DNA from: a virus
Taxonomy: Duplodnaviria; Caudoviricetes
Length of the DNA stretch: 64,000 nucleotides
Virus record (IMG/VR): IMGVR_UViG_2706795367_000001
Location: 1 to 64,000 of that record
Reading direction: 5' to 3' (one strand)
In this document: in pieces, positions 1 through 64,000 of the stretch
Position numbering within the stretch: the first letter of the stretch is position 1
Layout: each line of letters begins with the position of its first letter
Notes under the pieces: model-generated
Seen by the model: the letters and a program-made list of their open reading frames with translations, nothing else
Told to the model about the DNA's origin: nothing
The model's database searches: none
Made by a program: the position numbers and the translations under genes

Positions 1-74
1 GCCACGAAAACATCCCTCCCCTGGAGTGGGGAGAGAGATTTTTTCCCTCCCCACGCAGACTTTTTATTAATAAA

Positions 75-890
75 TTGGGCCAAGGAGCACGGAATTTGGC
101 GGAAATTACATGCGAATTTTGCGGTAATTCATTTCCCCGGAAACCGGGGCGGGGCCGCCCCCCGAAATACTGCAGCGACTCCTGCCGAAACAAGGCCTAC
201 TATCAGCCCGTTAAGCCCGAGTATGTTCAGTGCGGGGCCTGTGGCGACTTCTTTCAGCGCCCCAATGGGTGGAGAAAGTTCTGCACGGGCGACGCCTGCC
301 GCAAGGCGCGCGAGCGCGAGCGCTACCGCAGACGCGACCAGCAGCGCGACTACAGCTACAAGAAACAAGCCAACTGCGACTCCTGTGGCGAGCTCACCTG
401 GGGCAAGCCCGGCGACATCGTCATCTGCCATCCGTGCCGGCGCAAGAACGGCCCACCAGTCATGAGCCTGGAGGACCTCCGCCAACTCCCGCCAGATAAG
501 GGCGACGGACTCGGCTGGAGGCATCAGAGGGCCCTGCGCGCCCTCCGATCCGAGCACGTGGACGGCAGCCCCTGCGACTGGTGTGGGAGGCCGATGTGGC
601 TGGACCCGACTCGCAACTTTGATTACGACCCCGAATCCGGCGTCCGTGGGAATGGCGTCCTCCAGGGCGACCACGAGATCTCTCGCGCCGACTGCCTGAA
701 AGAGGGCATTCCCGTCCCGCTGCCACACCGCCTGCTTCACGCGGCGTGCAACCGTCAGCGTGGCAGCGGCAGGAACGACCACCTCGCTTGGGCGGCCCGC
801 GAAAGCATCGAGGTCGTCACCGCGGATGGTGAGCCCGTCGCCGTGGTCGTCGAGATTGTCGACGGCCGAGTTATCGCCCGCATGGTTTAG
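75..890 (+). CDS. Zn-finger + HNH endonuclease-like protein
   Basis: Several CxxC pairs and GRGRPPK in the N-half; C-half has CDWC...DH...LLHAACN HNH motif, paralogous to 2108-2479. Confidence 0.75.
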   Translation: MGQGARNLAEITCEFCGNSFPRKPGRGRPPKYCSDSCRNKAYYQPVKPEYVQCGACGDFFQRPNGWRKFCTGDACRKARERERYRRRDQQRDYSYKKQANCDSCGELTWGKPGDIVICHPCRRKNGPPVMSLEDLRQLPPDKGDGLGWRHQRALRALRSEHVDGSPCDWCGRPMWLDPTRNFDYDPESGVRGNGVLQGDHEISRADCLKEGIPVPLPHRLLHAACNRQRGSGRNDHLAWAARESIEVVTADGEPVAVVVEIVDGRVIARMV

Positions 891-971
891 CCGTTCGGCT
901 TATTCCATTGTTCCGCGGCCAGCGGAATCACCTAGTTTTCAGAACACGGTCAAATGATAGGGGAACATCTA

Positions 972-1475
972 ATGACCGAAGTATCCATATTTAAGGGCGG
1001 CCGCGCCGTAGACATCGAAATCTACGAAGACCCGCCGATCGCAGAGAGAAGCGTCGAGTGGTGCCCTGTGATGCCGCGCCGCATCCGCATCAATGGCGTG
1101 GAGTGCCTCACCCCATTGAATAGTCCCGTCCGCGTCGAAGGGCTTCTAGACGTCGACGATGAGAGGCGCGCCCAGATGGCCACCGCCACCGTCACGGTGT
1201 TTGTGCGGTCACTTCATGCACAGAGCCTAGTGGACGGACCGTTGCCCGAGTATGTACCCATTGACAGAAAAGTGGGCGCAGCGGACCTGGTGGTCTACGA
1301 TGCCGCCGGCGGTGACTGGATTCCGCTCAGGCCGTTCTTCGTGCGCTTCAACGGTGTGAACTGCCTGATCGCCGACGACATCAAGATTGAGGGCCTTGGC
1401 GGCAAAGAGGGCTGCCTCACCGCCACCATCCCGTTCTTGGTGCGCACGCTCAAGGTGCACGGAGGTCAGGAATGA
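972..1475 (+). CDS. hypothetical protein with internal two-fold repeat
   Basis: ATG at 972 after AGGGGA; the two halves share the R(I/F)NGVxCL...EGL...TAT...VR pattern. Confidence 0.75.
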   Translation: MTEVSIFKGGRAVDIEIYEDPPIAERSVEWCPVMPRRIRINGVECLTPLNSPVRVEGLLDVDDERRAQMATATVTVFVRSLHAQSLVDGPLPEYVPIDRKVGAADLVVYDAAGGDWIPLRPFFVRFNGVNCLIADDIKIEGLGGKEGCLTATIPFLVRTLKVHGGQE

Positions 1476-1759
1476 CTTACGAGAACCTCGATTGCGCCTG
1501 CAGGGCGTGGGGCTCGGTGCTCCCGCCGCCCCCGTGCCCAATCCATAGCGGAGGCTTTGGCGACGTCACCTGGGTCAACAGCTGGGCCTACAGCTCCAGG
1601 CGGCGCGTGCGCAAGCATTTGGGCAAATGGGTGGTGCTGAACCACCCCGCCGGCAACTGCGCATTCCTCACGTGGGATGAGGCCATAAGGTACGCCAGTA
1701 TCCGATACGTCGTGCGGAACGACGGGGTTCTGCTCATCGCCGCCGGGGGCGGCGCGTGA
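1472..1759 (+). CDS. hypothetical protein
   Basis: ATGA/GTGA overlaps with neighbours. Confidence 0.65.
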   Translation: MTYENLDCACRAWGSVLPPPPCPIHSGGFGDVTWVNSWAYSSRRRVRKHLGKWVVLNHPAGNCAFLTWDEAIRYASIRYVVRNDGVLLIAAGGGA

Positions 1760-2130
1760 TCACCCGCTTCCGCAGATGGCTCCGTGGCCCGCTGCCGCCG
1801 CTCGAGGATGTTCTCCTCAAGGCGTGCTGGGAGCGGCTCACGAACGACACCATCGCGACATATGAGTGGCCGGACCTGCACGGCGGCATCCTTGGCGAGG
1901 TCCTCACCATATTCCCTGGCGCGGAGTTGTACTTTGCCCCGCGACTCAGCGTTGACTACACCGCCCCCTGGGCGGTTGAGAACCCCTTCGAAGACACCTC
2001 CTGTTGGACGCTCATGGGGGATGTGATGAAGCGGCGCCTCCAGCCCATGTCGGAATTCCTCAAAGACGTTCTCGAGGATGCCGACCTAACCCTCACCTTC
2101 AGGCGCTATGGCGAGCAAGAAGACCACTGA
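1756..2130 (+). CDS. hypothetical protein
   Basis: GTGA overlap; fills operon. Confidence 0.65.
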   Translation: MITRFRRWLRGPLPPLEDVLLKACWERLTNDTIATYEWPDLHGGILGEVLTIFPGAELYFAPRLSVDYTAPWAVENPFEDTSCWTLMGDVMKRRLQPMSEFLKDVLEDADLTLTFRRYGEQEDH

Positions 2131-2479
2131 AAGAGGCCTCGGCTGGCATCACCAGCAGGCCGCCGACCAACTCAAGAAGAAACACAAAGACGGCTCACCG
2201 TGCGATTGGTGTGGTCGGCCGATGTGGCTGGACCCAGTGATGAACTGGGACTACAACCCGGACCCCGACGCCCCGAAAAGGGGTAACGGGGTACTCCAAG
2301 CCGACCACTCCAAGCAGTCCCGTGCCGAGGCGTTGAGAAAAGGCGAGAAGGTTTTGCCGCCCGATCGCCTTTTGCACGCCGCCTGCAACCAGCAGCGCGG
2401 GGAAGGCCACAACGATCATCTCGCAGCCAACGGAAGAGTCGCAGAAACCCTGGCCATGCCGTGGCCGTGGAAAGTCTGA
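2108..2479 (+). CDS. HNH endonuclease (terminase-associated type)
   Basis: RGLGWHHQ...CDWCGRPM...ADH...RLLHAACN; lies just upstream of terminase. Confidence 0.85.
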   Translation: MASKKTTERGLGWHHQQAADQLKKKHKDGSPCDWCGRPMWLDPVMNWDYNPDPDAPKRGNGVLQADHSKQSRAEALRKGEKVLPPDRLLHAACNQQRGEGHNDHLAANGRVAETLAMPWPWKV

Positions 2480-2603
2480 CGTTCAGCTTTATTGAACGCG
2501 CACCAGCAGTGAACACAGCCATCGAAAGGAAAAAAGAAATGGCAGTTACAGGGCGGGTGCATGTCGCCGCATGGTCCTCAGTACATCACCACGGGAGCGC
2601 CGA

Positions 2604-2837
2604 GTGACCGAGAACTTCCTCGAGGACGGCCTCAACGTCGCGTGGGACCTCGGAATCAAGGACGGCGTGAACGCGTGCATCGCGGGGGCCGAGGCCCTGC
2701 TGGCGGTCGTTGAGAAGAACCTCGCGGCCTGTAACCGGCTCTCGCGGCGAGGTGCAGAATTCCGCGCCCAGGTCGAGATTCTGCGGGGCGTCATCGACGG
2801 ATACAACCAGGTCCTCGAAAACCTGGGTGACAAGTGA
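2604..2837 (+). CDS. hypothetical protein
   Basis: GTG start after GGGAG; GTGA overlap downstream. Confidence 0.6.
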   Translation: MTENFLEDGLNVAWDLGIKDGVNACIAGAEALLAVVEKNLAACNRLSRRGAEFRAQVEILRGVIDGYNQVLENLGDK

Positions 2838-2977
2838 CCGGGAACTTCCTCGACGGCCTCATCGAGGCGCTAAAGACCGATGCAGACCTCCGCGCCTGGG
2901 CGGGGACCATCCTGTGCGCCCGCGCCGCAGAGCTCCCGGACGATCGGCTCGACCTGAAGGAGTGGCTTGGTGAGTGA
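2834..2977 (+). CDS. small hypothetical protein (47 aa)
   Basis: Manual translation VTGNFLDGLIEALKTDADLRAWAG...; 5' end nearly duplicates that of the 2604 gene. Confidence 0.55.
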   Translation: MTGNFLDGLIEALKTDADLRAWAGTILCARAAELPDDRLDLKEWLGE

Positions 2978-3176
2978 CCTCAGTGCCGTCGAGTGCCGCG
3001 CCTGCGGCGAGATCATGGGCTACGTCAATAGCGACCAGGTGGTGCGCACGGAATTCGCATGCCGATGCGGCGAGTACGGCTGCAAATCGCACTATGCACC
3101 GAAGGGTTGGACAAAAGCCACCAGGGTCGCCGCATACCAGCGACTGCTTGAGATTTTTCCGCTCGGCGGGAGGTAA
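2970..3176 (+). CDS. small Cys-rich protein
   Basis: CRAC...CRC; AAGGAG upstream. Confidence 0.6.
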   Translation: MSDLSAVECRACGEIMGYVNSDQVVRTEFACRCGEYGCKSHYAPKGWTKATRVAAYQRLLEIFPLGGR

Positions 3177-3180
3177 ATCA

Positions 3181-3570
3181 ATGGCCCTAACCGAGGGCCT
3201 CGGCGCCCGCGGTGCCGAGGTCTATCAAGCTCTCACTGAAAACCGGAAGATGAACGCCGCCCAGAAGGTGATGGCGTTGAATGCCGCGCGCCTCGCCGAC
3301 ACCCTGGACCGCATCGAATCGGAACTCGCTTTTGCGAGCACCACGGTGATAAACAGCCAGGGCACCGAGACCATCAACCCTCTCATTTCTGAGGCGCGGA
3401 TGCTTACAGGAGCGCTCTGCACAATTCTCGCCAAGATGGGCATTGCCGAATTGCCGGAGCAAAGCTCCGGAGAGAAGTCTGTCTTTGACCAGCTTGCTGC
3501 TAGACGAGCCGAGCGGCTCGCCCCTAATGGGGGTTCAGGAGCCGCGGATATGGCTAAGCCCGGAAGCTAA
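3181..3570 (+). CDS. terS: terminase small subunit
   Basis: GGGAGG RBS; helical protein with INPLISEAR motif, overlapping terL. Confidence 0.8.
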   Translation: MALTEGLGARGAEVYQALTENRKMNAAQKVMALNAARLADTLDRIESELAFASTTVINSQGTETINPLISEARMLTGALCTILAKMGIAELPEQSSGEKSVFDQLAARRAERLAPNGGSGAADMAKPGS

Positions 3571-5059
3571 ATCCTCTGCCGGGCAGGAAGCGATTGACCT
3601 GGCCGCCGCGTGCGGCCTCATTCTCGACCCGTGGCAGGAATTGTGCCTGCACGAAGCTCTCAAAGAGAGCGACGAGCTTGTTCAGCTGGAGTCCGGCGCC
3701 TGGGTGAAGAAGTGGGCGGCCTCCTCCTTCGGCCTGGTGGTGTCCCGCCAGAACGGCAAGGGTTCGATCCTAGAGGCCCTGGAGTTGGCCGGTCTGATCC
3801 TTTTCGGGGAGCGGCTGATCATTCACTCCGCTCACGAGTTCAAGACCGCCGTCAACGGCATGGAGCGCTTGGAATCCCTGATCGCCAAGTCGGGGCTGAA
3901 GTACAAGGCCAAGCAGGCGCACGGCGCGGAGAGTATCGAAATCCTCGACGGGCCCAACCCGGGCGCGAGGGTGATGTTCCAGACCCGTACCGACCGCTCC
4001 GGCCTGGGTTTGACCGCCGACCGCGTCATCTTCGACGAGGCGATGACCATTACCCCCGGTTCGCTGAAGGCGCTTCTGCCGACCGTTTCGTCTCGACCCA
4101 ACCCGCAGATCGTTTACACCGGGACAGCGGCCGACCAGCGCACACAGCCCTACTGCCACACCTTTGGCGGCGTCCGCTACCGCGCGCTGGAGCAGCTCCG
4201 CACCGGCGAGCGTAAGCGCCTCTGCTTCCTCGAATGGTCAGCCCCCGATGACCTACCGGAGGAGAAGTTCGGCGATCCCCAGTACTGGGCGATGGCCAAC
4301 CCCGGCCTGGGTTATCGCCAGTCCGAGGAGAAGATCCTCGACGAGTACGAGGAGATGTGGGCCAACCTCCGCGACTTCGGGGTGGACCGCCTCGGCATCG
4401 GTGACTGGCCGCAGTTCGGCGCCGGAATATCGGAGATCCCGCTCGACAAGTGGCGGCGACTGAACAACCCCGAACCAGATCTCGCCGGCGCTCGCGCCCT
4501 GATCCTTTACCGCACGCCCGAGGGCGGGCCGTGGGCGATCGTGGGCTCCCAGCGCTGCACCGACGGCCGCATCCACGTGGAGGTCGGTTACGCCGGCACG
4601 GACCCCGTGGACCGCGTGGTCGACAAGTTCATCCAGGCCATCACCGCCTGGGGCCCTGAAGAGATCCTGGTGGGCCGCGGCGGCGCGGCTGAGGTGATCC
4701 CTCAGATCGAGGCCGCCGGGTTCACGGTCTACAGCCCGAACCAGTCCGAGGAGGCCCAGGCCTGCGGCGGCTTTCTGAACGACGCACTCGTCGACCCGGA
4801 AAACCCGCTGCTGTCCCACGGCGATCAGCATTCCCTGAACGCTGCCATCACCCGCGCTGTTAAGCGAGACCTCCCCAGCGGCGGTTTCGTCTGGGACTGC
4901 ATTGAACAAAGCACCTACGCCCAGCTCATGGGCGTCACATTGGGCCGCTGGGCGCTGCTGAAGCACGCCGTCAACGCCAAGCCCACACCCGCTATCCATG
5001 ACTGGCCCGATCAACAAGAGATCGACAGCTGGATACAAGAACTCTACGAGGAGGCTTGA
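3527..5059 (+). CDS. terL: terminase large subunit
   Basis: Walker A SRQNGKG, Walker B VIFDEA, motif III YTGT, ANPGLG; start could be TTG 3494. Confidence 0.95.
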   Translation: MGVQEPRIWLSPEAKSSAGQEAIDLAAACGLILDPWQELCLHEALKESDELVQLESGAWVKKWAASSFGLVVSRQNGKGSILEALELAGLILFGERLIIHSAHEFKTAVNGMERLESLIAKSGLKYKAKQAHGAESIEILDGPNPGARVMFQTRTDRSGLGLTADRVIFDEAMTITPGSLKALLPTVSSRPNPQIVYTGTAADQRTQPYCHTFGGVRYRALEQLRTGERKRLCFLEWSAPDDLPEEKFGDPQYWAMANPGLGYRQSEEKILDEYEEMWANLRDFGVDRLGIGDWPQFGAGISEIPLDKWRRLNNPEPDLAGARALILYRTPEGGPWAIVGSQRCTDGRIHVEVGYAGTDPVDRVVDKFIQAITAWGPEEILVGRGGAAEVIPQIEAAGFTVYSPNQSEEAQACGGFLNDALVDPENPLLSHGDQHSLNAAITRAVKRDLPSGGFVWDCIEQSTYAQLMGVTLGRWALLKHAVNAKPTPAIHDWPDQQEIDSWIQELYEEA

Positions 5060-5061
5060 GA

Positions 5062-5256
5062 TTGTCTGAACCTTCTCGGCGGATCGACATTCAGCCCATT
5101 GTCTCCGGCCTTTTGCAATTGTCGGGCCTCGGCATGGTGATCGGCGGGGTGTATCTCCTTTTCCCGGTCGCCGCGCTGATCCTCGCCGGCGTCGCCGTCT
5201 TTGCAATGGGCTGGGCAATTGATCCGCCGAACCGCCAGAAGGGTGTTAAGCAATGA
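5062..5256 (+). CDS. small membrane protein
   Basis: Two hydrophobic segments between terL and portal; GAGGAGG RBS. Confidence 0.7.
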   Translation: MSEPSRRIDIQPIVSGLLQLSGLGMVIGGVYLLFPVAALILAGVAVFAMGWAIDPPNRQKGVKQ

Positions 5257-6488
5257 GCCTCTTCACCCGCATCTTTTCCGACGGGGAGGGGCCCGAGCAG
5301 CGCGCCGTCGCCAAGTTCGGCATTCCGCCTAAGTGGTCCGAGGTATCCGGCAGTCCGGAGGATTACGTCAACGGGCGCGGCGCCCTGAACCTGGCAACCT
5401 TCTTCTCCTGCGTCCGCCTACTTGCCGACTCTGTCTCGATGCTTCCCATAAAAGCGCACCGGGACAAAGACGGCGTACCCACCATCTCCAAGCCTCAGCC
5501 CAAACTTATGCAGGACAGCCCCTACCCCGGCCTTACCTGGTTTGAATGGCTGTGGATGCTGATGCAGTCCCTCGCCGTCACGGGAAACGCCTTCGGGTAC
5601 ATCACCGCCCGCGATGGCCAGGGCCGTCCGACGGCGATCATGCCAATCCATCCAGATTGCGTCCGGATCGAGGAAGCCGACAAGACCGCCCCGTGGCCGG
5701 ACCCCATCTACCGGATCGGCGGGGAAATTGTCGACAGCCAGGATGTTGTGCACATTCGGCGCTATCCCGTCCCCGGGTGCGTGGTGGGCATGTCCCCGAT
5801 CGAGAAGGCCGCCTCCGCCATCGGCCTAAGCATTTCCGCAGAGCGGTATGGAGCCCGATGGTTCCGCGACTCGGCCAACCCGAGTGGCCTGCTGACCAGC
5901 GACATGGACCTGACGCCCGACCAGGTGAAGCAGACGCAGAAATCCTGGATTCAAAGCCACCAGAACCGACGCCTGCCGGCGGTGATGTCCGCGGGCATCA
6001 AGTGGCAGTCCATCTCAATCACCCCGAATGAATCGCAATTCCTCGAAACCCGACAGTTTCAGAAGTCGGAAATCGCGATGTGGTTCGGAATCCCGCCACA
6101 CATGATTGGCGACACGGAAAAGTCGACGTCGTGGGGGAGTGGTATCGAGTCGATGTCGATTGGCTTCGTGACCTACACGCTGATGCCCTGGCTGGTCTGT
6201 ATCGAACAGGCATTTACAACCCTTCTGCCGCGCGGACAGTTCGCAAAATTCAACGCAAACGCACTACTCCGAGGCGACTACAAAACGCGGAATGAAGGTT
6301 ATCAGCTGGCCATCCAAAACGGGCACATGTCGCCTAACGAGGCGCGGGCCCTTGAAGAGCGTCCACCCATTCCGGGCGGCGACATCTACCTACAGCCCAT
6401 GAACTTCGTGCCTCTTGGCTATGTCCCGCCGGAACCGCCGGCATCTAATCCCCCAGCCGACTCCGGCGAGGAAGGAAAATCTAAATGA
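5253..6488 (+). CDS. portal protein (HK97 family)
   Basis: CVRLLADSVSMLP, GNAF, GMSPI, QFLETR, EIAMWFGIPPHMIG, NEARALE motifs. Confidence 0.97.
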   Translation: MSLFTRIFSDGEGPEQRAVAKFGIPPKWSEVSGSPEDYVNGRGALNLATFFSCVRLLADSVSMLPIKAHRDKDGVPTISKPQPKLMQDSPYPGLTWFEWLWMLMQSLAVTGNAFGYITARDGQGRPTAIMPIHPDCVRIEEADKTAPWPDPIYRIGGEIVDSQDVVHIRRYPVPGCVVGMSPIEKAASAIGLSISAERYGARWFRDSANPSGLLTSDMDLTPDQVKQTQKSWIQSHQNRRLPAVMSAGIKWQSISITPNESQFLETRQFQKSEIAMWFGIPPHMIGDTEKSTSWGSGIESMSIGFVTYTLMPWLVCIEQAFTTLLPRGQFAKFNANALLRGDYKTRNEGYQLAIQNGHMSPNEARALEERPPIPGGDIYLQPMNFVPLGYVPPEPPASNPPADSGEEGKSK

Positions 6489-7756
6489 CTCTAACCCGCC
6501 GAGTGCGGCCGGTTGACGTCACGGATCATCCCGAGCACAGGTCGATCCCGATGGACCGCATGGAGGTCCGCGAAGACAGTGACGACAATGTTCTAGTTCT
6601 CGAGGGCTACGCCTCCACCTTTGAACAGTACGAAATGTACGGGGGCCCGCAGAACGGTTACGGCTGGATCGAACAGCTCGACCGCCGCGCCTTCGATAAG
6701 ACCCTGCGCGAAAAGCCTGACCTGCACCTTCTGGTGAATCACGCCGGCACCCCGCTGGCCCGCACCAAGTCGGGCACCCTCGACCTCTCGGTCGACGACA
6801 AGGGCCTGAAGGTCGTGGCCCGCCTCGATAAGCGCGACCCCGATGTCCAGTCTCTCGCGGTCAAAATGGAGCGCGGCGACATGGACGAAATGTCCTTCGC
6901 GTTCCGCGTCAAGGCACAGAAGTGGGAAGCCACCGACGAGTTCCCCGAGGACGACCAGGCGCTGCGCACGATCACCGAGGTGTCCCTGCATAAGGGCGAC
7001 GTTTCCGTCGTGAACTTCGGCGCCAACCCGACCACCAGCGTCGGCCTGCGCTCCCTTCCGGAGGCCCTACGGTTCCTCGCCGAGGCTGACGAAGAGGAAC
7101 TCGCGGAGGTCCGCTCGGACGAGGATCTCGTCAAGCGCGCCATCGAGAAGCTTGGCGGCAAGGGGTCGGTTCACATCGAGCATATCCACGTCGCCGACGG
7201 CAAGGCCGGAGAGGCTCGTGAAGAGCCCGAGGAAAGCGCCGCGGAAGAGCGCGAAGAGTCCGAAGAAGTCCTCGTCGGCATTCGCTTCGAGGGGCGCGAC
7301 CGCTGCTCCGTATTCCATCGAGCGAAGCGCAGCGGTGATGACTGCTATGAGGTTATCGTCAGCAAACTCGATATCTCGCGCGAGGTAGAGACCTACACAG
7401 AAGCCGAGCGATGGTTCCGCGAGACCGACCCCGAGGGCATGCGCAAGGTTGACTTCCTCCAGCGCGAGGCGGATCTCCGCTTCAAGAAGGAGCAGGCCGC
7501 CAAGGCTCTTGCCGACATTGTCGCCGCAGAAGAGTCGAGCGAAGAAGACCTCCGGGCGGCAACCGAGGCCTACACCGCGGCGTGCGTGGCCTTCGACGAG
7601 ATCGGCGCGAAACGTGAGGACGCTGCGGAAGCCGAAGAGTCTGACGACGCCGAAGGCGGCATCAGCCTTCGCGAGGCTCTCGCCGAAATGGGCGTCGACC
7701 CCGAGGCCGACGAACTGACCGTCGCCGAAGTCGAAGCACTCCTCGGCAACGAATAA
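6485..7756 (+). CDS. capsid maturation protease with long acidic C-terminal extension
   Basis: LEGYASTF, LLVNH, MSFAF, DVSVV (HK97 prohead protease); Glu/Ala-rich tail. Confidence 0.92.
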   Translation: MTLTRRVRPVDVTDHPEHRSIPMDRMEVREDSDDNVLVLEGYASTFEQYEMYGGPQNGYGWIEQLDRRAFDKTLREKPDLHLLVNHAGTPLARTKSGTLDLSVDDKGLKVVARLDKRDPDVQSLAVKMERGDMDEMSFAFRVKAQKWEATDEFPEDDQALRTITEVSLHKGDVSVVNFGANPTTSVGLRSLPEALRFLAEADEEELAEVRSDEDLVKRAIEKLGGKGSVHIEHIHVADGKAGEAREEPEESAAEEREESEEVLVGIRFEGRDRCSVFHRAKRSGDDCYEVIVSKLDISREVETYTEAERWFRETDPEGMRKVDFLQREADLRFKKEQAAKALADIVAAEESSEEDLRAATEAYTAACVAFDEIGAKREDAAEAEESDDAEGGISLREALAEMGVDPEADELTVAEVEALLGNE

Positions 7757-7760
7757 ACCT

Positions 7761-7948
7761 ATCCCGATAAACGACCCGGCCCTCCCTCGATAAGAGCGAC
7801 ATCCGGGCGGGCCCGCGGACGTAGCTACGGCAGCCGCGGGTTTTTCGGGATCTCATGCCCCCTGGCACTGGGGGTTTCTTCAAAGTCGCCTATCTGGCGC
7901 AACGCCCTGGCACTGGGCGGATCAATTAGTGCCCAAATTCTTTGGGCA
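7761..7948 (+). promoter_or_regulatory. structured leader upstream of capsid gene
   Basis: Nested stems plus two hairpins with identical TGGCACT loop (7858-7874, 7903-7919) and hairpin 7930-7948. Confidence 0.55.
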
Positions 7949-7973
7949 ATTCCCAGAAAGGATTGCATTCTCC

Positions 7974-9371
7974 GTGGAGAAGCATCTGGAAGAACTGCGC
8001 GCACTGCGCGCCGCGGCGGTTGAGGCAATCGCCACCCTGAAGGCCGAGCGTCAGGCGATCGCCGACGGCGCCAAGGCTGAGAAGCGCGACGCGCTGTCGG
8101 CCGAAGAGACCGCCGAATTCCGTGCCAAGAGCGCGTCGATCAAGGCTGAGCTCGACAAGGTCGAGGATCTCGACGAGCAGATCCGCGAGCTGGAGAGCGA
8201 AATCGAGCGCTCCGGTCGTCTCGACGAGCGGACCCAGAAGGTTGCCAAGGCGACCGCCTCCGTGACCTCGGTCAAGGAGCCCATCACCTATGCCCGCGGC
8301 AACGGTAACTCGTACTTCCGCGACCTCATGCGCGTCAAGACTGACCGCGACGAGGACGGCAGCGCTCGCGAGCGCCTGATGCGCCACGCGGTCGACGCCA
8401 AGGAGCAGCGTGCGGTCCCCAGCGCCGGCGCCATGGACCGCACCGATGGCACCGGTGGCTACTTCGTCCCGCCGGCCTGGCTCATGGATCAGTACATCGA
8501 GCTGGCTCGCTCGGGTCGGACGTACGCCAACCTGACCACTCAGCAGATGCTGCCCCCGGGCACCGACAGCCTGAACATCCCCAAGGTCCTGTCGGGCACC
8601 TCGACCGCCATCCAGACCGCGGACAACGCCGCGATCCAGGATTCGGCGATGACCGACACGACCGTGAACGTCCCCGTCCGGACGATCGCGGGCTTCCAGG
8701 ACATCGCGATCCAGTCGCTGGATCAGTCGCCGCTGAACTTCGATGAGGTCATCTTCCGCGATCTGGTTGCCGACTACGCGACCAAGGTCGACCTGCAGGT
8801 CATCTCGGGCACCGGCTCCTCGGGCCAGGTGACCGGCGTTCGCGCCACCTCGGGCATCGAGACCATCACCGCCACCTCGGGTTCGGACAACGTGTCCCTG
8901 CTGTACGCCAAGTTGGCTGACGCCGCGCAGCGCATCCACACCAAGCGTTTCGCTCCTCCGAGCGTCATCGTGATGCACCCGCGTCGCTGGGCTTACTTCC
9001 TGGCCGCGGTGGACGCTGACAAGCGCCCGCTGGTCGTGCCCTCGGGCCCGAGCCAGAACGCCATCGCCACCTTCGGCGGCGTGGTTGCGGAGCAGGTCGT
9101 CGGCCAGATGCACGGCCTGCCGGTCGTGACCGACCCGAACCTGCCCACCACCCTGGACACCAACCAGGACGTGATCCACGTCCTGCGCGCTTCGGACCTG
9201 TGGCTCTACGAGTCGCCGCTGCGCACCCGGGTTCTGGACGAGATCGGCTCCGAGAGCTTGACCGTCCGCCTGCAGGTTTACGGCTACGTCGCCTTTACCG
9301 CTGCTCGGCATCCGAAGAGCGTCGTGGAAATCAAGGGCACCGCGCTTGCCACCCCGGGCTTTGGCGATTAA
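7974..9371 (+). CDS. major capsid protein (HK97 fold, N-terminal coiled-coil delta domain)
   Basis: GTG after AGAAAGGA; GGYFVPP, VISGTG, VMHPRRW, HGLPVVTD motifs; strong codon bias. Confidence 0.96.
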   Translation: MEKHLEELRALRAAAVEAIATLKAERQAIADGAKAEKRDALSAEETAEFRAKSASIKAELDKVEDLDEQIRELESEIERSGRLDERTQKVAKATASVTSVKEPITYARGNGNSYFRDLMRVKTDRDEDGSARERLMRHAVDAKEQRAVPSAGAMDRTDGTGGYFVPPAWLMDQYIELARSGRTYANLTTQQMLPPGTDSLNIPKVLSGTSTAIQTADNAAIQDSAMTDTTVNVPVRTIAGFQDIAIQSLDQSPLNFDEVIFRDLVADYATKVDLQVISGTGSSGQVTGVRATSGIETITATSGSDNVSLLYAKLADAAQRIHTKRFAPPSVIVMHPRRWAYFLAAVDADKRPLVVPSGPSQNAIATFGGVVAEQVVGQMHGLPVVTDPNLPTTLDTNQDVIHVLRASDLWLYESPLRTRVLDEIGSESLTVRLQVYGYVAFTAARHPKSVVEIKGTALATPGFGD

Positions 9372-9387
9372 TTAGTTCGCTGATAGT

Positions 9388-9421
9388 CGCGCCGGATGCC
9401 ATATAGCGGGCATCCGGCGCG
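9388..9421 (+). terminator. 13-bp hairpin after capsid gene
   Basis: CGCGCCGGATGCC / GGCATCCGGCGCG; no U-tract. Confidence 0.55.
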
Positions 9422-9442
9422 TCCTCGCGCCACAGGAGGACT

Positions 9443-9976
9443 GTGAACAAAGGTCAGTACATCGAGCCCGTTGAGCATTACGCACTTTTGCGACATGTCG
9501 TTGGCCTCTGTGGCGCGGGGGTTGCCCTGGAGTTCGGCGTCGCCAAGGGCGACTCAACAAGGATCATCGCCGAAAGTCTTCCGGTTATCGGATTCGATAG
9601 CTTTGAAGGCCTTCCAGAGGACTGGCGGCCGGGCTATCCCAAGGGAAAGTTCGCTCACGATCCCCCGGAAATCGACAACTGCACCCTGGTGACGGGGCTC
9701 TTTGCCGACACTTTACCGGGGTTTCATTTCGAATCCCTCGGTCGCATTTCTCTCGTCCACCTAGACGCGGACCTTTACTCCAGCACTGCACTCGCGCTAG
9801 AGCATGTGGGCCCCCATCTCCAAGCCGGGGCCTATCTGGTTTTTGACGAGTTTCACGGCTACGCGGGCTGCGAGGAACACGAAATGCGCGCCTTTAACGA
9901 GTTCGTGTCACGCACCGGATTTCAATATTCGTCGATAGCCCACTCTCACGAGGCTTTTGCCGTAAAGATCGTCTAA
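9443..9976 (+). CDS. SAM-dependent O-methyltransferase (TylF/MycF-like)
   Basis: LEFGV..G.S, GFDSFEGLP, VHLDADLYSST, LVFDE. Confidence 0.88.
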   Translation: MNKGQYIEPVEHYALLRHVVGLCGAGVALEFGVAKGDSTRIIAESLPVIGFDSFEGLPEDWRPGYPKGKFAHDPPEIDNCTLVTGLFADTLPGFHFESLGRISLVHLDADLYSSTALALEHVGPHLQAGAYLVFDEFHGYAGCEEHEMRAFNEFVSRTGFQYSSIAHSHEAFAVKIV

Positions 9977-9987
9977 GGGGACGCGCT

Positions 9988-10821
9988 TTGAATACAGCCC
10001 AAGTCATTCTTTACACCTTCGCTGGGCGGCGAGCCAACATGGAGTTGCTTCAACCCTACGTTCGGCGCATCCTCGACCGGAATCCTAACGTTCGCTGGGA
10101 AATCTGGAACCTGGCGCGCGTCCCCGAGGATGCCGCATACCTGCAGACCATTCAGGGCGATCGCATCACCGTCCGCAATGACTGCTACAACCCCGACCAG
10201 TGGTGGGCAAGCCTCTCTAGCGTCTGGGATAAGTACGCCTCCGACGAATACGCGGGAACGATCTTCGTCAAGACCGATGACGACATCGCCTTCCTGGAAT
10301 CGGATCGGTTCAGCGAGCTCGTCGACGCCGCGGCCGACAACCCCGATTCCGTGATCTCCGCATTGACGGTGAACAACGGAGCTTCCACTCCGCTCATTCC
10401 CGGAATTAACGAGGGGTTCGAGCGACTGGGCATTCCACGGCTCGACGTGCACATGTCCAACGCCTACGCGGACATGTGCCACGAGTGGTTCGCCGAGAGT
10501 TGGGGCGATCTTGTCGGCGCGGCGGGGGAGCGCGTCCCCACCAGCGACTGGGTGTCAATCAACGTCATCGCCTACACCGCAGGGGTTGGCAAGAAGCTTG
10601 CAAGCTTGATAGGGCAGCAGTCGCCACCACATATCTCTGGCAGGGATTGGCCGCCGGGGTCCATCATCGGAGATGAGGGCGCGTGCAACATGCTGCCACG
10701 CATCATCACTACAGGCTTCGTGGCTGCGCACCTCACTTTTGGGCCGCAGCACTGCTCAGAGCGGCAACAGGCCGCCTGGCGAGCCCGCTACGCCGAGATC
10801 GCTCGGGAATATCTGGCGTGA
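9988..10821 (+). CDS. glycosyltransferase (GT-A fold)
   Basis: IFVKTDDDIAF DxD motif; TTG start after AAGGGGA. Confidence 0.75.
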   Translation: MNTAQVILYTFAGRRANMELLQPYVRRILDRNPNVRWEIWNLARVPEDAAYLQTIQGDRITVRNDCYNPDQWWASLSSVWDKYASDEYAGTIFVKTDDDIAFLESDRFSELVDAAADNPDSVISALTVNNGASTPLIPGINEGFERLGIPRLDVHMSNAYADMCHEWFAESWGDLVGAAGERVPTSDWVSINVIAYTAGVGKKLASLIGQQSPPHISGRDWPPGSIIGDEGACNMLPRIITTGFVAAHLTFGPQHCSERQQAAWRARYAEIAREYLA

Positions 10822-11519
10822 AGGTAGCGGTCATCATCCCATTCAGGGATCGAGGTCGCGACCCCCTGCGGCCGGCGAACCTCAAGCGCGTTCTCAAGCA
10901 CTGGGAGGGCTTCGACGCTCCGGTATTCGTTGTTGGAGACGGGCGCGAGGGCGGAGAGAGCTTCAACCGCTCCGCGGCCTACAATCGCGGCGCGGCCATG
11001 GCCAATGCGGACATCATCGTCTACAGCGAATCCGATCTGATCGTTGACCATGGGCAAATTCGCGAGGGCGTTCAACTCGCATCCGAGGCCCCGGGTCTCG
11101 TCGTCCCATTTTCTCGATTCATGGCTATAACGCCCGAGGATTCGATTCGCGTGCGGGAGTGCGCGATCGCCCCGGGGGAGGGCGCTAGCCAGCAGGTTCG
11201 TGGCGACTACAAATCAATTGGCGCTGTCAACATCGTCTCTTGCGAATCCTTAGCGCTCATCGGTCAATACGACGAACGCTTCGAGGGCGCCTGGTACGAC
11301 GACGACGCCATGGAGCGCGCATTTCACATCACCTGCGGCCCCACTCGTTTTGTCGAGGGTCCGGGGTATCACCTTTATCATTTGCCCGGCGCACAGGGGG
11401 AACATCTGACCGACGCCGATCGCGCCGCCACTGCGGCGAACCAAAGGCGCTGGGAAATGTACCTCGCGGCCAAGACCCCGGAGCGCATCCGGGAGCTTAC
11501 CGCTGGCGTCTTGGAGTAG
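10818..11519 (+). CDS. glycosyltransferase (GT2/GT7-like)
   Basis: VIIPFRDR, FNRSAAYNRGA, YDERFEGAWYDDD, YHLYH. Confidence 0.85.
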   Translation: MKVAVIIPFRDRGRDPLRPANLKRVLKHWEGFDAPVFVVGDGREGGESFNRSAAYNRGAAMANADIIVYSESDLIVDHGQIREGVQLASEAPGLVVPFSRFMAITPEDSIRVRECAIAPGEGASQQVRGDYKSIGAVNIVSCESLALIGQYDERFEGAWYDDDAMERAFHITCGPTRFVEGPGYHLYHLPGAQGEHLTDADRAATAANQRRWEMYLAAKTPERIRELTAGVLE

Positions 11520-11526
11520 GGGAACA

Positions 11527-12117
11527 ATTCTAAAGAAGCTGACCGCACTGCCGATGCTGTGCGGGATTTTCGCATTCCTCACGGCGCCCGCCCTCACTGA
11601 TCCATGGGTGATCAAGACGGTTTTCAGCCGCGAGAGACCAACGGTGATGGATGAAATCGCCGAGGCCATCAACGACGTCGCACAAGCCTACTCAGAGGTC
11701 CGGGGGATCGAAGTCCGCGCCGAAGCGATCGATCCACACGTCTATGGATACGCCATGGGCGGCAAGCTCATCATGTTCAACAAAACCTACACCAGCAACC
11801 CGGAGCGATTCCGGAAGCTGGTGGAGAACGACATCACCCTCGGGTTCCACCCGGAGTTAGGGAGATGCTCGCACGCTGAACTGCTGGCGTACCATGAGGC
11901 CGCCCATGTAATCGATCAGAAGCGGCACCTGAAGCCGCGCGTGGCGTTTGCCGAGAAGTATGGCCGCGGCGAAATCCTCCGAGGAACACTCTCCGGCTAT
12001 TCCTTCACCACGGATGGGCGCCTAGCCCACGGGGAGGCCTTGGCGGAGGCTTTCGCCGCCACGCTGTGCGGCAGCGCCAACGATACGGAGCGCGACATCT
12101 TCGCGTTCTTCAACTAG
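11527..12117 (+). CDS. secreted HEXXH zinc-metallopeptidase-like protein
   Basis: HEAAH...EALAEAF; signal-peptide-like N-terminus; start is ATT 11527 (inferred) or ATG 11554. Confidence 0.7.
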   Translation: MLKKLTALPMLCGIFAFLTAPALTDPWVIKTVFSRERPTVMDEIAEAINDVAQAYSEVRGIEVRAEAIDPHVYGYAMGGKLIMFNKTYTSNPERFRKLVENDITLGFHPELGRCSHAELLAYHEAAHVIDQKRHLKPRVAFAEKYGRGEILRGTLSGYSFTTDGRLAHGEALAEAFAATLCGSANDTERDIFAFFN

Positions 12118-12126
12118 GGGAACACT

Positions 12127-12432
12127 ATGGAAGACGATACGGAAGCAATCGTCGAGGTGGCGATGGAAACCGCCGACGAGAAGGGCGTGCCAATCGTCCT
12201 GCTCGGCGGGCGTCCCGACCACCCGATCGCGGACCTACTCCGCATGAGCGGGGCCCAGTTCCTGCACGCCCAAGACATGAGCTGCACGCCGCGGGCGGTC
12301 TACATCATCGCCGAGCCGCGCTACGGCGAGTATCGCTTCGCCACGGGATCGGTCGTGCTCGACCAATTCGCCAGTATCGCCGATCAGCCCGGGGTAACGG
12401 TGCACCGCAAAGAAGTCTTGGTGGACGACTAA
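12127..12432 (+). CDS. hypothetical protein
   Basis: AGGGG RBS, 101 aa. Confidence 0.7.
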   Translation: MEDDTEAIVEVAMETADEKGVPIVLLGGRPDHPIADLLRMSGAQFLHAQDMSCTPRAVYIIAEPRYGEYRFATGSVVLDQFASIADQPGVTVHRKEVLVDD

Positions 12433-12644
12433 AAAACCACCGAGCCGGCGGGGGATTGGGGCGCATCGGCTCGGTGGTCCGTTTTATCGCAGCGGGCGGC
12501 ACCTCATTGGGTGTCGTGGCGGAACTGGCCCGCTGCGAAGTCTTGAGTTTTAGTGGTCGCCGGACTGAGTGTGGAAGCGTCCGGCGACCGTAACCTTCGG
12601 ACCCAGGCTTGAAAATTGGTTTAATCGGGTTAACCCTCCGGCTA
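12431..12644 (-). ncRNA. candidate antisense small RNA with three hairpins
   Basis: Minus-strand promoter upstream; three perfect 11-12 bp stems; last stem followed by a U-tract. Confidence 0.6.
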
Positions 12645-12650
12645 CGTTTC

Positions 12651-12679
12651 AGTGTAGTGCAGTGCGACTGCTTGCGCAA
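12651..12679 (-). promoter_or_regulatory. SigA-like promoter TTGCGC-N17-TACACT
   Basis: -35 at 12679-12674, -10 at 12656-12651; closely resembles the promoter at 54849. Confidence 0.65.
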
Positions 12680-12769
12680 CCCACTGTGATGAACTTTTTC
12701 TTAAACTACCCGGGACCGAGGTTGACCTGGACTTTTCGACCTCAGCACACAAGCGAGGGGAACTGCTTC

Positions 12770-13498
12770 GTGCGAATCATCAGCATGTTGAGCTGGTATC
12801 AAGAGCCCGTTTCATGGCTCGCCGAGTGCGTGTCGGCGCTCTCCAAGATTTCCGACCACGTCGTCGCGGTTGATGGGCCCTACTGGGGCTTCCCTGGCGC
12901 CGTGTTGAAGCCCGCCAGCGGCCCTGAACAGGCCGACGTCATCGCCCGCACCGCGGCCGGACTGGGCATGGGCTGCACCATCCACGCCCCTCGCAAGCCC
13001 TGGTCGGGCCCGAATGGCGGCGAGGTCGCCAAGCGCGACTGGATGATGCAGGCCGCGATGCTGGTCGCAGAGCCGGGCGATTGGCTGCTGCGCGTGGACG
13101 CCGACGAGGTGTTCACCGCCGTCCCGGGTGACGTAAAGCAGCGCCTAGCCGAAACCGACAAGCACGTCGCCGAAGTCATGCTCTGGGAGCGCGAGGCCGA
13201 GGATTCCGTCAATCGAGTGGTCGACGTCGGCGACGACTACGAATCGCCGCTGCGCTGCCTGTTCCGCGCAATCCCCGGCATCCGCATCGAGGGCGCGCAC
13301 TTCGTTGTCTCCGCCCCCGTAGATGGCGAGCGGAGATTCCTCGTCGGTCACAACACGGTGCCCGCAGAGCCCTTGTGGGATGTCCGCCTGGAGCACCGCA
13401 CCCGACTTCGTTCACCCGGCCGCAAGCGCCTGAAGAACGAATACAGCCCACTGATCAATCAATTCGAGAAGGTCGAGGATACGCCTCGCAATGACTAG
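12770..13498 (+). CDS. glycosyltransferase family 2-like
   Basis: VVAVDG, WLLRVDADE DxD motif; GTG after GAGGGG. Confidence 0.8.
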   Translation: MRIISMLSWYQEPVSWLAECVSALSKISDHVVAVDGPYWGFPGAVLKPASGPEQADVIARTAAGLGMGCTIHAPRKPWSGPNGGEVAKRDWMMQAAMLVAEPGDWLLRVDADEVFTAVPGDVKQRLAETDKHVAEVMLWEREAEDSVNRVVDVGDDYESPLRCLFRAIPGIRIEGAHFVVSAPVDGERRFLVGHNTVPAEPLWDVRLEHRTRLRSPGRKRLKNEYSPLINQFEKVEDTPRND

Positions 13499-13748
13499 CC
13501 CTATTCGAGACGCCAAAGCAGATTACATCGCCGCGCTCCTGGCTGAGCGCGCCTCCTACTTGAGCGCCGGCCGCGCCGATCGCGCCGACGATGTTGCCGC
13601 CGAGCTCGCCCGAATGGGCCACGAGGTTCGGCCCGCCAAGCGGCCCGCGCCGGAACCCATGGAGCGCGCCGTTGCCGACGAGCCGCTCGAGCAGGCCGTC
13701 GAAGCCGCTCCTAAGCGCCGCCGCGGGCGGCCCCCGAAAGGTGAGTGA
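13491..13748 (+). CDS. hypothetical protein with C-terminal AT-hook-like motif
   Basis: KRRRGRPPK; position before adaptor. Confidence 0.75.
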   Translation: MTSPIRDAKADYIAALLAERASYLSAGRADRADDVAAELARMGHEVRPAKRPAPEPMERAVADEPLEQAVEAAPKRRRGRPPKGE

Positions 13749-14317
13749 TGGCTGAGGAGTTAACCACCGAAGATGTAGACACCTACACCCAGGGTCGGAT
13801 CGACAAAGATGACCCTGAGACCGCACGCGCCCTCGCCGCCGCACTGTCTCGCGCTCGTAGAGCTTGCGGCTGGCACGTCACCCCCGTCGTGGAGAGCACG
13901 GTTCGACTGCACGGCAGCGGCCACGACTTCATCGTCCTGCCGACGCTGAAACCTGTTGAGCTGCTCTCCATCACGGAAGACGGCGAAGAGGTGGACCTTG
14001 ATGAGGTCTACTTCGTCTCCCAGGAGCCCGGCGTGCTCTACAAGAAGTGTGGCTGGTGGTGCCGCGGGCCCATTGAGGTCACGCTCACCCACGGCTTCAC
14101 CGCCGAGGAGGCTGGGGACTTCCGCGAGGTTGTTTTGCAGGCCGTGGATGTCGCCAACCTGATGGTCGGCACCGGCGCCACGGGCCCCATCACCGGCATG
14201 GAAGTTGACGATGTCAACATGCGCTGGTCGGGCCTCGTGGACCGCAGCTGGGGTATCGCCAAGAACCCCATGCTGGAGTCGGTGATCTACCAGTACCGGC
14301 TGGTGGCGATCGCGTGA
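13748..14317 (+). CDS. head-to-tail adaptor
   Basis: RRACGWHVTP, VTLTHGF; position. Confidence 0.85.
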   Translation: MAEELTTEDVDTYTQGRIDKDDPETARALAAALSRARRACGWHVTPVVESTVRLHGSGHDFIVLPTLKPVELLSITEDGEEVDLDEVYFVSQEPGVLYKKCGWWCRGPIEVTLTHGFTAEEAGDFREVVLQAVDVANLMVGTGATGPITGMEVDDVNMRWSGLVDRSWGIAKNPMLESVIYQYRLVAIA

Positions 14318-14658
14318 GGTTCGGCGGCCAGACGGTCACTTTCGTGACGATCACCGAAGACCTCGACGACCGCGACGACTACGGCAACCCCAGGGAAGTC
14401 CGCACCGAGGTGCCAGTTCCCGGATGCCGCTTCCGGCCGCTGACCGCCAGGGAAAAGGTCGAGTTCGGTTACAACACCGTCGCCGACCCATGGAGGTGCA
14501 CTGCACCCCCGGTTCCGGCGGTGATGGCGGCCGGGGCCACTGGCGAATTGATATACGACGGTGTCACCTATGAGGTCACTGGCGGGGCGCGGACGTTCCC
14601 GAACTTCGCCGGCAAGCCTTTCAAGGTGACGATCATCTGCGAGAGACGCGAGGTGTAA
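14314..14658 (+). CDS. head-to-tail stopper
   Basis: DDYGNP...VPGCRFRP...YDGVTYEVTG. Confidence 0.8.
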   Translation: MRFGGQTVTFVTITEDLDDRDDYGNPREVRTEVPVPGCRFRPLTAREKVEFGYNTVADPWRCTAPPVPAVMAAGATGELIYDGVTYEVTGGARTFPNFAGKPFKVTIICERREV

Positions 14659-15108
14659 ATGCCCAGGGATGTGGTCGTCAGACTCCGCGATGTGCGGTCG
14701 GCCCTCCTGGATGGCGTCAGCGAAAGTCGAGACCTGCGCCGCGTCGTGCAGCGTTTCATCAACGACGTTGAACGCACCTGGCATGACGTCTGGGATGTCT
14801 CGATGCTCGGCGTTTTGGCGCAGCAGACGGGCGTGCCACACCCGTACCAGACCGGTGACTACAAGGCGCACATCAAAAAGAAGAAACTCACCGCGATGCA
14901 GAAACTCCGCATCAAGAAGTTTCTCAAGGGCGGAATGCCCATCGGCCTGGTCTACAACAACGACGAGAAGGCCCATTGGATCGAGTATGGCACCAAAAGG
15001 GACAGGCCCGGCAGCCGGTCCCCGTGGGGCCCGAACACGCCCACGCCGGCCTTCGAAATCATGCAGCGCGTGGCCCGGATCATGAATGAGGATGTGCGCT
15101 ACAGGTGA
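14659..15108 (+). CDS. head-tail region protein (HK97 gp10-like)
   Basis: PYQTGDY...AHWIEYGT motif. Confidence 0.75.
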   Translation: MPRDVVVRLRDVRSALLDGVSESRDLRRVVQRFINDVERTWHDVWDVSMLGVLAQQTGVPHPYQTGDYKAHIKKKKLTAMQKLRIKKFLKGGMPIGLVYNNDEKAHWIEYGTKRDRPGSRSPWGPNTPTPAFEIMQRVARIMNEDVRYR

Positions 15109-15527
15109 CCGAATACGAATACCCGCCCGGCGTAAAAGTCCTCATCAAATGGCTGTCCGGGATCGAAGGCGTGGACGTTCGACACGAGCGGCCGCCGAAC
15201 TCGCCGCTGCCGTTCATCTCCGTCCACCGCATCGGCGGGGGAGAGGACGAGAACTGCATCACCGATCAGGGGCGCTACGCCTTCATGGTTTTCGGATCGA
15301 GCCAGGAGATGGTGGATGACACCGTTCGACTGGTTACCCGCCGGATGAAAAAGCTGGTCGGCTACGGGTCCCAGGAAAAGGTGACCGTCGGCGACAAGTC
15401 CTACTACGCCGACGAGGCCCACAAGCGTGAAGAGCGTCCGATCGACAACCTCGACGACGCTATTCCGAGGAAGTTCTTCGGAACGTCCCTGATGTACGAC
15501 GTCCACATGAGGATCGTCGCCGCTTAA
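15105..15527 (+). CDS. tail terminator
   Basis: LPFISVHRIGG; position before major tail gene. Confidence 0.75.
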   Translation: MTEYEYPPGVKVLIKWLSGIEGVDVRHERPPNSPLPFISVHRIGGGEDENCITDQGRYAFMVFGSSQEMVDDTVRLVTRRMKKLVGYGSQEKVTVGDKSYYADEAHKREERPIDNLDDAIPRKFFGTSLMYDVHMRIVAA

Positions 15528-15766
15528 ACGTTGAGCGGCCTTCTCCGTTTGCAGGTTCTGCAGACCTTGTCCGCGTATTCGCCCCGGCATCCATCGTATT
15601 TCTCGATGTACCAGTCGTGCCGCCATCTGCGGCACCGGGGCCCGGGGGTCTGAATCTTTCCGCCCAATGGGCGATTCCCCCACCAGATACGCGCACTGCC
15701 GTCTTCGAACTTAACGACCGAATCGTTAAGCACGCTCTCAGCAAAGAGATCGAACGGCTTCTTCAT
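15524..15766 (-). CDS. small antisense-oriented gene within tail operon
   Basis: Fills a 290-bp gap; extended -10 (TGA-TAGGGT) 7 nt before ATG; C-terminal CxxC. Confidence 0.6.
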   Translation of the reverse strand: MKKPFDLFAESVLNDSVVKFEDGSARIWWGNRPLGGKIQTPGPRCRRWRHDWYIEKYDGCRGEYADKVCRTCKRRRPLNV

Positions 15767-15817
15767 ATCCACCACCCTATCACATCTCTTAGCTACTGAG
15801 AGGAATCAGGAATACAC

Positions 15818-16093
15818 ATGGCTAAGTACCGCACCCTGACGGCGGGCGCCTACGTGAACGGCGGAAAGGTCGTTTCTTTCGAGGCTAACCGCATCATCGA
15901 GCTGACCGACGCCCAGGCCGCAAAGCTTGGCGACAAGGTTGAGCGGTCGCAGGCGAACGATTCGATGTTCCCCGACGGCGCCCCCATCATCCCCGCCGGC
16001 TTCGTTCCGGAAGCTGCCGCCCCCGTGGTCGAGGAAAAGGCCGAGGAGAAAGCTCCCGAGGCCCCGAAATTCAAGTTCGCCAAGACCAAGTAA
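15818..16093 (+). CDS. hypothetical virion-associated protein
   Basis: AGGA RBS; strong codon bias. Confidence 0.8.
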   Translation: MAKYRTLTAGAYVNGGKVVSFEANRIIELTDAQAAKLGDKVERSQANDSMFPDGAPIIPAGFVPEAAAPVVEEKAEEKAPEAPKFKFAKTK

Positions 16094-16132
16094 CCCCCTC
16101 CGCCCGTTCTTGGGCATCGAAAGGAATAGCTA

Positions 16133-17137
16133 ATGGCTCTGCCCGCTAACGGCGGTACCTACGCGAACCTGCTGCAGCCGGGAATCAACCCCCTGACTGT
16201 CCGCAAGGCAATCATCACCGACATCCTGATCCGCGACTACCGCAACCTGGATGGCACGGTGCACAACCTGGCCGACCCCGCGGTCGGCCTCGGCGACGAC
16301 GGCTTCTTCTCGCCGTTCGCCGAAGACGGCAAGCTGCGCTCCGACCTGCTCGGTGACGACGGCCTCGGCTTCTACCACCTCGGCGCCCTGCACGAGGACG
16401 GCACGGAGATGACGTACGACACCGACGTCGCCGACACCATGATCGCCCAGAGCAAGCGCGCCGTGCGCTTCGACGTCACCCAGGACAATGATGGCATCAC
16501 CATCAAGGCCCTGGAGGGCACGCCGCTGGTCGACGCCCTGCGCTACGACAAGCCGCTGCACAGCCTCGCTGACGTCGGCCAGGCGCACTACACGATCGCC
16601 AAGGACGCCGAGACCAAACTGGTTGAGCGTCAGGTCATCGCGATCGGCTTCGACGGCGACAACTACTTCGCGCAGACGTTCCCGCGCATGTCGCTGCGTA
16701 ACCGCGGCAACTCCAGCTGGAACAAGGCCGACGCGGACGTCATGGAGATCGAGCTCGGCGCTCTGCTGTGCCCGTTCGTCGGCAAGCCCGCTCTGTGGCA
16801 CCGCGAGGGTGCGGACTGGCGCGGCCTGCAGGGTTACCCGCTGTTCGCCACGGCGCCCACGGCCGTTGCGGTCGCCGGCGAGATGGCCGACGTTACCTTC
16901 GACAAGCCCACGTCGAAGTCCACCTCGTACGAATACGAGGTGGAGAAGTCCAACGATGACGGCGCGACCTGGACTGACGCCGTCATCGAGGATGTGTCGG
17001 GCACTGCCACGGTCACGATCCGCGTTTCGGGCGTCACCTCTTCGGCGAGCTGGAAGTTCCGCGTCAAGGCCACTGGCACGAACGCGCTGACCACCAACTC
17101 GGCCCCGACTGCCTCCGCGGTTATCGGCCTCTCCTAA
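16133..17137 (+). CDS. major tail protein with C-terminal Fn3/Ig-like domain
   Basis: GAAAGGA RBS; position; C-terminal YEVEKSNDDGATW...FRVKAT. Confidence 0.9.
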   Translation: MALPANGGTYANLLQPGINPLTVRKAIITDILIRDYRNLDGTVHNLADPAVGLGDDGFFSPFAEDGKLRSDLLGDDGLGFYHLGALHEDGTEMTYDTDVADTMIAQSKRAVRFDVTQDNDGITIKALEGTPLVDALRYDKPLHSLADVGQAHYTIAKDAETKLVERQVIAIGFDGDNYFAQTFPRMSLRNRGNSSWNKADADVMEIELGALLCPFVGKPALWHREGADWRGLQGYPLFATAPTAVAVAGEMADVTFDKPTSKSTSYEYEVEKSNDDGATWTDAVIEDVSGTATVTIRVSGVTSSASWKFRVKATGTNALTTNSAPTASAVIGLS

Positions 17138-17144
17138 TTGATCT

Positions 17145-17198
17145 ACCCACAAGCGGCGGGCTCGGGCTGTGTCCGCCGCTTGTGGGTTTCCACAGCCC
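17145..17198 (+). terminator. 15-bp hairpin after major tail gene, pseudoknot-capable
   Basis: Stem 17145-17159/17173-17187; loop GGGCTGTG complementary to CACAGCCC at 17191-17198. Confidence 0.6.
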
Positions 17199-17230
17199 AA
17201 CAGCCTCTTTTCTTTTTAGGAGTCATTCAG

Positions 17231-17737
17231 ATGACCTACACCCCTCGTAAGCCGGTTTCGGTTCGGGAAGCCAAGGAGCAGGCGGCCGAATACTTCGGTT
17301 TCACCGCCAGCGTCGAGATCGAGATCAACGGCGAAATCTTTGAAATCCCCAACCCCGGCCTTTTGGACGACGACCAGCAGGAACGCTGGGAAGAGCTCCA
17401 GTTCCGCATTGAGAAGTGCGACCGCGAAGACGATGTCGTTGTCCCGCCGATGACGCTGGAAGACGGCACCGAACTCCCGGGCCGCACCATCAAGGGCGAA
17501 CTCAAGACGCCGTACCAGATCAACGGTGAACTGATGAAGCCCCCGTACAACGTTCAGCTTGCTCAGGCCATTTTCGGCGAAGAGAAGTACGAGCGGTTCA
17601 AGGCCGGCGGCGGGCGCTCCAACCAGATCCCCCTGGAATGGGCCCGCATGAACCGCGAGTTCCAGGAGCGCGTCGACGCCGATCCCAAAAGTGCGGGAAG
17701 CGATGGCGAGATGGATGGTGTTTCCGAGGGAGATTGA
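17231..17737 (+). CDS. tail assembly chaperone (G)
   Basis: ATG after AGGAG; lies between major tail and tape measure genes. Confidence 0.88.
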   Translation: MTYTPRKPVSVREAKEQAAEYFGFTASVEIEINGEIFEIPNPGLLDDDQQERWEELQFRIEKCDREDDVVVPPMTLEDGTELPGRTIKGELKTPYQINGELMKPPYNVQLAQAIFGEEKYERFKAGGGRSNQIPLEWARMNREFQERVDADPKSAGSDGEMDGVSEGD

Positions 17738-17963
17738 GTGCGATCTCTCTCTCTATCACAACCATGACATAGGGGAATGGTACCGCGGGGAGTTGAGCAG
17801 CAGAAAGCTGCTCATTCTCCTCGACGGGCTTCCTGAAGATTCCTGGTACAAGCTGAGCGTTCACGCCTACTTGAAAGAAGTCCAGGAAACGTTCGAAAAA
17901 GACACTGTGCGCGAAGTCAAACGATCGATTTTCGCGCAGCTCACTGGGCAGGAGATGGGGTAA
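17684..17963 (+). CDS. tail assembly chaperone frameshift extension (GT), +1 frame
   Basis: CCCAAAA at 17684-17690; +1 frame open 17652-17963 and abutting the tape measure ATG. Confidence 0.75.
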
Positions 17964-20900
17964 ATGGCGAGAGTTGATCTATGGGCGTTTCTCCATCTCA
18001 ACCAGAAGTCGATGCGAAATGCGGAGAAAGAGGCGGTAGGCCGATTCCAGAAGATTGGCAGGGAATCGGCCGATGCCATGTCGAAGGAGATCGAGAGCGC
18101 CGCTCCTCGCGTCCGCAGGGCGATGAACAGGGTTACCGACGCAACCCTCAGCAGTTCTCGCGCCGCCCGCGAAGCCAAGAAGAGCCAGGATGCGTTAGCC
18201 AAGTCTAGCCAGAAGGTCCTAGAGCTCGAAGAGCAAATCGGGGAGCAGAAGAAGAAGTCCCAGCGGCTCCGCAAGTCTGAAATCGCCAACCAGCGGCTTG
18301 AGACCAAGGCGCAGAAGGCCCGCAACGAGGCACTTGAGGAGTATAACCGACTTGTTGATCGTCGCAACAAGAAGAGCGACGCCCATAAGCAGACCAGGGA
18401 GGAAATCCGCCTTGCCGACCATCGAATCAAGCAGCTCAGGCTAGAGGGCAAATACAAAGAGGCCAAGGCCCTCGATAAAGAGATCCACCCGACACGCAAG
18501 AAAAGCATCCTGGAGGAGCGGGATGTCCGCGCCCTGGATAAGCAGGTTGCCGCCGGCAAGGCTGACCTCGACAAAAAGACCAAAATCCTCAAGGAAGCCG
18601 AGGAGAACCTCAAAAGGGTTCAAAAAGACCGCGACGATGTGGTCAAGAGCCTCACGAAGTCCGAAGAGGAGCATCGCAAGGCGAACGACGCCGCCAAGAA
18701 ATCCCTCGAAGACCTCCGGAAAGCCAACGAGGACGTCGAGAAAGCCGTCCGCAGTCGCGAGGAGGCCGTCAAGTCCCTCCATGAGGCTGAAGAGGCCGAG
18801 GAGGAGAAGCGCCGCAAGCGCGTAGACCGAGATCGGCGCGGCGGTAGGGGTAGGCGTGGCGGCGGCGGCCTGGGCGTCATTGGCAACATGCTCACCGACC
18901 TGCCGTTCGTCCCCTCGGGGCGCGCTGGCGCGTTCATGGGCGGCGGCCTGCTCATCACGATGGCATCGGCGATGGAAGCCGTTGTCACGGCCTCTCAGAG
19001 CCTTGCCCTTACCCCGGCCATTCTTATGGCTGCTGGCGCAGGGTTTGGCACGTTGGCGCTCGGCGTCTCCGGCTTCGGGGACGCCATCAAGGACATGGGC
19101 GATCCAGAGAAGTTCGCCGAAGCCCTGCAATCACTCTCGCCGGCGGCCCAACAGGCGGCGCTGGAGATCCAGTACCTTGTTGACGGCCCCCTCGGGGACC
19201 TCAAGAAGGCTACTCAAGAGACTTTGTTCGAGGGTGTGGCGCAACGCTTCCGCAGCCTGACGAACACTTTCCAGCCGGAAATCATGCGGCTGACCACGGG
19301 CATCGCTGGCGCGATGAACGGAATGTTCGATGAGTTCACAAACCAGCTGATGACCCCAGGGTCGCAGAAGGCCATTTCGAGCATCATCGACGACATTGTC
19401 AAGGCGTTCCAGAATCTTCAGCCCGCTATCGCACCGTTCACCAATGCGCTGCTGAAGATCTCGGAAACCGGCGCATCCTTCCTCCCTGATCTCGCCACCG
19501 GGCTCGCGAACGCTGCTACGAGTTTCTCGCGCTTCATTACCGAGGCGCAGCGGTCGGGCAAGCTGGAGGAGTTCATCCAGAAGGGCATTGACGCGGCGAA
19601 GTCGCTTGGCGATGCCATCTGGACCATCGGCGGACGGATCTACGAGGTCTTCGGCAACAAGAGCCCCGAGGATTTCGAGAAGACGCTTCAGGACGTCATC
19701 GATGCGGCGTTCGGCCTGGCCAATGGTCTGGTCTCGGCGTCGAAGGCCGTCAACGCGGTGCTCAAGGAGATCGAGCCGCTCACCAACCTCATGAAGGATC
19801 ACCCCGGACTGGTCTGGGCAATGATCGGCGCGTGGGTTGGCTTCAAGGGCCTTGGCCTTGTTGCGATGATCTCCGGCCTCGCCGGCGGACTCGGCAACGT
19901 TGCCAGCGCCCTAGGGAAGATCCCGAGCCTGGCGCAGAAGGCCGGGGCGGGCATCTCCGGGGCGCTGGCAGCCGTCAGTATCCCTGCCTGGCTGAAGTTC
20001 CTGATGAGGTGGGGCGGAGCCATCGGATTCGGTGGCCAATCCGACGTCAAGATGCCCGGGGACGAGGGCTACCCGTTCGACCCGAACGATCCGAAGTACG
20101 GGGAAGATGCCCTACGGAGGAAGGCCCGGGAAAAGCTTGGGCTTCCTCCCGAGATCCCCACGGGCGGGGCCCCGGGCACCGGCAACGGTCCCCACGGGCG
20201 CGACGGACGCCGTCGCTGGAACCCGAATGCGGGCCGCAGCGCTACCACGGGCATCGGCCCGGCACCTGCTGACGCGGGCCTTCCTCCGTGGGCTCCGCAT
20301 GACGTTCCGTTGCCGCCTGCCGACGGGGGCGGAAAGCTCAGTGACAGCGAACGTCGTGACCAAATCTGGTCGTCACTCAATCCGAACGACTTCATGCCGA
20401 AGATCGATGTCCCCATGGGGCCGATCACTCCGGGCACCCCTCGCCTGGAGTACGGCACGGACGGGAAACCGTTCTCGAAGCCGGGCTATGGCTACACCGA
20501 TGTCGATCAGCGTGCCGTCGCGGATGCGCAGGAGAAGGTTCGGCGCGCCGCGCTCGACCTTCGCGACGCCCGCATGGAAGTCGCCATCCTCGAGCAGGAT
20601 TCTCTCGCCACCGAGCGCGAAATCTTCGAGGCGAAAGAGAAGCTGCGCGAAGAAGAGTACGAGTTCAACCAGGCCCAACTTGATCTTGTCGACGAGCTGA
20701 ACGGCAAGTGGAAAAAGGTCAAGGGCGGTATGTCCGACGCCAACAAGCTTGGCGCCGGGCTGGATGACGACCTCGGCATCTCGCGCGGCATAGCCGGCTT
20801 GGCGGACAACCTGGTTCGACTCGTCGGCAACCTCGCCACGGCTCCGCTGCAGGCGATGCTCGGCAAGATCGCCGCGCAGGGTGACGGCTCGTACGGCATC

Positions 20901-22811
20901 ATCGGCATGCTCTTCGGCAAGTCCAAGGATGGGCTCGAAGACTACGACAGTAGCGGCAACTACGTCGGCAGCGACAGTAGCAGTGGCGGTGGGTTCAGCG
21001 CCCCCGGTCAGGCATCCTTCGGCGCCCCGATGGGCGGCGGAGAGCCCTATGGCCTGCCCGTCGGCACCGACTCTGGCGGCTACGGCAACGGCGGCGGGGA
21101 GTTCCCCCCGTGGGTTCACCAGCTGGGTGCGGCATTCGGCCTCAAGCCGAGCACCTACCCCGGACACCAGGAAAAGGATGGCCTCAACAAGGGCATCGAC
21201 TGGTCCGGCCCGGTGGAGAACATGCAGGCCTTCGCCGAGTACCTCGCGACGATCCCTGGCGCGATGGAGCAGGTCATCTGGAGCAACCCGGATGGTCGAA
21301 AGATCGGCATCGCCAACGGGCAGTTCGTGGGCCCCGGCACCGACCAGCCCGGCTACTACGCCAAGGACTGGGCCGGTCACCAGAACCACGTCCACACCCG
21401 GCAAAGCTACTCCATCCCCATGCCCGGCGGAATGCCGGCTTCGGCTGCTGGATTCTCCGGGCCGGGCTCGTTCGGCGGATCGTCGGGCGGCGGGACCCCG
21501 GTGTTCGTCACCAACTGGCCCTTCGGTGGGGCAATCCCCGGAATGGGCAGCCCCGGATCGCCTGGCGGCCCAGGGCAAATGGGCAAGATGGGCACCCCCA
21601 TCACGAACGCAGCGGCCTTCAGTAGCTTCGGCAACCCCGGATCTCCGCAGGCCGTGGCCAACATGATCTATCAGCAGGCGATTTCTCGCGGGTATAGCCC
21701 GCAGGAGGCGCAGGCCATCGTTGCCTACGCCATCGGCGAATCGGGGCTCAACCCCAACGCCAATGGCGGCCCCCAAGGCGGCCCCGGCGGGGCGAACGAG
21801 GTCGTCGGCCTGTTCCAGCAGAAGCCCGACTTCGCCCGGGGTGGCGGCATCGACCCGTCACTGCGCACCAACGCCGCAGCGAACACCCACGCCTACCTCA
21901 ACCAGCTGGAGCAGAATCGGCACCTCCCGATTGAGCAGGCTCTGCCCGCGACATCGGGGGGCGGACCTCTCGCAACCGGCGCCAACTGGGGCAGCCTGAT
22001 GAGTCAGGCTGGACAACTCCTCGGCGGAGCTGGCGGGCCGCTCAGCACCGGTATGCCTACGGGCCTCCCCGGAGGCCGTGCACCCGGTGTTGCGGGCGGT
22101 GCTGCTGGCGGCGGTCTACCCGGCCTGTTCGGCGGGTTGGGCGCCGCGGGCGGTGGAGCGGCAGGTGGCGCACTCGGTCAGCTTGCCCCGCAAAGGCAGC
22201 TGCCCGGCACCGGCATGCCCGGTGCGGCAGGTGCTGCGGCAGGCGCTGTTGGCGGCCTCGAGGCGGGTCAAACCGCCGCGGGTCAAGGCAACAACGACTA
22301 CAAGCCCGGCGAGGAAGGCTGGCAGCCCCAGGGCGGCGGCCTCGGCGTCGGTGGGCTGATGGGCGCTGCGATTCAGGGCGCCATGGGCGCAGGCTCGGCG
22401 ATGGCCGGTCCGGCAGCTCCGGCGGCCTCGGCGGCGGCGCAGATGGCCATGCAGCTCATCCAACGAACCATCAAGTACGGCGGCGAGGTTGCAGCCATCG
22501 GCGTCGAGGGCCTCATGGAGACCTTCACGCTCGGCGACAGTGCCCTCGGCGATATGAGCAAAAGCTGGTTCGGTCGTCTCCTCGGCGGCCTTTCTCAGGC
22601 CAAGCCCGCCCTCGGCGGGTCGGCCGGAAAGCAAGACGAGAAGTCGGCAGAGAAGAAGGGCGAGCAGGACCCGAATGCTGACAAGCAACAGCAGCAGGGC
22701 GGCCTCGGCGGGGTGAATATCGGGACATTCGTCCAGAGCCCCGACAAAAACAACCAGCAGGTCATGAATCAGCTCAACTTCATGAGCTACGCCTCGGGCC
22801 AGCCCCGCTAA
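17964..22811 (+). CDS. tape measure protein with putative peptidoglycan-hydrolase domains
   Basis: 1615 aa; coiled-coil N-term; YPGH...GIDW...HQNHVH peptidase-like motif; AIGESGLNPNA...GLFQQ transglycosylase-like motif. Confidence 0.95.
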   Translation: MARVDLWAFLHLNQKSMRNAEKEAVGRFQKIGRESADAMSKEIESAAPRVRRAMNRVTDATLSSSRAAREAKKSQDALAKSSQKVLELEEQIGEQKKKSQRLRKSEIANQRLETKAQKARNEALEEYNRLVDRRNKKSDAHKQTREEIRLADHRIKQLRLEGKYKEAKALDKEIHPTRKKSILEERDVRALDKQVAAGKADLDKKTKILKEAEENLKRVQKDRDDVVKSLTKSEEEHRKANDAAKKSLEDLRKANEDVEKAVRSREEAVKSLHEAEEAEEEKRRKRVDRDRRGGRGRRGGGGLGVIGNMLTDLPFVPSGRAGAFMGGGLLITMASAMEAVVTASQSLALTPAILMAAGAGFGTLALGVSGFGDAIKDMGDPEKFAEALQSLSPAAQQAALEIQYLVDGPLGDLKKATQETLFEGVAQRFRSLTNTFQPEIMRLTTGIAGAMNGMFDEFTNQLMTPGSQKAISSIIDDIVKAFQNLQPAIAPFTNALLKISETGASFLPDLATGLANAATSFSRFITEAQRSGKLEEFIQKGIDAAKSLGDAIWTIGGRIYEVFGNKSPEDFEKTLQDVIDAAFGLANGLVSASKAVNAVLKEIEPLTNLMKDHPGLVWAMIGAWVGFKGLGLVAMISGLAGGLGNVASALGKIPSLAQKAGAGISGALAAVSIPAWLKFLMRWGGAIGFGGQSDVKMPGDEGYPFDPNDPKYGEDALRRKAREKLGLPPEIPTGGAPGTGNGPHGRDGRRRWNPNAGRSATTGIGPAPADAGLPPWAPHDVPLPPADGGGKLSDSERRDQIWSSLNPNDFMPKIDVPMGPITPGTPRLEYGTDGKPFSKPGYGYTDVDQRAVADAQEKVRRAALDLRDARMEVAILEQDSLATEREIFEAKEKLREEEYEFNQAQLDLVDELNGKWKKVKGGMSDANKLGAGLDDDLGISRGIAGLADNLVRLVGNLATAPLQAMLGKIAAQGDGSYGIIGMLFGKSKDGLEDYDSSGNYVGSDSSSGGGFSAPGQASFGAPMGGGEPYGLPVGTDSGGYGNGGGEFPPWVHQLGAAFGLKPSTYPGHQEKDGLNKGIDWSGPVENMQAFAEYLATIPGAMEQVIWSNPDGRKIGIANGQFVGPGTDQPGYYAKDWAGHQNHVHTRQSYSIPMPGGMPASAAGFSGPGSFGGSSGGGTPVFVTNWPFGGAIPGMGSPGSPGGPGQMGKMGTPITNAAAFSSFGNPGSPQAVANMIYQQAISRGYSPQEAQAIVAYAIGESGLNPNANGGPQGGPGGANEVVGLFQQKPDFARGGGIDPSLRTNAAANTHAYLNQLEQNRHLPIEQALPATSGGGPLATGANWGSLMSQAGQLLGGAGGPLSTGMPTGLPGGRAPGVAGGAAGGGLPGLFGGLGAAGGGAAGGALGQLAPQRQLPGTGMPGAAGAAAGAVGGLEAGQTAAGQGNNDYKPGEEGWQPQGGGLGVGGLMGAAIQGAMGAGSAMAGPAAPAASAAAQMAMQLIQRTIKYGGEVAAIGVEGLMETFTLGDSALGDMSKSWFGRLLGGLSQAKPALGGSAGKQDEKSAEKKGEQDPNADKQQQQGGLGGVNIGTFVQSPDKNNQQVMNQLNFMSYASGQPR

Positions 22812-22820
22812 CCGAAACTT

Positions 22821-22864
22821 CGCATCAACCCCCGCTCACGTTCCCCTGGGCGGGGGTTGATGCG
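22821..22864 (+). terminator. 18-bp hairpin after tape measure gene
   Basis: CGCATCAACCCCCGCTCA / TGGGCGGGGGTTGATGCG. Confidence 0.55.
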
Positions 22865-22893
22865 TCTTCGGACCTCACTCGAAAGGGGACCCC

Positions 22894-24879
22894 TTGGAGA
22901 GCTATCCTCCCACGCCGATTACCAAATACGGCATCAATCTTCTCCGCGAAGGTATTGAGCCGAATATCACCTACACCAGCCCCGGCGGGGAGATCATCTT
23001 CTATCTCAACGGCGGACTGGCGCCGTGGCCCGGTGTTACCGAAGGAATAGCCCTCGAAGAAGGCATCGAGGGTATGCACCCGCTGTTCAATCACCTCGAC
23101 AACAAGGGTGCCCGCCAGGACGGCGCGACATGGTCGGACACGGTTTACGAGCCGGCCGAAATGGTGATGAAGGTTATCGCCTCGGCGCAATCGGCCGAAA
23201 ACATGCGCCGTCTTATCCGCAAATGGGTCGCCTCATGGGACCCGGAGAATCCGGGCAAGCTCACCTGGGTTACTCCCGAATCGGGGGAGTGGTGGTGCTA
23301 TCCGCGCCTCCATCGGGCCCCGACCGACAAGCTTCAGCGCGGATACACCCGCGACGGCATCCAGAAATTCCAGTGGTTCATCCGTAACGACGACGCCTTC
23401 TGGCGCTCGCACGACTCGGTGTCTCAATTCCAGTTCGCATACAAGATGGCGATCGACGAATTCAATCGCGACGACGAGGGAAGCCTCGGCCCGAACTGGG
23501 ATCAGACATACCTTGGCCCCGGCGATGGTGTGTGCGAGACCGAATCCGCGGTCAACTTCCTGATCCCCGGCCGGGCCCGCTGGACCCCAGAGGGTGAAGA
23601 GCAGAACACGGTTATCAACCGCTATCTCGGCGTCAGCGAAACCCAGGTTATCGAGGTATTCGGTAACCCCACCGCTATCCGCCTCGGCTTCGATGGGCAG
23701 ACCACCTCGTCGATCTCGTATCCCGCCACCGCGGCGGAGATCAAGACGGCCCTGGCGTCGCTGTCCAACATCACCACCGACGACGTCGACGTCACCGGCG
23801 ACTCGGGCGGACCCTACACGGTCACGTTTAAGGGCGCCTACGCCAAAACCGATGTGCCGCAGATCGACGCTTCGATCGTCAGTGGCGGCACCAACCCGTA
23901 CGTCACGGTCAGGACCACGGCGACAGGTTCGCCCGGAACCACGGCCACCAACAAGCAGGTCATTTCGATCCAGCTCGGCGCTTTCTTCATGTTCCCGTTC
24001 CCGGATGCGGCCTACATCGATATCTGGGGCCGGATGAGCGAGGACGGTCAGGACGGCATCCGGCTGCGAATCGGCCCGCAATGGATCAGATTGTCGGCCT
24101 TCAACAATGGTGTGGAAACCGTTCTGCGTCAGCGCATCCTGCTCATCCTCCCGATCTGGGGCGAGACGTGGTCACTGGTGTGCGGCAGCGCCAACAACGA
24201 CCGCCAGTACACGGTCATGCGGAGCGGCTTCCCGGTCCTTACCTACAAGGAGTCCGGGTCGCAGTCGCAGGTGGGCGAGGATCACCGCGGCGTCGGCTTC
24301 GGTATGGAGGCCGGTGACGGCTTCACCCGGCAGCTGGTTCCGCCGGCGGTCAACCGCTGGTCGTTCGGCGACAACGCCACCGTCACCCAGTCCGGCCACT
24401 TGGCGGTCACCAACTTCGGCGACCAGCCCGGCTTCCCGGATCTGGTGGTGTACGGCCCCGGCACGTTCTTCTTCAGCGACGGGCCCGGCGCCGATCCGAC
24501 GATCGAGTTCGGCCCCCTCGCCGATGGTCAGGTGGCGCTCATCAAGACCCACCCGGGTCAGCGCGGCGTCTACGACATCACCACCGATCAGACCGAGCAG
24601 GACCTCCCGTTCTTCCAGGACTTCCTGCATCGCCTGATCAGCTTGGCGTTCAACGGCAACATCCCACCCCTGATGCAGTGGTTCGAAAGCATCTTCGGCA
24701 TCGAGCCCCCGCAGGGCAACATGTACGCCCTCCTCAAGGGGCGCTGGTCAAAGCCGGTCCCTGCGCGCGGCCTCGATGGCACGCCGACCACGCACCAGAT
24801 CGCTGTGAAAATCAAAGACGGCAACGCCAATTCAAAGGTTATCGCGGCCCTAACGCCCATGAGGCGCTGGCCGGAGTAA
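22894..24879 (+). CDS. minor tail protein (distal-tail-like, with inserted beta domains)
   Basis: First gene after tape measure; TTG after GAAAGGGG. Confidence 0.9.
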   Translation: MESYPPTPITKYGINLLREGIEPNITYTSPGGEIIFYLNGGLAPWPGVTEGIALEEGIEGMHPLFNHLDNKGARQDGATWSDTVYEPAEMVMKVIASAQSAENMRRLIRKWVASWDPENPGKLTWVTPESGEWWCYPRLHRAPTDKLQRGYTRDGIQKFQWFIRNDDAFWRSHDSVSQFQFAYKMAIDEFNRDDEGSLGPNWDQTYLGPGDGVCETESAVNFLIPGRARWTPEGEEQNTVINRYLGVSETQVIEVFGNPTAIRLGFDGQTTSSISYPATAAEIKTALASLSNITTDDVDVTGDSGGPYTVTFKGAYAKTDVPQIDASIVSGGTNPYVTVRTTATGSPGTTATNKQVISIQLGAFFMFPFPDAAYIDIWGRMSEDGQDGIRLRIGPQWIRLSAFNNGVETVLRQRILLILPIWGETWSLVCGSANNDRQYTVMRSGFPVLTYKESGSQSQVGEDHRGVGFGMEAGDGFTRQLVPPAVNRWSFGDNATVTQSGHLAVTNFGDQPGFPDLVVYGPGTFFFSDGPGADPTIEFGPLADGQVALIKTHPGQRGVYDITTDQTEQDLPFFQDFLHRLISLAFNGNIPPLMQWFESIFGIEPPQGNMYALLKGRWSKPVPARGLDGTPTTHQIAVKIKDGNANSKVIAALTPMRRWPE

Positions 24880-24889
24880 GGAGAACTGC

Positions 24890-26623
24890 TTGCCCAGAGT
24901 TGAAGTTGAACAGAAGACTCTCGACGATTTACGGGCCAAGCTCTCCCAGGATGCGTATACGGCGGTTGAGGCCGCCCGGATGGTGTCGGAGATCGAGAAA
25001 GCTGCGGTCTCCGACACCCGCATTATCGTCACCGTCTACGACAAGTTCTATCGCCCAGTGGGGGAGGCGGGCGACTACCTCTCCGTGGGATGCAAATTCC
25101 CCCGCAACCAGGTCGAGAGCGGAAACCTTTCCCTCAAGCGCACCGATCCGTTGGCGGACGTTGTTCTGCAATGCCACGAGACCACGGTGCCCGTCACAAT
25201 CGAAATCGGGCACCTGTTGTGGTCGGGGCAGGTGAAGACGGCCCACGACAATTTCAACAACGCCGGCAAGGCGGATTTTGTCGAGTGTGAACTCGAAGGC
25301 GATTACGCCTGGCTGATGAAGATTCTGGCGTGGCCGAACTTTCTGCTTCCATTGCAGGTCCAATTCCCGCCGCGCGGGGTGGCGATCGGCCCGGCCATTT
25401 CCATCCTCAAATGGCTATTGGGCACCCAGGCATTCCGCCTGCAGTCGGGCATGTGGGAAATGGTCAACAACCTCCTGAGCCTGAACCTCGACTGGCGCGC
25501 CTGGTTCGGGACCGTTTTGTCGGCGGACCCGGGGAGCGACGGAATTGGCCTCGACGACGTGGCCCGCACTCTGCGCACGCCCATTTATGTCGTCCCCACC
25601 AATCCACTGACAGATACCTCGCCGTTCATTTCGGTGAACTGGCGCATGGACAAGATCGGCTCCATTTTCGAAGAGGTTGTTGAGGACAACGGCCTGCATG
25701 TCGAGGTGAAGCTGTGGCGCCCCGGCGACCCGCAGCCGGGCAACGACCCGCTGCTGGCGTTGTTCCCGCTCACGGTCCCAACGATTGTCGTGGACATCAA
25801 GGACCGCATGGGGATCGTGGGGCCCACGGGCACCTTCCTGGACGGCATCTTGCGCGTCCTGGTGGATTTGCAGAGCTCCATTTTCGGCGACGTCCTGGCG
25901 CCATTCTTGAACCCGAAGGGTGAGTACGCCCCGGACGGGTGGAATATCGCACCACTACTCGGTGTGCATTATGTCCCAACGTGGGCAGTATTTAATGCGG
26001 ACCATCCTAAAGGCGGGGTTTCCGGCCGACTATCCCATCATAGACCAGAGGCGTGGCGGGTAATTGTCGGCGGTAAATCTCCGAAATGGTTAAATGATCT
26101 AATTAATGCCACCATGGCCTTCATTCTGGATATGGTCCTCATCGTCGTCGGCATTACCGGCATTCCGAGCAATATGTTCGAAGGCCTGTTCAACGACGTG
26201 TTGCTGGCATTCCAGTTGGCGGATAACTTCGATCGTCGCATCAAAATGGGTCCGTACGGCCACGCTGAGGTCTTTGTGCCCACCAACAAGGCGCCGTACA
26301 CCATCGATGGCATTTTCGCGCTCAAGCGTGAAATGTGGAACACCCGCGGATACATCTCGGGCGAGGTCACCTTCAAAAACGGCCTACCCTACGAGATTGG
26401 CCGAGACCTGTTCCCGGGCGCCCTGGCGACCATTATCCGCAACGGTCAACTCTACACCGACTGGGTCGAGAATATCGTTGTCGTGGACACCCGCGACGGC
26501 CGTTCCGAGGTCATTGTTCAGATCGGCGACGGCAAGGCCGAAGAGGCCCCGGTCGTCAAACTCCAGCGCAAGCTGTCGAAGTTCCAAGAGGCCATCAACA
26601 TCTTGACATTGGCCACCCAGTAG
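24890..26623 (+). CDS. minor tail protein (baseplate hub-like)
   Basis: WPNFLLPLQVQFP, VGGKSPKWLN, DVLLAFQ motifs typical of mycobacteriophage minor tails. Confidence 0.9.
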   Translation: MPRVEVEQKTLDDLRAKLSQDAYTAVEAARMVSEIEKAAVSDTRIIVTVYDKFYRPVGEAGDYLSVGCKFPRNQVESGNLSLKRTDPLADVVLQCHETTVPVTIEIGHLLWSGQVKTAHDNFNNAGKADFVECELEGDYAWLMKILAWPNFLLPLQVQFPPRGVAIGPAISILKWLLGTQAFRLQSGMWEMVNNLLSLNLDWRAWFGTVLSADPGSDGIGLDDVARTLRTPIYVVPTNPLTDTSPFISVNWRMDKIGSIFEEVVEDNGLHVEVKLWRPGDPQPGNDPLLALFPLTVPTIVVDIKDRMGIVGPTGTFLDGILRVLVDLQSSIFGDVLAPFLNPKGEYAPDGWNIAPLLGVHYVPTWAVFNADHPKGGVSGRLSHHRPEAWRVIVGGKSPKWLNDLINATMAFILDMVLIVVGITGIPSNMFEGLFNDVLLAFQLADNFDRRIKMGPYGHAEVFVPTNKAPYTIDGIFALKREMWNTRGYISGEVTFKNGLPYEIGRDLFPGALATIIRNGQLYTDWVENIVVVDTRDGRSEVIVQIGDGKAEEAPVVKLQRKLSKFQEAINILTLATQ

Positions 26624-26705
26624 TTAAGCACACGGGTTAGTTGGGCGCGATTGAAGCGCAGCCCTAAATCCGCCCACTAATTCATCAAGGGGGACTTATT
26701 CCACT

Positions 26706-27557
26706 ATGGCATTGACTATCGATGGCGCCAACATCACCTTCGACGGTCGGGTCACCGTTGTCAACGGCTTCAACCCCGACACCGGGGTGGCCTATCTTGT
26801 TCTGACGCCCGAGGGCGGCTTCGGCGAGTTGCCGTTCTTCTCAGCCGGCACACCCGGTCTGCCGCCGGAGTTCACCGAGATCAAGATGACCCCGGTCGAC
26901 CCGGACGATCCGCTGCCTAGCCCCAACCCGGTGGTGACCCCGGTCGATCCGGGCGGGCCCGGCCTGCCGTCCAAATACAAGCTGGAGTTCTTCGTCCACA
27001 GCGGGCAGAAGGGCGACGAAGGCCCCGTGGTGATCGCCAACGCAGACGACTTGGCGACCTCACCGGAGTTGGGTGGGGGCACCAATAAGTTCGTCCTCGT
27101 CTACCGCTCCTCGGACGGCATGTGGGTGCCCACCGCGCAGCGCGTGGGCAACATGTACATCTCCGAGGCGATTGCCGCGACTTCTGCCAGCGTCACCTCG
27201 ACACGACTGCTGTCGAGTATCACCATCCCGGCCCAGCCGTTCGACTGGTATCCGAGGGTGTTCGCTCAGACGCAGGTCGCCGGCGCGGCCGATACGCGCG
27301 TGGACCTGATTGCCCGCCTGGGCGACCCCGCCTCCGGGGGGATGGTCGGCTACTCCAAAGGGCTCGCTGGGGTGACCCCACCCCCAAACGTCGTCATTCC
27401 TGGATTCACTGTCGGTAGCGCGCTGCCAACGGTGTCCGCGGGCAATGCTGCCACGATCTATCTGCGCGCAGAACAGCAGGCATCCACGAGCAGCTCCTGG
27501 TCCACCCCGGCCTCGCCCGCGACAACGTTCTGCGCGGAGGTTGCGCCGCTGCTATGA
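26706..27557 (+). CDS. minor tail protein
   Basis: Pro/Gly-rich, GQKGDEG; position. Confidence 0.85.
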   Translation: MALTIDGANITFDGRVTVVNGFNPDTGVAYLVLTPEGGFGELPFFSAGTPGLPPEFTEIKMTPVDPDDPLPSPNPVVTPVDPGGPGLPSKYKLEFFVHSGQKGDEGPVVIANADDLATSPELGGGTNKFVLVYRSSDGMWVPTAQRVGNMYISEAIAATSASVTSTRLLSSITIPAQPFDWYPRVFAQTQVAGAADTRVDLIARLGDPASGGMVGYSKGLAGVTPPPNVVIPGFTVGSALPTVSAGNAATIYLRAEQQASTSSSWSTPASPATTFCAEVAPLL

Positions 27558-30061
27558 CGACCCCTTTCCAGCAGAAAGCGTTTCCGTCCAACCCTGCCGT
27601 ACCTTCTTCGGCACCAGCGGGTTACACCGCGCCATCTTCGGCGCCCCCCACCACGGGGGAGGCGCCCAAGACCTCGGCCGAACTGTCCGCCCTGCGCGGC
27701 CAGTTCTGGGAACTACTACTCCAGAAGGTTGTCGAAGCCTTAACCGGCGTGTTTCTGCCCGGTCTGGGTAGCGCGTTCGACCAGTTGCGTGATTGGGCGT
27801 TGAACATCCCGATTCTCGGGGACATCATTGACCTGATCAACTCGATTCTGTCGCCGATCTTCGGGGGCATCGACTTCTCCGACGGTGTGCAGCCTCATGA
27901 GGTGTGGGAGACGGTCACCCGGGTTTTCATCGAACCGTTAAATCTGCTGATCGGGCCGCGTTCGCTGCTGGCGCAGTTGTTCGGCCAGTTGGGGCACGCG
28001 TCGTCGACGAATCTGTTGCCGGCGGGTGCGTTCGCTGCGGATTCGATCACGTCCAGCACTGATTGGATCATTGACGCCGACAAGTCCCGTACGGGGGATG
28101 GTTCGGGTGCGGCGAAGGTTGTGGCTTCTGGTGAGCAGAAGGCACTGCGTAGTGCGGATGTGATTCCGGTGGCGCAGTCGTTCACCCCGAAAGTGTTCGT
28201 GGCTCATGAGGGTTATGTGGGCACGGGTGTTGCTGCGCGCCTGCAGGTCGTGCCCCATGTGAATGGTGTGGCGCAGGAACCGGTGGACGTCGCCACCTAC
28301 ACCCCTGCCGTGGCGGACTTGGATTGGCCCGGACAGGAACTGACCGGTGTCTACGAGGTGACTGAAGGTGTGACGGGGGTGCAGGTCCGCATCCTCATCA
28401 CCCACACCGCCACCTCGGGCACGTTCTGGTTCGATGACGCGTCGGCTACCCAGACAGCCCGGTTGAAACCGGAATGGGTTGACGGGCTGACTGATCAGCT
28501 GCAAAACATCCTGGGCCGTATCCAGGCGCTCATCGACTCCATTGTGAACACCCTGCGCGGCACCGTCGGAACCGTGTTGAACACGTGGGACGACCTCGTC
28601 GACGCGTTGCAGACAATCAACCCGGCCAACATTTTGGGCGCGTTGGGCGCGGGGAACATTGCTGAGGCGATCCAAGAGTTCCTGGACCACCTTGTGGGTG
28701 GTTTGGTGGGGCAGCACGGCACCGGGGCGAGCCTGCCGGACTTGTTCAACACGATCCTGCAGGTGTCGTCGAACGCTGCGCAGGGGGCGTTCGCGTGGTT
28801 GCTGGCGGGGGTCTCCACGAACAAACCGGTCGACAAGGGGCTCCTGCCTTCGGGGGATGCGAACTATCCGTATTCGAATGCGAATGCGTGGCTTCCGGTT
28901 ACCCAGAACGCCTGTCTGGCCATCACCTATCGTGCCGGCAAGTCCGAACCGTTGGGGGCGATCGGCTGGCTGGGCAAGGGTTCCACGAACATCACCGCGG
29001 TCTATGTGAATGTCCGCAAGATCGACAAAGCCACCGGTGCCCGTAATCTGGTGCACCATTCACCGAACTTGGTGTCTCTGCTGCCTGCGGGTGATGACAC
29101 GGTCGGCTGGGTGTATTACCAGATCGACGACGCGGACATCATTCCGCGTGAGATCACCGACGAGTTTGAGATTGAACCGGTCATCGTTGGAACTGGCACG
29201 CATTACATCCGTGGCTATGACGAAGAGGACGATATTCCGGATCATCCGTATGCGAATGTGAAATCGGTGGCGGCGGTACGTGACGAGACATCGAATCCGA
29301 ACAGCCCGGCGGCGTCGATCGCGAAGTCTGCGGTTGTGAAGTCGTCCAAGGTGCCGTGGATCGAACTTGCGGTCGACACCGGCAGCGGTGCTGACCACTA
29401 TGACCCGCAGAAGATCTATCTTGGGACGAATCCGACGACGATCGCGAAACCCCGCTGGGCGAACGCGTTCGACCTGGTCGGTGTTGGCGGGGCCGGTGGT
29501 GGCCGTCAGGCATCTTTGGCGCAGTTCGGTGAGGGCGGCTGGCCCGGGCAGTTCAACGCCGGTTCGTTCTACGAGGGTGAAGACTTCGAACCCGATGAGG
29601 ATGTGATCATCGAGTTCAATCCCGGCGCGCCCGGGACGGGTGGGGCCGGTGTGGGCGGTAAGGGCGGCGACACCCTGTTCACGTTCGGCGGCGAGGAACG
29701 GTTGCGTTGCGTCGGCGGGGCGGGTGGCGACTCCCTCGGACTGATCGGGAAACCCACCGGGCGTGGTTATCCGGAACCCTTGGAGTACAACGGCCAAACC
29801 TATCTGGCTGGTGGCCATCAGAAGGTTCCGAGCGGTGGCGGTATCGCCCCCGGTGGTGCCGGTAACGGTGGTGACCGGTTCTTCAACCACGGCGGCCCCG
29901 GCGCCCTGGGCGGCGGCTGGGTCTACTTCTACAAGCGTGATGTCACAACACCGCCGCCGGACCCGATCGATACGACACCACCTACCCCGCCCGAAACGAT
30001 CGTGGTGGGCAAGACGTATTCGAAGATCACTGTGCGCGCAGAGGGAGGTACCGACGAATGA
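27554..30061 (+). CDS. minor tail protein with carbohydrate-binding-like and Gly-rich regions
   Basis: NLLP...FWFDDAS CBM-like segment; Gly-rich C-terminus. Confidence 0.88.
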   Translation: MTTPFQQKAFPSNPAVPSSAPAGYTAPSSAPPTTGEAPKTSAELSALRGQFWELLLQKVVEALTGVFLPGLGSAFDQLRDWALNIPILGDIIDLINSILSPIFGGIDFSDGVQPHEVWETVTRVFIEPLNLLIGPRSLLAQLFGQLGHASSTNLLPAGAFAADSITSSTDWIIDADKSRTGDGSGAAKVVASGEQKALRSADVIPVAQSFTPKVFVAHEGYVGTGVAARLQVVPHVNGVAQEPVDVATYTPAVADLDWPGQELTGVYEVTEGVTGVQVRILITHTATSGTFWFDDASATQTARLKPEWVDGLTDQLQNILGRIQALIDSIVNTLRGTVGTVLNTWDDLVDALQTINPANILGALGAGNIAEAIQEFLDHLVGGLVGQHGTGASLPDLFNTILQVSSNAAQGAFAWLLAGVSTNKPVDKGLLPSGDANYPYSNANAWLPVTQNACLAITYRAGKSEPLGAIGWLGKGSTNITAVYVNVRKIDKATGARNLVHHSPNLVSLLPAGDDTVGWVYYQIDDADIIPREITDEFEIEPVIVGTGTHYIRGYDEEDDIPDHPYANVKSVAAVRDETSNPNSPAASIAKSAVVKSSKVPWIELAVDTGSGADHYDPQKIYLGTNPTTIAKPRWANAFDLVGVGGAGGGRQASLAQFGEGGWPGQFNAGSFYEGEDFEPDEDVIIEFNPGAPGTGGAGVGGKGGDTLFTFGGEERLRCVGGAGGDSLGLIGKPTGRGYPEPLEYNGQTYLAGGHQKVPSGGGIAPGGAGNGGDRFFNHGGPGALGGGWVYFYKRDVTTPPPDPIDTTPPTPPETIVVGKTYSKITVRAEGGTDE

Positions 30062-32904
30062 TCGTGGCCTATCACGTCTATGACGCCGACACGCGCACAC
30101 GGTTGAATGAGCAGCCCATCCCAATCGAGGAGGTTTTCGATTGGGATGGCCGCGCCGCGGGCACCGTGTACCGCATTTACACCACCAACCTGGACCAGGC
30201 GGGCAACGAGTCTGAACCGTCACCCGTGGTGGAGGTGCAGACGGAGGCGTTTGAACCGACTGAAGGGCCGATGCCTTCGGAGTTGACCGCGCAGATCGAT
30301 GCGATCGTGGGTCAGGCGATGGCTGACGGTGCAGGCCCGGGTGTTGGTGTGCACGTGACGAGCCCGCTCGGCTATTACGCGAAAGCGTATGGCATTTCGA
30401 CGTCGGGAGTTCCGCTGACCACCGATATGCATTTCCGGATCGGTTCGGCGACGAAACCGTTCAGTGCGATGGCTGTGCTGATGGCGGTGCAGAAGGGGCT
30501 GATTTCTCTAGAGGATACGATCGACCAGTTCGATACGCCTGAGTTTCAGTTGAGTCGGATCGCTAACTCCCACAAGATCAAGATTCGTCATTTGATGATG
30601 ATGCGGTCGGGTGTGTTCAACGAGCAGCGTGACTTCAATTACATGCTGAATTTGGGGTTGTTGTTCACCAAGTCGGCGTTTTCGGATCAGGCGCGTTTCG
30701 GTTTGACGGTGGGGCATCCGGCGAGTTTCGAACCTGGCACCCAGTTCGAGTACATCAACGACAACTGGTTCATTCTGAGTCTGGTGTTGAAGGCGGTGAC
30801 TGGTCGCCATATTCGGGACATCATTCATGAAGATATCTGCGCGCCTCTGGGTTTGACGGAGACGTCGTGGCCGGCTACGGCGAAGATGCCTGCACCGTTC
30901 GCGGTTGGGCATGGTGGCTTGTTGGGTGGGGCGAATCAGATCACCACGGAGGTGCATCCGTCGTATGCGCATGCGGCGGGTGCGATCGTGTCGACGATGG
31001 CGGATATGAGCAAGTGGTGTGCCGCTTTGCGGGATGGTGCCCTGCTCTCCCCGGAAATGTATGAGCTGTGGATGACGCAGTTCTGCCCGATTCCGCTGGG
31101 CGGAGGGTTCGGCCCGCCCGAGGTGGGTTACGGCATGGCCATGTACGACTATGGCGAGTGGAAGGGTCACGCTGGGTCGTGGGTGGGTTACGAGTGCTCG
31201 CCGATGTTTCATCCGCCGTCTGGGTCGATCATTGTGTGTTTCGAGAATTCACAGACGGTCGGAACTAATGGTGTTGGCGTTCAGACGTTTTCCCAGATTT
31301 TCCCCGAGATCGCGAAGTTGATCGCGCCGGGTTCGATGGATGCGAAGACGTACACGTCGTGTGCGGTGCCTGCAGATCCGTTTGTGGGTAAGGTGGCGCC
31401 GGCGAACTTGGGTTATAGGGGCGTGTCTGCGCCGATCATCGGTTTGGGTTCGGCTGCGGGTTCGTTTACTGCTCCTGCGGGTGCTGATGTGTTTTTGTCG
31501 GTGGCGTGGGACCGTACTGGGCAGCCGCAGATGGTGACGTATGGCGGTGTGGAGATGTCGCGTATCGCTGTGGCGTATCACAGCAATACGGCTGATTATG
31601 GTGGTCAGGCGTTGTATCGGCTTGCTGGTGCGGGTTCGGGTGCGGCGAAGGCGGTGTCGATCACTGGTGCGGGTGGTTGGGTCACTGCGTATGGGTCGGC
31701 GTTTGAGAATGTGCAGGCTGTTGGCACGCCGAGTGTGAACTTTGGTAATGGTGTGGTTCATTCTCAGGCTGTGTCGGCTCCGGGGAGTGCGATTACGTTG
31801 CAGGCGTTTTCTGCGGGTGCGTATGGGGCGCCGATGTATGCGCTTGATGCGATTAGGGGTGGTCGTAATCGGGCTCAGACGGTGGGTACGCATCCGTTGT
31901 TGTGGGTGAATACGGCGATTGGTTCGGGTGAGGTGTCGGCGTTGTCGTCTGCGGCGAATCGGTGGGCGTCGATTGCGGTGAATATTGCGATCGCGGTGGA
32001 TGTGGATGCGAAACCACTTCCGGCTGTGGTGAAGGTGGCGGGTGGTCAGCCTGCCCTGGTGGTGGATGTGGCGAACAAGGTCATCACCCCGACGAAAGCG
32101 TCGTTGTCGATTTCTGGTGGCCGCCCTGGTGGGGAAGCGCTCTTCCCTGCGGGTGCCGCACTTTCGGTCACCGGTGGTACACCAACCGTTGAGGTGAAGG
32201 CCGCGTTCGAACCGTTCACCGAAGAAAACGTCAACCGCACTAACACCCCGGTGCCATCAGGTGCGACAGGTGCGTGGGTGACGCTCGGCGGTGCTGGCGG
32301 CGGTGGCGGTTCTGGCCGCCGCTCGAATTCGGGGTACCGCTACGGCGGAGGCGGCGGTGGCGGCGGTGCCTACGTCGATCGGGTGTTCGTTCCAGTCGAG
32401 CTGATGGGTGACACATACACCGTGACACGTGGCCTCGGGGGGAACGGCGGCTCGAAGTCGTATTCGGGCGACGGCAGCAGCGGATCGAACGGTGGGGATT
32501 CCTCGTTCATCTCCGGTGACGTGAGTTTGATCGCCGGTGGAGGTAAGGCTGGCGCACGGGGCACCAACAGCAGCGGCAGCGGCGACGGCGGTTCCGGCGG
32601 CACGGCTTCAGTTTCCGGTGCGTCGGCCTCCACATACAACGGCGGCAACGGCGGCAATGGCGGCAGCAGCCCCACCAATGGGCAGAGCCGCTCAAACGGT
32701 GCAGGCGCGGGCGGTGGCGGGGCCGGCGGCATGCTCTCCAACGACAACACCTTTAACTCGGCGAGTGCTGGCTCTAGTAGCGGCCCAGCCGGGAACGGCG
32801 GCAACGGATCTCGTGGCGGTAGCGGCACGGGAACGAATGCCGGCAGTGGCGGTGATGGCTACAACAAGATCGAGTGGTCGAATCTTCCTGATGGGGGTGC
32901 ATGA
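30058..32904 (+). CDS. minor tail protein with beta-lactamase-fold (D-Ala-D-Ala carboxypeptidase) domain
   Basis: FRIGSATK (SxxK), FEPGTQFEYIN (YxN), GHAG; Gly-rich C-terminus. Confidence 0.9.
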   Translation: MIVAYHVYDADTRTRLNEQPIPIEEVFDWDGRAAGTVYRIYTTNLDQAGNESEPSPVVEVQTEAFEPTEGPMPSELTAQIDAIVGQAMADGAGPGVGVHVTSPLGYYAKAYGISTSGVPLTTDMHFRIGSATKPFSAMAVLMAVQKGLISLEDTIDQFDTPEFQLSRIANSHKIKIRHLMMMRSGVFNEQRDFNYMLNLGLLFTKSAFSDQARFGLTVGHPASFEPGTQFEYINDNWFILSLVLKAVTGRHIRDIIHEDICAPLGLTETSWPATAKMPAPFAVGHGGLLGGANQITTEVHPSYAHAAGAIVSTMADMSKWCAALRDGALLSPEMYELWMTQFCPIPLGGGFGPPEVGYGMAMYDYGEWKGHAGSWVGYECSPMFHPPSGSIIVCFENSQTVGTNGVGVQTFSQIFPEIAKLIAPGSMDAKTYTSCAVPADPFVGKVAPANLGYRGVSAPIIGLGSAAGSFTAPAGADVFLSVAWDRTGQPQMVTYGGVEMSRIAVAYHSNTADYGGQALYRLAGAGSGAAKAVSITGAGGWVTAYGSAFENVQAVGTPSVNFGNGVVHSQAVSAPGSAITLQAFSAGAYGAPMYALDAIRGGRNRAQTVGTHPLLWVNTAIGSGEVSALSSAANRWASIAVNIAIAVDVDAKPLPAVVKVAGGQPALVVDVANKVITPTKASLSISGGRPGGEALFPAGAALSVTGGTPTVEVKAAFEPFTEENVNRTNTPVPSGATGAWVTLGGAGGGGGSGRRSNSGYRYGGGGGGGGAYVDRVFVPVELMGDTYTVTRGLGGNGGSKSYSGDGSSGSNGGDSSFISGDVSLIAGGGKAGARGTNSSGSGDGGSGGTASVSGASASTYNGGNGGNGGSSPTNGQSRSNGAGAGGGGAGGMLSNDNTFNSASAGSSSGPAGNGGNGSRGGSGTGTNAGSGGDGYNKIEWSNLPDGGA

Positions 32905-33851
32905 TGCCCGGTTGGATCGTGGAAACCATCACCACCCCCACACCCGCTGCGGTGGGGGTGACTGGTGGAACCCCCACCGTTATCGCCACCCAGAACGCTG
33001 TCATCACACCAGAACCCGCGGAGCTGGTCATCACTGGTGGGCGGCCGTTGTCCGGGCCGGTCGCTGTACCTTCGGGCGCGGCACTCACGATCACCGGCGG
33101 CACGCCTGTGGTGTCCCAAGCGCGCCTCCTCACTCCCGGTGCGCTCAACCTCACCATCACCGGTGGTCAACCGTCCGTGGTGAAAAACACCATCATCACA
33201 CCCACCAAAGCATCACTGACGGTCACCGGTGGCACACCCACCGTCACCAACCAATCACCCGTCGCATACAACTCGATCGGCACCGGCTCAACAGGGTTCG
33301 GCTCCGCAGCCAACTTCAACTTCACCGCACCCACCGGCGCCGATGTGTTCGTCATCATCAACTGGGACCGCAGCGCACCCCCCACAGGAGCCCCCACCTA
33401 CGGCGGCGCCGCCATGACACTGGTCACCACAATCAACCACAACAACCTTGCCGGGTATGGCGGCGTATCCATCTACCGCATCGCCGCAGCAGGAAACGGC
33501 ACCGCCAAAGTAGTCACATCCCCCTCCACCGGCGGATCGTGGCAAGTCACCAACGCCATCGCATTCACCGGGGTATCCGCAGTGGGAACAGTAACCACCG
33601 CCACAGGTCTCAGCGCATCACCCTCACAGTCAGTGACCCTGCCCAGTGGTGTCGGGCTGCACGTGTTCTCCGCCGGTAACGGCGGCGGATCGATGGCCGG
33701 ATTCAGCTCCTACTCCGGAGCCACCAACAGGTACAACACATTCAACGCCGGTAGCGCACTGGCCATTAACACCGTCGCCGCGTCGGGAACCGTTTCGGCA
33801 ACGATCGGAATCAGCTCCGGATGGGCCGGCGTTTTCGTCCCACTGTCCTAA
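32901..33851 (+). CDS. minor tail protein
   Basis: About five TPxxAxLx(I/V)TGGxPxV repeats plus a domain paralogous to part of the upstream gene. Confidence 0.85.
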   Translation: MMPGWIVETITTPTPAAVGVTGGTPTVIATQNAVITPEPAELVITGGRPLSGPVAVPSGAALTITGGTPVVSQARLLTPGALNLTITGGQPSVVKNTIITPTKASLTVTGGTPTVTNQSPVAYNSIGTGSTGFGSAANFNFTAPTGADVFVIINWDRSAPPTGAPTYGGAAMTLVTTINHNNLAGYGGVSIYRIAAAGNGTAKVVTSPSTGGSWQVTNAIAFTGVSAVGTVTTATGLSASPSQSVTLPSGVGLHVFSAGNGGGSMAGFSSYSGATNRYNTFNAGSALAINTVAASGTVSATIGISSGWAGVFVPLS

Positions 33852-33868
33852 CTCAAACCAACCCCCCC

Positions 33869-33899
33869 CAAAGCCCACCAGAAATCCTGGTGGGCTTTG
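33869..33899 (+). terminator. 13-bp hairpin
   Basis: CAAAGCCCACCAG-AAATC-CTGGTGGGCTTTG. Confidence 0.55.
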
Positions 33900-33918
33900 T
33901 CATTGAAAGGAAACCCTC

Positions 33919-34350
33919 ATGGCCGCAGGCACCTGGACACTCCCCGCAGCAGCCCGCAAGATGCTGCTCGACGGCACGTTCGACCTCGACTCCGACACCT
34001 TCAAAGTCGCACTTGTCACCAGCTCATCCAACATCGGGTCCTCCAGCACCACGTGGTCTGGTGTGACCGGTGAAGTGGCGAACGGCAACGGTTACACCAC
34101 TGGTGGCGTGTCGGTCACCCTGACCCTGACGGGAACCACGTCTGTGGCGGTGTCGTTCGCCACCAACCCGGTGTGGACCGCATCCGGGTCCGGCATCACC
34201 GCCCGCACCGCGGTTTTGTACGAAACATCCGGAAACGTCCTCGCGTACGTGCTGCTCGACAGCACCCCCGCCGATGTGAGCGTGTCCTCCGGGAATACCC
34301 TGACGATCGATTCGGACGGGACACCTTCGCCGATTTTCACCCTGGCGTAG
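33919..34350 (+). CDS. minor tail/virion protein
   Basis: GAAAGGA RBS; FDLDSDTFKVAL...GNGYTTGG. Confidence 0.85.
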   Translation: MAAGTWTLPAAARKMLLDGTFDLDSDTFKVALVTSSSNIGSSSTTWSGVTGEVANGNGYTTGGVSVTLTLTGTTSVAVSFATNPVWTASGSGITARTAVLYETSGNVLAYVLLDSTPADVSVSSGNTLTIDSDGTPSPIFTLA

Positions 34351-34359
34351 TAACCACGA

Positions 34360-34557
34360 TTATCGGTGGGGGTCGCCTGCGGCGCGTAGCTGGTAGACGC
34401 GTTGCTTGGAGATCTTGAGGGCGCGGCCGATGTCCTGCCACGAGACGTCGTGGACAGTCATCGCCTCGTAGATGAGGGAGGCCAGTTCGGCGTCGAGTTC
34501 AGCGGTGGTCGCTGCGCGTTTTTGCCGGTTGGCGATCATGCGGTCGATGATTGTCAC
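34360..34557 (-). CDS. small HTH DNA-binding protein
   Basis: SWQDIGRALKISKQRVYQL; TACACT 6 nt before GTG (leaderless). Confidence 0.8.
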   Translation of the reverse strand: MTIIDRMIANRQKRAATTAELDAELASLIYEAMTVHDVSWQDIGRALKISKQRVYQLRAAGDPHR

Positions 34558-34703
34558 GTTAGGAGTGTATCTCAAAGAAACACTTGTGCACGTGGTCAAA
34601 CGTGATTAGACTCGCGTCTATCAACTTGAGACACCGCCCGGCGGGGCGAAGGCCTGAGAAACCAACCCCGCCGGACGGTCCACCCCCAACAGGAGGCCCA
34701 CCA

Positions 34704-35000
34704 ATGCTACGCAACACCATCGCAACCATCACAGCCGCCCTCACCCTCGCACTCCTCACCCCCGCAGTCGCAGACGCCGCACCCAAGCACTGCGACAACC
34801 ACGGCACCGGACACGGCAAAATCTACAAGCACGCCTGCGCCACCGGACCCGGCGGAGCAAGCGCCGACTGGACCTACGCCAAAAACCCCGACGGCACCGT
34901 GAAAACAGTCGTAAAAGACGGCAAAGAGCACAAGGTCTACAAGTGCACCCGCCACTGCGGCGGCGGACGCCACAACACCGAAACCACAGACCCCTGGTGA
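34704..35000 (+). CDS. secreted His/Cys-rich small protein
   Basis: AGGAGG RBS; signal peptide ending ADA. Confidence 0.8.
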   Translation: MLRNTIATITAALTLALLTPAVADAAPKHCDNHGTGHGKIYKHACATGPGGASADWTYAKNPDGTVKTVVKDGKEHKVYKCTRHCGGGRHNTETTDPW

Positions 35001-35011
35001 TCGTCAGAAAG

Positions 35012-35045
35012 AACGGGCTACCATTTTCGTGGTAGCCCGTTTGTC
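35012..35045 (+). terminator. intrinsic terminator-like hairpin
   Basis: AACGGGCTACCA / TGGTAGCCCGTT, 12 bp. Confidence 0.6.
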
Positions 35046-35059
35046 ATGAAAAGCGGAAG

Positions 35060-35221
35060 ATGAATCGCTACACCATCCTCGGTATCGAAAAACCTTTCCC
35101 TTGGGTCGGCCTCGGCCTGCTCGGCGGCGGCCTGGTGCTGACCGGTCTGCTCTCGTGGGTGTTTGCCACCGGGAGCGTGGCGCTCGTCGAGAAGATCATC
35201 GACGACCTACCCGACTTCTGA
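35060..35221 (+). CDS. small membrane protein (53 aa)
   Basis: Manual translation MNRYTILGIEKPFPWVGLGLLGGGLVLTGLLSWVF... Confidence 0.65.
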   Translation: MNRYTILGIEKPFPWVGLGLLGGGLVLTGLLSWVFATGSVALVEKIIDDLPDF

Positions 35222-35315
35222 CGGGCCGGCCCCTGTTCTACCTCTAAACAACACCCCCAGAAAACCCCGCCACCACCAAGGTGCGCGGGGCTTTTCCATG
35301 CCCGAAAGGGGGCGC

Positions 35316-35816
35316 ATGCCTCTTTATCGCACGCTCGGCCCGCTTACATACATCGACGACGGTCGAGTAAGGCACATCACCCGGGCGGGCGTCATCATCG
35401 ATATCAGTCGAGAAACGGCCGATGGGTTACCCGGACTTGTCGCATACGTCGACAGTGAGGTTACCAGCTTCCCTCGCATCGAAATGCTTAGCTACGAGGA
35501 TTGCAGCGACTTCCCGGCGCACGGCAGCGATGGATACATTTACGCAGACCGAAGCGGTAATGCAATCTACCAATGGGTGGATGAGGGATATGTCGCCATC
35601 ACCGGAACCGCATCGTGGAGCACCTTATCGGGAAAGCCTTCAGAGTTTCCGCCATCCGATCATTCCCACGATAGCGCCAGCGCTGTACATGCCGTGATCG
35701 TCTCCACCGGTTCAGAGGCCCGCCCCTCCACCGATGGCACCGTCCTGTGGCTCGGCGGCTCTAGCGAGCCCACGAACTACGACGACACCAAAGACATCTG
35801 GTTCGGGACGGACTAA
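35316..35816 (+). CDS. putative tail-associated protein
   Basis: GAAAGGGGG RBS; WSTLSGKPSEFPPSDHSH tail-fibre-type repeat. Confidence 0.75.
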   Translation: MPLYRTLGPLTYIDDGRVRHITRAGVIIDISRETADGLPGLVAYVDSEVTSFPRIEMLSYEDCSDFPAHGSDGYIYADRSGNAIYQWVDEGYVAITGTASWSTLSGKPSEFPPSDHSHDSASAVHAVIVSTGSEARPSTDGTVLWLGGSSEPTNYDDTKDIWFGTD

Positions 35817-36485
35817 GTGCGAGTACTCGGACAAGAAATCACCAAGGTCCGGGTCGCGGGGGTTGACGCCATCCGCGTCCGGGTCCGTGGCCAGGACGAG
35901 TGGACGGCCGAGTCACCCGCTCCGGTCCCCGACCCAATCAGCTACTTCGACTGGCACGAGGGCAGCGGTGAGACGACGGCGTCGATCGTGTCGTCGCACG
36001 CATTGACCGCCGCCAACCCCCCAACGGCGTGGAACGGACAGTCGGCCAATGGAACGTTCAGCGGGGACATCGGCGACACCCCCACTTCCACGTGGACCCT
36101 TGCCGTGGAATTCACCCTCAACACAGGGTCGAGCTGGCGCAATCTGCTACACACCTCCGACGCCGGTTCTGCCGACGAGATTTGGTTGCAGTTGAATGGC
36201 TCGACACTGAACATCTGGACCTCGGTCGGCTCCTCCACGGGGTTCGACCCGGCACTTCCCACGGTCGCGTCGGACGTCAGAACAATGCTCACCGTCACCT
36301 CCGACGGAACCACGCAGCGGGTGTACCTGGACGGCGAACCAGTTTCCTCGCGCACCCAGACAACCATCCTCGAGCCGACCTCCGCCGTTATTCGGGACAG
36401 CTCCGAAGACCTCAATGGCTATGTGCACACCGTCCGCTTCTGGGACGTCGCATTGAGTGACGCCGAGGTCGTGGCGCTCATCTAA
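35817..36485 (+). CDS. LamG/ConA-like lectin domain protein
   Basis: EGSG.T, VTSDGTTQRVYLDG, VRFWDVALSDAEV. Confidence 0.8.
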   Translation: MRVLGQEITKVRVAGVDAIRVRVRGQDEWTAESPAPVPDPISYFDWHEGSGETTASIVSSHALTAANPPTAWNGQSANGTFSGDIGDTPTSTWTLAVEFTLNTGSSWRNLLHTSDAGSADEIWLQLNGSTLNIWTSVGSSTGFDPALPTVASDVRTMLTVTSDGTTQRVYLDGEPVSSRTQTTILEPTSAVIRDSSEDLNGYVHTVRFWDVALSDAEVVALI

Positions 36486-36515
36486 AGCGCCACCCTATTC
36501 CCCCAAAGGGGCATT

Positions 36516-36842
36516 ATGAAGAAGTTTCTCATCTCCCTCGTCGTCGGGGTTCTTGCCGAGGCGGTCAAGAATCCCGAGGTCCGGGAATTCGTTTCCGACC
36601 TCGTCATGAAGTTGGCGGACAAGCTCAAGGACGATCTGGTTCCGGCCTTAATCGGCCTGTTCCCGACTTTTGGCGGCGCCATCATCGAGACCGTCCTCGA
36701 CAAGCTGCCGGGCGTCCACAACCTGGATGTCGAGATTCTCAATTCCGACGTCGCCAAGAAAATCATCGAATCTGACCCGGACCTTCCTTTCGTGTCGGGA
36801 TTCATTGACCTCACCGAAATTCTCAGGGGATTCATCAAATAA
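36516..36842 (+). CDS. hypothetical protein
   Basis: AAAGGGG RBS; 108 aa. Confidence 0.75.
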   Translation: MKKFLISLVVGVLAEAVKNPEVREFVSDLVMKLADKLKDDLVPALIGLFPTFGGAIIETVLDKLPGVHNLDVEILNSDVAKKIIESDPDLPFVSGFIDLTEILRGFIK

Positions 36843-36945
36843 TGGCAGTCGCCCTACCCATGATACGATAGTGGCGCGGCGGGACGTGTTGGACCACGCC
36901 CCGCCGCTAACCCACTCACTTGATTGCGGCAAGGAGGGGCTAGCA

Positions 36946-37434
36946 GTGGATGCTACCTCAACCAACCCTGATGCATTTCGGATCTTCAGGGGCAAGCGGC
37001 TTGTGCCCGCGTCCGACGGTTGCCTAATCTATCCTGTCAAGCCGGGGGCCCGCGGATACGCCCTGGTAAATACTGGCGGCAGGGGCGACAATAAGGCGTA
37101 TCTCGCCCACCGCATTGCGTACGAGCTTGCGTACGGGCCCATCCCCGAGGGGATGACCGTAGACCACCTGTGTCACACGCGACTGTGCGTCAACCCGGAC
37201 CACCTTCGGGTCATCACCCCTGCACAGAATCAGCAGAATCGCAAAGGGGCAAATGCCAACTCCCAAACGGGATATCGCGGAGTGTCGAGGAGGGGCAATA
37301 AGTTCTACGCACGGGTTTGGGCCGCCGGGGCCGAGCACTGGCGCGGAGGCTTCGACACGGCGGAGGAAGCCGCTGAAGCAGCATCAGAAATGCGTCGCGC
37401 ATTGATGCCATTCAGCGAAAAGGACAAACACTAG
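36946..37434 (+). CDS. HNH-AP2 homing endonuclease
   Basis: AHRIAY...DHLCHTRLCVNPDHL...N; TGYRGVS...FDTAEEAA AP2 domain; AAGGAGG RBS. Confidence 0.92.
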   Translation: MDATSTNPDAFRIFRGKRLVPASDGCLIYPVKPGARGYALVNTGGRGDNKAYLAHRIAYELAYGPIPEGMTVDHLCHTRLCVNPDHLRVITPAQNQQNRKGANANSQTGYRGVSRRGNKFYARVWAAGAEHWRGGFDTAEEAAEAASEMRRALMPFSEKDKH

Positions 37435-37452
37435 GCTTAACGGCCCCACCTA

Positions 37453-37486
37453 AAACGGCTCGTCGACATCGGCGGGCCGTTTTTGT
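37453..37486 (+). terminator. hairpin with U-tract between HNH and lysA
   Basis: AAACGGCTCGTC...GGCGGGCCGTTTTTGT. Confidence 0.5.
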
Positions 37487-37508
37487 ATGCACAAAATGGG
37501 GGAATTCA

Positions 37509-38897
37509 ATGGCAAACCGAGTCGTTTACGGCAACTCGTTCTCCTCAAACGGGTGGCCGATGGTCGACCAAGGTTCATGCACCTGGGTAAAAATCCCCGG
37601 AACGTCGGTGACCCTACAGATCCAGAATGGCCAGCCGCTGGCGATCCTGCGCGCATTCGCCGCAGATTTCCACGCTTACGTTGAGCCGCTGCGCGATGCG
37701 GACTCGGCCTGCTGGACGCCGACCAACTCCGTGTCGACCTCGAACCACCTGTCGGGCACTGCGATGGACCTGAACTGGAATTCGCACCCGTTCCAGGTGC
37801 CAGACGCGGGCTTCGACGCCGCCAAGAAGGCGCGCGTTAAAGAGCTCCTCGACTTCTACGAGGGCACGGTGTTCTGGGGCAACGACTGGACGTCGCCTAA
37901 AGATGCCATGCACTTCCAGCTCGCCAGCCTGCGCAATGGCGGGAATATCAACACCTACGGAAATCCGTTTGTTGATGACTTCATCGCCAGGAAGATCCGG
38001 CCGGACGGTTTCTCAACTTTCCGCCGAGGCGCTGCGCCCGCGCAACCGGCGGCAGCCTCCGTCCTGGCGGCGGCGACCGGCCTGACCGAGTCCCGCGCAA
38101 CCGAAGTGCTACCCGCGGTGCGTGACGGCCTCATTCAATCCGGCTGCACGACAGTGAAGCGCATCGCAATGTGGCTGGCACAGGTCGGCCACGAGTCGGC
38201 GAGCTTCTTCTATACCGAGGAGATCGCCAAGAATGGCCGGTACGCACCGTACATCGGTCGGACATGGATTCAGATCACCTGGGATTACAACTATCGGGCG
38301 TTCTCGCAGTGGTGCCACGCCCGCGGGCTGGTGCCGACGGCGGACTACTTCGTCGTGAACTATCGCGAGCTCGCCGATCTACGCTGGGCAGGCCTCGGTG
38401 CCGCCTGGTACTGGACCGAGCAGCGCCCCCTGAACGCGCTCGTGGACGCCGGCGACAACGCCACGTGGAAGGCCGGAAACGTCACCTACCGCGGCTTCGA
38501 GGCCGTAACTGCGGCCATCAATGGCGGCACCCATGGCCTCGCCGACCGCAAGGCGCGGCACGCCCGCGCCATCGCGCTGGGGGACCAGCTTCTTTCACTC
38601 ATCTCCGAAGGAGGGGACGACTTGACTCCTGAACAGGACAAGATGCTGCGTGAGGTCCACGCATGCCTCTTCAATCCCATCCCGTCGCAGTCCAAATACA
38701 AGGCCGATGGGGAGGGTGCCCGCTGGCGCCTGCATGAACTCATCAAGAACGACGACGCGCTTCTTCACGAAACCGTGGTGGAGCGTCAGGCCATGATGGG
38801 CAACCCGGAAGCCCTCGCCCTCGTTAAACGCGAGGCCGACAAGGGGGACAAATGGGCCCAAGTGGTATTTCGGTACTGCACTGAAGAAGACGCCTGA
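37509..38897 (+). CDS. lysA: lysin A (M15-type peptidase + GH19-like glycosidase)
   Basis: SNHLSGTAMD...DAMHF; HES...TEE...YIGRTWIQIT...NY; AINGG. Confidence 0.95.
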   Translation: MANRVVYGNSFSSNGWPMVDQGSCTWVKIPGTSVTLQIQNGQPLAILRAFAADFHAYVEPLRDADSACWTPTNSVSTSNHLSGTAMDLNWNSHPFQVPDAGFDAAKKARVKELLDFYEGTVFWGNDWTSPKDAMHFQLASLRNGGNINTYGNPFVDDFIARKIRPDGFSTFRRGAAPAQPAAASVLAAATGLTESRATEVLPAVRDGLIQSGCTTVKRIAMWLAQVGHESASFFYTEEIAKNGRYAPYIGRTWIQITWDYNYRAFSQWCHARGLVPTADYFVVNYRELADLRWAGLGAAWYWTEQRPLNALVDAGDNATWKAGNVTYRGFEAVTAAINGGTHGLADRKARHARAIALGDQLLSLISEGGDDLTPEQDKMLREVHACLFNPIPSQSKYKADGEGARWRLHELIKNDDALLHETVVERQAMMGNPEALALVKREADKGDKWAQVVFRYCTEEDA

Positions 38898-39901
38898 TGC
38901 CGCTCCGTCTCGGCGACCGTAACGAAAGCGTTCGCCAATGGCGGATCAAGATGAACGCCTGGTTCGGGCCGCTCTACACCCGCCTGCATGGACCGCTACC
39001 CATGGATACCGACGAGTTCGGACCGCGGGCTAAGTCCTGGCAGGAGGAGTACGAGCGGCGCACCAACCAGCCCGTGGACGGCGAGGTTAGCGACAATGAC
39101 CTGCGGGCGCTGAACGTCCCCGTTCCGACGAAGGTTGTCATCTTCACGGTGGCGGGCACCGGCGCCCGCTGGGATCAGACCTACCCGTACGACCTGGGCC
39201 GCTGGCAGGACCAGAACCGGGTCATCCTGCAGCCGATCGGCTACCCGGCCGCGACATTCCCCATGGGTCCGTCGGTGGACAAGGGTGAAGCCGAACTGGT
39301 CAACCAGATGCGGCGCCACCTCGACGCGAACCCGTCGCTCAATTTCATCCTCGTCGGCTATTCGCAGGGCGCCATTGTGACGTCCCGCGTGCTGCGCAGG
39401 ATGATGAGCGGCGACCTGGCGCACTACTACAACCGCTGCATTGCCGGCGTGACTTTCGGCAATCCGATGCGCGAGCGTGGGCACTTTGTCGGCGTCAACG
39501 ACCCGGGCGGCCAGGGCCTAGATCCGAAGCCGCTCGTCGACACCCCATCTTGGTGGTACGACTATGCGGCGAGAGGCGACATATACAGTAGCGGCCCAGG
39601 CAATAACGACCGCCAAGCCGCAGAGCATATGACGTCCATCTACTTGGCCGTCATGGGTAAGTTCATCCTTGGGAACGACGCGCTCGTCTCGCAGGTTATC
39701 GAGCTGTTCACGAATCCGTTCGCCGAGGTCCCGGCCGTTGTCAAGGCGATCGCATCTGGCATCGGCTTCGTCACTAGCAATCCGCCCACTGCCGCCCACA
39801 TAGAATATCACATTCGCGAGTGTGTCCCCGGCGTTACCTACTTCGATCATGCAATGGGCTATGTCCGCCAAGTTATCTCGGCGAACAAGCGCATCGCCTA
39901 A
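38897..39901 (+). CDS. lysB: lysin B (cutinase-like esterase)
   Basis: GYSQG nucleophile elbow, FGNP, peptidoglycan-binding-like N-terminus. Confidence 0.95.
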   Translation: MPLRLGDRNESVRQWRIKMNAWFGPLYTRLHGPLPMDTDEFGPRAKSWQEEYERRTNQPVDGEVSDNDLRALNVPVPTKVVIFTVAGTGARWDQTYPYDLGRWQDQNRVILQPIGYPAATFPMGPSVDKGEAELVNQMRRHLDANPSLNFILVGYSQGAIVTSRVLRRMMSGDLAHYYNRCIAGVTFGNPMRERGHFVGVNDPGGQGLDPKPLVDTPSWWYDYAARGDIYSSGPGNNDRQAAEHMTSIYLAVMGKFILGNDALVSQVIELFTNPFAEVPAVVKAIASGIGFVTSNPPTAAHIEYHIRECVPGVTYFDHAMGYVRQVISANKRIA

Positions 39902-39913
39902 AAGGGGGATCAA

Positions 39914-40234
39914 TTGAATCTCGGAAAATACTGGAAAGCCGCGATGGCCTTCCTGTCCCTGGTGGTCACCAACCTGGCCTACCGGGTGACTAGTGGCGAA
40001 GAGCCGCTGCCCGCCTTCGACGATTACAAGGGCTGGATACTGTTCGCGGCCACCACCGCGGCGGGCACCTTCCTTACGTGGGCCAAGGGCAACAAGGGCT
40101 TCGTGGAGGCCGACAAGGTAGAGGCTCCAACTATCAACTCGGAGTTGATAGTTGACGAGTCTGGGGCTGACACCGAGCCGATCCCGGTCGCTGAACAGGC
40201 TGAGAAGCCCAAGCGTCGGAGACCTGTGATCTAG
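39914..40234 (+). CDS. holin
   Basis: KYWKA then two transmembrane segments; follows lysB. Confidence 0.8.
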   Translation: MNLGKYWKAAMAFLSLVVTNLAYRVTSGEEPLPAFDDYKGWILFAATTAAGTFLTWAKGNKGFVEADKVEAPTINSELIVDESGADTEPIPVAEQAEKPKRRRPVI

Positions 40235-40620
40235 TGGACGCCCCGGCATACGAGCCCACCGGGTGGTTCGGAATGCTGCCGTGGCTGTTGTACGCCGTGC
40301 CCTTCCTCGTTCCCACGCTATTCATCGCATGGGGGCAGTGGAAGGCGCGGCGCCACAACGCTAAGCAGGCCGCCACCACCGACGAGCTCAAGCAAACCAT
40401 CGGAGCTATCCGCAACAACGTCCAGAACGGTCACAAGACCCTGATGCGCGACGACCTCGACGAACTCGTGGCCGGCATCAAAGAGTTGCGGGCCGGGCAA
40501 GAGACGCAAGGCGAAATGCTCAACCGCATGGATAGACGCCTCGACCGTATCGCCGAGGACCTGTCCACAGAACGCCAGGAACGTATCGCTGGCGATAGGA
40601 GATCAGAAAACTGCAAGTAA
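40234..40620 (+). CDS. membrane protein with coiled coil (lysis cassette)
   Basis: N-terminal TM; VQNGHKTLMRDDLD...ERQERI. Confidence 0.8.
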   Translation: MDAPAYEPTGWFGMLPWLLYAVPFLVPTLFIAWGQWKARRHNAKQAATTDELKQTIGAIRNNVQNGHKTLMRDDLDELVAGIKELRAGQETQGEMLNRMDRRLDRIAEDLSTERQERIAGDRRSENCK

Positions 40621-40862
40621 CGGTGTATTCCCCGCCGACCCCCTGTGTCATGTGCAGGACCACCAAGGCCCGCCTGGACAAGTTCGGAATACCTTACGAG
40701 TCCGTGGTGACCGACGAGGAAACCGCCAATCGATTTCGGAATGAAGGCCGATCCTCATACCCCGTGGTTGTCGTTGAACGCGACGGCCAGGAACCGTGGG
40801 TGTGGTCGGGCTTCCGCGACACCGAGATCAAGAAGCTTGCCGACGAGCTGGCAAGTAAATAA
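40611..40862 (+). CDS. nrdH: NrdH-like glutaredoxin
   Basis: VTVYS..CVMC...YPVVVV...WSGFR; start CTG 40611 (inferred) or GTG 40623. Confidence 0.88.
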   Translation: MQVTVYSPPTPCVMCRTTKARLDKFGIPYESVVTDEETANRFRNEGRSSYPVVVVERDGQEPWVWSGFRDTEIKKLADELASK

Positions 40863-40878
40863 ACAGCTCCCCATAGAC

Positions 40879-40979
40879 GAGGCCCGCGCTCCCCAGGACG
40901 TTCCCCCCTGGGTTGAGCGCGGGCCTCTTTGCCTTTTGACGCCCCGCTAGCTTCGGCTAGCGGGGCGTCTTTTTGTTTT
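40879..40979. terminator. tandem hairpins at convergence of rightward and leftward operons
   Basis: GAGGCCCGCGCTC stem, then GACGCCCCGCTAGC-TTCG-GCTAGCGGGGCGTC-TTTTT (40938-40974). Confidence 0.85.
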
Positions 40980-41193
40980 CGCCCAGGACCTCGGCCGCAT
41001 TCGCGCGAGCGAGATGGTTCTCCGTCTCGTTGCCGGTAAGGGTTTCTTCGGCCCATTCGTGGAGGGCTTCCCGCAGCTTGGCCTCCATCTCTTCCCTGTA
41101 GCGGACGTTCTCGGCGCGGTCGGGTTGCCCGATGCTGATGGCGGCAATGCGGCGGGCGTGCTCAACCTCCGCTTTCAGCTCTTCAATGTTCAT
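40957..41193 (-). CDS. hypothetical protein
   Basis: GGAG RBS; 78 aa. Confidence 0.7.
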   Translation of the reverse strand: MNIEELKAEVEHARRIAAISIGQPDRAENVRYREEMEAKLREALHEWAEETLTGNETENHLARANAAEVLGENKKTPR

Positions 41194-41251
41194 GAGTTAC
41201 TCCGGTTTAGTGTGTGGCTTCATAAAGAAGGAATGAAGGCCAGATCCCAAC

Positions 41252-41509
41252 TTATTTCCCTCCCGTGGCGCTCGGGCTGGGCCAGTTGACAAACTGCTCA
41301 AGGAGATCGTAATGACTGGCGGTCACCACTTCACCCTGCTTGCCGAGGTAGATGATCCCCGTCCAGCGCGCCTTCCGGTCCTCGCCGTAGTCAACCGTCA
41401 CGGGGAGGAAGTCCTCGCCGCTCTGGCGAAGATAGTCGTTCGCCTCTGCGCGGTCTTCCGTGGTAAACAGAACTTCGTCATAGCCCTTGCTGTAGACCGT
41501 GATGATCAC
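41252..41509 (-). CDS. hypothetical protein (possible degenerate glutaredoxin fold)
   Basis: IITVYSKG...LPVTV...WTG resembles NrdH but lacks CxxC. Confidence 0.6.
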   Translation of the reverse strand: MIITVYSKGYDEVLFTTEDRAEANDYLRQSGEDFLPVTVDYGEDRKARWTGIIYLGKQGEVVTASHYDLLEQFVNWPSPSATGGK

Positions 41510-41613
41510 GCCTGCGACTCCCCGTTTGCATTCAGCCAGCCGTAGCATCCGTTGCAGATTGCTACGGTGGTGTCGCCGCAGTGGCTACAGAAGGGCCCGT
41601 ACTCGTAGGTCAT
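41506..41613 (-). CDS. small Zn-ribbon peptide
   Basis: CSHC...CNGC; 4-bp overlaps on both sides. Confidence 0.55.
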   Translation of the reverse strand: MTYEYGPFCSHCGDTTVAICNGCYGWLNANGESQA

Positions 41614-42032
41614 TCGACCACCTGGAGCACCCGGGCGGACAGCTGGCCGGTGGGGCTGCTGCAGTAGTCCCAATCGAGACCGTCCTGCCGCCACTTATCG
41701 CCCCGAATGTCGAACGAGGCAACCGTGCCGTCGTCGCAACCCACAACCTCGAACACGACCGTGAACGTGGCAGTCTCGGGGAGCGTGGGCCCGTTGTATC
41801 GGGGGTCGATCTTGAATCGGACGTTGCATCCGGCCGAACCGTAGCACTGCCGCTCGATCACATTTACCCCGATGTAGAAGTCTTCGGGGTCCGGGGGAAT
41901 GATCTCTTCCTCGACAACGGCCGCGGGAGTGGTGGTCACCGGGGAGCCCGCGGCGATCGGCTTACCGTCGACCGGGACGCACGCCACGCCGAAGAGCGCG
42001 GTCGTTGCGATTACTGTTGCGATGCGTAGCAT
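41610..42032 (-). CDS. lipoprotein
   Basis: Signal with GVAC lipobox; RQCYGSAGCNV. Confidence 0.85.
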   Translation of the reverse strand: MLRIATVIATTALFGVACVPVDGKPIAAGSPVTTTPAAVVEEEIIPPDPEDFYIGVNVIERQCYGSAGCNVRFKIDPRYNGPTLPETATFTVVFEVVGCDDGTVASFDIRGDKWRQDGLDWDYCSSPTGQLSARVLQVVE

Positions 42033-42101
42033 GGTGCTTGCCTTTCATTGGGGCGTGGGCGGGTCATTCTTGACGGGGCGGCCCGCCCACTTAAAAGTTT
42101 C

Positions 42102-42272
42102 TTAGAGGTACATCCCAACCGGCGGCTGGGGTTCTTCCTCGTGGGGAAGGTGAGAGTCGAGATAATCAGCCGTCAAGCGGTTGGTGACCGCCGCGCCGGC
42201 GAGTAGGGCCCGCCGGGCAATCTCCCGGGTGATCGGAAAGCCGAGGCGATGAGTGACGACTTTGGCATCCAT
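42102..42272 (-). CDS. small hypothetical protein (56 aa)
   Basis: Manual translation MDAKVVTHRLGFPITREIARR... Confidence 0.55.
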   Translation of the reverse strand: MDAKVVTHRLGFPITREIARRALLAGAAVTNRLTADYLDSHLPHEEEPQPPVGMYL

Positions 42273-42274
42273 GA

Positions 42275-42634
42275 TTACCCCGCGTGCGAGAACGTCGGGC
42301 CGTGCGCTTCTTCGAAGGCGTCGACAATGTCCTTGGGAATCCGGCCGCGGTCGGAAACCTTCTTGCCCTCTTTCCTGGCCCAGTCCCGAATGGCGCCGAG
42401 CTGGTCGGTCTTGCTGACCACCGGGGTCGCCTTTTTGGCGGGCGAGGCGTGGTGGGAACGCTTTGCCCCGCGGATCTTGCGAGCCGACTCGATGAATCCC
42501 GCGAGGGCTTTTTCAAGCTCCTCGTAGGTCGAGTCAACAAGATCGATTTCGTATTCCTCGCCGGCTAGGGCGAAGGCCCGCGTCTTAGCGCCTTCTTCAC
42601 CCGTGATGTCGTCGATCAATACAACTTTTCGCAT
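42275..42634 (-). CDS. lsr2: Lsr2-like nucleoid-associated protein
   Basis: VLIDDITG...YEIDL...AIRDWARKEG.KVSDRGRIP. Confidence 0.93.
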   Translation of the reverse strand: MRKVVLIDDITGEEGAKTRAFALAGEEYEIDLVDSTYEELEKALAGFIESARKIRGAKRSHHASPAKKATPVVSKTDQLGAIRDWARKEGKKVSDRGRIPKDIVDAFEEAHGPTFSHAG

Positions 42635-42700
42635 TGCTGATACCCCTTTGCTCCTTGATTGGGCGAGTTTCATAAAAGAGTATCTCTATCTCCCCGGTTG

Positions 42701-42796
42701 TCAACCCCCGGGGAACAAGGGGAGGCCCAACTCCCAGAGTATTAGATAAGCCGCCTCGGCCTTGGTGATCTCCGTGCCCTCGAAAAAGAATCTCAC
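42701..42796 (-). CDS. small hypothetical protein
   Basis: GTGA overlap with upstream gene. Confidence 0.45.
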   Translation of the reverse strand: MRFFFEGTEITKAEAAYLILWELGLPLFPGG

Positions 42797-43089
42797 TGCA
42801 GCCACCCGCCGGGGCGGTACACGTAGCCAAGGAACCGCGCTGGAATGGCGCTCGGATCGGCCGTCCACGCGGTGTACTCGGCCCAAGTCATCCCGAGAAA
42901 GGTGTGCAGCGGCGGAAGCTCATCGTCAGGACTGTCGTGCCACCTATCGATCAGATCGTCGAGGTACCGATTCCAGGCCGAGATGGTGACGGGCACGCCC
43001 TTACATGAGTGGATAGCCTCGAACACCCACTTGCCGCAGCGTTGGCATTCTTTCCGGCCGTCGCCGGGGTCGGTAGTCGGATGACTCAC
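42793..43089 (-). CDS. hypothetical protein, paralog of 48018-48362
   Basis: ECQRCGKWVFEAIHSCKG...LHTFLGMTWAEY. Confidence 0.8.
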   Translation of the reverse strand: MSHPTTDPGDGRKECQRCGKWVFEAIHSCKGVPVTISAWNRYLDDLIDRWHDSPDDELPPLHTFLGMTWAEYTAWTADPSAIPARFLGYVYRPGGWLQ

Positions 43090-43286
43090 TCCAGCGGCCT
43101 CACTTTCGTGCTCTTCACCGCCACCGTCTGATACGGGGATAGGCGGGAGGTAATGGACCCGTAATCCGCCTCCGGGTCCACTTTGATCGTGCAGAACACC
43201 CAGCCGCGCTCAACTTTCTCGACGTGGCCCCGGTGTTCTAGGCCTTCAAATTCGACGATGACGTCATCGCCAGGCTTGGGGGTCAT
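43086..43286 (-). CDS. small SH3/Tudor-like protein
   Basis: PGDDVIVEFEG...GHVEKV. Confidence 0.7.
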   Translation of the reverse strand: MTPKPGDDVIVEFEGLEHRGHVEKVERGWVFCTIKVDPEADYGSITSRLSPYQTVAVKSTKVRPLE

Positions 43287-43456
43287 GCCTTCTCCAAAAG
43301 TCGGGTGAGGTCGGCGCGCACCGACCGGTAGACATCGTCCAGCGCGTTGATCGCGTTGGTGACGGTTGTGTGGGTGATGTCGGGTATCTCGACGGACACA
43401 TGCGGGCCATAACCTGCCCCGTAGAACTCGTGCTTGTTGAATACGTGCCTGTTCAC
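43283..43456 (-). CDS. small hypothetical protein (57 aa)
   Basis: Manual translation VNRHVFNKHEFYGAG...; 4-bp overlaps on both sides. Confidence 0.6.
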   Translation of the reverse strand: MNRHVFNKHEFYGAGYGPHVSVEIPDITHTTVTNAINALDDVYRSVRADLTRLLEKA

Positions 43457-43830
43457 AGTTCTTGCTCCCGCCAGTTAGGGTTGGCCGCCTCTATCGCGGC
43501 CGAGAAGTCTGCCAATTCGTCTCGCATCCAATCCGCGATCTCGCCGTCGCGGCTGTAGTGCTTGAAGCGCTTTCCCGGCCGGGTGGCGGCCATCCAGCAC
43601 GTCTTATCGGAGAACAGGTCCAGGTGGACCGAGCGGTCGCCGCCGCGCCAATAGAACGTCAGGTCCCCGTTGTCCGGCGCAATCGAGGCGTACACAGTAT
43701 CCGGGGTGAAAAGCTGCTCCACCACCTTGTAGCCCCACTGAGCCGTGTGCAGGCCGATGTGCCCGCCACTCCAGAGGTTGGCGATATCCAACTTGGCCCG
43801 CTCGGTAGCGGAGCGTGTATCAAGCTTCAT
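43453..43830 (-). CDS. hypothetical protein
   Basis: ATGA overlap; GGGGG RBS. Confidence 0.7.
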   Translation of the reverse strand: MKLDTRSATERAKLDIANLWSGGHIGLHTAQWGYKVVEQLFTPDTVYASIAPDNGDLTFYWRGGDRSVHLDLFSDKTCWMAATRPGKRFKHYSRDGEIADWMRDELADFSAAIEAANPNWREQEL

Positions 43831-44069
43831 GATTCCCCCGGCTCGAGGATCAGATGGGCCACCCCGGCGTCCGAGCGGTCGGGGATGTAGATGGACATCT
43901 CGGTCACGTAATAGACGGGCTCTTTTGAGCCCGGCCTGGCCGACACGTGCCACCCGCTATGGCCTTCGCGGCCGACGCAGAACACCTTCCCAACGCGATC
44001 ATTGGACTCGAATCCGCAGTGCTGGAGGTCGGCGACGCGCGGGCGCCCCTCCTTTAGGCGATGCTTCAT
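43827..44069 (-). CDS. hypothetical protein
   Basis: C...C...GH.GWH motif; overlaps. Confidence 0.7.
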   Translation of the reverse strand: MKHRLKEGRPRVADLQHCGFESNDRVGKVFCVGREGHSGWHVSARPGSKEPVYYVTEMSIYIPDRSDAGVAHLILEPGES

Positions 44070-44353
44070 TCGACTACCCTCCAGCCGTCGATGTAGGGAG
44101 CCTTCAGCCGGGCGACATTGTCCTCGCCGTTGACCCCCACTGACCTCGGCAGCTTGACCACCGCGTAGCGCTCGGCATCTAGATCGGCCAGGATCACGTC
44201 AGCCGCGGCGCGGCGCACCTCATCACTCCACCCGGCGAGAAGTCCAAGGTTGCGCAGTGTGCGGGCAATACTTTCGGACGCCCCGACATCAATGAAGTCT
44301 GGGCGAGGATTGGAGCGCAGCATATCCTCGATCCATTCGCCTAACTCACTCAT
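44066..44353 (-). CDS. hypothetical protein
   Basis: Coupled overlaps; YAVVKLP motif. Confidence 0.7.
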   Translation of the reverse strand: MSELGEWIEDMLRSNPRPDFIDVGASESIARTLRNLGLLAGWSDEVRRAAADVILADLDAERYAVVKLPRSVGVNGEDNVARLKAPYIDGWRVVE

Positions 44354-44546
44354 CACTCACCACGTATCCACGTTTGAAGAAGGCCGTCCGGACAATCTGC
44401 TCGGCAAGGTGAATCCCATGGGCCCGGCTGGAGTGGTTTCGAGAAACCTCGAAGGTGCCGGCGTCACATGTGGACTCGGCCTTGTCTATCTCGGCATTCC
44501 AGAGTTTGTCGAGTTCGGTCATGATCTCTTTGAGAATGTCGTTCAT
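44346..44546 (-). CDS. hypothetical protein
   Basis: Coupled overlaps. Confidence 0.65.
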   Translation of the reverse strand: MNDILKEIMTELDKLWNAEIDKAESTCDAGTFEVSRNHSSRAHGIHLAEQIVRTAFFKRGYVVSDE

Positions 44547-45001
44547 CCGAACCTCACATGTTCGCCAGCGTCAATCGCCCTACCCAGTCCTTCTATGAAG
44601 GTGCGTAGTCGCCCCCTCAGATAGTCATCATCATTCGCCAGCCGCTCGTACTCCGGCTCCAACTCTTCGAGCCTGGCCTTCAACCGGGGGAGATAGCCGC
44701 GTCGCAGCTCCCCGTCGCAATCCGAATGGATTAGCAGGTAGAGAACATCATCCTGCTTGGGGATTCCGTAGATGTCATCCGGCCGCCGCCAGACGGGGTC
44801 CTTCTTGCGCCATCGACCCTGGTAGTTGTCGAGCGTATAGAGATCCCAGTCAAAATCCAGAACCGGCCTGCCATGGCTCCAGTGGTCAGGGTCGCTAGGG
44901 ATGATGTAGGGGAGTCCGGCGGCGCGCCCAACAACCTCACGGAACCGGGTAAACCCGCTATAGGCCCCGTGCCAACAGTCGTGCGTAGTGTCTAGTCCCA
45001 T
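44543..45001 (-). CDS. conserved-type phage hypothetical protein
   Basis: MGLD...YSGFTRFR...HSDCDG motif. Confidence 0.8.
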   Translation of the reverse strand: MGLDTTHDCWHGAYSGFTRFREVVGRAAGLPYIIPSDPDHWSHGRPVLDFDWDLYTLDNYQGRWRKKDPVWRRPDDIYGIPKQDDVLYLLIHSDCDGELRRGYLPRLKARLEELEPEYERLANDDDYLRGRLRTFIEGLGRAIDAGEHVRFG

Positions 45002-45002
45002 C

Positions 45003-45206
45003 TCAATCCTCCCGGTACCAGGGCTTGATTTCGCCGACCCGCAGTCGCGGCCCGAACAAATGGCTAAATCCCCACAGAAACGTCGCCAGGCGGGAGCTGC
45101 GCTGGTCGATCCGGCGCCACAACGACATGGGCGCGAACGTCAGCGCGAAGCTGAACAATTCGATTGTCAGGATGACCCAAAACACGATCCACCACGGGGT
45201 GCTCAT
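45003..45206 (-). CDS. small membrane protein
   Basis: Hydrophobic N-terminus; GGAGG RBS. Confidence 0.65.
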   Translation of the reverse strand: MSTPWWIVFWVILTIELFSFALTFAPMSLWRRIDQRSSRLATFLWGFSHLFGPRLRVGEIKPWYRED

Positions 45207-45409
45207 TCTCGCCACCTCCATTTGCCGTCCTCGCCCAGTTCCTGTATCGCGGTGTTCCACCAGCGCTCGGGCACCGGCCAGTCGACGGTGCACTCGGCGA
45301 GGCCGAATTTCTCGACAATCGCCTTAGCTCCAGCGTCTGCGTCACTGCCAAAGCACCCGCCGGGCATTGAGCGCAGAATGTCGGCTATCATCTTTTCGAT
45401 ATCGCTCAT
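45203..45409 (-). CDS. hypothetical protein
   Basis: ATGA overlaps. Confidence 0.65.
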   Translation of the reverse strand: MSDIEKMIADILRSMPGGCFGSDADAGAKAIVEKFGLAECTVDWPVPERWWNTAIQELGEDGKWRWRE

Positions 45410-45588
45410 TCCGACCCCACCTTCTTCAACTCGCACGGGGAGTACACCCACTCGTCCTCGTCTTGGTCACCGAAATAAATGACCCAGTCCCCGTTGTGCT
45501 GCACGTACGACGCGGTGGCGATGCGGCCGAGATTCTCAGGGGGCCCGCCGACGAGGATCATCACCTTGTCACCCGGTTTGATGTTCAT
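45406..45588 (-). CDS. small KOW/SH3-like protein
   Basis: IKPGDKVMILVG; AAGGAG RBS. Confidence 0.65.
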   Translation of the reverse strand: MNIKPGDKVMILVGGPPENLGRIATASYVQHNGDWVIYFGDQDEDEWVYSPCELKKVGSE

Positions 45589-45800
45589 TTCAACTCCTTG
45601 ATCGCGCCCCGCCACTCACACGCGGCAAACCACTCCCGAAGACTGCCGACAAACTCTTCCGCCTCTTCTGGCCCGTCGAGATGAAACTCCGCGGCAACAG
45701 ATACGGTGCGTCCACTGAGAAGCGACCTGCCCTCGGGCCCCAATTCCCGGAGATGACACCAGATGAGGTACCACTCGCGGAAATAGTTGAAGATGTTCAT
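45585..45800 (-). CDS. hypothetical protein
   Basis: ATGA overlap. Confidence 0.6.
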   Translation of the reverse strand: MNIFNYFREWYLIWCHLRELGPEGRSLLSGRTVSVAAEFHLDGPEEAEEFVGSLREWFAACEWRGAIKELK

Positions 45801-45861
45801 GAATTCTCTTTCCCGCAGGCATGGCCCCAGGCACGGTTGCACTCCTTGCAATGAACCTGAA

Positions 45862-46050
45862 TCACCGCACGTACTCCCTCAGATACGACAGCGCCAACCG
45901 GACGCCCTCAGCTTTGCCCCGCAGCCGGTCGAAATCCGTTCCGTGCGGGAACTTGACGCGCTTCTCGTCGGCCATGAAGTTGAGTTTCACGATCGCGTCC
46001 TCCATGCGGTTGATGAGGTCAGAGACTTGATCAGAGTTCAGATCAGGCAC
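45862..46050 (-). CDS. hypothetical protein
   Basis: GGGAGG RBS; RLRGKAEGVRLALSYLRE. Confidence 0.7.
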   Translation of the reverse strand: MPDLNSDQVSDLINRMEDAIVKLNFMADEKRVKFPHGTDFDRLRGKAEGVRLALSYLREYVR

Positions 46051-46258
46051 CAGGCACCTCCCGCCAATCCCGGAACCTGAAAGTCCACAGCGACTCCCCG
46101 TACGACACCGGGCGGCCCGCATGAGAGATGGTTTTCGCGAGGACGTGTTCCTCGCCGATCGCGGTGATCTCGATGATCGTTTCGCCGCGTCCTTCGTCGC
46201 CGGCGAGTCGGGTTCCGACTGTCCAGCCGTTGCGGCGTGCGGTCTCTGCGTCGCTCAT
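46043..46258 (-). CDS. hypothetical protein
   Basis: MSDAETARRNGWTVG...; overlaps. Confidence 0.7.
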   Translation of the reverse strand: MSDAETARRNGWTVGTRLAGDEGRGETIIEITAIGEEHVLAKTISHAGRPVSYGESLWTFRFRDWREVPGA

Positions 46259-46608
46259 GCCTCGCTCCATCCCGACACCCAGCGGGATTCAATACCGGTC
46301 AATCTGCCTGAACCGGGATCATCGACACCGGGAGGGAAAACCACGTAGGAGCGCATCGCAATCTCAGCGTTCACACGTGTTCCGTGGATGGTCCCGCCAC
46401 CGGACTCGTGTCGTGCGATGTACTCAGGCCTGAGTCCTCCGAGTGCTTTGTCGATCTCCTCGGCCAAGTGCTCGGCACATGTGGGAGGTCCCCAGCGAAC
46501 CCCCTCCTGCCACCCGCAGGAGCACAGCCCATCCTCGCCGTCTCGGCTGTCGATGGGGCGATGCTTGCCGATCACGTCGGCGATCACGTTCTGGGCTTCG
46601 CTGCTCAT
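46255..46608 (-). CDS. modular array protein, family C
   Basis: MSSEAQ...H..CSC..H...EIDKALGGLR...SRWVSGWSEA. Confidence 0.75.
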   Translation of the reverse strand: MSSEAQNVIADVIGKHRPIDSRDGEDGLCSCGWQEGVRWGPPTCAEHLAEEIDKALGGLRPEYIARHESGGGTIHGTRVNAEIAMRSYVVFPPGVDDPGSGRLTGIESRWVSGWSEA

Positions 46609-46970
46609 GCTTCCTCCTCTGACAGAATTGCGAGAATCTCATTGACGCTGACGACCTGCGCACCATTCCAGTCGTCCTCCCAGGGGTCTCGCAGATGAGG
46701 GGCCGCGGTGCACAGGTCCCGCAATTTCCGTTCACGCTCACGAGTCCGCTCAACCTCGGCCACCAGCTCAGGGATGAGAGTCCGGGATGCCGCGATGAAC
46801 TCGCCGTCATGGTCGGGCAGTCCGTAGGTCATGGACTCGCCAGCGCCGTCGAAGAGGATCGACTCTGCGTAGTCGCCGTTCTGGTTCTGTCCGCCCCAGT
46901 GCTGGAACGTCCATGGCCCTTCGGTCACGCCTTCCAGTGCGCCCTTGGCGCGCTCAACAACATCACTCAC
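46605..46970 (-). CDS. modular array protein, family B
   Basis: MSDVVERAK...TEGPW...FIAASRTLIPELVAEVER. Confidence 0.75.
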   Translation of the reverse strand: MSDVVERAKGALEGVTEGPWTFQHWGGQNQNGDYAESILFDGAGESMTYGLPDHDGEFIAASRTLIPELVAEVERTRERERKLRDLCTAAPHLRDPWEDDWNGAQVVSVNEILAILSEEEA

Positions 46971-47379
46971 GGTCTTCCCCCTCGGCTACAGCAGCAGCAG
47001 CAGCAGCGAGTAGGGCAGCGCCGAAGTCGCGCAGCTGATCGTCGTCCCAGTCGTAGCAGTCGTCCCTGCCAATGTCTTCCAGACGCAGCTGAGTCCAACC
47101 GTCCTTGAACGTCACCACCGTGCCGTCGGCAAACGTGGTGTTCCCGTACTCGTCCACGTCCGGTTCGGGTAGTTGGATTACCGCCACACCCGGAAGAGAC
47201 GCAATGACATCAGCGACATGTGAGTCATGGTCTCCACCGTCCTGCTCGGTCCATTCGCAGCCCATGCAGGCATCGAGGTTCAACAGGAACTCCTGGCGGC
47301 GCGGATGGTTGATCCGCTTCGTCGTCGGCTTGTGCGCTTTGATGGCTTCTGTGAGTACTGCACGCAACTCCCCGCTCAC
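46963..47379 (-). CDS. modular array protein, family A
   Basis: ELRAVLTEA...CMGC...PGVAVIQLPEPD...AAAAVAEGE. Confidence 0.75.
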   Translation of the reverse strand: MSGELRAVLTEAIKAHKPTTKRINHPRRQEFLLNLDACMGCEWTEQDGGDHDSHVADVIASLPGVAVIQLPEPDVDEYGNTTFADGTVVTFKDGWTQLRLEDIGRDDCYDWDDDQLRDFGAALLAAAAAAVAEGEDRE

Positions 47380-47744
47380 GCCTCCTCCAAAGAGTCCGTA
47401 GGGATGTAGAGCACGCGGGCCGGAAGGTCGACCTCATCGCTTGGGCAGGGCACTTCGTAACCGCTGCGATACCAAGGCCCATACAGGGCGGCGAGGTGAT
47501 GATCGGCCCAGTTGACGTAGTTGTCCCCGATGTCTGACCCTCCGAGTGGCATGATCACTGCCCCAATTGGTAGCGCGTCGAGTTCTTCGACGGTCTCGAC
47601 CACCTTGGGGCGCAGACGCTCAACCTCGGCTACCAATTCGGCGAGCAGCCGGTAGGACCGGCCCGGTGCGACCGCGACCCGAGACCCCTTCGCCACTTCG
47701 TAGTCGACCAGCGCAGCCTTGGCGCGCTCAACAACATCACTCAT
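47376..47744 (-). CDS. modular array protein, family B
   Basis: MSDVVERAK...ELVAEVERLRP...LPARVLYIP. Confidence 0.75.
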   Translation of the reverse strand: MSDVVERAKAALVDYEVAKGSRVAVAPGRSYRLLAELVAEVERLRPKVVETVEELDALPIGAVIMPLGGSDIGDNYVNWADHHLAALYGPWYRSGYEVPCPSDEVDLPARVLYIPTDSLEEA

Positions 47745-48021
47745 CAGGTATCTCCATCCAGTGGGTAACGAATCGGGTTGCAGGCTCTGGCACGCCCAGC
47801 TCGAAGATGCTCTCGATTACGCGGGTTTCCCGCCTGAGTCCTCCGAGGGCTCTGTCGATCTCGGCGGCGACGTGGGCCTCGAAATCGTCGAGCGAACCGT
47901 CGCGGAAATCACATTCACCCACCCGCGTACCCTGGCAGCGGGAGTGTCCAGTTTCCAGGTTTAACGTCCGCCGGTGTCGGCGCTGAACCGCGATCATGAT
48001 CTTCTGCGCGTCCCCGCTCAT
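47737..48021 (-). CDS. modular array protein, family C
   Basis: MSGDAQ...EIDRALGGLR. Confidence 0.75.
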   Translation of the reverse strand: MSGDAQKIMIAVQRRHRRTLNLETGHSRCQGTRVGECDFRDGSLDDFEAHVAAEIDRALGGLRRETRVIESIFELGVPEPATRFVTHWMEIPDE

Positions 48022-48515
48022 GCTTCCTCCCCGGGGCTGTAGGCGTGACCGAGAAACCGCGCCGGGACGGCGGACGGATCAGTCGTCCACGCGGCGTACT
48101 CAGCCCATGTCATGCCAAGGAAGGTGTGCAGTGGCATGCCGTCATCGGGGCTGGTGTGCCAGCGTTCGATCAACTCGTCCAGGTACCGGTTCCAGGCCGG
48201 GATGGTGACCGGGATGCCTTTGCATGAATGGATGACCTCGAACACCCACTTGCCGCATCGTTCGCATTCAGCGCGGCCATCACCGCGATGGCACTGAACG
48301 GCGCGGTCTTCCGCAGCGCCCATTAACGCTTCGAATGCCACAAACCTCGGATTGCCAGTCACGCTTCCTCCCCCTGTAGCTGCGAGAACGTCTTCGTAGG
48401 TGTCCCACCACTGCGGGCAGTCGTTGCAGAACCACTCTCCGGGCCGAGAGTCGCTGCTCGTTCCGGGGCCGCTTTCTGGCCGCTTGATCACGACACGGTG
48501 CGCGCATCGATTCAC
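48018..48515 (-). CDS. apparent in-frame fusion of two small genes (internal GTG start at 48362)
   Basis: Internal GGAGGAAGCGTGA coupling motif; C-half paralogous to 42793-43089. Confidence 0.65.
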   Translation of the reverse strand: MNRCAHRVVIKRPESGPGTSSDSRPGEWFCNDCPQWWDTYEDVLAATGGGSVTGNPRFVAFEALMGAAEDRAVQCHRGDGRAECERCGKWVFEVIHSCKGIPVTIPAWNRYLDELIERWHTSPDDGMPLHTFLGMTWAEYAAWTTDPSAVPARFLGHAYSPGEEA

Positions 48516-48748
48516 GGGTGTTCCTCCCCTGTAGCCACAACCGCAGCAGCAGCGGCAGCGGCCATCGCGGCGTCCAACGTTTCCTCATACCCCCACGCCA
48601 AAACCCGTCCGCACGTGTTGTCCTCCACAGACCAACGGAAGTCACCAGCCACATCGGGCGGGATGATCCACGCGTTGCGCCGGTCACCGAGGAGTTCTGC
48701 CCGCCACCTACCGGGGCCAACAAAACCGGTGAACCATTCCCACGTCAT
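48512..48748 (-). CDS. hypothetical protein
   Basis: MTWEWF...AAAAVVATGEE. Confidence 0.7.
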   Translation of the reverse strand: MTWEWFTGFVGPGRWRAELLGDRRNAWIIPPDVAGDFRWSVEDNTCGRVLAWGYEETLDAAMAAAAAAAVVATGEEHP

Positions 48749-48840
48749 CACGCCTCGCTCCATCCCGACACCCAGCGGGAACGGACTTCGTAGCAATCAT
48801 CCGGCCACTGATCGTCTTGGTAGTACGGCTGATGGCCCAT
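48748..48840 (-). pseudogene. 30-aa chimeric remnant ORF
   Basis: MGHQPYYQDDQWPDDCYEVRSRWVSGWSEA; C-terminus identical to that of 46255-46608. Confidence 0.55.
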
Positions 48841-49238
48841 CATTCCTCCGCCTCTTCTGCATAGCTGGCGGCTGCCAGGATCGAGGCCGCCAATCCGCGT
48901 GCTTCATCGACGCTCAGCGGCTCGTCGCACCAAGCGCCCGCCCGGATCTGGACCTCGCCCGGATGCCCGTCGAACACCACCGGCACATACAGGCCGACAC
49001 CGGGAAAGTCGGTGAACTCCTGCTCTTCGTCTTCATGCTCGTCGGGTTCGGGTAGTTGGATTACCGCCACACCCGGAGCCGTATCGAGAGCGTCAAGTTG
49101 GTGCGCGGCGAACTCGGCGGCGTCGGTGACGGCTGGGTTGGCCGGTTCCCAGTCACACCCCGAGCAGTTGAATCCGTAATTCTCCGGCTGGTGTCCGGCG
49201 AGGGCTTCTGTGAGTACTGCACGCAACTCGGGGTTCAC
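48840..49238 (-). CDS. modular array protein, family A
   Basis: ELRAVLTEA...CSGC...PGVAVIQLPEPD. Confidence 0.75.
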   Translation of the reverse strand: MNPELRAVLTEALAGHQPENYGFNCSGCDWEPANPAVTDAAEFAAHQLDALDTAPGVAVIQLPEPDEHEDEEQEFTDFPGVGLYVPVVFDGHPGEVQIRAGAWCDEPLSVDEARGLAASILAAASYAEEAEE

Positions 49239-49477
49239 TGTTCCCCCTCGGCAGCAACATCATCCAAATACGCGGGGCATCTACCTTCTTCCACGAGTGT
49301 CATGTTCGTGATGTCCGCAGAGAACAGGGCCGACGGCCAGTACTTGTCGTCGAGGCTTTCGAATTCCCGTCGAACTTCGTTGTAGTCACTGTCGATCTTC
49401 CAATCGATTTCGTGCGCTTCGATGCGGTCCCCTGGGGAGATGCCATCGCGGGTCCAGAAGATTCCGTAGACTTTCAT
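49235..49477 (-). CDS. hypothetical protein
   Basis: GAGG RBS; overlap. Confidence 0.7.
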   Translation of the reverse strand: MKVYGIFWTRDGISPGDRIEAHEIDWKIDSDYNEVRREFESLDDKYWPSALFSADITNMTLVEEGRCPAYLDDVAAEGEQ

Positions 49478-49524
49478 GCCTCGTCGCCTTTCAGTTCTCG
49501 GTTCCGTTCAATGGCCTGCCACAT

Positions 49525-49659
49525 TCACTTCTTCACTCCTTTGATCAGCTCCCGGATCTTGTCCTGCGACAGAGCCTCGCGGGCGATACCTACGATCAGC
49601 CCGCCGACGAGAGCGCCGGCGATACCGATACCTCCTGCGGCGATGCCCAGCAGTTTCAT
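49525..49659 (-). CDS. small membrane protein
   Basis: MKLLGIAAGGIGIAGALVGGLIVG. Confidence 0.6.
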   Translation of the reverse strand: MKLLGIAAGGIGIAGALVGGLIVGIAREALSQDKIRELIKGVKK

Positions 49660-49925
49660 AGACCCAGCTCCTCGGTGGTGTAGATGAGCTTTGCGGTGTC
49701 GCAGGGCCAATCGACCTCGCAGTGTTCGCATACGCGGTCTCTGAGTCGGCAGTCCTCTCCGCTGCAGCAGGCGTTGATGCAGTTGCTCCACCGAGGGCGG
49801 TGCAGTTCGCGGATCGGCTCCAACGCCTCACGGGCAGCGACAATTGCTGTGGGCCACGGTGGGGTGTCCAAGTCGTACTGGGCCTTCCATGCCCGTTGTG
49901 CGGCTTCTACTGCTGGATCACTCAT
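49656..49925 (-). CDS. Cys-rich hypothetical protein
   Basis: MSDPAVEAAQRAW...IRELHRP...CEHC..DWPC. Confidence 0.75.
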   Translation of the reverse strand: MSDPAVEAAQRAWKAQYDLDTPPWPTAIVAAREALEPIRELHRPRWSNCINACCSGEDCRLRDRVCEHCEVDWPCDTAKLIYTTEELGL

Positions 49926-50178
49926 CGCCAGCCTCCAACACTTTGGTGATCATGCCCCGGAGACCGGTCAGCTCTTCGCGGGAGAATCTCCCGGCAACCC
50001 ATCCCTGAGTGCCGGAGTCGTTTGTCTTTTTCAGCTCAAACTCGCGGCCGTAATGCCTACGGTCGAAGTCGTGATCCCTCAACTTTAGGATCTGCCAATG
50101 ATCTTCACTGAAGCCGGGAAGGGTGGAGATGTAGAGGCCGAGGATTTCTTCGCCCCACTGGTTCTGGTGCTGGGTCAC
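49918..50178 (-). CDS. hypothetical protein
   Basis: GAGGA RBS; GTGA overlap. Confidence 0.65.
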   Translation of the reverse strand: MTQHQNQWGEEILGLYISTLPGFSEDHWQILKLRDHDFDRRHYGREFELKKTNDSGTQGWVAGRFSREELTGLRGMITKVLEAGDE

Positions 50179-50492
50179 TTCTTCCTCGAAATCCGGTAGC
50201 CGAGAGAATCCGCCCACTGCTTGAGTAACGCCACCTGGCCCTCAATGGTGCGATGAGAGCTCACATACCAGCCGGTGTGGACTTTCGTGGAGAAGTTCCC
50301 GCCGACCGCGATCAGCTGAGTGGCATCGGCGTGCTCGGCGGCCTGCACATTCACGTTGTTCACGTAGATCCCGACGCCGAAGGTTCCGCCCTGGTTCATG
50401 TTGAGCTTGATTCCCTCAACGAAATCGTCGGGGTATTTCTCCAGCTGATCGAAACCGTCGTTGAGAATGGTTAGGTTGGTCATGTATCCCAT
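50175..50492 (-). CDS. hypothetical protein
   Basis: GGGAGG RBS; MGYMTNLTILND. Confidence 0.7.
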   Translation of the reverse strand: MGYMTNLTILNDGFDQLEKYPDDFVEGIKLNMNQGGTFGVGIYVNNVNVQAAEHADATQLIAVGGNFSTKVHTGWYVSSHRTIEGQVALLKQWADSLGYRISRKK

Positions 50493-50689
50493 CACGCCTC
50501 CCGAAACTGTTGCCTGAGCCATTCCCTGGCCTCTTCACGCTGGACCATCACTCGCCGGCCGATGCGGGCGTACCGCGGTCCGTAGCCCACCTGGCGCCAA
50601 TACCGCGCCGTGGCGAGCGACACCTGCGCCTCACGGGCGAAGTCTTCGAGCGTCATGAGGAACGGCTCGTTTGAAGTGTGCTGCTGCAT
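50492..50689 (-). CDS. xis: excisionase / HTH recombination directionality factor
   Basis: LMTLEDFA...TARYWRQVGYGPRYARIGRRV; divergent from int; TACAGT 7 nt before ATG. Confidence 0.8.
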   Translation of the reverse strand: MQQHTSNEPFLMTLEDFAREAQVSLATARYWRQVGYGPRYARIGRRVMVQREEAREWLRQQFREA

Positions 50690-50765
50690 GAACCTAACTG
50701 TACTTCACTACGGGGCGTTATGGAATGCAGTGCAGTGTTGAGATTCCTCAACAAAAACGGTTTCC

Positions 50766-50788
50766 CTGCATACGCTGTCCGTATGCAG
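50766..50788. promoter_or_regulatory. inverted TGCATAC sites over int -10 and start codon
   Basis: CTGCATACG-CTGTC-CGTATGCAG; same heptamer as the attP arm repeats. Confidence 0.65.
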
Positions 50789-52009
50789 AACAGAACTCCG
50801 GGGCGGCACGGCGTCGCCGACATGTGGTACCGAGACGACGGAACCCCCACCAACCTCGCAACCCCCGGGTCCAGCCCCAAAAGCCCCTCGGGTAGCGGCG
50901 CGCGCTGGAGAGCCTGGTACATCGACACCGCGGGCAGGCAGCGTACGAAGAAGTTCCCGAACAAGAAGGCGGCCGAGCGGTGGGCCGACAAGCAGGCCGG
51001 CGACGTCAACGCCGGAGCCTGGGCGGACCCGCAGGCCCAGAAGGAAACGTTCTCCGTCGTCGCGGAGAAGTGGTACGCCACCAAGTCCAACCGGGAAGCC
51101 ACCACCAAGCACGGCTACCGCAACATCCTCGACACGATCGTCCTACCCAAATGGGGCGACACCCCGATCCACAAAATCGACCACGAGAGCCTTCAAGACT
51201 GGGTGAACGAGCTGTCAACGACGGGGGAGTACCGCACCAAGGGGGAGGGCGGCTTCTCGGCCTCTAGGACCATCCAGATCCACCTAGTGGTCAACGGGGT
51301 GATGAAGTACGCCCTGCGCACCGACCGCATCCTCAAGAACCCCGCAGAGGGCCTGGAGCTGCCCACCAAACGGAAAAACACCCGGCAGCGCTACCTCACC
51401 CACAAACAGCTCCAAGAGTTTGCCGCGGAGATGGGCCGCTTTGAGGGCCTGACGCTCCTCCTGGGCTACTGCGGGGCCCGGACGAGCGAAGCCTTCGGGG
51501 CGCGGGGTAGAGACTTCCGCGGGCGCATCTGGGAGCTTTACGGGGCCATCGTGAGGAACGTCGAGAAGGACACCAAGACCCACCGGGCCCGATTCATCCC
51601 CATTCCCGACGTTGTGTGGGACAAGATCCAGATGCCGGCCAATCCGGACGCCCTGGTGTTCCCCGGCCGCCGCGGGCACATCACCAACGGCGAGTACCGC
51701 TGGGCCTTCGACGGGGCGCTCAGGACGATGCAGGAGCGCACAGAGAAGCTACGGGCCGAGGAGATTGCCGAGACCGGCCGGGCCACCACTCCAGCCTTCC
51801 CCCGGATCACCCCGCACGACCTCCGGCACACCTGCGCCTCGCTGGCCATCTCCTCCGGCGCCAACGTCAAGGCGGTCCAGAACCTTCTGGGACACGCCAC
51901 CGCGGTGATGACTTTGGACCTCTACGGGCATTTGCTTTCGGACGATTTGGACCGGGTGATGACCGCTCTCAACGAAGCGGCGGCCGCCGCGTCACCTCGC
52001 AGTTTGTGA
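50783..52009 (+). CDS. int: tyrosine integrase
   Basis: CGARTSE (R), KT, HDLRH, LLGH, DLY catalytic residues; probable leaderless ATG at 50783. Confidence 0.97.
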   Translation: MQNRTPGRHGVADMWYRDDGTPTNLATPGSSPKSPSGSGARWRAWYIDTAGRQRTKKFPNKKAAERWADKQAGDVNAGAWADPQAQKETFSVVAEKWYATKSNREATTKHGYRNILDTIVLPKWGDTPIHKIDHESLQDWVNELSTTGEYRTKGEGGFSASRTIQIHLVVNGVMKYALRTDRILKNPAEGLELPTKRKNTRQRYLTHKQLQEFAAEMGRFEGLTLLLGYCGARTSEAFGARGRDFRGRIWELYGAIVRNVEKDTKTHRARFIPIPDVVWDKIQMPANPDALVFPGRRGHITNGEYRWAFDGALRTMQERTEKLRAEEIAETGRATTPAFPRITPHDLRHTCASLAISSGANVKAVQNLLGHATAVMTLDLYGHLLSDDLDRVMTALNEAAAAASPRSL

Positions 52010-52040
52010 TGACTGAAGATGGCTCATACGTACCGTTCAA

Positions 52041-52274
52041 GCATACTATCTGCATACGGCTGGGATTTGCATACCGTCTCGATCTTGAAAAAGTGCCTCT
52101 GACCAGTGCCCTCGGTGAGATTCGAACTCACACTGTACGGGTTTTGAATTTTTTGATCTGGCGTTTTCTACCTGTGGGATTGCAGATCCTCAACGCTATT
52201 TCTGCAGGCAGGAGTGCGTACGAGCGGTGATTGTTGGCGGCAGCGTGGTCCCATGGTGCATACGATTTGCATAC
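52041..52274. other. attP: attP site: tRNA-Leu(CAA) 3'-half core flanked by arm-type repeats
   Basis: Core 52106-52149 reverse-complements to TTCAAAA...GTGAGTTCGAATCTCACCGAGGGCAC; (T)GCATAC at 52041, 52051, 52068, 52257, 52268. Confidence 0.9.
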
Positions 52275-52530
52275 GGTTGGCCCGATCCGGGGAGCGGCCG
52301 AGCAGAGTCGGAGTCGGCGCTCGGGGTGCCGCAGCAAACACTTTGCTGGCCCGCCCCTGCCCTAATAGTTAGCTTGGCTAGGCGGGGCGGAACACTGCTC
52401 TCACCCGACCACGTGCGGGCCAGGGCGCCGCATCATAGTCGAGAAATCCCTGGTCGACTCTAAGAAGTTACTGAGAAAAAATAAACCTTACGGGAATGGT
52501 CGCCAAAGTCCCATAACCTGTAATAGGACA

Positions 52531-52645
52531 GTGCGTAAGCACGAACAGCGATGCGAGAGCCTGCGAAGCATTCAGTGCGCCGTCAGGCGCACTCTACCGC
52601 CTACGGCCCGGAGCCCGGCACGTTGGTGAGTGGGTCACCAACCGG
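52531..52645. other. cluster of hairpins in non-coding DNA right of attP
   Basis: GTGC-GTAA-GCAC; AGTGCGCC-GTCA-GGCGCACT; GTTGGTGA-GTGGG-TCACCAAC. Confidence 0.5.
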
Positions 52646-52836
52646 GGTTACGCAACTGGGGTACGGCACTTGCGCGGGCGCGCGGGGACACCAAAATCCG
52701 CAGCGCTCTGAGGTTTGATTTCCATCACACTGTGGTACGATCATGGTTGAAACGTACTTTTAGGAGGCGCCTGGGATGCGAAGTCTGTCCTGGTGTCTGT
52801 TCAGGATGACGGCCGGACATTGAAGGTGTTTCTCAG

Positions 52837-53046
52837 TTGACCAGATATTTCTATGTTCCAGGCATGATGTACCCGTACTGGATCGTGTCCGAGGAGAAGG
52901 ACTGGCCCCGCCCGGGTGATGCGACGACGGTGGCGATGAATTCGGCCGCGAGCACCGACATGGGCAACCTGTACGGGGATGAGTTCTCCCAGTTCTTTCC
53001 GCACGCCGTGGAGATCACGAAGGAACAGTACGAGGCGCGCGCATGA
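52837..53046 (+). CDS. hypothetical protein
   Basis: GAAGG RBS + TTG; extended -10 TGG-TACGAT near 52733-52741. Confidence 0.65.
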   Translation: MTRYFYVPGMMYPYWIVSEEKDWPRPGDATTVAMNSAASTDMGNLYGDEFSQFFPHAVEITKEQYEARA

Positions 53047-53198
53047 GCCCCCTGCCGCCGGCCCGCACTATTCATTGACCCAGATGCGATGGAGCTCGCG
53101 AGGAGTAGCACGGATGCCCGCGCGTGACCCCTTGCCTCTTCAAGGCTTGATTCAGCAAATACTGTCGCACCCGTAGGTAATTTTCGGTAGTCTGGGCA

Positions 53199-53453
53199 AT
53201 GATGCTACGAGGGGTTTTAGCAGTAGCGATCATGGTGGGGATTGGTGCGGCGGGGGCCGCGCCGGCTGAAGCAGACGGCTGTTCTCGCCCGGTCGTGCTA
53301 CTCAACGGTGAAGAGGTGTCGCAGACGCATTCGCCTACGCTGCGATGCAATGGCGTGGGCGGTTCACTCGGCGGCGGCGGAGCGCGCCCCAGGGGCCTCC
53401 TGGGCGACTTTCCGATAGTGGGCAACCTGCCCGGGCTAGGCGGCATCCTTTAA
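53199..53453 (+). CDS. small secreted protein
   Basis: Signal peptide ending AEA; two Cys. Confidence 0.7.
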   Translation: MMLRGVLAVAIMVGIGAAGAAPAEADGCSRPVVLLNGEEVSQTHSPTLRCNGVGGSLGGGGARPRGLLGDFPIVGNLPGLGGIL

Positions 53454-54143
53454 GGCTCGTCGCAGCTCGCTGAAGCCCTTCATCTTTTGCTGCCAGGAGT
53501 AGGCCGCCGCGATGGCGAAGCCTATCAGCCACACCACGGTGCCCATGAGAATCATCCAGTAGGCGCGCTCCCCGCCCCATAGGTTGACGTCGGTCATCAT
53601 ACACACGAGGGCGGCCATCTGGCCGAGCTGGGCCAGAAAACCTGCGGCGCAGGGCACCAGGAACAGGATGGCCATGCGCCGCTGCCGCTCATCGCAGACG
53701 AGGACCAGTAGCGCCAGGATCGCAAACCCTAGAAGGTACGCGGTGGTTGCGGTCATCACCGTGGAATAGATCTCCAGGTACAGCGGGATGCTCCATCGCC
53801 GTCCGTGCAACTCGGCCGTAAACCCTCCGCCGAGGAATAGCGCACCCAGCATGGCGAGCACGCCCACGATCATCGGATTGGCCACCCACCGTCGGACGAT
53901 GTGCCAGGTGTCTCCTTCTATGCGGGAGACCGCGGTGGTGGCGATGGCCCCGGCGCCGGCGACCAAACAGATGTGTCCGGCCACCTGGAGCAGGCCGAGA
54001 CAAAAGGTGAGAACGATGCTGAGCCCAAGGAGGGCTACAGCGATGGTGGACGCCAGCTCCCAGCGCAGGGACCAGGTCATCCATCGCACCCGGAGGCTCC
54101 AGCCGAGGCAGGAGAGGGCAGCGATCGTTAGGGCGGTTGTCAT
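53436..54143 (-). CDS. polytopic membrane protein downstream of repressor
   Basis: About 7 hydrophobic segments; same strand as repressor. Confidence 0.85.
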   Translation of the reverse strand: MTTALTIAALSCLGWSLRVRWMTWSLRWELASTIAVALLGLSIVLTFCLGLLQVAGHICLVAGAGAIATTAVSRIEGDTWHIVRRWVANPMIVGVLAMLGALFLGGGFTAELHGRRWSIPLYLEIYSTVMTATTAYLLGFAILALLVLVCDERQRRMAILFLVPCAAGFLAQLGQMAALVCMMTDVNLWGGERAYWMILMGTVVWLIGFAIAAAYSWQQKMKGFSELRRALKDAA

Positions 54144-54249
54144 GCTTGGCCTTCAGAAAAAAGAAGCGGAACGGTCACGGCCAAGTAAACCCTTTATTAA
54201 ACAAGATCAACAGGGGCTTAAGAAGATATTAAGGCCCGTTGCCGAATTG

Positions 54250-54669
54250 TTATATAGGCGGAGCGTCCTGACGGGCGCGGAACCTAGCCAGCCTGCCCGT
54301 CGTCTTCCTCGTCGCTACTTTTAAAGAGCTGGGCTCAGTCCTGTCCAGGACCTCTTCCAGCAGTCGCTCGGTCTCGACCATGCCGAGATCGGGCTCGTGT
54401 CGCACCACGGTGTCGTACTCCTCCTTTCGGCCGTAGCCGGCGGCGGCCATCGCATCGGGGAGCGTCGACCCTTCGCCGAACTGGCGCCAAAAGTTCACCA
54501 CCTTGTCGGCCGACGGGCGCTTGAAGCCCTCGGCCTTGATCCAGTTGCCGACCATCGAACCCGATGCGTCGACCAGTTCGCCGATCTGCTCGTTGGTCAG
54601 ATCGCCCCGGTGTGCCTCTAGTTGACGCAGCACGTACCGGGACCATGTCTGCGCGTAATCCTCATCCAT
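54250..54669 (-). CDS. immunity repressor (XRE HTH)
   Basis: LTNEQIGELVDASGSMVGNWIK...RPS; divergent from cro-like gene; leaderless promoter. Confidence 0.8.
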   Translation of the reverse strand: MDEDYAQTWSRYVLRQLEAHRGDLTNEQIGELVDASGSMVGNWIKAEGFKRPSADKVVNFWRQFGEGSTLPDAMAAAGYGRKEEYDTVVRHEPDLGMVETERLLEEVLDRTEPSSLKVATRKTTGRLARFRARQDAPPI

Positions 54670-54676
54670 GGTGAAA

Positions 54677-54920
54677 ACGCTACTCCATCGTATTGAGATG
54701 TTGCAACAGTGTCGATTTAACTGCGGTGCGGATTTCGTAGCCAAAACCGCTGCTCAGGAACTAATCCGTTGTCTCGCAACAATGTAACTCGACGCCCGAA
54801 AGCGTTGCGGCAACGCAACATTTCGAGGCTGGGGCGTTTGCCAACTCCTTGCGCAGGGTAGGACCATCGCACTACAGTGAAGCGCATCACGAAGTGCAGT
54901 TCACTTGCACGGCAACACCA
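54677..54920. promoter_or_regulatory. genetic switch: divergent promoters and operator-like palindromes
   Basis: Leftward TTGCAA-N18-TAGCGT; rightward TTGCGC-N18-TACAGT (54849-54878); palindromes TGTTGCAACA (54699-54708) and GCGTTGC-G-GCAACGC (54802-54816). Confidence 0.7.
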
Positions 54921-54948
54921 GGGCAGTACCTGAAGGGGATGGTGACTG

Positions 54949-55173
54949 ATGGCTTATTTCCGCGTGAATCACAGGGGTTTCCAAAGCCTCAAGGAGCAGG
55001 GCGTCGCGAAGAGCGATCGGGCGATCGCTCAACTGCTCCAAGTTGATCCCGCAACAATGTCCCGCGTTCTACGAGGGAAGACGGAGCCAACCGGGCGCTT
55101 GGTCGCCGGCGCGGTGGCAGCCCTCGGGCCGAGCTGGCTGGGCATCCTCTTCGACGTTGTGGAAGAGAAGTGA
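54949..55173 (+). CDS. Cro-like HTH protein
   Basis: SDRAIAQLLQVDPATMSRVLRGKTEP. Confidence 0.85.
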   Translation: MAYFRVNHRGFQSLKEQGVAKSDRAIAQLLQVDPATMSRVLRGKTEPTGRLVAGAVAALGPSWLGILFDVVEEK

Positions 55174-55421
55174 AGACCTGCTACCGCGGTCACGAGCGGT
55201 CCGAGGCAAACACCTACATCTTCTTCGATTCGCAGACCGGCCAGAAGAAGCACATGTGCCGGGAATGCCGCAGGAAAGTCGGCCGAGTGTGCGGTTACTG
55301 CAACACCGCGTTCACCACGACCCTGCAACACGATTCGTGGGTCTGCCCAACCTGCACCGCGGGCGGGGCTTCCACCACTGATTACGCACCCTTGGGTTCC
55401 ACCTGGGTGACGAGCGGCTAG
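55170..55421 (+). CDS. Zn-finger protein
   Basis: CYRGH...CREC...CGYC...CPTC. Confidence 0.75.
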   Translation: MKTCYRGHERSEANTYIFFDSQTGQKKHMCRECRRKVGRVCGYCNTAFTTTLQHDSWVCPTCTAGGASTTDYAPLGSTWVTSG

Positions 55422-55430
55422 GAGACAAAC

Positions 55431-55796
55431 ATGAGGAACAAAGCCCTGCTCAACGAGGTCATGCAGTTCATCCTGAAGTACCCCGAGGCGCACGATCAGG
55501 GCGTCTACTTCAGTGAATGCGGCACGGTCGCGTGTTTCGCGGGATGGGCTTGCTACCTGGCGGGATACGACAAGGTCCCGGGAAGTAGGGGCATTGTCGC
55601 CGACCCCGAATCCCCAAAGGGATGCGATCACGCTTCGTTCAAGGCTCGGGATCTCCTTGGGCTCACCACCGACGAGGCGGAGTACCTCTTTTACGCGGAC
55701 AACTCGGTCGAGGACCTCCAGCGGATGGTTGCCAACCTTGTTGCTGACAGGCCCGTCGATTATGACAGCTGTTACTGGCAGAGTGCGGATCAGTAA
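55431..55796 (+). CDS. hypothetical protein
   Basis: HDQ...CGTVACFAGWA motif; AGGAG RBS. Confidence 0.8.
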   Translation: MRNKALLNEVMQFILKYPEAHDQGVYFSECGTVACFAGWACYLAGYDKVPGSRGIVADPESPKGCDHASFKARDLLGLTTDEAEYLFYADNSVEDLQRMVANLVADRPVDYDSCYWQSADQ

Positions 55797-56597
55797 ATGA
55801 TCCCCGCGCTCGCGCACTTCGAAGCCCGCCAGAGGCACCTCTGGGACACCGTCGCCTACAGCGGCAACCAGAAGCTCGACATCTGGCTTCCGGAAAGCCC
55901 GGAGAACGCGCCAGTCTTCATGTTCATCCCCGGCGGGGCCTGGACCATTGGCGACCGTCGCGGCCAGGGCTACGCCATCATGTCCCACCTCGTTCAACAA
56001 GGCTGGATCTGCGTCGCCATCGACTACCGCACCGCGCCCCAGAACCAATGGCCCGCTCCTTTTGAAGATGTGTCCGCCGCTTTCCACTGGGTGAGGGCCA
56101 ACATCCACCAATACGGTGGGGGAGACTTCCTAGCCGTCGGCGGGGCCTCGGCCGGAGGTCACATGGCCTCGCTTCTCGGATTGACTGACTGGTCCTTCTC
56201 TAAACCTGATGCAGTGATTTCTTTGTACGGGGTTTACGACTGGACCTCGAAGAGCCTGGATCACTGGCTGATCAACCGTTACGTCCAGCACGTGGTGGTG
56301 GGCCGGCGCGACCACGACACCCTCCGGATCTCCTCGCCGATTCACCAGATCCACCGCGACGCCCCGCCCTTCCTCATCATCCAGGGCGACTGCGATCTGG
56401 TTACCCCACAAAGCGGGGCGAAGAAGTTCTTCAAGAAGCTGAAGGAAACCTCTCTCAACCACGCGGTGTACCACCGGGTGCCGGGCGGTATTCACGGCTT
56501 CGACCTTCTCCAGGGGTGGCAGACCGATAGGGCCATCGACGCGATCGACGACTTTCTCACCACAGCTCGTATTCCTGGCCTTTTGGAGGCGTCATGA
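55797..56597 (+). CDS. alpha/beta hydrolase (HSL-family esterase/lipase)
   Basis: PGGAW oxyanion loop, GASAGGH, GDCD, HGFD catalytic triad. Confidence 0.93.
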   Translation: MIPALAHFEARQRHLWDTVAYSGNQKLDIWLPESPENAPVFMFIPGGAWTIGDRRGQGYAIMSHLVQQGWICVAIDYRTAPQNQWPAPFEDVSAAFHWVRANIHQYGGGDFLAVGGASAGGHMASLLGLTDWSFSKPDAVISLYGVYDWTSKSLDHWLINRYVQHVVVGRRDHDTLRISSPIHQIHRDAPPFLIIQGDCDLVTPQSGAKKFFKKLKETSLNHAVYHRVPGGIHGFDLLQGWQTDRAIDAIDDFLTTARIPGLLEAS

Positions 56598-56746
56598 CCG
56601 ACAGCACTATGCTCCGCGAAGCGGCCATCAAGAAGCTGATGGACATTCAGGAGGCGTGTCGCGCCGAACTCTTGCAGCACCCGATGCGGGCGTACCGCGG
56701 CATCAGCCTCGCCAACGAAATCCTCGACATCATCAAGGGGGAGTGA
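56594..56746 (+). CDS. small hypothetical protein (50 aa)
   Basis: GGAGG RBS; ATGA overlap. Confidence 0.6.
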   Translation: MTDSTMLREAAIKKLMDIQEACRAELLQHPMRAYRGISLANEILDIIKGE

Positions 56747-56868
56747 TGACTACCCAGGCGATCATCTTCTTCTCTTCCGTGGCAATGGTTCCGGCCCTCG
56801 CCTTCGTTATCGGCGGCGCGCAGGCCTGGGCTGAGCGGTGGTCTTATCGACGGGACTTCTGGCGATGA
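56746..56868 (+). CDS. small membrane peptide
   Basis: MTTQAIIFFSSVAMVPALAFVIG. Confidence 0.55.
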   Translation: MTTQAIIFFSSVAMVPALAFVIGGAQAWAERWSYRRDFWR

Positions 56869-57242
56869 GGACCTGCACGATTCCGGGGTGCGAGAAGAAG
56901 CACCACGCTCGCGGCTTCTGCGTCGTGCACTACCAGCGGTGGAGGCGGCGCTCCGACGAGCCCCGCGGCAACTACCGCCGTAACCATCGGCCGGATTGCA
57001 AGCTGGAATGGTGCAACGGGCGGTTCTACGCCAAGGATCTCTGCCGGTTCCATCACCAGCGTCTCCTCCGTGGCAAGGCCATGGACGACCCGCGCGGCAA
57101 CGTCGGGATCTTCGATTGGGCGGCGTGCGGGACGCCGGCGCAATACAGGAAGCACTTCCGGCACGGCATCCCCTTGTGCGACGCATGCCGGAAAGCTGAG
57201 AGTCGACGTCAGAAGGACCGCCGCGAGAAGGCAAAGCGATGA
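56865..57242 (+). CDS. multi Zn-finger protein
   Basis: Two C-x4-C...C-x2-H repeats plus CGT...H...C..C. Confidence 0.8.
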   Translation: MRTCTIPGCEKKHHARGFCVVHYQRWRRRSDEPRGNYRRNHRPDCKLEWCNGRFYAKDLCRFHHQRLLRGKAMDDPRGNVGIFDWAACGTPAQYRKHFRHGIPLCDACRKAESRRQKDRREKAKR

Positions 57243-57553
57243 AAGATTCTTCCGAACCTTTACGGGGATCTGATCGTCCCAATGCTAAAGTTGACCTTGA
57301 GCAAATCCTCGGAAACTGGAGGCCAGCGTGTGGATTGCGGGAGGACATGCCAGCGCTTCCGGTGTGCGGGAATCCCGCCACGCACGTACTCAACTTTCAT
57401 GGCGGACATTTTGTTCATCTGACTTGCATCCCCTGCTACTACCTCTACATGGAGGCAATCCGTCAGGGGATTGAAACATTCCCCAAGGTGGAATGCACCG
57501 CCTGCGGAGAAGGCGTAGATGCACTCGTTCATCTCAAGCTAACTCCGCTCTAA
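57239..57553 (+). CDS. Cys-rich hypothetical protein
   Basis: C...C...CIPC...CTAC; ATGA overlap. Confidence 0.65.
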   Translation: MKDSSEPLRGSDRPNAKVDLEQILGNWRPACGLREDMPALPVCGNPATHVLNFHGGHFVHLTCIPCYYLYMEAIRQGIETFPKVECTACGEGVDALVHLKLTPL

Positions 57554-57818
57554 GAAACTTCCCCGGCCAAGAGCCGGCGGGCAAAACTTAAAAGCTTCAA
57601 CCGGCGGAATGCCAGCTCCCTCCCAAGTAGACGGGGGTGACGATTCCATCAGCCTTTAGGTGCCGTACGAAGCGTTATATGTGTGACGGGTTAAGTGCTA
57701 CAGGGGCCTGAAAAGGCCGCCCGCGGGGACATAGAAACCTCGCCGTTAGCCGCAAGGCGCGTAGACCCACTTCGGTGGAGGATTAAGCTTACCCATTTTC
57801 TTTGCAGAGAAATCTGCA
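57554..57818 (+). ncRNA. candidate structured ncRNA
   Basis: Intergenic; GAAA, GCAA, UUCG and GAAA tetraloop hairpins plus nested stems. Confidence 0.6.
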
Positions 57819-57879
57819 GCGCACGGCCGGAATGGTTCGGCACGAATTCGTCAAGGTTCAAATCCTTGCGTGCGCACCA
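57819..57879 (+). ncRNA. 61-nt tRNA-like element lacking a true anticodon arm
   Basis: 7-bp acceptor GCGCACG/CGTGCGC + A-CCA; D-like arm GCCG-GAATGGTT-CGGC; T arm CAAGG-TTCAAAT-CCTTG; only ACGAATTCGT between D and T arms. Confidence 0.8.
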
Positions 57880-57880
57880 G

Positions 57881-57939
57881 TCGCGGGGAGTCGAGCCGGC
57901 TTGTTCTAGCCGAGTGTCGGTTCCTCCCCGCGATTTTTT
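57881..57939 (+). terminator. intrinsic terminator
   Basis: TCGCGGGGAG/CTCCCCGCGA stem followed by T6. Confidence 0.8.
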
Positions 57940-57965
57940 GTACCCAAAATCAGGGAGGTTCGCCC

Positions 57966-58265
57966 ATGCTCGGACGTTTCACTGAAGATCAGCAAGTTCT
58001 GCTCGCCTGCTACTGGGCGCTCTCCGACGCCCACCCGCCTCACAAGGGCGAGCTGCGAAAGATGTTCCGCAGCAAGGTGGATACCTCAACCGCGGAGCAC
58101 GCGGTGATCTCCGCCCGCCGCGCCGAGGACTTCCACATCGGCATCGCCGGGGCCCTCACCGAACTGTCCAAGGCCACCCAGAAATACCCCCGCTACGCCT
58201 TCGACCGTTTCCGTCGGGGGACGGGCGTTCCCAACCATCGCAAGGTGCGGGTCCGTGACAACTGA
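57966..58265 (+). CDS. hypothetical protein
   Basis: GGGAGG RBS. Confidence 0.7.
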   Translation: MLGRFTEDQQVLLACYWALSDAHPPHKGELRKMFRSKVDTSTAEHAVISARRAEDFHIGIAGALTELSKATQKYPRYAFDRFRRGTGVPNHRKVRVRDN

Positions 58266-58385
58266 CCAGGCGGCGAAGATCCTTTATCTCGCCTATCACA
58301 AAGACCGCTACGCCCCGCATTGGGAATCCGCCCCGGACCAGTCGCGGTGGCGACAGACTGCCGCAGCACTCCTCCGGGAGATGAA

Positions 58386-58559
58386 ATGATCTTCGTTGAG
58401 ATCGAATGCGACAACCCGAACTGCCCCAACGGCAGTGAGTATGTTGACGTCTACCTCGACGCGTGGCACCGGGGCGCGCCCGTAAACACCTACCTCCCCG
58501 AGGGATGGCGCGTGGCGAACGCGGTGGAGTGCCCTGATTGCGCGGGGATCGAAGAGTGA
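58386..58559 (+). CDS. small Zn-ribbon protein
   Basis: CDNPNC...LPEGW...CPDC. Confidence 0.7.
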   Translation: MIFVEIECDNPNCPNGSEYVDVYLDAWHRGAPVNTYLPEGWRVANAVECPDCAGIEE

Positions 58560-58780
58560 ACGCGGCCGAGATAATGCAGCGCCGGATCGACCTCTACGAA
58601 CACTTGACCGATATCGATCAAGCATTGCGACTACTGGTCGGCGGGCCCATGACCCCCGGGGCCGAGGAAACGGCATTCGAACTCCTTGAGGAGAGGGACA
58701 TGGTGTGCCACCTCATGCGAGAGGTCGGCTACGAACCTTGGGATTCCCCTTTCTCCGAAGATGAAACGAAGGTCTTATGA
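58556..58780 (+). CDS. hypothetical protein
   Basis: GTGA overlap. Confidence 0.65.
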   Translation: MNAAEIMQRRIDLYEHLTDIDQALRLLVGGPMTPGAEETAFELLEERDMVCHLMREVGYEPWDSPFSEDETKVL

Positions 58781-58980
58781 ACTACGAATACCAACTGGTG
58801 ATCGCCAAGAACGCCGCAAGGGAAACTGAGGCGTTGATCCGCAACGCCCTCGAATACCTGGCAGAGGCCCGCTCCACGGTGATCGATCACCTCTCCGCCC
58901 CCAATGACATCTACGCCCGGCTGACCATTGTTCAGGACCTCGGCCTGGTGGAAGACAATCTCCGAAAGGCTTTGAAATGA
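58777..58980 (+). CDS. hypothetical protein
   Basis: ATGA overlaps. Confidence 0.65.
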   Translation: MNYEYQLVIAKNAARETEALIRNALEYLAEARSTVIDHLSAPNDIYARLTIVQDLGLVEDNLRKALK

Positions 58981-59699
58981 CCATTGATCTCGACCGCATC
59001 ACCCACCCCCTTCGCCTCGCCAAAGGATCACATCAGCCCGGCTCCGGCAAAGGCTGCGCCATGAACGTGATCTCATACATCAACGGCGACACGGTGATCA
59101 CGGATTACCCGAAGTGCTCGGCCCGCCCGCTCGCCCGCCTGGTGCAGCAGTGCAATGACGAGTTGGCCGACTCGGACGGGTTCTTGGCGCCGGAAAATAG
59201 CGTGCTGGTTTTGGATCTGGGTTGGCAGACCGTCGGAACTGCTGATGTTCCCGAGTCGGTGATGTTGCGGTGGTTGCGCGACATTCTGGTCGATCCGGTG
59301 CATGGGGTTGTGCGTCACGCTCGACCGGATGGGGTTGCGGCCATTAGCCGTGTGGCCGAGTTGTGCGCGCGGCAGGCATCAGGCGTGGAGGTTTCCGGGG
59401 CGGAGTGGCGTTCCGCCCAAGTCGCCGCCAACGCCGCCTACGCCGCCGCCAACGCCACCAACGCCGCCAACGCCGCCTACGCCGCCGCCAACGCCGCCTA
59501 CGCCGCCGGTGTCGCCGCCGCCAACGCCGCCTACGCCGCCGGTGTCGCCGCCGCCGACGCCGCCGACGCCCGAGTCGAGTTCACCCGTTGGGCCATCGCG
59601 CGATGGCGCGCCCTAGCGGGACTCGACACTCCGCGCGATATCGTCACGCAAGAGGTTGACGACGCACTCGCCCGAATCAATGCAGGTATGCCGAAATGA
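58977..59699 (+). CDS. protein with Ala-rich internal repeat tract
   Basis: LRLAKGSH...GCAMN N-terminus; AANAAYAA repeats. Confidence 0.85.
   Translation: MTIDLDRITHPLRLAKGSHQPGSGKGCAMNVISYINGDTVITDYPKCSARPLARLVQQCNDELADSDGFLAPENSVLVLDLGWQTVGTADVPESVMLRWLRDILVDPVHGVVRHARPDGVAAISRVAELCARQASGVEVSGAEWRSAQVAANAAYAAANATNAANAAYAAANAAYAAGVAAANAAYAAGVAAADAADARVEFTRWAIARWRALAGLDTPRDIVTQEVDDALARINAGMPK
59421..59570 (+). repeat. in-frame tandem repeat GCCGCCAACGCCGCCTACGCCGCC x4 with variants
   Basis: Directly visible; encodes AANAAYAA. Confidence 0.9.
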
Positions 59700-60031
59700 T
59701 ATCCCCGAAGATCATCGGTTCGGCCGCCGTCGTCGGCCTGCTGGCTTTAGGCGCGTGCTCCACGATGAACCATGAGACGCACACCGGCTGCACCGTCAAA
59801 GCCAAGGACATCATCCTCGACGGCGACGGTGGCGGCGGCATCACCAAAACCAAACGCTTGTCCACCACGTGCGGATCGTTCGACGTCGAGGATAACATCG
59901 CCGGCGGATTCAACTCGTGGGACATCTGGGCCTCCCTCGAGGTCGGAAAGACCTACACGATCGAGAGCGGCGGCTATCGCGTCGGCTTCTTCTCAATGTT
60001 CCCCAATGTCCTGAAAGCGACGGAAGAGTGA
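59696..60031 (+). CDS. lipoprotein
   Basis: LGAC lipobox; CTVKAKD...GYRVGFFSMFPN. Confidence 0.8.
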   Translation: MISPKIIGSAAVVGLLALGACSTMNHETHTGCTVKAKDIILDGDGGGGITKTKRLSTTCGSFDVEDNIAGGFNSWDIWASLEVGKTYTIESGGYRVGFFSMFPNVLKATEE

Positions 60032-60516
60032 CTGACCGATACCCCGTTGAAGAGACGTGCGACTGCGCCTGGGGTTGCGAAAATCCCGACCATCCGAAGG
60101 GCGAGTCCAGATACTGCCCTCTGCCTGAAGATGACGGCACCATGCCGAATAATGTGGCCGAACTCGCCGGGCATGTCGTCGGACGCCGCATCGTCTCGGC
60201 ACAGAAGGAGAAAGTCCAGACCGGGCGCTGGTACGGCGAATCGGAATGCTTCGTCATCACGCTCGACGACGGCAGCCGGGTCGCCCTAGTCGATAGCGGC
60301 GACTGCTGCGCGTACACGACGCTGGAGAACTTCCTCCTCCACCCCGAGTTGGTGGATCACGTCATTACCGGCGTCGGCACCACGGGCGGATACGAGCGAT
60401 GGCACATCTACGCCGACCTTGGGGACGTGCTGGAGTTGGATGTCTCCTGGAGTCCGGGTAATCCGTTCTACTACGGTTACGGATTCGATTTCGTCGTCCT
60501 CCCGGTCGACGAATGA
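60028..60516 (+). CDS. hypothetical protein
   Basis: GTGA overlap; DCCA...GN..YYG motif. Confidence 0.75.
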   Translation: MTDRYPVEETCDCAWGCENPDHPKGESRYCPLPEDDGTMPNNVAELAGHVVGRRIVSAQKEKVQTGRWYGESECFVITLDDGSRVALVDSGDCCAYTTLENFLLHPELVDHVITGVGTTGGYERWHIYADLGDVLELDVSWSPGNPFYYGYGFDFVVLPVDE

Positions 60517-60683
60517 CCGACTACATCCTCTCGTACGACCGCAAAGATGTGCGCTACGAGGTCCACTACGGGGACAAAACCGAGGTGTTCACCTCCCCGT
60601 ACATCACTCAACTGTGGTCGTGGCTGGGTAACACCATGGAGCCGGGCGACACCCTTCACTGGCTCTCCGGAGGAGATGACTAA
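60513..60683 (+). CDS. small hypothetical protein (56 aa)
   Basis: Manual translation MTDYILSYDRKDVRYEVHYG... Confidence 0.6.
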   Translation: MTDYILSYDRKDVRYEVHYGDKTEVFTSPYITQLWSWLGNTMEPGDTLHWLSGGDD

Positions 60684-60923
60684 ATGCAAACCATCAAATA
60701 CTTCTTCAGCGCACTGCGCGAATACTGGAGCTGGTGGGTCGTGGTCGACTGGGCGCTCGCCGCGACCTGGTTCGTTCAGTACGGGTTCACGCTGGACTTC
60801 GATCACTTCCTGATCGGCCTCCTGATGCTCACAATGGGCATGGGTCAACTCGCCCTGAATGCGAGCGAGGGCTACTCCGAACTCCTTGAATCCCAGATCG
60901 AGGAGCTGGTGGCTGAGCAATGA
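60684..60923 (+). CDS. small membrane protein
   Basis: GGAGGAG RBS; two TM segments. Confidence 0.7.
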   Translation: MQTIKYFFSALREYWSWWVVVDWALAATWFVQYGFTLDFDHFLIGLLMLTMGMGQLALNASEGYSELLESQIEELVAEQ

Positions 60924-60962
60924 CCGGCCTCGACGCCCCGAACTTCCAGAAAGCGAAAGTGA

Positions 60963-61346
60963 ATGAAGAAACTCATTACCGCGGCGGTGGCCGCTGCCGC
61001 CATCATCGGCCTGTCCGCTTGCTCCTCTGATGCCGATGTCGCCTCGGAGAACCTTTCCAAGGCGGCCGACAACTTCCAGGTCCCTCGCCGGATCGTGTTC
61101 TTCAACGGCATCACCGACAAGTACCTGCTGGAGATCCAGGGCTTCTGCTCGATCAATGCCGATACGGGCTCAAAGAAACTTGACGTGACCTGCAAGGTCA
61201 ATGACGGCTACAAGAAGCATTTCCTGGGCCTGTCGGACAACGTGTCGTATTTCGTGGAGCAGATCAACGGCGCGAATGTCAGCACCGACTTCTACCAGGT
61301 AAATTTCAAGCCGGCTTCCATCCTGCCGGATGTAGAGTTACGGTGA
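60963..61346 (+). CDS. lipoprotein
   Basis: LSAC lipobox; ADNF...RRIVFFNGITD...YKKHFLGLSDNV. Confidence 0.85.
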   Translation: MKKLITAAVAAAAIIGLSACSSDADVASENLSKAADNFQVPRRIVFFNGITDKYLLEIQGFCSINADTGSKKLDVTCKVNDGYKKHFLGLSDNVSYFVEQINGANVSTDFYQVNFKPASILPDVELR

Positions 61347-61569
61347 TCGACCGCCCTGTTCCTCGGATGGTCGTAGTAGACCGCGCCGAGGCCGCAGGCT
61401 AGGCACTGGGTTCTCCCGGTGGCCGCCGCGCTGTAGTACGCGCGTAAGAAAAAGTGATGGGCCTGATTCCGTAACTCACGGTCTAGGGTGGCAACCTTTC
61501 CCGACGGGGATTAATAGCCGCAAACTTCCTTCTTAAGCCGCAGGATTGCGCAAACCCCAAGGATTCTTC

Positions 61570-62505
61570 ATTACCGCGAAGATCACTTTCTCGGGAACGA
61601 TCCCATGTCAACAGTACGGCAACGTCGTCCCGACTTTCGAGATAACGGCCGATACGCACGAGGATGCGGTTGAACTCGGTCTGCAGAAATTGCAAGACAT
61701 CTGGAACCGCGTCGGAACAAAACCTCTGGATATCGACAGGGGCCAGCCCCAGCAGGTGCCGGCCAAACCCACGGGCGTCATCAAAAAGTGCCGAGTGTCC
61801 GGGGCTGAGGTCATTTTTGACCCGGTCGCCCACACTTATCACGACAAGCAGGGTCGCAAGTACCGCGGCGGCTCCAGCTTCGCTGCCGAGTACAAAAGCC
61901 CCTTCGAGGCGGACATTATCTCCGGGAAGATGGCGGCCAAGCACGGCGTTCCCCAGGAAGACATCCTGGCGATGTGGAAGCTCAACTCGGAAGCCTCCAC
62001 CACGTTCGGGACATCCCTCCACGCGGCGTTGGAACTCTATGGCCGATACCTGGAGCTGTCCAAGATCCTCAAGGACGGTACTGACGAGTCCTGCCTGACG
62101 AAGAACCCGGTGCTGCGGCCGATCGTCCAGAAGTTCTTCACCGAGGAGCGCATCGCGGAGAAGGCCTACTACGAGGAATTCGTGGCCGACCCCGACACAC
62201 TCTCTTGTGGATTGATCGACCGGCTGGTCGTCGACGACGATGGCCTGTGGGTAGAGGACTACAAAAGTAACGCGTCGGTAACGGATAAAAAAGAGACGTA
62301 CCTAGCTCCGTTTAAGGACCTTGTCGAGCCTAATGCGCTCGGCGGCTACGTTATACAGCTTAGCTACTACGCCGCGATCCTCAAGAAATACGGCCGCAAC
62401 GTCAAGGGCCTCCGCATCCATCACTGGGATGGCGAGGACTGGACTACTTATGAGCGGGAAATGATCGACATTTCCGGGGAACTTAAGTCCATCAAGGAGA
62501 ACTAA
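61570..62505 (+). CDS. RecB-family / PD-(D/E)xK exonuclease
   Basis: FGTSLH, GLIDRL, VEDYKS, QLSYYA; start ATT 61570 (inferred) or TTG 61546. Confidence 0.88.
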   Translation: MTAKITFSGTIPCQQYGNVVPTFEITADTHEDAVELGLQKLQDIWNRVGTKPLDIDRGQPQQVPAKPTGVIKKCRVSGAEVIFDPVAHTYHDKQGRKYRGGSSFAAEYKSPFEADIISGKMAAKHGVPQEDILAMWKLNSEASTTFGTSLHAALELYGRYLELSKILKDGTDESCLTKNPVLRPIVQKFFTEERIAEKAYYEEFVADPDTLSCGLIDRLVVDDDGLWVEDYKSNASVTDKKETYLAPFKDLVEPNALGGYVIQLSYYAAILKKYGRNVKGLRIHHWDGEDWTTYEREMIDISGELKSIKEN

Positions 62506-62825
62506 TGAGCGAACTCGGGCAGAAACTCATCAATGAGATTCGCATGGTCGCCGCGGGCAATCCCGACTACGTTTACAGGGACGATAATCCCAGCTGTGAA
62601 TATGTTCGCGGGGGTAGTCCATCTTGCCTCGTCGGTCATGGGTTGTGGCGACTCGGCCTGATCGATGCGGAGTTTGAAACCAATCGGCTCAATGTCGAAG
62701 TGTTCGACCACCTCTGGGCCGAACTCGGCCTGGAAATGGACGAGGAAGAGGTTGACTGGGTTCAGATGGTCCAGGAGCGGCAAGACGCCGGCCGCACCTG
62801 GGGTGAAGCGGTGGGCATCTCATGA
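62505..62825 (+). CDS. hypothetical protein
   Basis: PDYVY...C.Y...PSCLVG...QD.G.TWG. Confidence 0.75.
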   Translation: MSELGQKLINEIRMVAAGNPDYVYRDDNPSCEYVRGGSPSCLVGHGLWRLGLIDAEFETNRLNVEVFDHLWAELGLEMDEEEVDWVQMVQERQDAGRTWGEAVGIS

Positions 62826-63097
62826 CGGCGCCCATCTTCTCCCCGGTCGAGTTCAGCCTCTCGGAATTCGAGTTCACCGTCCCTTGCGGGATCGAGGGCT
62901 GCGACCACGACGCCGATTGGATGAGCTGGGGAGACCACTCCGCTTTCGGCTGCCCAGGGTATGGCCCGGTGTGTGAATGGCACCGCCGCCTCACCTTGCG
63001 CTACGTCGAAGGCATCGAGGGACAGGTCGGGCCCTGCAGCCGCTGTAAGCAGCCCCGAGTAATCGGGCCGGATGAATTTAGGTTTATCGAACTGTGA
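62822..63097 (+). CDS. Cys/His-rich hypothetical protein
   Basis: ATGA overlap; several Cys pairs. Confidence 0.7.
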   Translation: MTAPIFSPVEFSLSEFEFTVPCGIEGCDHDADWMSWGDHSAFGCPGYGPVCEWHRRLTLRYVEGIEGQVGPCSRCKQPRVIGPDEFRFIEL

Positions 63098-63525
63098 GCC
63101 TTTCTCGACCCTCGACACCGCGTAGAGAACCCGAGAAGCCAGCCGAAAAGGTGGACCTCAGCCCGCCGACCGCCGCCGACGACCTCCTGCCCGTAACGGT
63201 GGAACGTCGCATTCAGGAGTTGGTCGGGGCACTCGATACGGCACTCGAAGGCTGGCGCACCCTCTTCGGGGAGTACAAGCGGGCCGAGCGCGAGTACGAC
63301 GCGGCCTACGCCATGGCGAAGATCAACGTCGATAAGGACGTGCCGTACAACGACCGCGGTCAACACGCCCAGCTCGCAGTGATGGAGCAGCGCGAGGCCA
63401 AGGATATTGCCGAAGAGGCCTTGAAATACGCCGAGCATCGGCTGGACGCCATCAAAAAGGCCCTGTCCGCCTGGCAGTCAATCGCAAACAGCGTACGAAC
63501 GGCGTATCAAAACTCTGGCCGATAG
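63094..63525 (+). CDS. coiled-coil protein (possible recombination mediator)
   Basis: Long helical hairpin near exonuclease; function is inference. Confidence 0.7.
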   Translation: MSLSRPSTPRREPEKPAEKVDLSPPTAADDLLPVTVERRIQELVGALDTALEGWRTLFGEYKRAEREYDAAYAMAKINVDKDVPYNDRGQHAQLAVMEQREAKDIAEEALKYAEHRLDAIKKALSAWQSIANSVRTAYQNSGR

Positions 63526-63533
63526 AGCTTCCT

Positions 63534-64000
63534 ATGAATGAGTGCAAATTGCCTGAGTGTGAGAAATCAGTTCTCGCCAGGGGGTATTGCGGCATGCATT
63601 ACGCGCGATTCAAAAGGACTGGCGACCCGCGCGGGCTCAAGCGGTTGCCGCCACTCGAACAATTTTGGTCGCAAGTCGACAAAAACGGGCATGGCGGGCG
63701 CTGGCTGTGGACCGCTGGATTACGCGGCGGGTACGGGGCGTGCTCCAGCAAGGTTGTGCCCAGCGGGTCCACGCTGGCTCACCGTGTCGCGTACGAGCTG
63801 AAGCACGGGCCGGTCGAAAAGGGGCTTCACCTTGATCATCTGTGTAGAGTTCCCGCTTGCGTCAATCCTGACCACCTGGAGCCCGTGACACCCGCCGAGA
63901 ACACCCGCCGCGGCTTGCGTGGAGAATTGCGCACCCATTGCGATAACGGTCACGAGCTATCCGGCCATAACGTCATGATGTCACGGGACGGAGTTAGGCG
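63534..64000 (+). CDS. HNH endonuclease (truncated by window end)
   Basis: MNECKLPEC...ARGYCGMHY...AHRVAYE...DHLCRVPACVNPDHLEPVT..EN. Confidence 0.9.
   Translation, partial: MNECKLPECEKSVLARGYCGMHYARFKRTGDPRGLKRLPPLEQFWSQVDKNGHGGRWLWTAGLRGGYGACSSKVVPSGSTLAHRVAYELKHGPVEKGLHLDHLCRVPACVNPDHLEPVTPAENTRRGLRGELRTHCDNGHELSGHNVMMSRDGVR

What the first reader, a model, noticed from the sequence alone, without database searches (positions are those of the whole stretch)
12431..12679. Antisense three-hairpin sRNA gene hidden in the virion glycan cassette
Seen on the minus strand: promoter TTGCGC-N17-TACACT (12679-12651), nearly the same as the rightward early promoter at 54849 (both TTGCGC; GCACTACA[C/G]TGAA around -10). 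Three perfect stems follow: 12555-65/12579-89 (loop GCUUCCACACUCA), 12487-97/12528-38, and 12436-47/12467-78 (inner loop CCCCAAUCCCC) ending in a U-tract. Both inter-hairpin linkers contain UAAAAC. Established: C-rich loops in trans-acting sRNAs pair with Shine-Dalgarno sequences; this phage's RBSs are often AGGGG(G). Inference: an early or lysogenic ~210-nt regulatory RNA, possibly processed into separate hairpin units with different targets. It may also limit read-through into head-tail genes.
Basis: partly seen in the sequence, partly recalled or inferred. Interest (0 to 1): 0.78.

Follow-up and report, generated by a model that had tools for sequence, protein, structure and literature searches.

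The report
Orphan TIGR guide-RNA gene in mycobacteriophage
The flagged stretch is a small leftward RNA gene whose middle hairpin is a guide RNA of the recently discovered TIGR-Tas DNA-targeting systems, kept by a whole group of mycobacterial phages that lack the partner protein.

Summary

It is a minus-strand non-coding RNA gene, but not a Shine-Dalgarno-pairing sRNA. The middle hairpin (12487-12538) is a canonical stem-loop TIGR guide RNA (tigRNA) unit. Reading 5' to 3', it has CUU at the stem base, then CCA, a 9-nt spacer, CG-ACA-CCCA, a second 9-nt spacer and CG.

- **Family:** the same hairpin forms arrays in many viral contigs. In 22 of 32 such loci it lies next to homologues of phage Omega gp21.
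- **Partner protein:** gp21 scores 216.7 bits against NCBIfam "TIGR-Tas system RNA-guided endonuclease" (cut-off 100).
- **Orphan status:** the window's complete 110,764-bp genome has one canonical unit and no Tas gene. Of five relatives searched, only Omega has Tas.
- **Spacer turnover:** between relatives the two spacers are either identical or almost wholly replaced, while the scaffold stays 91-97% identical.

Expression, processing, the Tas partner and the targets are all untested. I found no convincing target. TIGR-Tas is known; a conserved solo guide without its protein is, as far as my searches reach, undescribed.

The parts
12651..12679 (-). Predicted SigA-type promoter: -35 TTGCGC (12679-12674), 17-nt spacer, -10 TACACT (12656-12651). 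The expected start is near 12645-12643.
   Evidence: The hexamers and spacing are conserved in 14 of 14 aligned phages while the spacer sequence varies. No transcript data.
12590..12645 (-). Leader hairpin: GUAGCC (12645-12640) pairs with GGUUAC (12595-12590) and encloses the conserved blocks GCCGGAGGG and UUCAAGCCUGG.
   Evidence: Folds of the 14 orthologues show compensatory versions: GUAGCC/GGCUAC, CAUGCC/GGCAUG and GUGCC/GGCGC.
12555..12589 (-). Hairpin 3: an 11-bp perfect stem with a 13-nt loop. In the other clade the stem sequence differs and the loop is about 27 nt longer. It may be a decayed guide unit.
   Evidence: It forms in 14 of 14 folds. It is not recognised by the family model.
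12538..12540 (-). CUU at the base of the guide hairpin, within the invariant AAGACUU. This is the predicted processing site.
   Evidence: Invariant in 14 of 14 phages. The published motif for stem-loop tigRNAs is described in Xu et al. 2026.
12487..12538 (-). Canonical stem-loop tigRNA unit (hairpin 2). The stem is 12538-12528 / 12497-12487. Box C (CCA) is 12528-12526 and box D (CG) is 12498-12497.
   Evidence: Model R1 scores it at 79.1 bits, E = 1.8e-20, and it is the only strong hit in the genome.
12517..12525 (-). Spacer A (GUUCCGCCA).
   Evidence: Hypervariable block: five versions among 14 phages.
12508..12516 (-). Loop CGACACCCA, made of box D (CG), three variable letters and box C (C-CCA).
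   Evidence: CG and CCCA are 96-100% conserved in 93 distinct units. The published loop length is mostly 9 nt.
12499..12507 (-). Spacer B (AUGAGGUGC).
   Evidence: Hypervariable block: four versions among 14 phages.
12431..12478 (-). Hairpin 1 plus six U, an intrinsic terminator for the minus strand. It overlaps the TAA stop (12430-12432) of the upstream plus-strand gene.
   Evidence: There is a G-C to A-U compensatory change in Optimus, Halley and EricMillard. The tail is UUUUUU or CUUUAUU in all 14.

Best explanation
**What it is.** Window 12431-12679 is a leftward (minus-strand) non-coding RNA gene. It sits in a conserved gap of about 340 nt in the rightward virion/glycosylation operon of a Cluster J (Omegavirus) mycobacteriophage. 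In order, it has a SigA-type promoter, a leader hairpin, hairpin 3, one canonical stem-loop TIGR guide RNA unit (hairpin 2) and a U-tailed terminator hairpin.

**The guide unit.** The unit has the published tigRNA anatomy: CUU at the stem base, a variable palindromic stem, box C (CCA), 9-nt spacer A, a 9-nt loop (CG-ACA-CCCA, which is box D plus box C), 9-nt spacer B, and box D (CG). The genome encodes no Tas (Nop-domain) protein, so this is an orphan guide.

**Shown here**
- The anatomy of the unit.
- Membership of the hairpin family.
- Association of that family with Tas genes elsewhere.
- Absence of Tas in this genome.
- Cassette-like spacer turnover among relatives.

**Inferred**
- The RNA is transcribed from the predicted promoter and cut at the CUU.
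- It is loaded onto a TasA supplied in trans. Candidate donors infect the same host: Omega carries a full TIGR-TasA cassette directly beside this gene, and many 50-54-kb mycobacteriophages such as ConceptII encode TasA.
- The complex would bind an 18-bp DNA site through both spacers and block transcription or replication of a competitor. Alternatively, the RNA soaks up a competitor's TasA.
For: **Conservation of the gene**
1. 39 phage records, all Mycobacterium phages, match the region, and 37 cover at least 80% of it. In 14 of 14 aligned phages the promoter hexamers and spacing, the AAGACUU, the CCA and CG anchors and the terminator are kept. All three hairpins form in 14 of 14 folds.

**The hairpin family**
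2. Sixteen units (7 orthologues and 9 Omega paralogues) align without gaps. Of the stem cells, 92% are paired against 73% in shuffles (0 of 500 shuffles as high). 8 of 11 pairs change on both sides.
3. A pattern scan of viral contigs followed by the model R1 gave 107 hits at E <= 0.001 in 77 loci, often as arrays.
4. The same pattern in 80 bacterial-genome loci gave 11 weak hits. 9 of them covered only the seeded core, and none formed arrays.
5. In 93 distinct units the stem pairs carry 0.5-1.5 bits of mutual information. CCA-N9-CG occurs twice per unit at 90-100% conservation. The N9 blocks show no covariation.

**Link to Tas**
6. tblastn with Omega gp21 hits 22 of the 32 non-Cluster-J loci that hold units, and 0 of the 80 bacterial control loci.
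7. gp21 scores 216.7 bits on NCBIfam NF052498 "TIGR-Tas system RNA-guided endonuclease" (cut-off 100). ConceptII gp74 scores 232 bits.
8. gp21 matches the PDB chain named TasH at E = 3.3e-7.

**Strand**
9. Of 81 units, 63 have their nearest plausible gene on the strand that reads CCA-N9-CG, 6 on the other strand, and 12 have none nearby. In the window that strand is the minus strand. It is also the strand with the promoter and the U-tail.

**Orphan status**
10. The 110,764-bp genome (estimated 100% complete) gave no Tas hit by protein, profile, PF02371 or NF052498. Omega served as the positive control, and 4 of 5 relatives lack Tas.
11. The genome holds one unit only.

**Spacer turnover**
12. 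Differences concentrate in the spacers:

| Pair | Spacers | Rest of element | Fisher p |
|---|---|---|---|
| Window vs Omega | 13/18 | 13/257 | 1e-11 |
| Minerva vs Dallas | 14/18 | 26/295 | 7e-11 |
| Optimus vs Constella | 7/18 | 12/292 | 2e-5 |
| Other pairs listed (e.g. window vs LittleE) | 0/18 | 0.7-8.1% differ | - |

**Agreement with print**
13. The published description matches: spacers of 8-12 nt flanked by box C (CCA) and box D, variable palindromic stems, a 9-nt loop, a CUU processing site, a terminator after the array, and TasA acting as an RNA-guided repressor.
Against: - **No expression data.** No RNA run was listed for this sequence, so the promoter, the strand and the processing are predictions.
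- **No wobble signal for strand.** In the stems of 93 distinct units, G:T/T:G pairs (18) and A:C/C:A pairs (20) are equally rare among 969 cells. Wobble pairs therefore do not pick a strand. Such near-perfect Watson-Crick pairing would also fit a DNA-level palindrome.
- **Not an array.** Published TIGR arrays usually hold several units. Here only one of three or four hairpins is canonical, and hairpins 1 and 3 are not recognised by the model.
- **No partner in the genome.** A guide without its protein may be a relic.
- **No target found.** The best site in the phage's own genome has 3 mismatches of 18. Scans of the collections were at chance level or explained by coding bias. None of the 95 units' spacer pairs, Omega's among them, matched the window's genome better than chance.
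- **Box D differs from print.** Box D reads CG here, not the UG of the published TasR arrays.
- **Turnover may be neutral.** Block replacement of spacers could come from recombination with other arrays rather than from selection.
Confidence: 0.7

Rival explanations
1. **Relic of a lost or never-completed TIGR-Tas locus.** The hairpin is homologous to tigRNA units but no longer works as a guide. The module is kept because its promoter and hairpins serve the phage in another way. They could act as a two-way terminator or insulator between the capsid/glycosylation genes and the head-tail genes, or as an antisense RNA to the late transcript.
For: - There is no Tas gene in the genome.
- Only one canonical unit is present.
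- Hairpin 1 is flanked by A6 on one side and a weaker T-rich run on the other, so it could terminate both strands.
- Hairpin 3 looks like a decayed unit, with a 27-nt loop deletion in the window's clade.
- No target was found.
Against: - A relic would not be expected to keep CUU, both CCA and both CG anchors and exact 9-9-9 spacing in 14 of 14 phages, across 26-29% divergence of the surrounding non-coding DNA.
- Spacers change by whole-block replacement, not by decay.
- The plus-strand tail after hairpin 1 is poor in the larger clade (GGCAAGTTGG).
Confidence: 0.2
2. **The first reader's model.** This is a trans-acting regulatory sRNA whose C-rich loops pair with Shine-Dalgarno sequences of phage or host mRNAs, in the manner of actinobacterial 6C-type RNAs.
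For: - C-rich loops are present in hairpins 1 and 2.
- The minus strand folds strongly.
- The promoter and terminator are conserved.
Against: - No Rfam family reaches its gathering score anywhere in the window.
- The conserved C's of the middle loop are the fixed CCA and C-CCA anchors of a family that travels with Tas genes.
- The hairpin 1 loop differs between clades: GCGCCCCAAUCCCCC against CGCGAACCAUCCCCGCGG.
- The letters that vary fastest are exactly those a pairing sRNA would need to keep.
Confidence: 0.05
3. **A small plus-strand protein gene.** Several GenBank records annotate one in this gap, for example Hannaconda gene 17 and LittleE gene 20 (45 codons, window 12456-12593).
For: 8 of the 15 annotated relatives I looked at carry a small CDS in the gap.
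Against: - The annotated CDSs differ in start, length (78 to 354 nt) and position from phage to phage.
- 7 of 15 records annotate none.
- The region has indels that are not multiples of three, including a loop insertion of about 27 nt plus 1-2-nt gaps.
- Substitutions keep base-pairing rather than codons.
Confidence: 0.03

Closest known systems
Stem-loop TIGR arrays with TasA (Faure et al., Science 2025, PMC12045711; Xu et al., bioRxiv 2026, 10.64898/2026.09.09.750476)
   Same: - Variable palindromic stem.
- Two 9-nt spacers, each preceded by CCA (box C) and followed by a two-letter box D.
- 9-nt loop between the spacers.
- CUU at the stem base.
- Terminator after the last unit.
- Carried by a phage.
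   Different: - No tas gene anywhere in the genome.
- One canonical unit instead of an array.
- Its own promoter, pointing against the surrounding operon.
- Box D reads CG rather than UG.

The published catalogue was built by looking around tas loci, so a solo unit like this one would not have been collected.
The Omega gp20-gp22 insertion (called an "IS110-like transposon" in Pope et al. 2013, PMC3706429) and the TasA loci of 50-54-kb mycobacteriophages such as ConceptII gp74-gp75
   Same: - Same hairpin family and same orientation rule.
- Same host, M. smegmatis.
- The Omega cassette lies immediately upstream of this very gene and carries a second, similar leftward promoter-like site.
   Different: Those loci encode TasA (NF052498) and a conserved partner protein of unknown function (phrog_4604). 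They hold 2 to 9 or more units.
Virus-borne mini-CRISPR arrays and solitary CRISPR repeat units used as RNA anti-CRISPRs
   Same: A mobile element carries only the RNA half of an RNA-guided system and relies on, or interferes with, a protein made elsewhere.
   Different: A different RNA family and a different protein family. Nothing about function has been tested here.
IS110 bridge RNA
   Same: A structured RNA whose loops hold short paired guide segments and is bound by a Nop-like domain. The evolutionary link is stated in Faure et al..
   Different: - No RuvC/DEDD domain protein: gp21 has no Pfam hit at E <= 0.1.
- On NCBIfam the IS110 model did not appear for gp21. For its homologue P0052 it scored 23.1 bits against a cut-off of 140.
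- The unit is a single hairpin, not a two-loop bridge.

Membership tests
TIGR guide RNA, stem-loop type | Two spacers of 8-12 nt, each flanked by box C (CCA) upstream and box D downstream | tested here: met
   The minus strand reads CCA-GUUCCGCCA-CG...CCA-AUGAGGUGC-CG. CCA and CG are 90-100% conserved in 93 distinct units. Box D is CG here, not UG.
TIGR guide RNA, stem-loop type | Variable but palindromic flanking sequences that form a stem, supported by covariation | tested here: met
   8 of 11 pairs change on both sides, and 92% of cells are paired. Mutual information reaches 1.5 bits, with 92-100% pairing over the inner pairs.
TIGR guide RNA, stem-loop type | Loop of conserved length (mostly 9 nt) between the two spacers | tested here: met
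   The loop is CGACACCCA, 9 nt. The 16 Cluster J and Omega units align without gaps.
TIGR guide RNA, stem-loop type | Conserved CUU at the base of the stem (the processing site) | tested here: met
   AAGACUU is invariant in 14 of 14 phages, directly 5' of the stem. The motif is described. Cleavage itself was not tested.
TIGR-Tas system | A Tas (Nop-domain) protein gene next to the array | tested here: not met
   The complete genome gave no hit with gp21, a 24-sequence profile, PF02371 or NF052498. Omega was the positive control. For the hairpin family at large the feature is met in 22 of 32 loci.
TIGR-Tas system | Tandem array of several units | tested here: not met
   There is one model hit in 110,764 bases. 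Hairpins 1 and 3 lie at about 55-60-nt spacing, like array units, but do not score.
TIGR-Tas system | RNA is expressed, processed and bound by Tas, and guides DNA binding | not testable with these tools
   No RNA run was listed.
TasA (for Omega gp21, the nearest partner candidate) | Matches the curated Tas model above its cut-off and lacks a nuclease domain | tested here: met
   NF052498 gives 216.7 bits against a cut-off of 100, covering residues 10-244 of 257. No Pfam domain is found at E <= 0.1. The PDB chain named TasH matches only the C-terminal 124-247.
Rfam families (6C and others) | Reaches a family's gathering score | tested here: not met
   0 matches in the whole window.

The most novel reading that the evidence does not exclude
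The solo guide is a weapon or a shield in conflicts between phages. Cluster J phages would make a tigRNA that loads onto the TasA protein of a co-resident or co-infecting phage, such as Omega or the many TasA-carrying 50-54-kb mycobacteriophages. Once loaded, it would either redirect that protein to an 18-bp site of the Cluster J phage's choosing or block it as a decoy. The block-wise spacer replacement among otherwise near-identical phages would then be the trace of an arms race. That would make this the first natural case of a TIGR guide acting with a protein encoded on another genome.
Probability: 0.3. Interest if true: 0.85.

Novelty: new variant of a known kind. Interest (0 to 1): 0.68.

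Why it matters
**Open question in the field.** The authors of the TIGR-Tas papers say that the natural targets and biological roles of these systems, and of nuclease-free TasA in particular, are open. One reason they give is that most loci sit on metagenomic contigs with no known host.

**What this gene offers.** Here the guide RNA sits in cultured, sequenced phages of Mycobacterium smegmatis.
- Dozens of natural variants differ almost only in the two spacers.
- One sister phage (Omega) has a full TasA cassette beside the same gene.
- 83 Mycobacterium phage records in the 50,697-record phage collection carry Tas homologues.

That makes three questions directly testable: whether guides act in trans, what they target, and how spacers are replaced.

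**Annotation.** The small CDSs in this gap are probably spurious. The "transposase" of Omega and of many other mycobacteriophages is a TasA.

Tried and rejected
- **RNA-seq evidence.** No RNA holder was listed for window 12100-13100, so expression could not be examined.
- **tRNA and Rfam.** There are no tRNA or tmRNA genes and no Rfam family at gathering score.
- **First collection scans.** A 14-mer from the conserved linker gave almost only chance matches in bacterial and viral collections. nhmmer over those loci recovered only known Cluster J phages.
- **Type III toxin-antitoxin idea.** I considered tandem RNA repeats upstream of a ToxN-like gene for Omega gp22. I dropped it because gp22 has no Pfam hit and only an unknown-function PHROG.
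- **REP-like or transposon-end idea.** I considered this for the hairpins and dropped it once gp21 proved to be a Tas protein.
- **Strand from wobble pairs.** The result is uninformative: 18 G:T against 20 A:C.
- **Extra pairing inside the 30-nt loop.** No covariation was found.
- **Targets in the phage's own genome.** I searched for the two possible 18-bp layouts. The best sites have 3 mismatches.
- **Targets in viral contigs.** There were 4 exact hits for one layout and 0 for the other, which is about chance.
- **Targets in bacterial genomes.** There were at least 120 hits for one layout and 44 for the other. The excess lies in unrelated genes. The complement of the 18-mer spells the common peptide word EVLAE in GC-rich codons, so this is not a target signal.
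- **Other units' spacers.** I scanned 95 units' spacer pairs against the window's genome, the ConceptII locus and the Omega locus at 2 mismatches or fewer. The 4 hits are about what chance predicts.
- **Not done.** No search of the M. smegmatis genome or of the full set of mycobacteriophage genomes with mismatches. The supplementary tables of the TIGR papers, which list the tas loci, were not opened and may already include Omega or the ConceptII-type phages.
- **Earlier notes of this scan.** Nothing was recorded for this place or sequence.

Full report
**Where the window comes from.** The window is from a Cluster J (Omegavirus) mycobacteriophage. Around the finding it is 99% identical to Hannaconda, 97% to LittleE and 91-96% to Omega. 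The record is 110,764 bases long and estimated 100% complete.

The finding lies in a gap of about 340 nt. On one side is a 101-codon plus-strand gene (12127-12432). On the other is a glycosyltransferase gene that starts at 12770. The same gap exists in all 39 matching phage records, and 37 of them cover at least 80% of the query.

**The observation.**
- The minus strand folds far better than shuffles (-95 kcal/mol, z = -6.22). The plus strand is less remarkable (z = -2.69).
- The terminator scan finds the last hairpin with its U-run on the minus strand.
- The promoter pattern alone is not beyond chance. In an alignment of 14 relatives, however, both hexamers and the 17-nt spacing are kept while the spacer exists in three unrelated versions.
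- A similar site, TTGCGC-N18-TACAGT, stands before the cro-like gene beside the immunity repressor and is conserved in both clades.
- All 14 orthologous RNAs fold into the same three hairpins. Most also form a fourth leader helix with compensatory changes.
- Hairpin 1 shows a G-C to A-U double change in three phages. The hairpin 3 arms differ between clades but stay complementary.
- Small plus-strand CDSs annotated in this gap disagree from record to record. They are absent in 7 of the 15 records I opened.

**The turn.** A profile of the gap also hit several places inside a 2.2-kb stretch that only Omega has. Reading it showed at least nine further hairpins built like hairpin 2. Each has a variable, self-complementary stem of 9-12 bp and a 30-nt loop with a fixed nine-letter core.

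Sixteen units align without a single gap. Their stem covaries strongly.

A covariance model (R1) finds one unit per genome in the window's genome, LittleE, Hannaconda, Optimus and Minerva. It finds seven or more in Omega.

A pattern scan of viral contigs followed by the model gave 107 hits in 77 loci, often as arrays with periods of about 58-60 or 110-120 nt. The same pattern in 80 bacterial-genome loci gave only the seeded core, with no stems or arrays.

**What the hairpins belong to.**
- Homologues of Omega gp21 lie within 1.5 kb of the hairpins in 22 of 32 such loci. They lie in none of the 80 bacterial control loci. Pope et al. 2013 took gp21 for an IS110-like transposase (section read).
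- A database homologue at 48% identity is named by NCBI "TIGR-Tas system RNA-guided endonuclease".
- gp21 scores 216.7 bits on the curated model NF052498, whose cut-off is 100.
- It matches the PDB chains of an IS110 C-terminal-domain protein and of TasH.
- It has no nuclease domain that Pfam can see. It is therefore a TasA.

**Agreement with the TIGR-Tas papers.** I read passages and section 4 of Faure et al. 2025. I read sections 4 (parts 1 and 3) and 7 of Xu et al. 2026.

These papers describe stem-loop TIGR arrays exactly as seen here:
- variable palindromic stems;
- two spacers of 8-12 nt, each between a box C (CCA) and a box D;
- a loop that is mostly 9 nt;
- a conserved CUU at the stem base where the RNA is cut;
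- a terminator after the array;
- TasA acting as an RNA-guided transcriptional repressor.

Read on the minus strand, the window's hairpin 2 is AAGACUU, then stem, CCA, GUUCCGCCA, CG-ACA-CCCA, AUGAGGUGC, CG, then stem. Across 93 distinct units the CCA and CG letters are 90-100% conserved, and the two nine-letter blocks have random-like composition.

**Strand.** Box C precedes each spacer only on the minus strand. In other phages, 63 of 81 units have their nearest plausible gene on the strand reading CCA-N9-CG, 6 on the other strand, and 12 have none nearby. My gene calls there rest on a crude codon-position GC filter. The promoter and the U-tail agree with the minus strand. Wobble pairs do not help: 18 G:T against 20 A:C among 969 stem cells.

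**Orphan status.** The complete genome has no Tas gene by any of four searches. Omega served as the positive control. LittleE, Hannaconda, Optimus and Minerva also lack one.

Omega's closest relatives and the distant clade all lack the cassette, so the simplest history is one gain in Omega beside an older solo unit. Pope et al. reported a five-base target duplication there. The cassette's right end carries a second leftward promoter-like site (TTGCGC-N17-TAGGGT) and a stretch resembling the resident promoter region. Loss by recombination between these copies cannot be excluded.

**Is the solo guide in use?** Two results argue that it is more than debris.
- The whole tigRNA scaffold is intact in 14 of 14 phages, although the rest of the element differs by 26-29% between clades.
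- The spacers behave as cassettes. They are either identical between phages or differ at 13-14 of 18 positions, while the flanks differ by 3-9%.

| Pair | Spacers | Rest of element | Fisher p |
|---|---|---|---|
| Window vs Omega | 13/18 | 13/257 | 1e-11 |
| Minerva vs Dallas | 14/18 | 26/295 | 7e-11 |
| Optimus vs Constella | 7/18, all in spacer A | 12/292 | 2e-5 |

Candidate protein donors exist in the same host. 91 phage records encode a Tas homologue, and 83 of them are Mycobacterium phages, mostly 50-54 kb. In ConceptII, the 340-nt gap between gp75 and the TasA gene gp74 holds at least two units of the same family in the same orientation.

**What argues against use.** There is no expression evidence. 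I found no target in the phage's own genome, in the collections, or for other units against this genome. The authors themselves note that such short spacers give many false matches. Block replacement could also be neutral recombination with other arrays.

**Verdict.**
- It is wrong as to mechanism.

The element is an orphan, single-unit, stem-loop TIGR guide RNA gene. TIGR-Tas itself is known.

My literature searches for tigRNA with "orphan" (1 paper listed, an unopened genome-engineering review) and for TIGR-Tas with "mycobacteriophage" (1 paper) found no description of a solo guide. In the Science paper the word "mycobacteriophage" appears only in the title of a cited review. The word "orphan" is absent from both TIGR papers I read. 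Their supplementary tables were not opened.

I rate it a new variant of a known kind. Interest is fairly high because it places an open question, what TIGR-TasA systems do in nature, into a tractable phage-host system.

Noticed in passing
L003 (Omega NC_004688) 4181-6380; record about 14.4-16.6 kb: The "IS110-like transposon" of phage Omega is a TIGR-TasA cassette. It holds gp21 (a TasA) and gp22 (unknown function, phrog_4604), at least nine guide hairpins in three groups, all leftward, and its own promoter-like site. The small gene gp20 within it lies on the plus strand.
   Followed up: partly
L490 (ConceptII MH230876) 2504-4015: Many 50-54-kb mycobacteriophages annotate a "transposase" or hypothetical protein that is TasA (NF052498, 232 bits). 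It is preceded by a 340-nt gap with guide hairpins and by a homologue of Omega gp22 (81 records). The locus lies close to the immunity repressor and a Cas4-type exonuclease. The conserved gp22-TasA pairing is unexplained.
   Followed up: partly
L458 1212-3005; also L415, L418, L414, L441 and L429: Long open frames run through hairpin arrays on the gene-sense strand. In L458 one unit (2502-2572) lies inside the Tas-homologous stretch (2118-2981). This may match the published finding of guide units embedded in tas coding sequence, or it may be chance openness of GC-rich DNA.
   Followed up: no
window 54849-54881: A promoter-like site, TTGCGC-N18-TACAGT, stands before the cro-like gene. The 14-mer CGCACTACAGTGAA is invariant across both Cluster J clades and could include an operator.
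   Followed up: partly
window 12590-12645, minus strand: A leader hairpin encloses the conserved blocks GCCGGAGGG and UUCAAGCCUGG. Its helix shows compensatory changes among relatives. Its role is unknown; it may be a processing aid.
   Followed up: partly
window 34624-34687 (-) and 57872-57943 (+): The hairpin model gives weak matches here (17.4 bits, E = 0.013; and 13.8 bits). The second lies inside the tRNA-like RNA that earlier notes of this scan describe at 57592-57939. Both are probably chance.
   Followed up: no
loci L495-L614 (bacterial genomes): An 18-mer built from the two spacers is several-fold over-represented in unrelated bacterial genes, because its complement encodes the common peptide word EVLAE in GC-rich codons. 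This is a caution for any target search with such short guides.
   Followed up: yes

Follow-up and report, generated by a model that had tools for sequence, protein, structure and literature searches.

Our analysis showed that a structured RNA, an anticodon-less tRNA mimic, a hairpin and a gene for an Arg-tailed protein are kept together, in one order and behind a promoter-like element, in distant temperate mycobacterial phages. The RNA is, in all likelihood, a real and selected structure. It was analysed in the window, that is, the whole stretch of 64,000 nucleotides at positions 1 to 64,000 of IMG/VR record IMGVR_UViG_2706795367_000001, and in homologous loci, which carry handles such as L154.

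Results

Setting of the RNA locus

The genome to which the window belongs is that of a 110,764-nt Cluster J mycobacteriophage near Omega. The RNA locus is a gene-free gap in the rightward early operon, about 3 kb beyond a repressor-like gene, and is flanked by the homologues of Omega gp109 (end 57553) and Omega gp111 (start 57966). The Cluster J paper has no passage on non-coding RNA at this site (PMC3706429). The features of the unit are collected in Table 1.

Table 1. Features of the RNA–protein unit and their positions in the window
Feature	Positions	Strand	Basis or remark
Extended −10 promoter-like element (TGn-TAAAGT)	57283–57291	+	Consensus match only; promoter activity inferred
5′-terminal hairpin, likely near the RNA 5′ end	57560–57581	+	Predicted fold
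5′ domain (nested stems of the initial annotation)	57594–57673	+	Lineage-variable
GUGAC (near-invariant) and 5′ strand of closing stem P1	57683–57696	+	Homologue comparison
P2 helix with invariant bulged G, capped by the first GAAA hairpin	57703–57722	+	Covariation
P3 hairpin, the best-covarying helix	57723–57743	+	Covariation
P4 (GCAA hairpin) with near-invariant flanks CGUYAG and GCGCGUAGAC	57744–57766	+	Invariant columns
P5 (UUCG hairpin), invariant AGGAU junction and 3′ strand of P1	57767–57794	+	Covariation
GAAA hairpin adjoining the mimic	57803–57818	+	Reading as a vestige is inferred
Anticodon-less tRNA mimic	57819–57879	+	7-bp acceptor, D-like arm, stub, T arm, discriminator A, CCA
Long G-C hairpin with inner GAGCCG/CGGYUC helix and U tract	57879–57939	+	Terminator-like
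Ribosome site (57953–57958) and partner gene (57966–58265)	57953–58265	+	phrog_6612, Omega gp111

The −10 element is likely to be the promoter of the unit, as inferred from its match to the consensus. In 11 homologues a TARRST hexamer, mostly preceded by TGn, was found about 150–290 nt 5′ of GUGAC. The element of the window lies 397 nt 5′ of GUGAC and its flanking letters match those of L154; a short ORF is present between element and RNA in this lineage. The annotated start of the gp109 homologue (57239–57553) overlaps the element. Its real start is more likely the ATG at 57347, which follows a GGAGGA site and gives a product of 68 aa.

Imperfect inverted repeats were seen just 5′ of the extended −10 in the window (57260–57282) and in L154, L162, L169, and L181. 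It is possible that they are operators for a phage repressor. HNH-type or Cys-rich genes are found in this neighbourhood as well, often directly before the promoter (window 56865–57242; L002:1791-2288; upstream in L153, L154, and L168), and the −10 element of WXIN is inside the 3′ end of an HNH gene. On the other side of the locus, positions 58977–59699 of the window hold an ORF in which Ala-rich repeats (AAYAAANA-like) form an internal run.

Hairpin cluster and covariation

The initial annotation had described the region 57554–57818 as an undescribed structured RNA on the + strand, with four stable-tetraloop hairpins and three nested stems, and all of these hairpins and stems were confirmed at their positions. 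Counting GNRA/UNCG loops closed by at least three Watson–Crick pairs, we found four on the + strand and one on the − strand of this region, with a genome mean of 0.26 per 265 nt. In a scan of both strands of the 110,764-nt genome, only segments over this locus had four or more such hairpins, and none of 5,000 dinucleotide shuffles reached four. The 265 nt by themselves are unremarkable in stability when compared with shuffles (z −0.82); the whole unit, 57554–57945, has an unusually stable fold (z −3.5).

The core (57683–57794) was compared in 14 copies, which were parsed from invariant anchors. The duplex of P1 has −11.0 kcal/mol for cognate strands versus −7.9 kcal/mol for non-cognate ones. 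The four pair positions of P2 are 100% paired versus 66% in non-cognate combinations (14 sequences), with several compensatory pair types, and the corresponding values are 100% versus 68% for P3 (14 sequences) and 100% versus 82% for P5, where compensatory changes occur at three of four positions. The first pair of P3 is G-C in 7 copies and A-U in 7, and its third pair is G-C in 6 and C-G in 8. The values for P1, P2, P3, and P5 were reached by none of 20,000 permutations. These counts are uncorrected for relatedness and are not probabilities; still, each helix has several different pair types. In P4, pairing within the invariant part is beyond the reach of covariation. The letters of the tetraloops vary among homologues (GCAA, UUCG, GUAA, and longer loops replace one another), while helices and junction nucleotides are kept. 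A covariance model of the core recovered held-out copies at 56–92 bits and found one copy in the genome of the window. A pairing of GGG with a nearby CCC, proposed by RNAalifold, was dropped for the long-range P1, which covaries.

An alternative is that the gap is protein-coding (ORF 57695–57985, Omega gp110) or that the hairpins are a chance cluster. For the coding reading, the ORF is an open frame of 96 codons and matches phrog_33836. However, the spacing between conserved anchors takes all three residues modulo 3, the frame has stops in homologues, the Omega version is frameshifted to 71 codons, and the ORF is unannotated in many Cluster J genomes. This ORF, whose translation had been named beforehand as a possible refutation of the RNA, is thus not conserved in homologues. 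The compensatory changes speak against a chance cluster. We regard both forms of this alternative as practically ruled out, and Omega gp110 is almost certainly a spurious ORF over the RNA.

The claim of an undescribed structured RNA followed by a tRNA mimic and a terminator-like hairpin is therefore supported, because distant homologues covary, the ORF fails, and no Rfam family was found. The + strand sense also held, since it is fixed by G-U pairs and loops. The checks proposed with the claim included covariation among homologues, which was found, and an Rfam cmscan, which matched no family in the five members searched. The models of GOLLD and ROOL, which the initial annotation had cited as large phage RNAs often found beside tRNAs, were likewise unmatched in that search, and no relationship to them was detected.

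Junction residues and exchangeable modules

The layout common to the family begins with an upstream H-type pseudoknot (usual but not universal), continues with GUGAC, P1, and a U-rich linker, and ends with mimic, hairpin, and gene. A hairpin similar to the 5′-terminal one was found, as judged by eye, right after the −10 element in L162, L178, and L181. The nested fold of the 5′ domain is identical in the window and in Dove. In 14 of 20 homologues the 5′ domain ends in the H-type pseudoknot, versus 25 of 120 shuffles (21%); the pseudoknot shows compensatory changes and is missing in Cluster J.

P1 is a holder of interchangeable junction modules. A second three-way module, closed by GCAG/CUGC, follows the core in L002, L154, L155, L156, L160, L168, and L169, and L156 has two modules of this type. 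In L151, L185, and L187 a second-type module sits within P1 itself, and in L188 only six nucleotides close P1 and there is no junction module. The multibranch core is absent from L188 and L186 and is replaced in Cluster L. The core model gave weak scores for second-type modules (9–11 bits, E 0.2–0.8), therefore the kinship of the two module types rests on their common layout and is not established. The GAAA hairpin next to the mimic is likely the collapsed closing stem (GCAG/CUGC) of a second module, although this is inferred. The initial annotation had missed this resemblance of its fourth hairpin, the exchangeable nature of the core, which some relatives lack, the P3 hairpin, the upstream promoter, and the conserved protein gene downstream.

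The unpaired junction residues CGUYAG, GCGUAGAC, and AGGAU, as well as the bulged G of P2, are nearly invariant. This suggests tertiary folding or a binding site. We dismissed a pairing of GUGAC to the base of the 3′ hairpin, since the hairpin base varies and GUGAC does not.

We also considered whether the RNA is a ribozyme or the relic of a group II intron, with a GUGAC-GGG start, a long closing stem, and a domain 5-like GAGCCG...CGGUUC hairpin. The invariant junction residues and the recurrence of GAGCCG/CGGYUC in the 3′ hairpin are in favour of it, and there is a resemblance to group IIC domain 1. However, the Rfam models of group II introns and ribozymes gave no match at E 5–10 in five members. 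There are three pairs between AGC and the bulge, where domain 5 has five (2-nt bulge). The GAGCCG/CGGYUC motif is missing in Dove-type phages, and neither maturase nor domain 6 was seen. This reading is very improbable.

Range of homologues

By BLAST the region was found in Cluster J and in WXIN, 40 records of Mycobacterium phages in all, and a relaxed sequence pattern led to a prophage copy, L102. The gene behind the RNA is homologous in WXIN (38%), therefore the partner protein was used as a search query. This protein search gave 27 representatives at E ≤0.001. The RNA was present upstream in 13 of 13 loci fetched through the protein (all those with DNA available), at a protein identity of about 30–50%, and was positioned either directly 5′ of the protein gene or one gene off. 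Loci found via the RNA likewise have the partner protein. A refined pattern added L169, L178, L180, and L181. In total, 21 lineages of phages and prophages were found to carry the RNA, and Cluster L has a variant of it.

The first two viral pattern scans gave mostly chance matches. A pattern scan of bacterial genome contigs gave 38 chance matches and no homologue, but this pattern required CCGTYAG and would not have caught a variant with TCGTTAG that turned up later, therefore bacterial genomes are not excluded. In Hannaconda (MN586029.1, 55379–56122) the match to the 461-nt query is split in two and covers 744 nt, owing to an insertion of about 280 nt, which includes an annotated gene, in the RNA region.

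In Cluster L phages the protein homologue is preceded by a tRNA-like domain and a hairpin, but the upstream body is another one. A different conserved non-coding motif lies 5′ of the tRNA-like domain in these phages (L189:1990-2100, L190:1045-1130, and L191:990-1080), and the motif of LeBron matched no family in Rfam. LeBron gp44 is annotated over this motif and is likewise probably a spurious ORF over RNA. The tRNA-like domain of LeBron and DyoEdafos holds a 75-nt insert, a tmRNA-like layout.

The tRNA mimic

The mimic was parsed in 18 of 24 loci. Its acceptor is highly variable in sequence and yet paired, with many pair types, though the score of this stem is inflated because it was picked by best pairing. 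The T loop has the canonical form. The D/anticodon part is 13 to 88 nt long and has no conserved anticodon, the 5′ base is mostly G, the acceptor is followed by a purine and C in 15 of the 18, and few members encode CCA. Degenerate forms occur, with a minihelix in L181 and no recognisable mimic in L160. ARAGORN called neither a tRNA nor a tmRNA on it.

Acceptor, T loop, and such features of the mimic are what RNase P reads. Since the mimic retains them, it is likelier to be a processing handle than a decoder. By inference from sequence alone, the RNA is probably cut at the mimic, and the earlier proposal that it is released by processing at a tRNA-like tag remains an inference.

Alternatively, the released mimic might be the active product and the body its leader, acting as a decoy for tRNA-binding or tRNA-cutting defence proteins or partnering a Ro-like protein. 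No other part of the unit is kept as widely as the mimic, Cluster L included; Pnk and RNA ligase are encoded by phages of Clusters J, E, and L (PMC3706429), and gp53 of LeBron is Ro-like (PMC13148394). However, the mimic has no anticodon with which to decoy an anticodon nuclease, CCA is present in few members, the topology is not of the permuted YrlA type, and L160 has only a degenerate form. A TROVE gene was found in none of five genomes (that of the window and four relatives), while controls were found in two. We consider this alternative unlikely. A search of the genome of the window for DUF2828 gave no match, but no control match either. In L186 (2087–3267) a gene for a 517-aa DUF2828/DUF7788 protein lies two genes beyond the cassette.

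The 3′ hairpin and the partner protein

In 19 of 21 loci there is a hairpin of −19 to −57 kcal/mol, the end of which lies 21–50 nt 5′ of the start codon, and the remaining two (L185 and L169) were mis-parsed. The U content of its tail is 0–5 of 8, so that U tails are absent in several members. The hairpin may be a protein-binding site. The 3′ hairpin of L153 (535–590) is almost letter-identical to window 57880–57935 while RNA body and mimic differ, which suggests that parts are shuffled between phages.

The partner protein has 99 aa, and its model (pLDDT 78) shows three predicted helices and an unstructured Arg-rich tail. In 25 members the last 30 residues contain on average 27% Arg+Lys and 4% Asp+Glu, versus 12% and 13% in the rest. 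No Pfam family was found for it. A fold search with the model gave nothing significant (best Z 4.0, rmsd 5.3, 77 aligned), its sole match among viral structures was the protein itself, and the matches in the ESM Atlas were all below 0.9. A match to a Rev chain at Z 3.1 was rejected as noise. LeBron gp45 is a homologue of the partner protein (hhalign 96%, E 4e-9). In an overexpression screen gp45 was not among the toxic genes, the protein level not being measured there, and LeBron genes 46, 47, 49, 50, 53, and 54, just downstream of it, form a toxic cluster (PMC13148394).

The strict linkage of RNA and gene, the pseudoknot, and the repeated modules would fit a pair like type III toxin-antitoxin systems, in which the RNA neutralises the downstream protein. 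However, LeBron gp45, overexpressed by itself, is not on the toxic list, with the reservation on protein level given above, and the partner protein has no Pfam family and only helices in its model. Such a pair is very unlikely.

Discussion

Comparison with known systems

The unit is like RNAs tagged with mascRNA, and perhaps like CI/C4 or N/nut, but it is a member of none of these. It was also compared with raiA, GOLLD, ROOL, YrlA, tmRNA, and group II introns and fits none of them. The RNA is undescribed in the literature searched, the coverage of which was partial and did not include the 10,006 viral candidate RNAs of PMC10690425.

Like the mascRNA and menRNA of MALAT1 and NEAT1 (RF01684), the mimic is a cloverleaf that lacks an anticodon and closes a longer RNA at its 3′ end, and it suits RNase P and RNase Z. 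The matches to the mascRNA model are weak (25.5 and 20.7 bits) and below the gathering cut-off of 42.5. In contrast to these vertebrate RNAs, the phage unit shows no triple-helix element (one U-rich run was seen) and continues with a hairpin and a dedicated gene. The P4 CI and P1/P7 C4 RNAs are, similarly, RNAs of temperate phages that are cut by RNase P, but they have no T loop (PMC5499578) and act by antisense, of which we found no sign in a coarse test, whereas the phage unit has a protein partner. The C4 model of Rfam was not matched by the phage RNA.

In lambda N/nut, HK022 put, and BglG/LicT-RAT, as in the phage unit, an RNA lies between an early promoter and a terminator-like hairpin. 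N has a basic disordered tail, as the partner protein does, and bglG, like the partner gene, follows right after such a hairpin. However, the partner protein has no sequence or family match to these systems, no alternative antiterminator helix was found, and their RNAs are far smaller than the modular phage RNA, which ends in a tRNA mimic.

GOLLD, ROOL, and raiA are also ornate phage or bacterial RNAs of unknown function, and GOLLD can include tRNAs (10.1101/2024.12.08.627333). The phage RNA is smaller than these, is tied to a protein gene, and does not belong to a tRNA island; neither the window nor L102 has tRNA genes. The raiA motif (RF03072) was found in none of five genomes at E 10 and was absent also from the cmscan of five members. 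Mimicry of the tRNA elbow is shared with the YrlA Y RNA, which acts with Ro60, and with tmRNA, to which the insert in the tRNA-like domain of Cluster L adds a further likeness. However, YrlA is permuted, while the phage mimic has an open acceptor end and no TROVE gene in its genome; unlike tmRNA, the mimic lacks G3-U70, its third acceptor pair being G-C, A-U, or C-G.

Possible function of the cassette

The reading that we favour is that the RNA–protein cassette gates the early lytic operon, although on balance the case for it falls slightly short, and transcription, processing, and binding are all inferred. It is favoured for the fixed order, the position of the hairpin, the Arg-rich tail, the toxic genes that LeBron carries downstream, and the analogy to CI and C4, RNAs cut by RNase P that control the operon whose leader encodes them. 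RNA binders with arginine-rich motifs include lambda N, Tat, and Rev, and the basic unstructured tail of the partner protein is alike. In this view, the unit would be transcribed from the −10 promoter, and the hairpin would by default stop much of the transcription or limit translation. Host RNase P would recognise the acceptor and T arm of the mimic and cut before 57819, giving a body of about 240–300 nt, and 3′ trimming by RNase Z or exonucleases would free the mimic from the message. The Arg-rich tail of the protein may bind its own RNA, at the hairpin bulge or the junction modules, and the complex would then set the level of read-through and translation into the downstream genes. Processing at the mimic may act as a timer or an off-switch.

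No alternative antiterminator helix was found, as the 5′ strand of the hairpin pairs equally well with foreign upstream RNAs (own versus foreign pairing was reached by 2,681 and 10,175 of 20,000 permutations). Antisense pairing to a ribosome site or gene start was not found either (15,171 of 20,000), in a coarse test that can miss loop pairings of 7–8 nt. Therefore any gate would have to be mediated by protein. Several further points count against the gate. Modules are gained, doubled, and lost (L188 has none), more than a precise switch needs. U tails are missing in several members, and the mimic is reduced in L181 and unrecognisable in L160. Also, a cut by RNase P would detach the RNA from the elongating polymerase, which is awkward for a tether of the N/nut type.

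It is also possible, and nearly as likely as the gate, that the cassette makes a stable trans-acting RNA or ribonucleoprotein that serves a host or phage protein as decoy or scaffold. In that case the mimic would be only a mascRNA-like 3′-end tag, the hairpin a terminator, and the protein a stabiliser or co-factor. The unit has its own promoter-like element, and no cis switch was detected. The invariant unpaired junction nucleotides and the repeated modules suggest binding sites or tertiary contacts, and GOLLD and ROOL are phage RNAs near tRNAs whose function is unknown (10.1101/2024.12.08.627333). However, the multibranch core is dispensable (L188, L186) and replaced in Cluster L, a fixed site directly before one gene is more usual for cis elements, and no target was identified.

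A bolder reading, which we would not yet call probable, is that the cassette is a previously undescribed phage ribonucleoprotein, made of a modular RNA with plug-in three-way and multibranch junctions, matured by a mascRNA-like tag, and of an Arg-tailed protein. It would serve mycobacteriophages in processive antitermination or would act in trans, as a machine, on a target in the host. No processive antitermination in mycobacteriophages is described in the literature searched.

Significance

Two annotations would need correction, Omega gp110 and probably LeBron gp44. A tag like that of mascRNA is known mainly from vertebrate long RNAs. If the phage RNA does carry a tRNA-mimic processing tag, this would be a convergence with MALAT1/mascRNA, and the tag could be used as a portable 3′-end element when RNAs are expressed in mycobacteria.

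It is poorly understood how large temperate mycobacteriophages activate long early operons that are rich in toxic genes. In phages of Clusters J and L, as in prophages, the cassette heads the early operon. With it come a new, strongly covarying RNA family and a candidate binding protein, and Omega and LeBron can be cultured in M. smegmatis as models.

Follow-up and report, generated by a model that had tools for sequence, protein, structure and literature searches.

The anticodon-less tRNA mimic described here is the 3′ module of a larger, unannotated RNA cassette that belongs to an uncatalogued family of phage RNAs. The DNA analyzed, referred to below as the window, covers the initial 64 kb of a virus record of 110,764 bp, and the region that carries the mimic is 99% identical to Mycobacterium phage Omega of cluster J. 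The mimic belongs to the rightward early operon, where it falls between gp109 and gp111, and the elements of the cassette follow one another in the order predicted extended -10 promoter, variable 5′ domain, conserved core, abutting stem, mimic, bulged hairpin and gp111. Comparison with homologs leads us to favor, with moderate confidence, the reading that the mimic tags the 3′ end of a phage noncoding RNA for processing by RNase P and works in the manner of mascRNA.

Structure and conservation of the tRNA mimic

The mimic is encoded on the plus strand in 61 nt (57819-57879). Its 7-bp acceptor stem (57819-57825/57869-57875) is joined without a linker to a D-like stem of 5-6 bp, whose loop carries GG on its 3′ side. 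In place of the anticodon region there is a stub hairpin of 10 nt, and after it come a T stem of 5 bp with a canonical T-loop, A73 and an encoded CCA whose last nucleotide is 57879. An anticodon-less, CCA-ending element of this length had been proposed in an earlier sequence-only reading, and the element is real: sequence and predicted fold (-26.4 kcal/mol, MFE frequency 0.53, z -3.1) give the same parse. The combination of a T arm and a 7-bp acceptor occurs once in the real window and in none of 60 simulated 64-kb windows scanned on both strands, and across the whole genome the T-arm and acceptor scan returned the mimic and tRNA-Gly only. The mimic is present in a single copy, away from the tRNA genes of this genome at 91.8-93.1 kb. 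The earlier reading had anticipated a weak match or none with standard tools; ARAGORN reports nothing at the mimic when run on the window, and Rfam gives no match at the gathering score, the best weak match being mascRNA-menRNA at 25.5 bits against a cut-off of 42.5.

BLAST finds a conserved block (57602-57878) in about 40 cluster J records, with approximately 82% identity in a more distant group; the block terminates at the mimic and is mostly without annotation in the cluster J records. WXIN has retained both core and mimic despite many substitutions. The downstream protein gp111 (phrog_6612) led to the cluster X phages Gaia and Nebkiss, a gp111 profile search yielded a dozen metagenomic and prophage loci, and pattern scans added L014, L015, L052, L053 and L055. 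In bacterial genomes, scanning returned either no match or matches at chance level. Wherever the locus includes enough upstream DNA, a gap of 450-700 nt precedes the gp111 homolog and holds the same parts in the same order.

The mimic itself was compared in 17 parsed modules, 12 of them distinct, from clusters J and X and from metagenomes. All seven acceptor pairs and four to five T pairs are kept in every module, in an acceptor/T helix of 11-12 bp. G1-C72, the two loop-proximal G-C pairs of the T stem and C74 are invariant, and the T-loop and the GG of the D-loop are kept. The remaining acceptor and T pairs occur in two to four forms each, with acceptor pairs 2-7 all variable. Residue 73 is always a purine (A in 13 of 17 modules, G in four), and CCA is encoded in three of the 17. 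The acceptor and T columns pair in 100% of cases compared with 77% ± 2% in column shuffles (0 of 5000), a result that is supporting rather than decisive, since the parser itself demanded pairing and kinship among the homologs was uncontrolled. The acceptor, T and D-like arms have been retained through covariation, and most homologs preserve the D arm and elbow. A class I tRNA needs about 22 nt between the D and T stems; in the 17 modules this stretch measures 2-21 nt, any loop in it has 3-5 nt, and by eye it contains no 5-bp stem with a 7-nt loop. An anticodon arm is absent from every parsed module, and the Rfam tRNA model has no match at the homologous loci. The mimic is thus neither the product of a recent deletion nor an unconserved sequence, two alternatives raised alongside the original proposal, because its homologs also lack the anticodon arm and their acceptor and T stems are conserved through covariation.

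At four loci the mimic is replaced by a simpler helix and the upstream core remains. In L015 and L038 the position of the mimic is taken by a minihelix of 11 bp with a loop of 8 nt, and in L043 and L049 by a hairpin of approximately 20 bp; all of these helices start with G and are followed by a purine. At L039 and L055, T-arm minihelices flank the structured RNA on both sides, the 5′ one directly behind the upstream ORF. The first nucleotide of the mimic sits 0-5 nt from the last stem of the upstream RNA in most homologs.

The structured RNA and its surroundings

An extended -10 motif (TGnTAnnnT, 57283-57291, plus strand) is the predicted promoter of the cassette, with a predicted start near 57298. 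This motif occurs seven times on the plus strand of the 110.8-kb genome, and 12 of 16 homologs have the strict -10 motif no more than 450 nt upstream of the core; the homologs are related, so that the counts are not independent. Between the promoter and the RNA lies a short ORF (57347-57553, plus strand; phrog_6825) that corresponds to the C-terminal 68 aa of the annotated Omega gp109. The start of the annotated gp109 (57239-57553, 104 aa) overlaps the predicted promoter; the true start is probably 57347, behind a strong Shine-Dalgarno site (GGAGG), and this is the start used in the Hannaconda annotation. The short gp109 ORF is missing from many homologs.

The RNA opens with a variable 5′ structured domain (57603-57665, plus strand), defined by the beginning of the conserved block at 57602, by folding and by alignment. 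It is kept within cluster J, and distant homologs have other folds instead. The conserved core (57683-57794, plus strand) is, in a 15-sequence alignment, a multi-way junction of four hairpins and a closing stem with invariant junction motifs, and 9 of its 20 predicted consensus pairs show double-sided changes. The 5′ motif of the core could pair over a long range with sequence before the third hairpin; L042 and L046 keep this motif although they lack the proposed partner. The last stem of the RNA (57803-57818, plus strand) abuts the mimic without a spacer. It is a plain hairpin here and in many homologs forms the closing stem of a full J module, a repeated three-way-junction unit of which each RNA contains zero to two copies. 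The J module is collapsed to this closing stem in the window, two tandem J modules are present in the RNAs of L042, L046 and L036, and module number and inserts vary like cassettes. Because the J module replaces the interior of the core in L042 and L046, the core appears to be an expanded form of it; the covariance-model link between the two is weak (10.8 bits, E 0.85). Among the relaxed J-module matches, L061 and L062 share one score, L061 falls within a coding frame and L063 lacks significance.

The Omega annotation places gp110 across the RNA (57695-57985 in the window; 2696-2911 in L002). It is probably not a gene, because an indel relative to Omega alters the length of the ORF and most cluster J records annotate nothing there. 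Locus L055 is an unrelated prophage (IMGVR_UViG_2927234461_000003) in which integrase, repressor, cro and excisionase genes come first. A noncoding stretch of approximately 450 nt (2790-3260) then contains a J module between two T-arm elements and is followed by an ORF that matches phrog_8036 only and that presumably resembles the N-termini of antirepressors; L055 has no match among annotated phages. In the prophage at L052 (3465-4718), an ORF that by eye is DNA methyltransferase-like lies just downstream of the cassette.

Right after the mimic begins a bulged hairpin with a U-tract (57880-57939, plus strand), composed of an 11-13-bp base stem, a pyrimidine bulge and a conserved 6-bp upper helix; the hairpin spans 57880-57934 and six T occupy 57934-57939. 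The bulged structure is conserved among the homologs, with covariation in its upper helix (L035, L039 and L048). At least five T within 9 nt after the hairpin are present at only 5 of 17 loci, and at the others a Shine-Dalgarno sequence follows within 0-13 nt. The original description of this element as a strong terminator fits the present lineage, with its hairpin and six T, and does not extend to the family. A simple terminator scan missed the hairpin because the loop exceeds the limit of the scan. L034 carries a 3′ hairpin (532-590) almost identical to that of the window in a cassette that is otherwise divergent, and the comparison suggests exchange of modules between phages. In Hannaconda (L003 1938-2218) an insertion of approximately 283 bp, which we take to be a deleted IS200/IS605 element with a TnpB N-terminal remnant, separates the 3′ hairpin from its U-tract and amounts to a natural test of the terminator. 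The upper helix is similar to group II intron domain V, an identity that we rejected: it has covaried into different sequences, and Dove-type phages have lost it by deletion. Group I introns, twister and other ribozymes were rejected by eye, and Rfam has no match to them.

The small gp111-like protein (57966-58265, plus strand; 99 aa, phrog_6612) recurs: nearly all of the loci examined have a gp111 homolog downstream of the cassette. The protein ends in a conserved basic, Arg/Lys-rich motif, which by analogy suggests that it binds RNA. Its structure model is of low confidence (pTM 0.33), and a fold search with this model gave no match. Farther downstream, an ORF of 240 aa (58977-59699) contains an alanine-rich, low-complexity repeat tract and is missing at this position in the Omega annotation.

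Proposed processing by RNase P and alternative readings

The anatomy and gene order of the cassette, its conservation and covariation and the missing anticodon arm are observed; from them we infer a course of transcription, RNase P cleavage and product release in which gp111 may take part. A dedicated promoter would transcribe the short ORF, the structured RNA, the mimic, the bulged hairpin and gp111. The mimic would fold as the upper half of a tRNA, with the acceptor stacked on the T stem and the GG of the D-loop docked on the T-loop, and host RNase P would cut directly before G57819, the predicted plus-strand cleavage site at the 5′ G of the mimic. The cut would leave the upstream RNA of approximately 220-240 nt with a defined 3′ end protected by a stem. 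Through 3′ trimming and CCA repair the host would release the mimic of approximately 61 nt as a by-product, possibly as stable as mascRNA released from MALAT1, and the downstream hairpin would end the precursor in this lineage or cap the remaining gp111 message. The upstream junction RNA would likely be the functional product, and the basic tail of gp111 might bind it.

The features that are fixed among homologs (G1-C72, the acceptor/T helix, the T-loop, the D-loop GG and R73-C74) are RNase P determinants. The bacterial enzyme recognizes the D/T loops and the 3′ RCCA and still accepts heavily truncated substrates (PMC4919922), the C4 RNA of P1/P7 is a non-tRNA phage substrate matured by RNase P (cited in PMC4919922), and Mycobacterium smegmatis cleaves and CCA-tails the YrlA tRNA mimic, which has a 7-bp acceptor, in vivo (PMC4201824). 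Judged from the alignment, aminoacylation identity is not conserved: residue 73 is A or G, the acceptor pairs vary and CCA is mostly unencoded. The minihelix of L015/L038 and the long hairpin of L043/L049 resemble RNase P model substrates and pre-4.5S RNA, and the exchange for simpler helices, together with T-arm elements at both ends of the RNA, would fit punctuation. We read the mimic as a cutting tag because the RNase P features are fixed, the identity features drift, the helices are exchanged and both ends of the RNA are used. The sequence of the upstream RNA is present and conserved, and the first G of the mimic abuts its last stem. The sequence-only reading had offered two options, and the comparative data are best fitted by the first, in which an RNase P tag would set the 3′ terminus of the upstream RNA; the second, a decoy or synthetase target, is weakened. 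A counterpoint to a pure tag is that the D-like arm is kept in most homologs though a minihelix would suffice for bacterial RNase P, and an extra role for the released mimic may account for this.

It is possible, but unlikely, that the released mimic is itself the functional molecule, as a charged or uncharged decoy for acceptor-end toxins, defense effectors, a synthetase (LeuRS) or EF-Tu. LeuRS is the synthetase most likely to charge an anticodon-less RNA, and this copy of the mimic has A73, C2-G71 and an encoded CCA. The retention of the D arm and elbow in most homologs would also fit a decoy, as would the RNA-repair enzymes linked to anti-tRNA defense that cluster J phages encode (PMC3706429). 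However, G73 acts as an antideterminant for bacterial LeuRS (PMC9976931) and is found in four of the 17 modules, the mimic has no U8-A9 linker, and its acceptor pairs are variable. The minihelix or long hairpin that replaces the mimic at four loci where the upstream core stays also argues against a decoy, and the single-copy mimic is tied to the upstream RNA rather than to the tRNA genes at 91.8-93.1 kb. RNase P cleavage is expected of a decoy and of a tag alike, and the two are compatible. Less probable, in our estimation, is a mimic that remains an uncut domain of an RNA of approximately 350-450 nt and, with its elbow shape, acts as a module for protein binding or nuclease blocking, like that of most YrlA RNAs, which stay uncut (PMC4201824). 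The mimic stacks directly on the upstream stem in the predicted fold, with no single-stranded leader, and the conservation of the downstream bulged hairpin resembles that of a structural domain; yet the invariant G+1 and R73-C74 are best explained by enzymes that act at acceptor ends, and the domains of the cassette are independent, because L045 lacks the downstream hairpin and several loci lack the J module.

There is also a slim chance that the cassette acts in cis as a leader of gp111 and the early genes beyond it, in the form of an attenuator, antitermination element or processing switch, much as C4 and CI gate the antirepressor operons of P1 and P4. The cassette has its own predicted promoter, its 3′ hairpin lies 0-24 nt before the gp111 Shine-Dalgarno sequence, and all gp111-family loci examined with enough upstream DNA carry it; the L055 module stands in the first lytic operon, behind the repressor, cro and excisionase genes, and the tail of gp111 is rich in Arg and Lys. 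Against a leader, the genome yielded no antisense target and no alternative pairing, its 11-mer matches being scattered and at chance level; neither the C4 nor the C4-a1b1 model of Rfam has a match, and L039 has one extra ORF between the cassette and gp111. We give next to no credence to the mimic as a decayed tRNA gene or attachment-site remnant. Its tRNA-like ancestry is evident and the Gaia and L015 versions are reduced, but no homolog carries an anticodon arm and double-sided changes keep the stems across phage clusters, in agreement with the earlier view that this is not a decaying pseudo-tRNA. The attP core (52099-52142, minus strand), which contains the 3′ half of a tRNA-Leu as described for cluster J, is unrelated in sequence to the mimic, and an attP remnant was rejected.

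A broader version of the RNase P tag is put forward here tentatively. The tRNA-shaped tags could act as mitochondrial-style punctuation that excises a new kind of modular RNA assembled from interchangeable three-way-junction units; with gp111 this RNA could form a previously undescribed RNP for early lytic control or anti-defense, and the mini-tRNA may double as an acceptor-end decoy. If the processing tag is correct, an RNA gene without annotation is present in the well-studied and culturable phage Omega and in about 40 cluster J and X records, and a phage RNA is matured like vertebrate MALAT1, via an anticodon-less tRNA mimic. The natural variants, which span the full D and T mimic, the minihelix and the long hairpin, would then reveal the requirements of host RNase P. 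Neither ARAGORN nor Rfam picks up the cassette, which in Omega is masked by the doubtful ORF gp110. The roles of the junction RNA and gp111 are directly testable because phage, host and genetics exist.

Comparison with known systems

The mimic shares with canonical tRNA (RF00005) the 7-bp acceptor, the T arm with its TψC loop, the discriminator and the GG of the D-loop, and differs from it in having no 5-bp anticodon stem and 7-nt loop. RNA C/D of T4 and RNA1/2 of T5 are stable, non-decoding, tRNA-shaped phage RNAs that are encoded in tRNA clusters and have a large insert in place of the anticodon arm; in the mimic the arm is deleted instead and a structured RNA lies 5′ of it. The earlier view that the element does not look like a tmRNA, based on the missing G3-U70, is borne out. 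Pair 3 is G-C here and G-U in only 2 of the 12 distinct modules, the module is contiguous whereas a tmRNA encloses the tag frame between the halves of its tRNA domain, and ARAGORN -m finds no tmRNA in the genome.

C4 of P1/P7 and CI of P4 are small structured RNAs cut by RNase P from an early transcript upstream of small ORFs, as proposed for the cassette. No complementary target of at least 11 nt, as expected of C4/CI-type antisense action, was found near the operon, and C4 RNA is not known to have a canonical T-loop/D-loop tRNA top half. The raiA motif RNA (RF03072) is, like the cassette, an ornate RNA, of approximately 200 nt, from Actinomycetota and Bacillota, and a few short sequence blocks of the cassette look to us similar to it. 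Homology with raiA was rejected: there is no covariance-model match at E≤10, and the conserved PK1-P6 linker of raiA, UUAGA(C/A)GUAA (PMC12968392), is absent. A raiA pattern scan of viral contigs returned chance matches only. GOLLD and ROOL are likewise ornate and abundant phage RNAs, linked to tRNAs and without an assigned function, and GOLLD has a variable 5′ region and a conserved 3′ region (PMC12286853). They are larger, many GOLLD RNAs exceeding 800 nt, and lie near true tRNA islands, and their Rfam models gave no match in separate runs at E≤10, E≤5 or E≤2. Rfam thus has no family for the cassette among tRNA, tmRNA, Y RNA, raiA and GOLLD. A search of the literature outside the supplements of large candidate-RNA surveys (e.g., PMC10690425) found no published description of the RNA, and the searched passages of the cluster J genome paper do not mention it (PMC3706429).

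Also comparable as RNase P substrates are the YrlA Y RNAs of M. smegmatis and mycobacteriophages, which have an anticodon-less D/T elbow and are cut by RNase P and CCA-tailed in this host (PMC4201824). YrlA is circularly permuted, with T before D and an acceptor closed by a loop (PMC4201824), whereas the mimic runs acceptor-D-T-acceptor-NCCA. YrlA also adjoins the Ro60 gene, and the present genome has no TROVE gene (PF05731 absent).

The mascRNA and menRNA of MALAT1 and NEAT1 (RF01684) are processed by RNase P and the CCA enzyme, and the mimic would work most like mascRNA on MALAT1. It resembles them as a tRNA-like module of approximately 60 nt in which the anticodon region is reduced and which terminates a longer RNA at the 3′ side, and the Rfam model scores of 25.5, 20.7 and 30.8 bits, the last for L034, are all below the 42.5-bit cut-off. 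The vertebrate RNAs are nuclear and have a U-A triple helix, in contrast to the phage cassette, which has an upstream multi-hairpin junction RNA and lies in a phage early operon. The relation to mascRNA is one of analogy, not homology. The principle of processing by a tRNA mimic is already known; what is new is the cassette and its junction modules.
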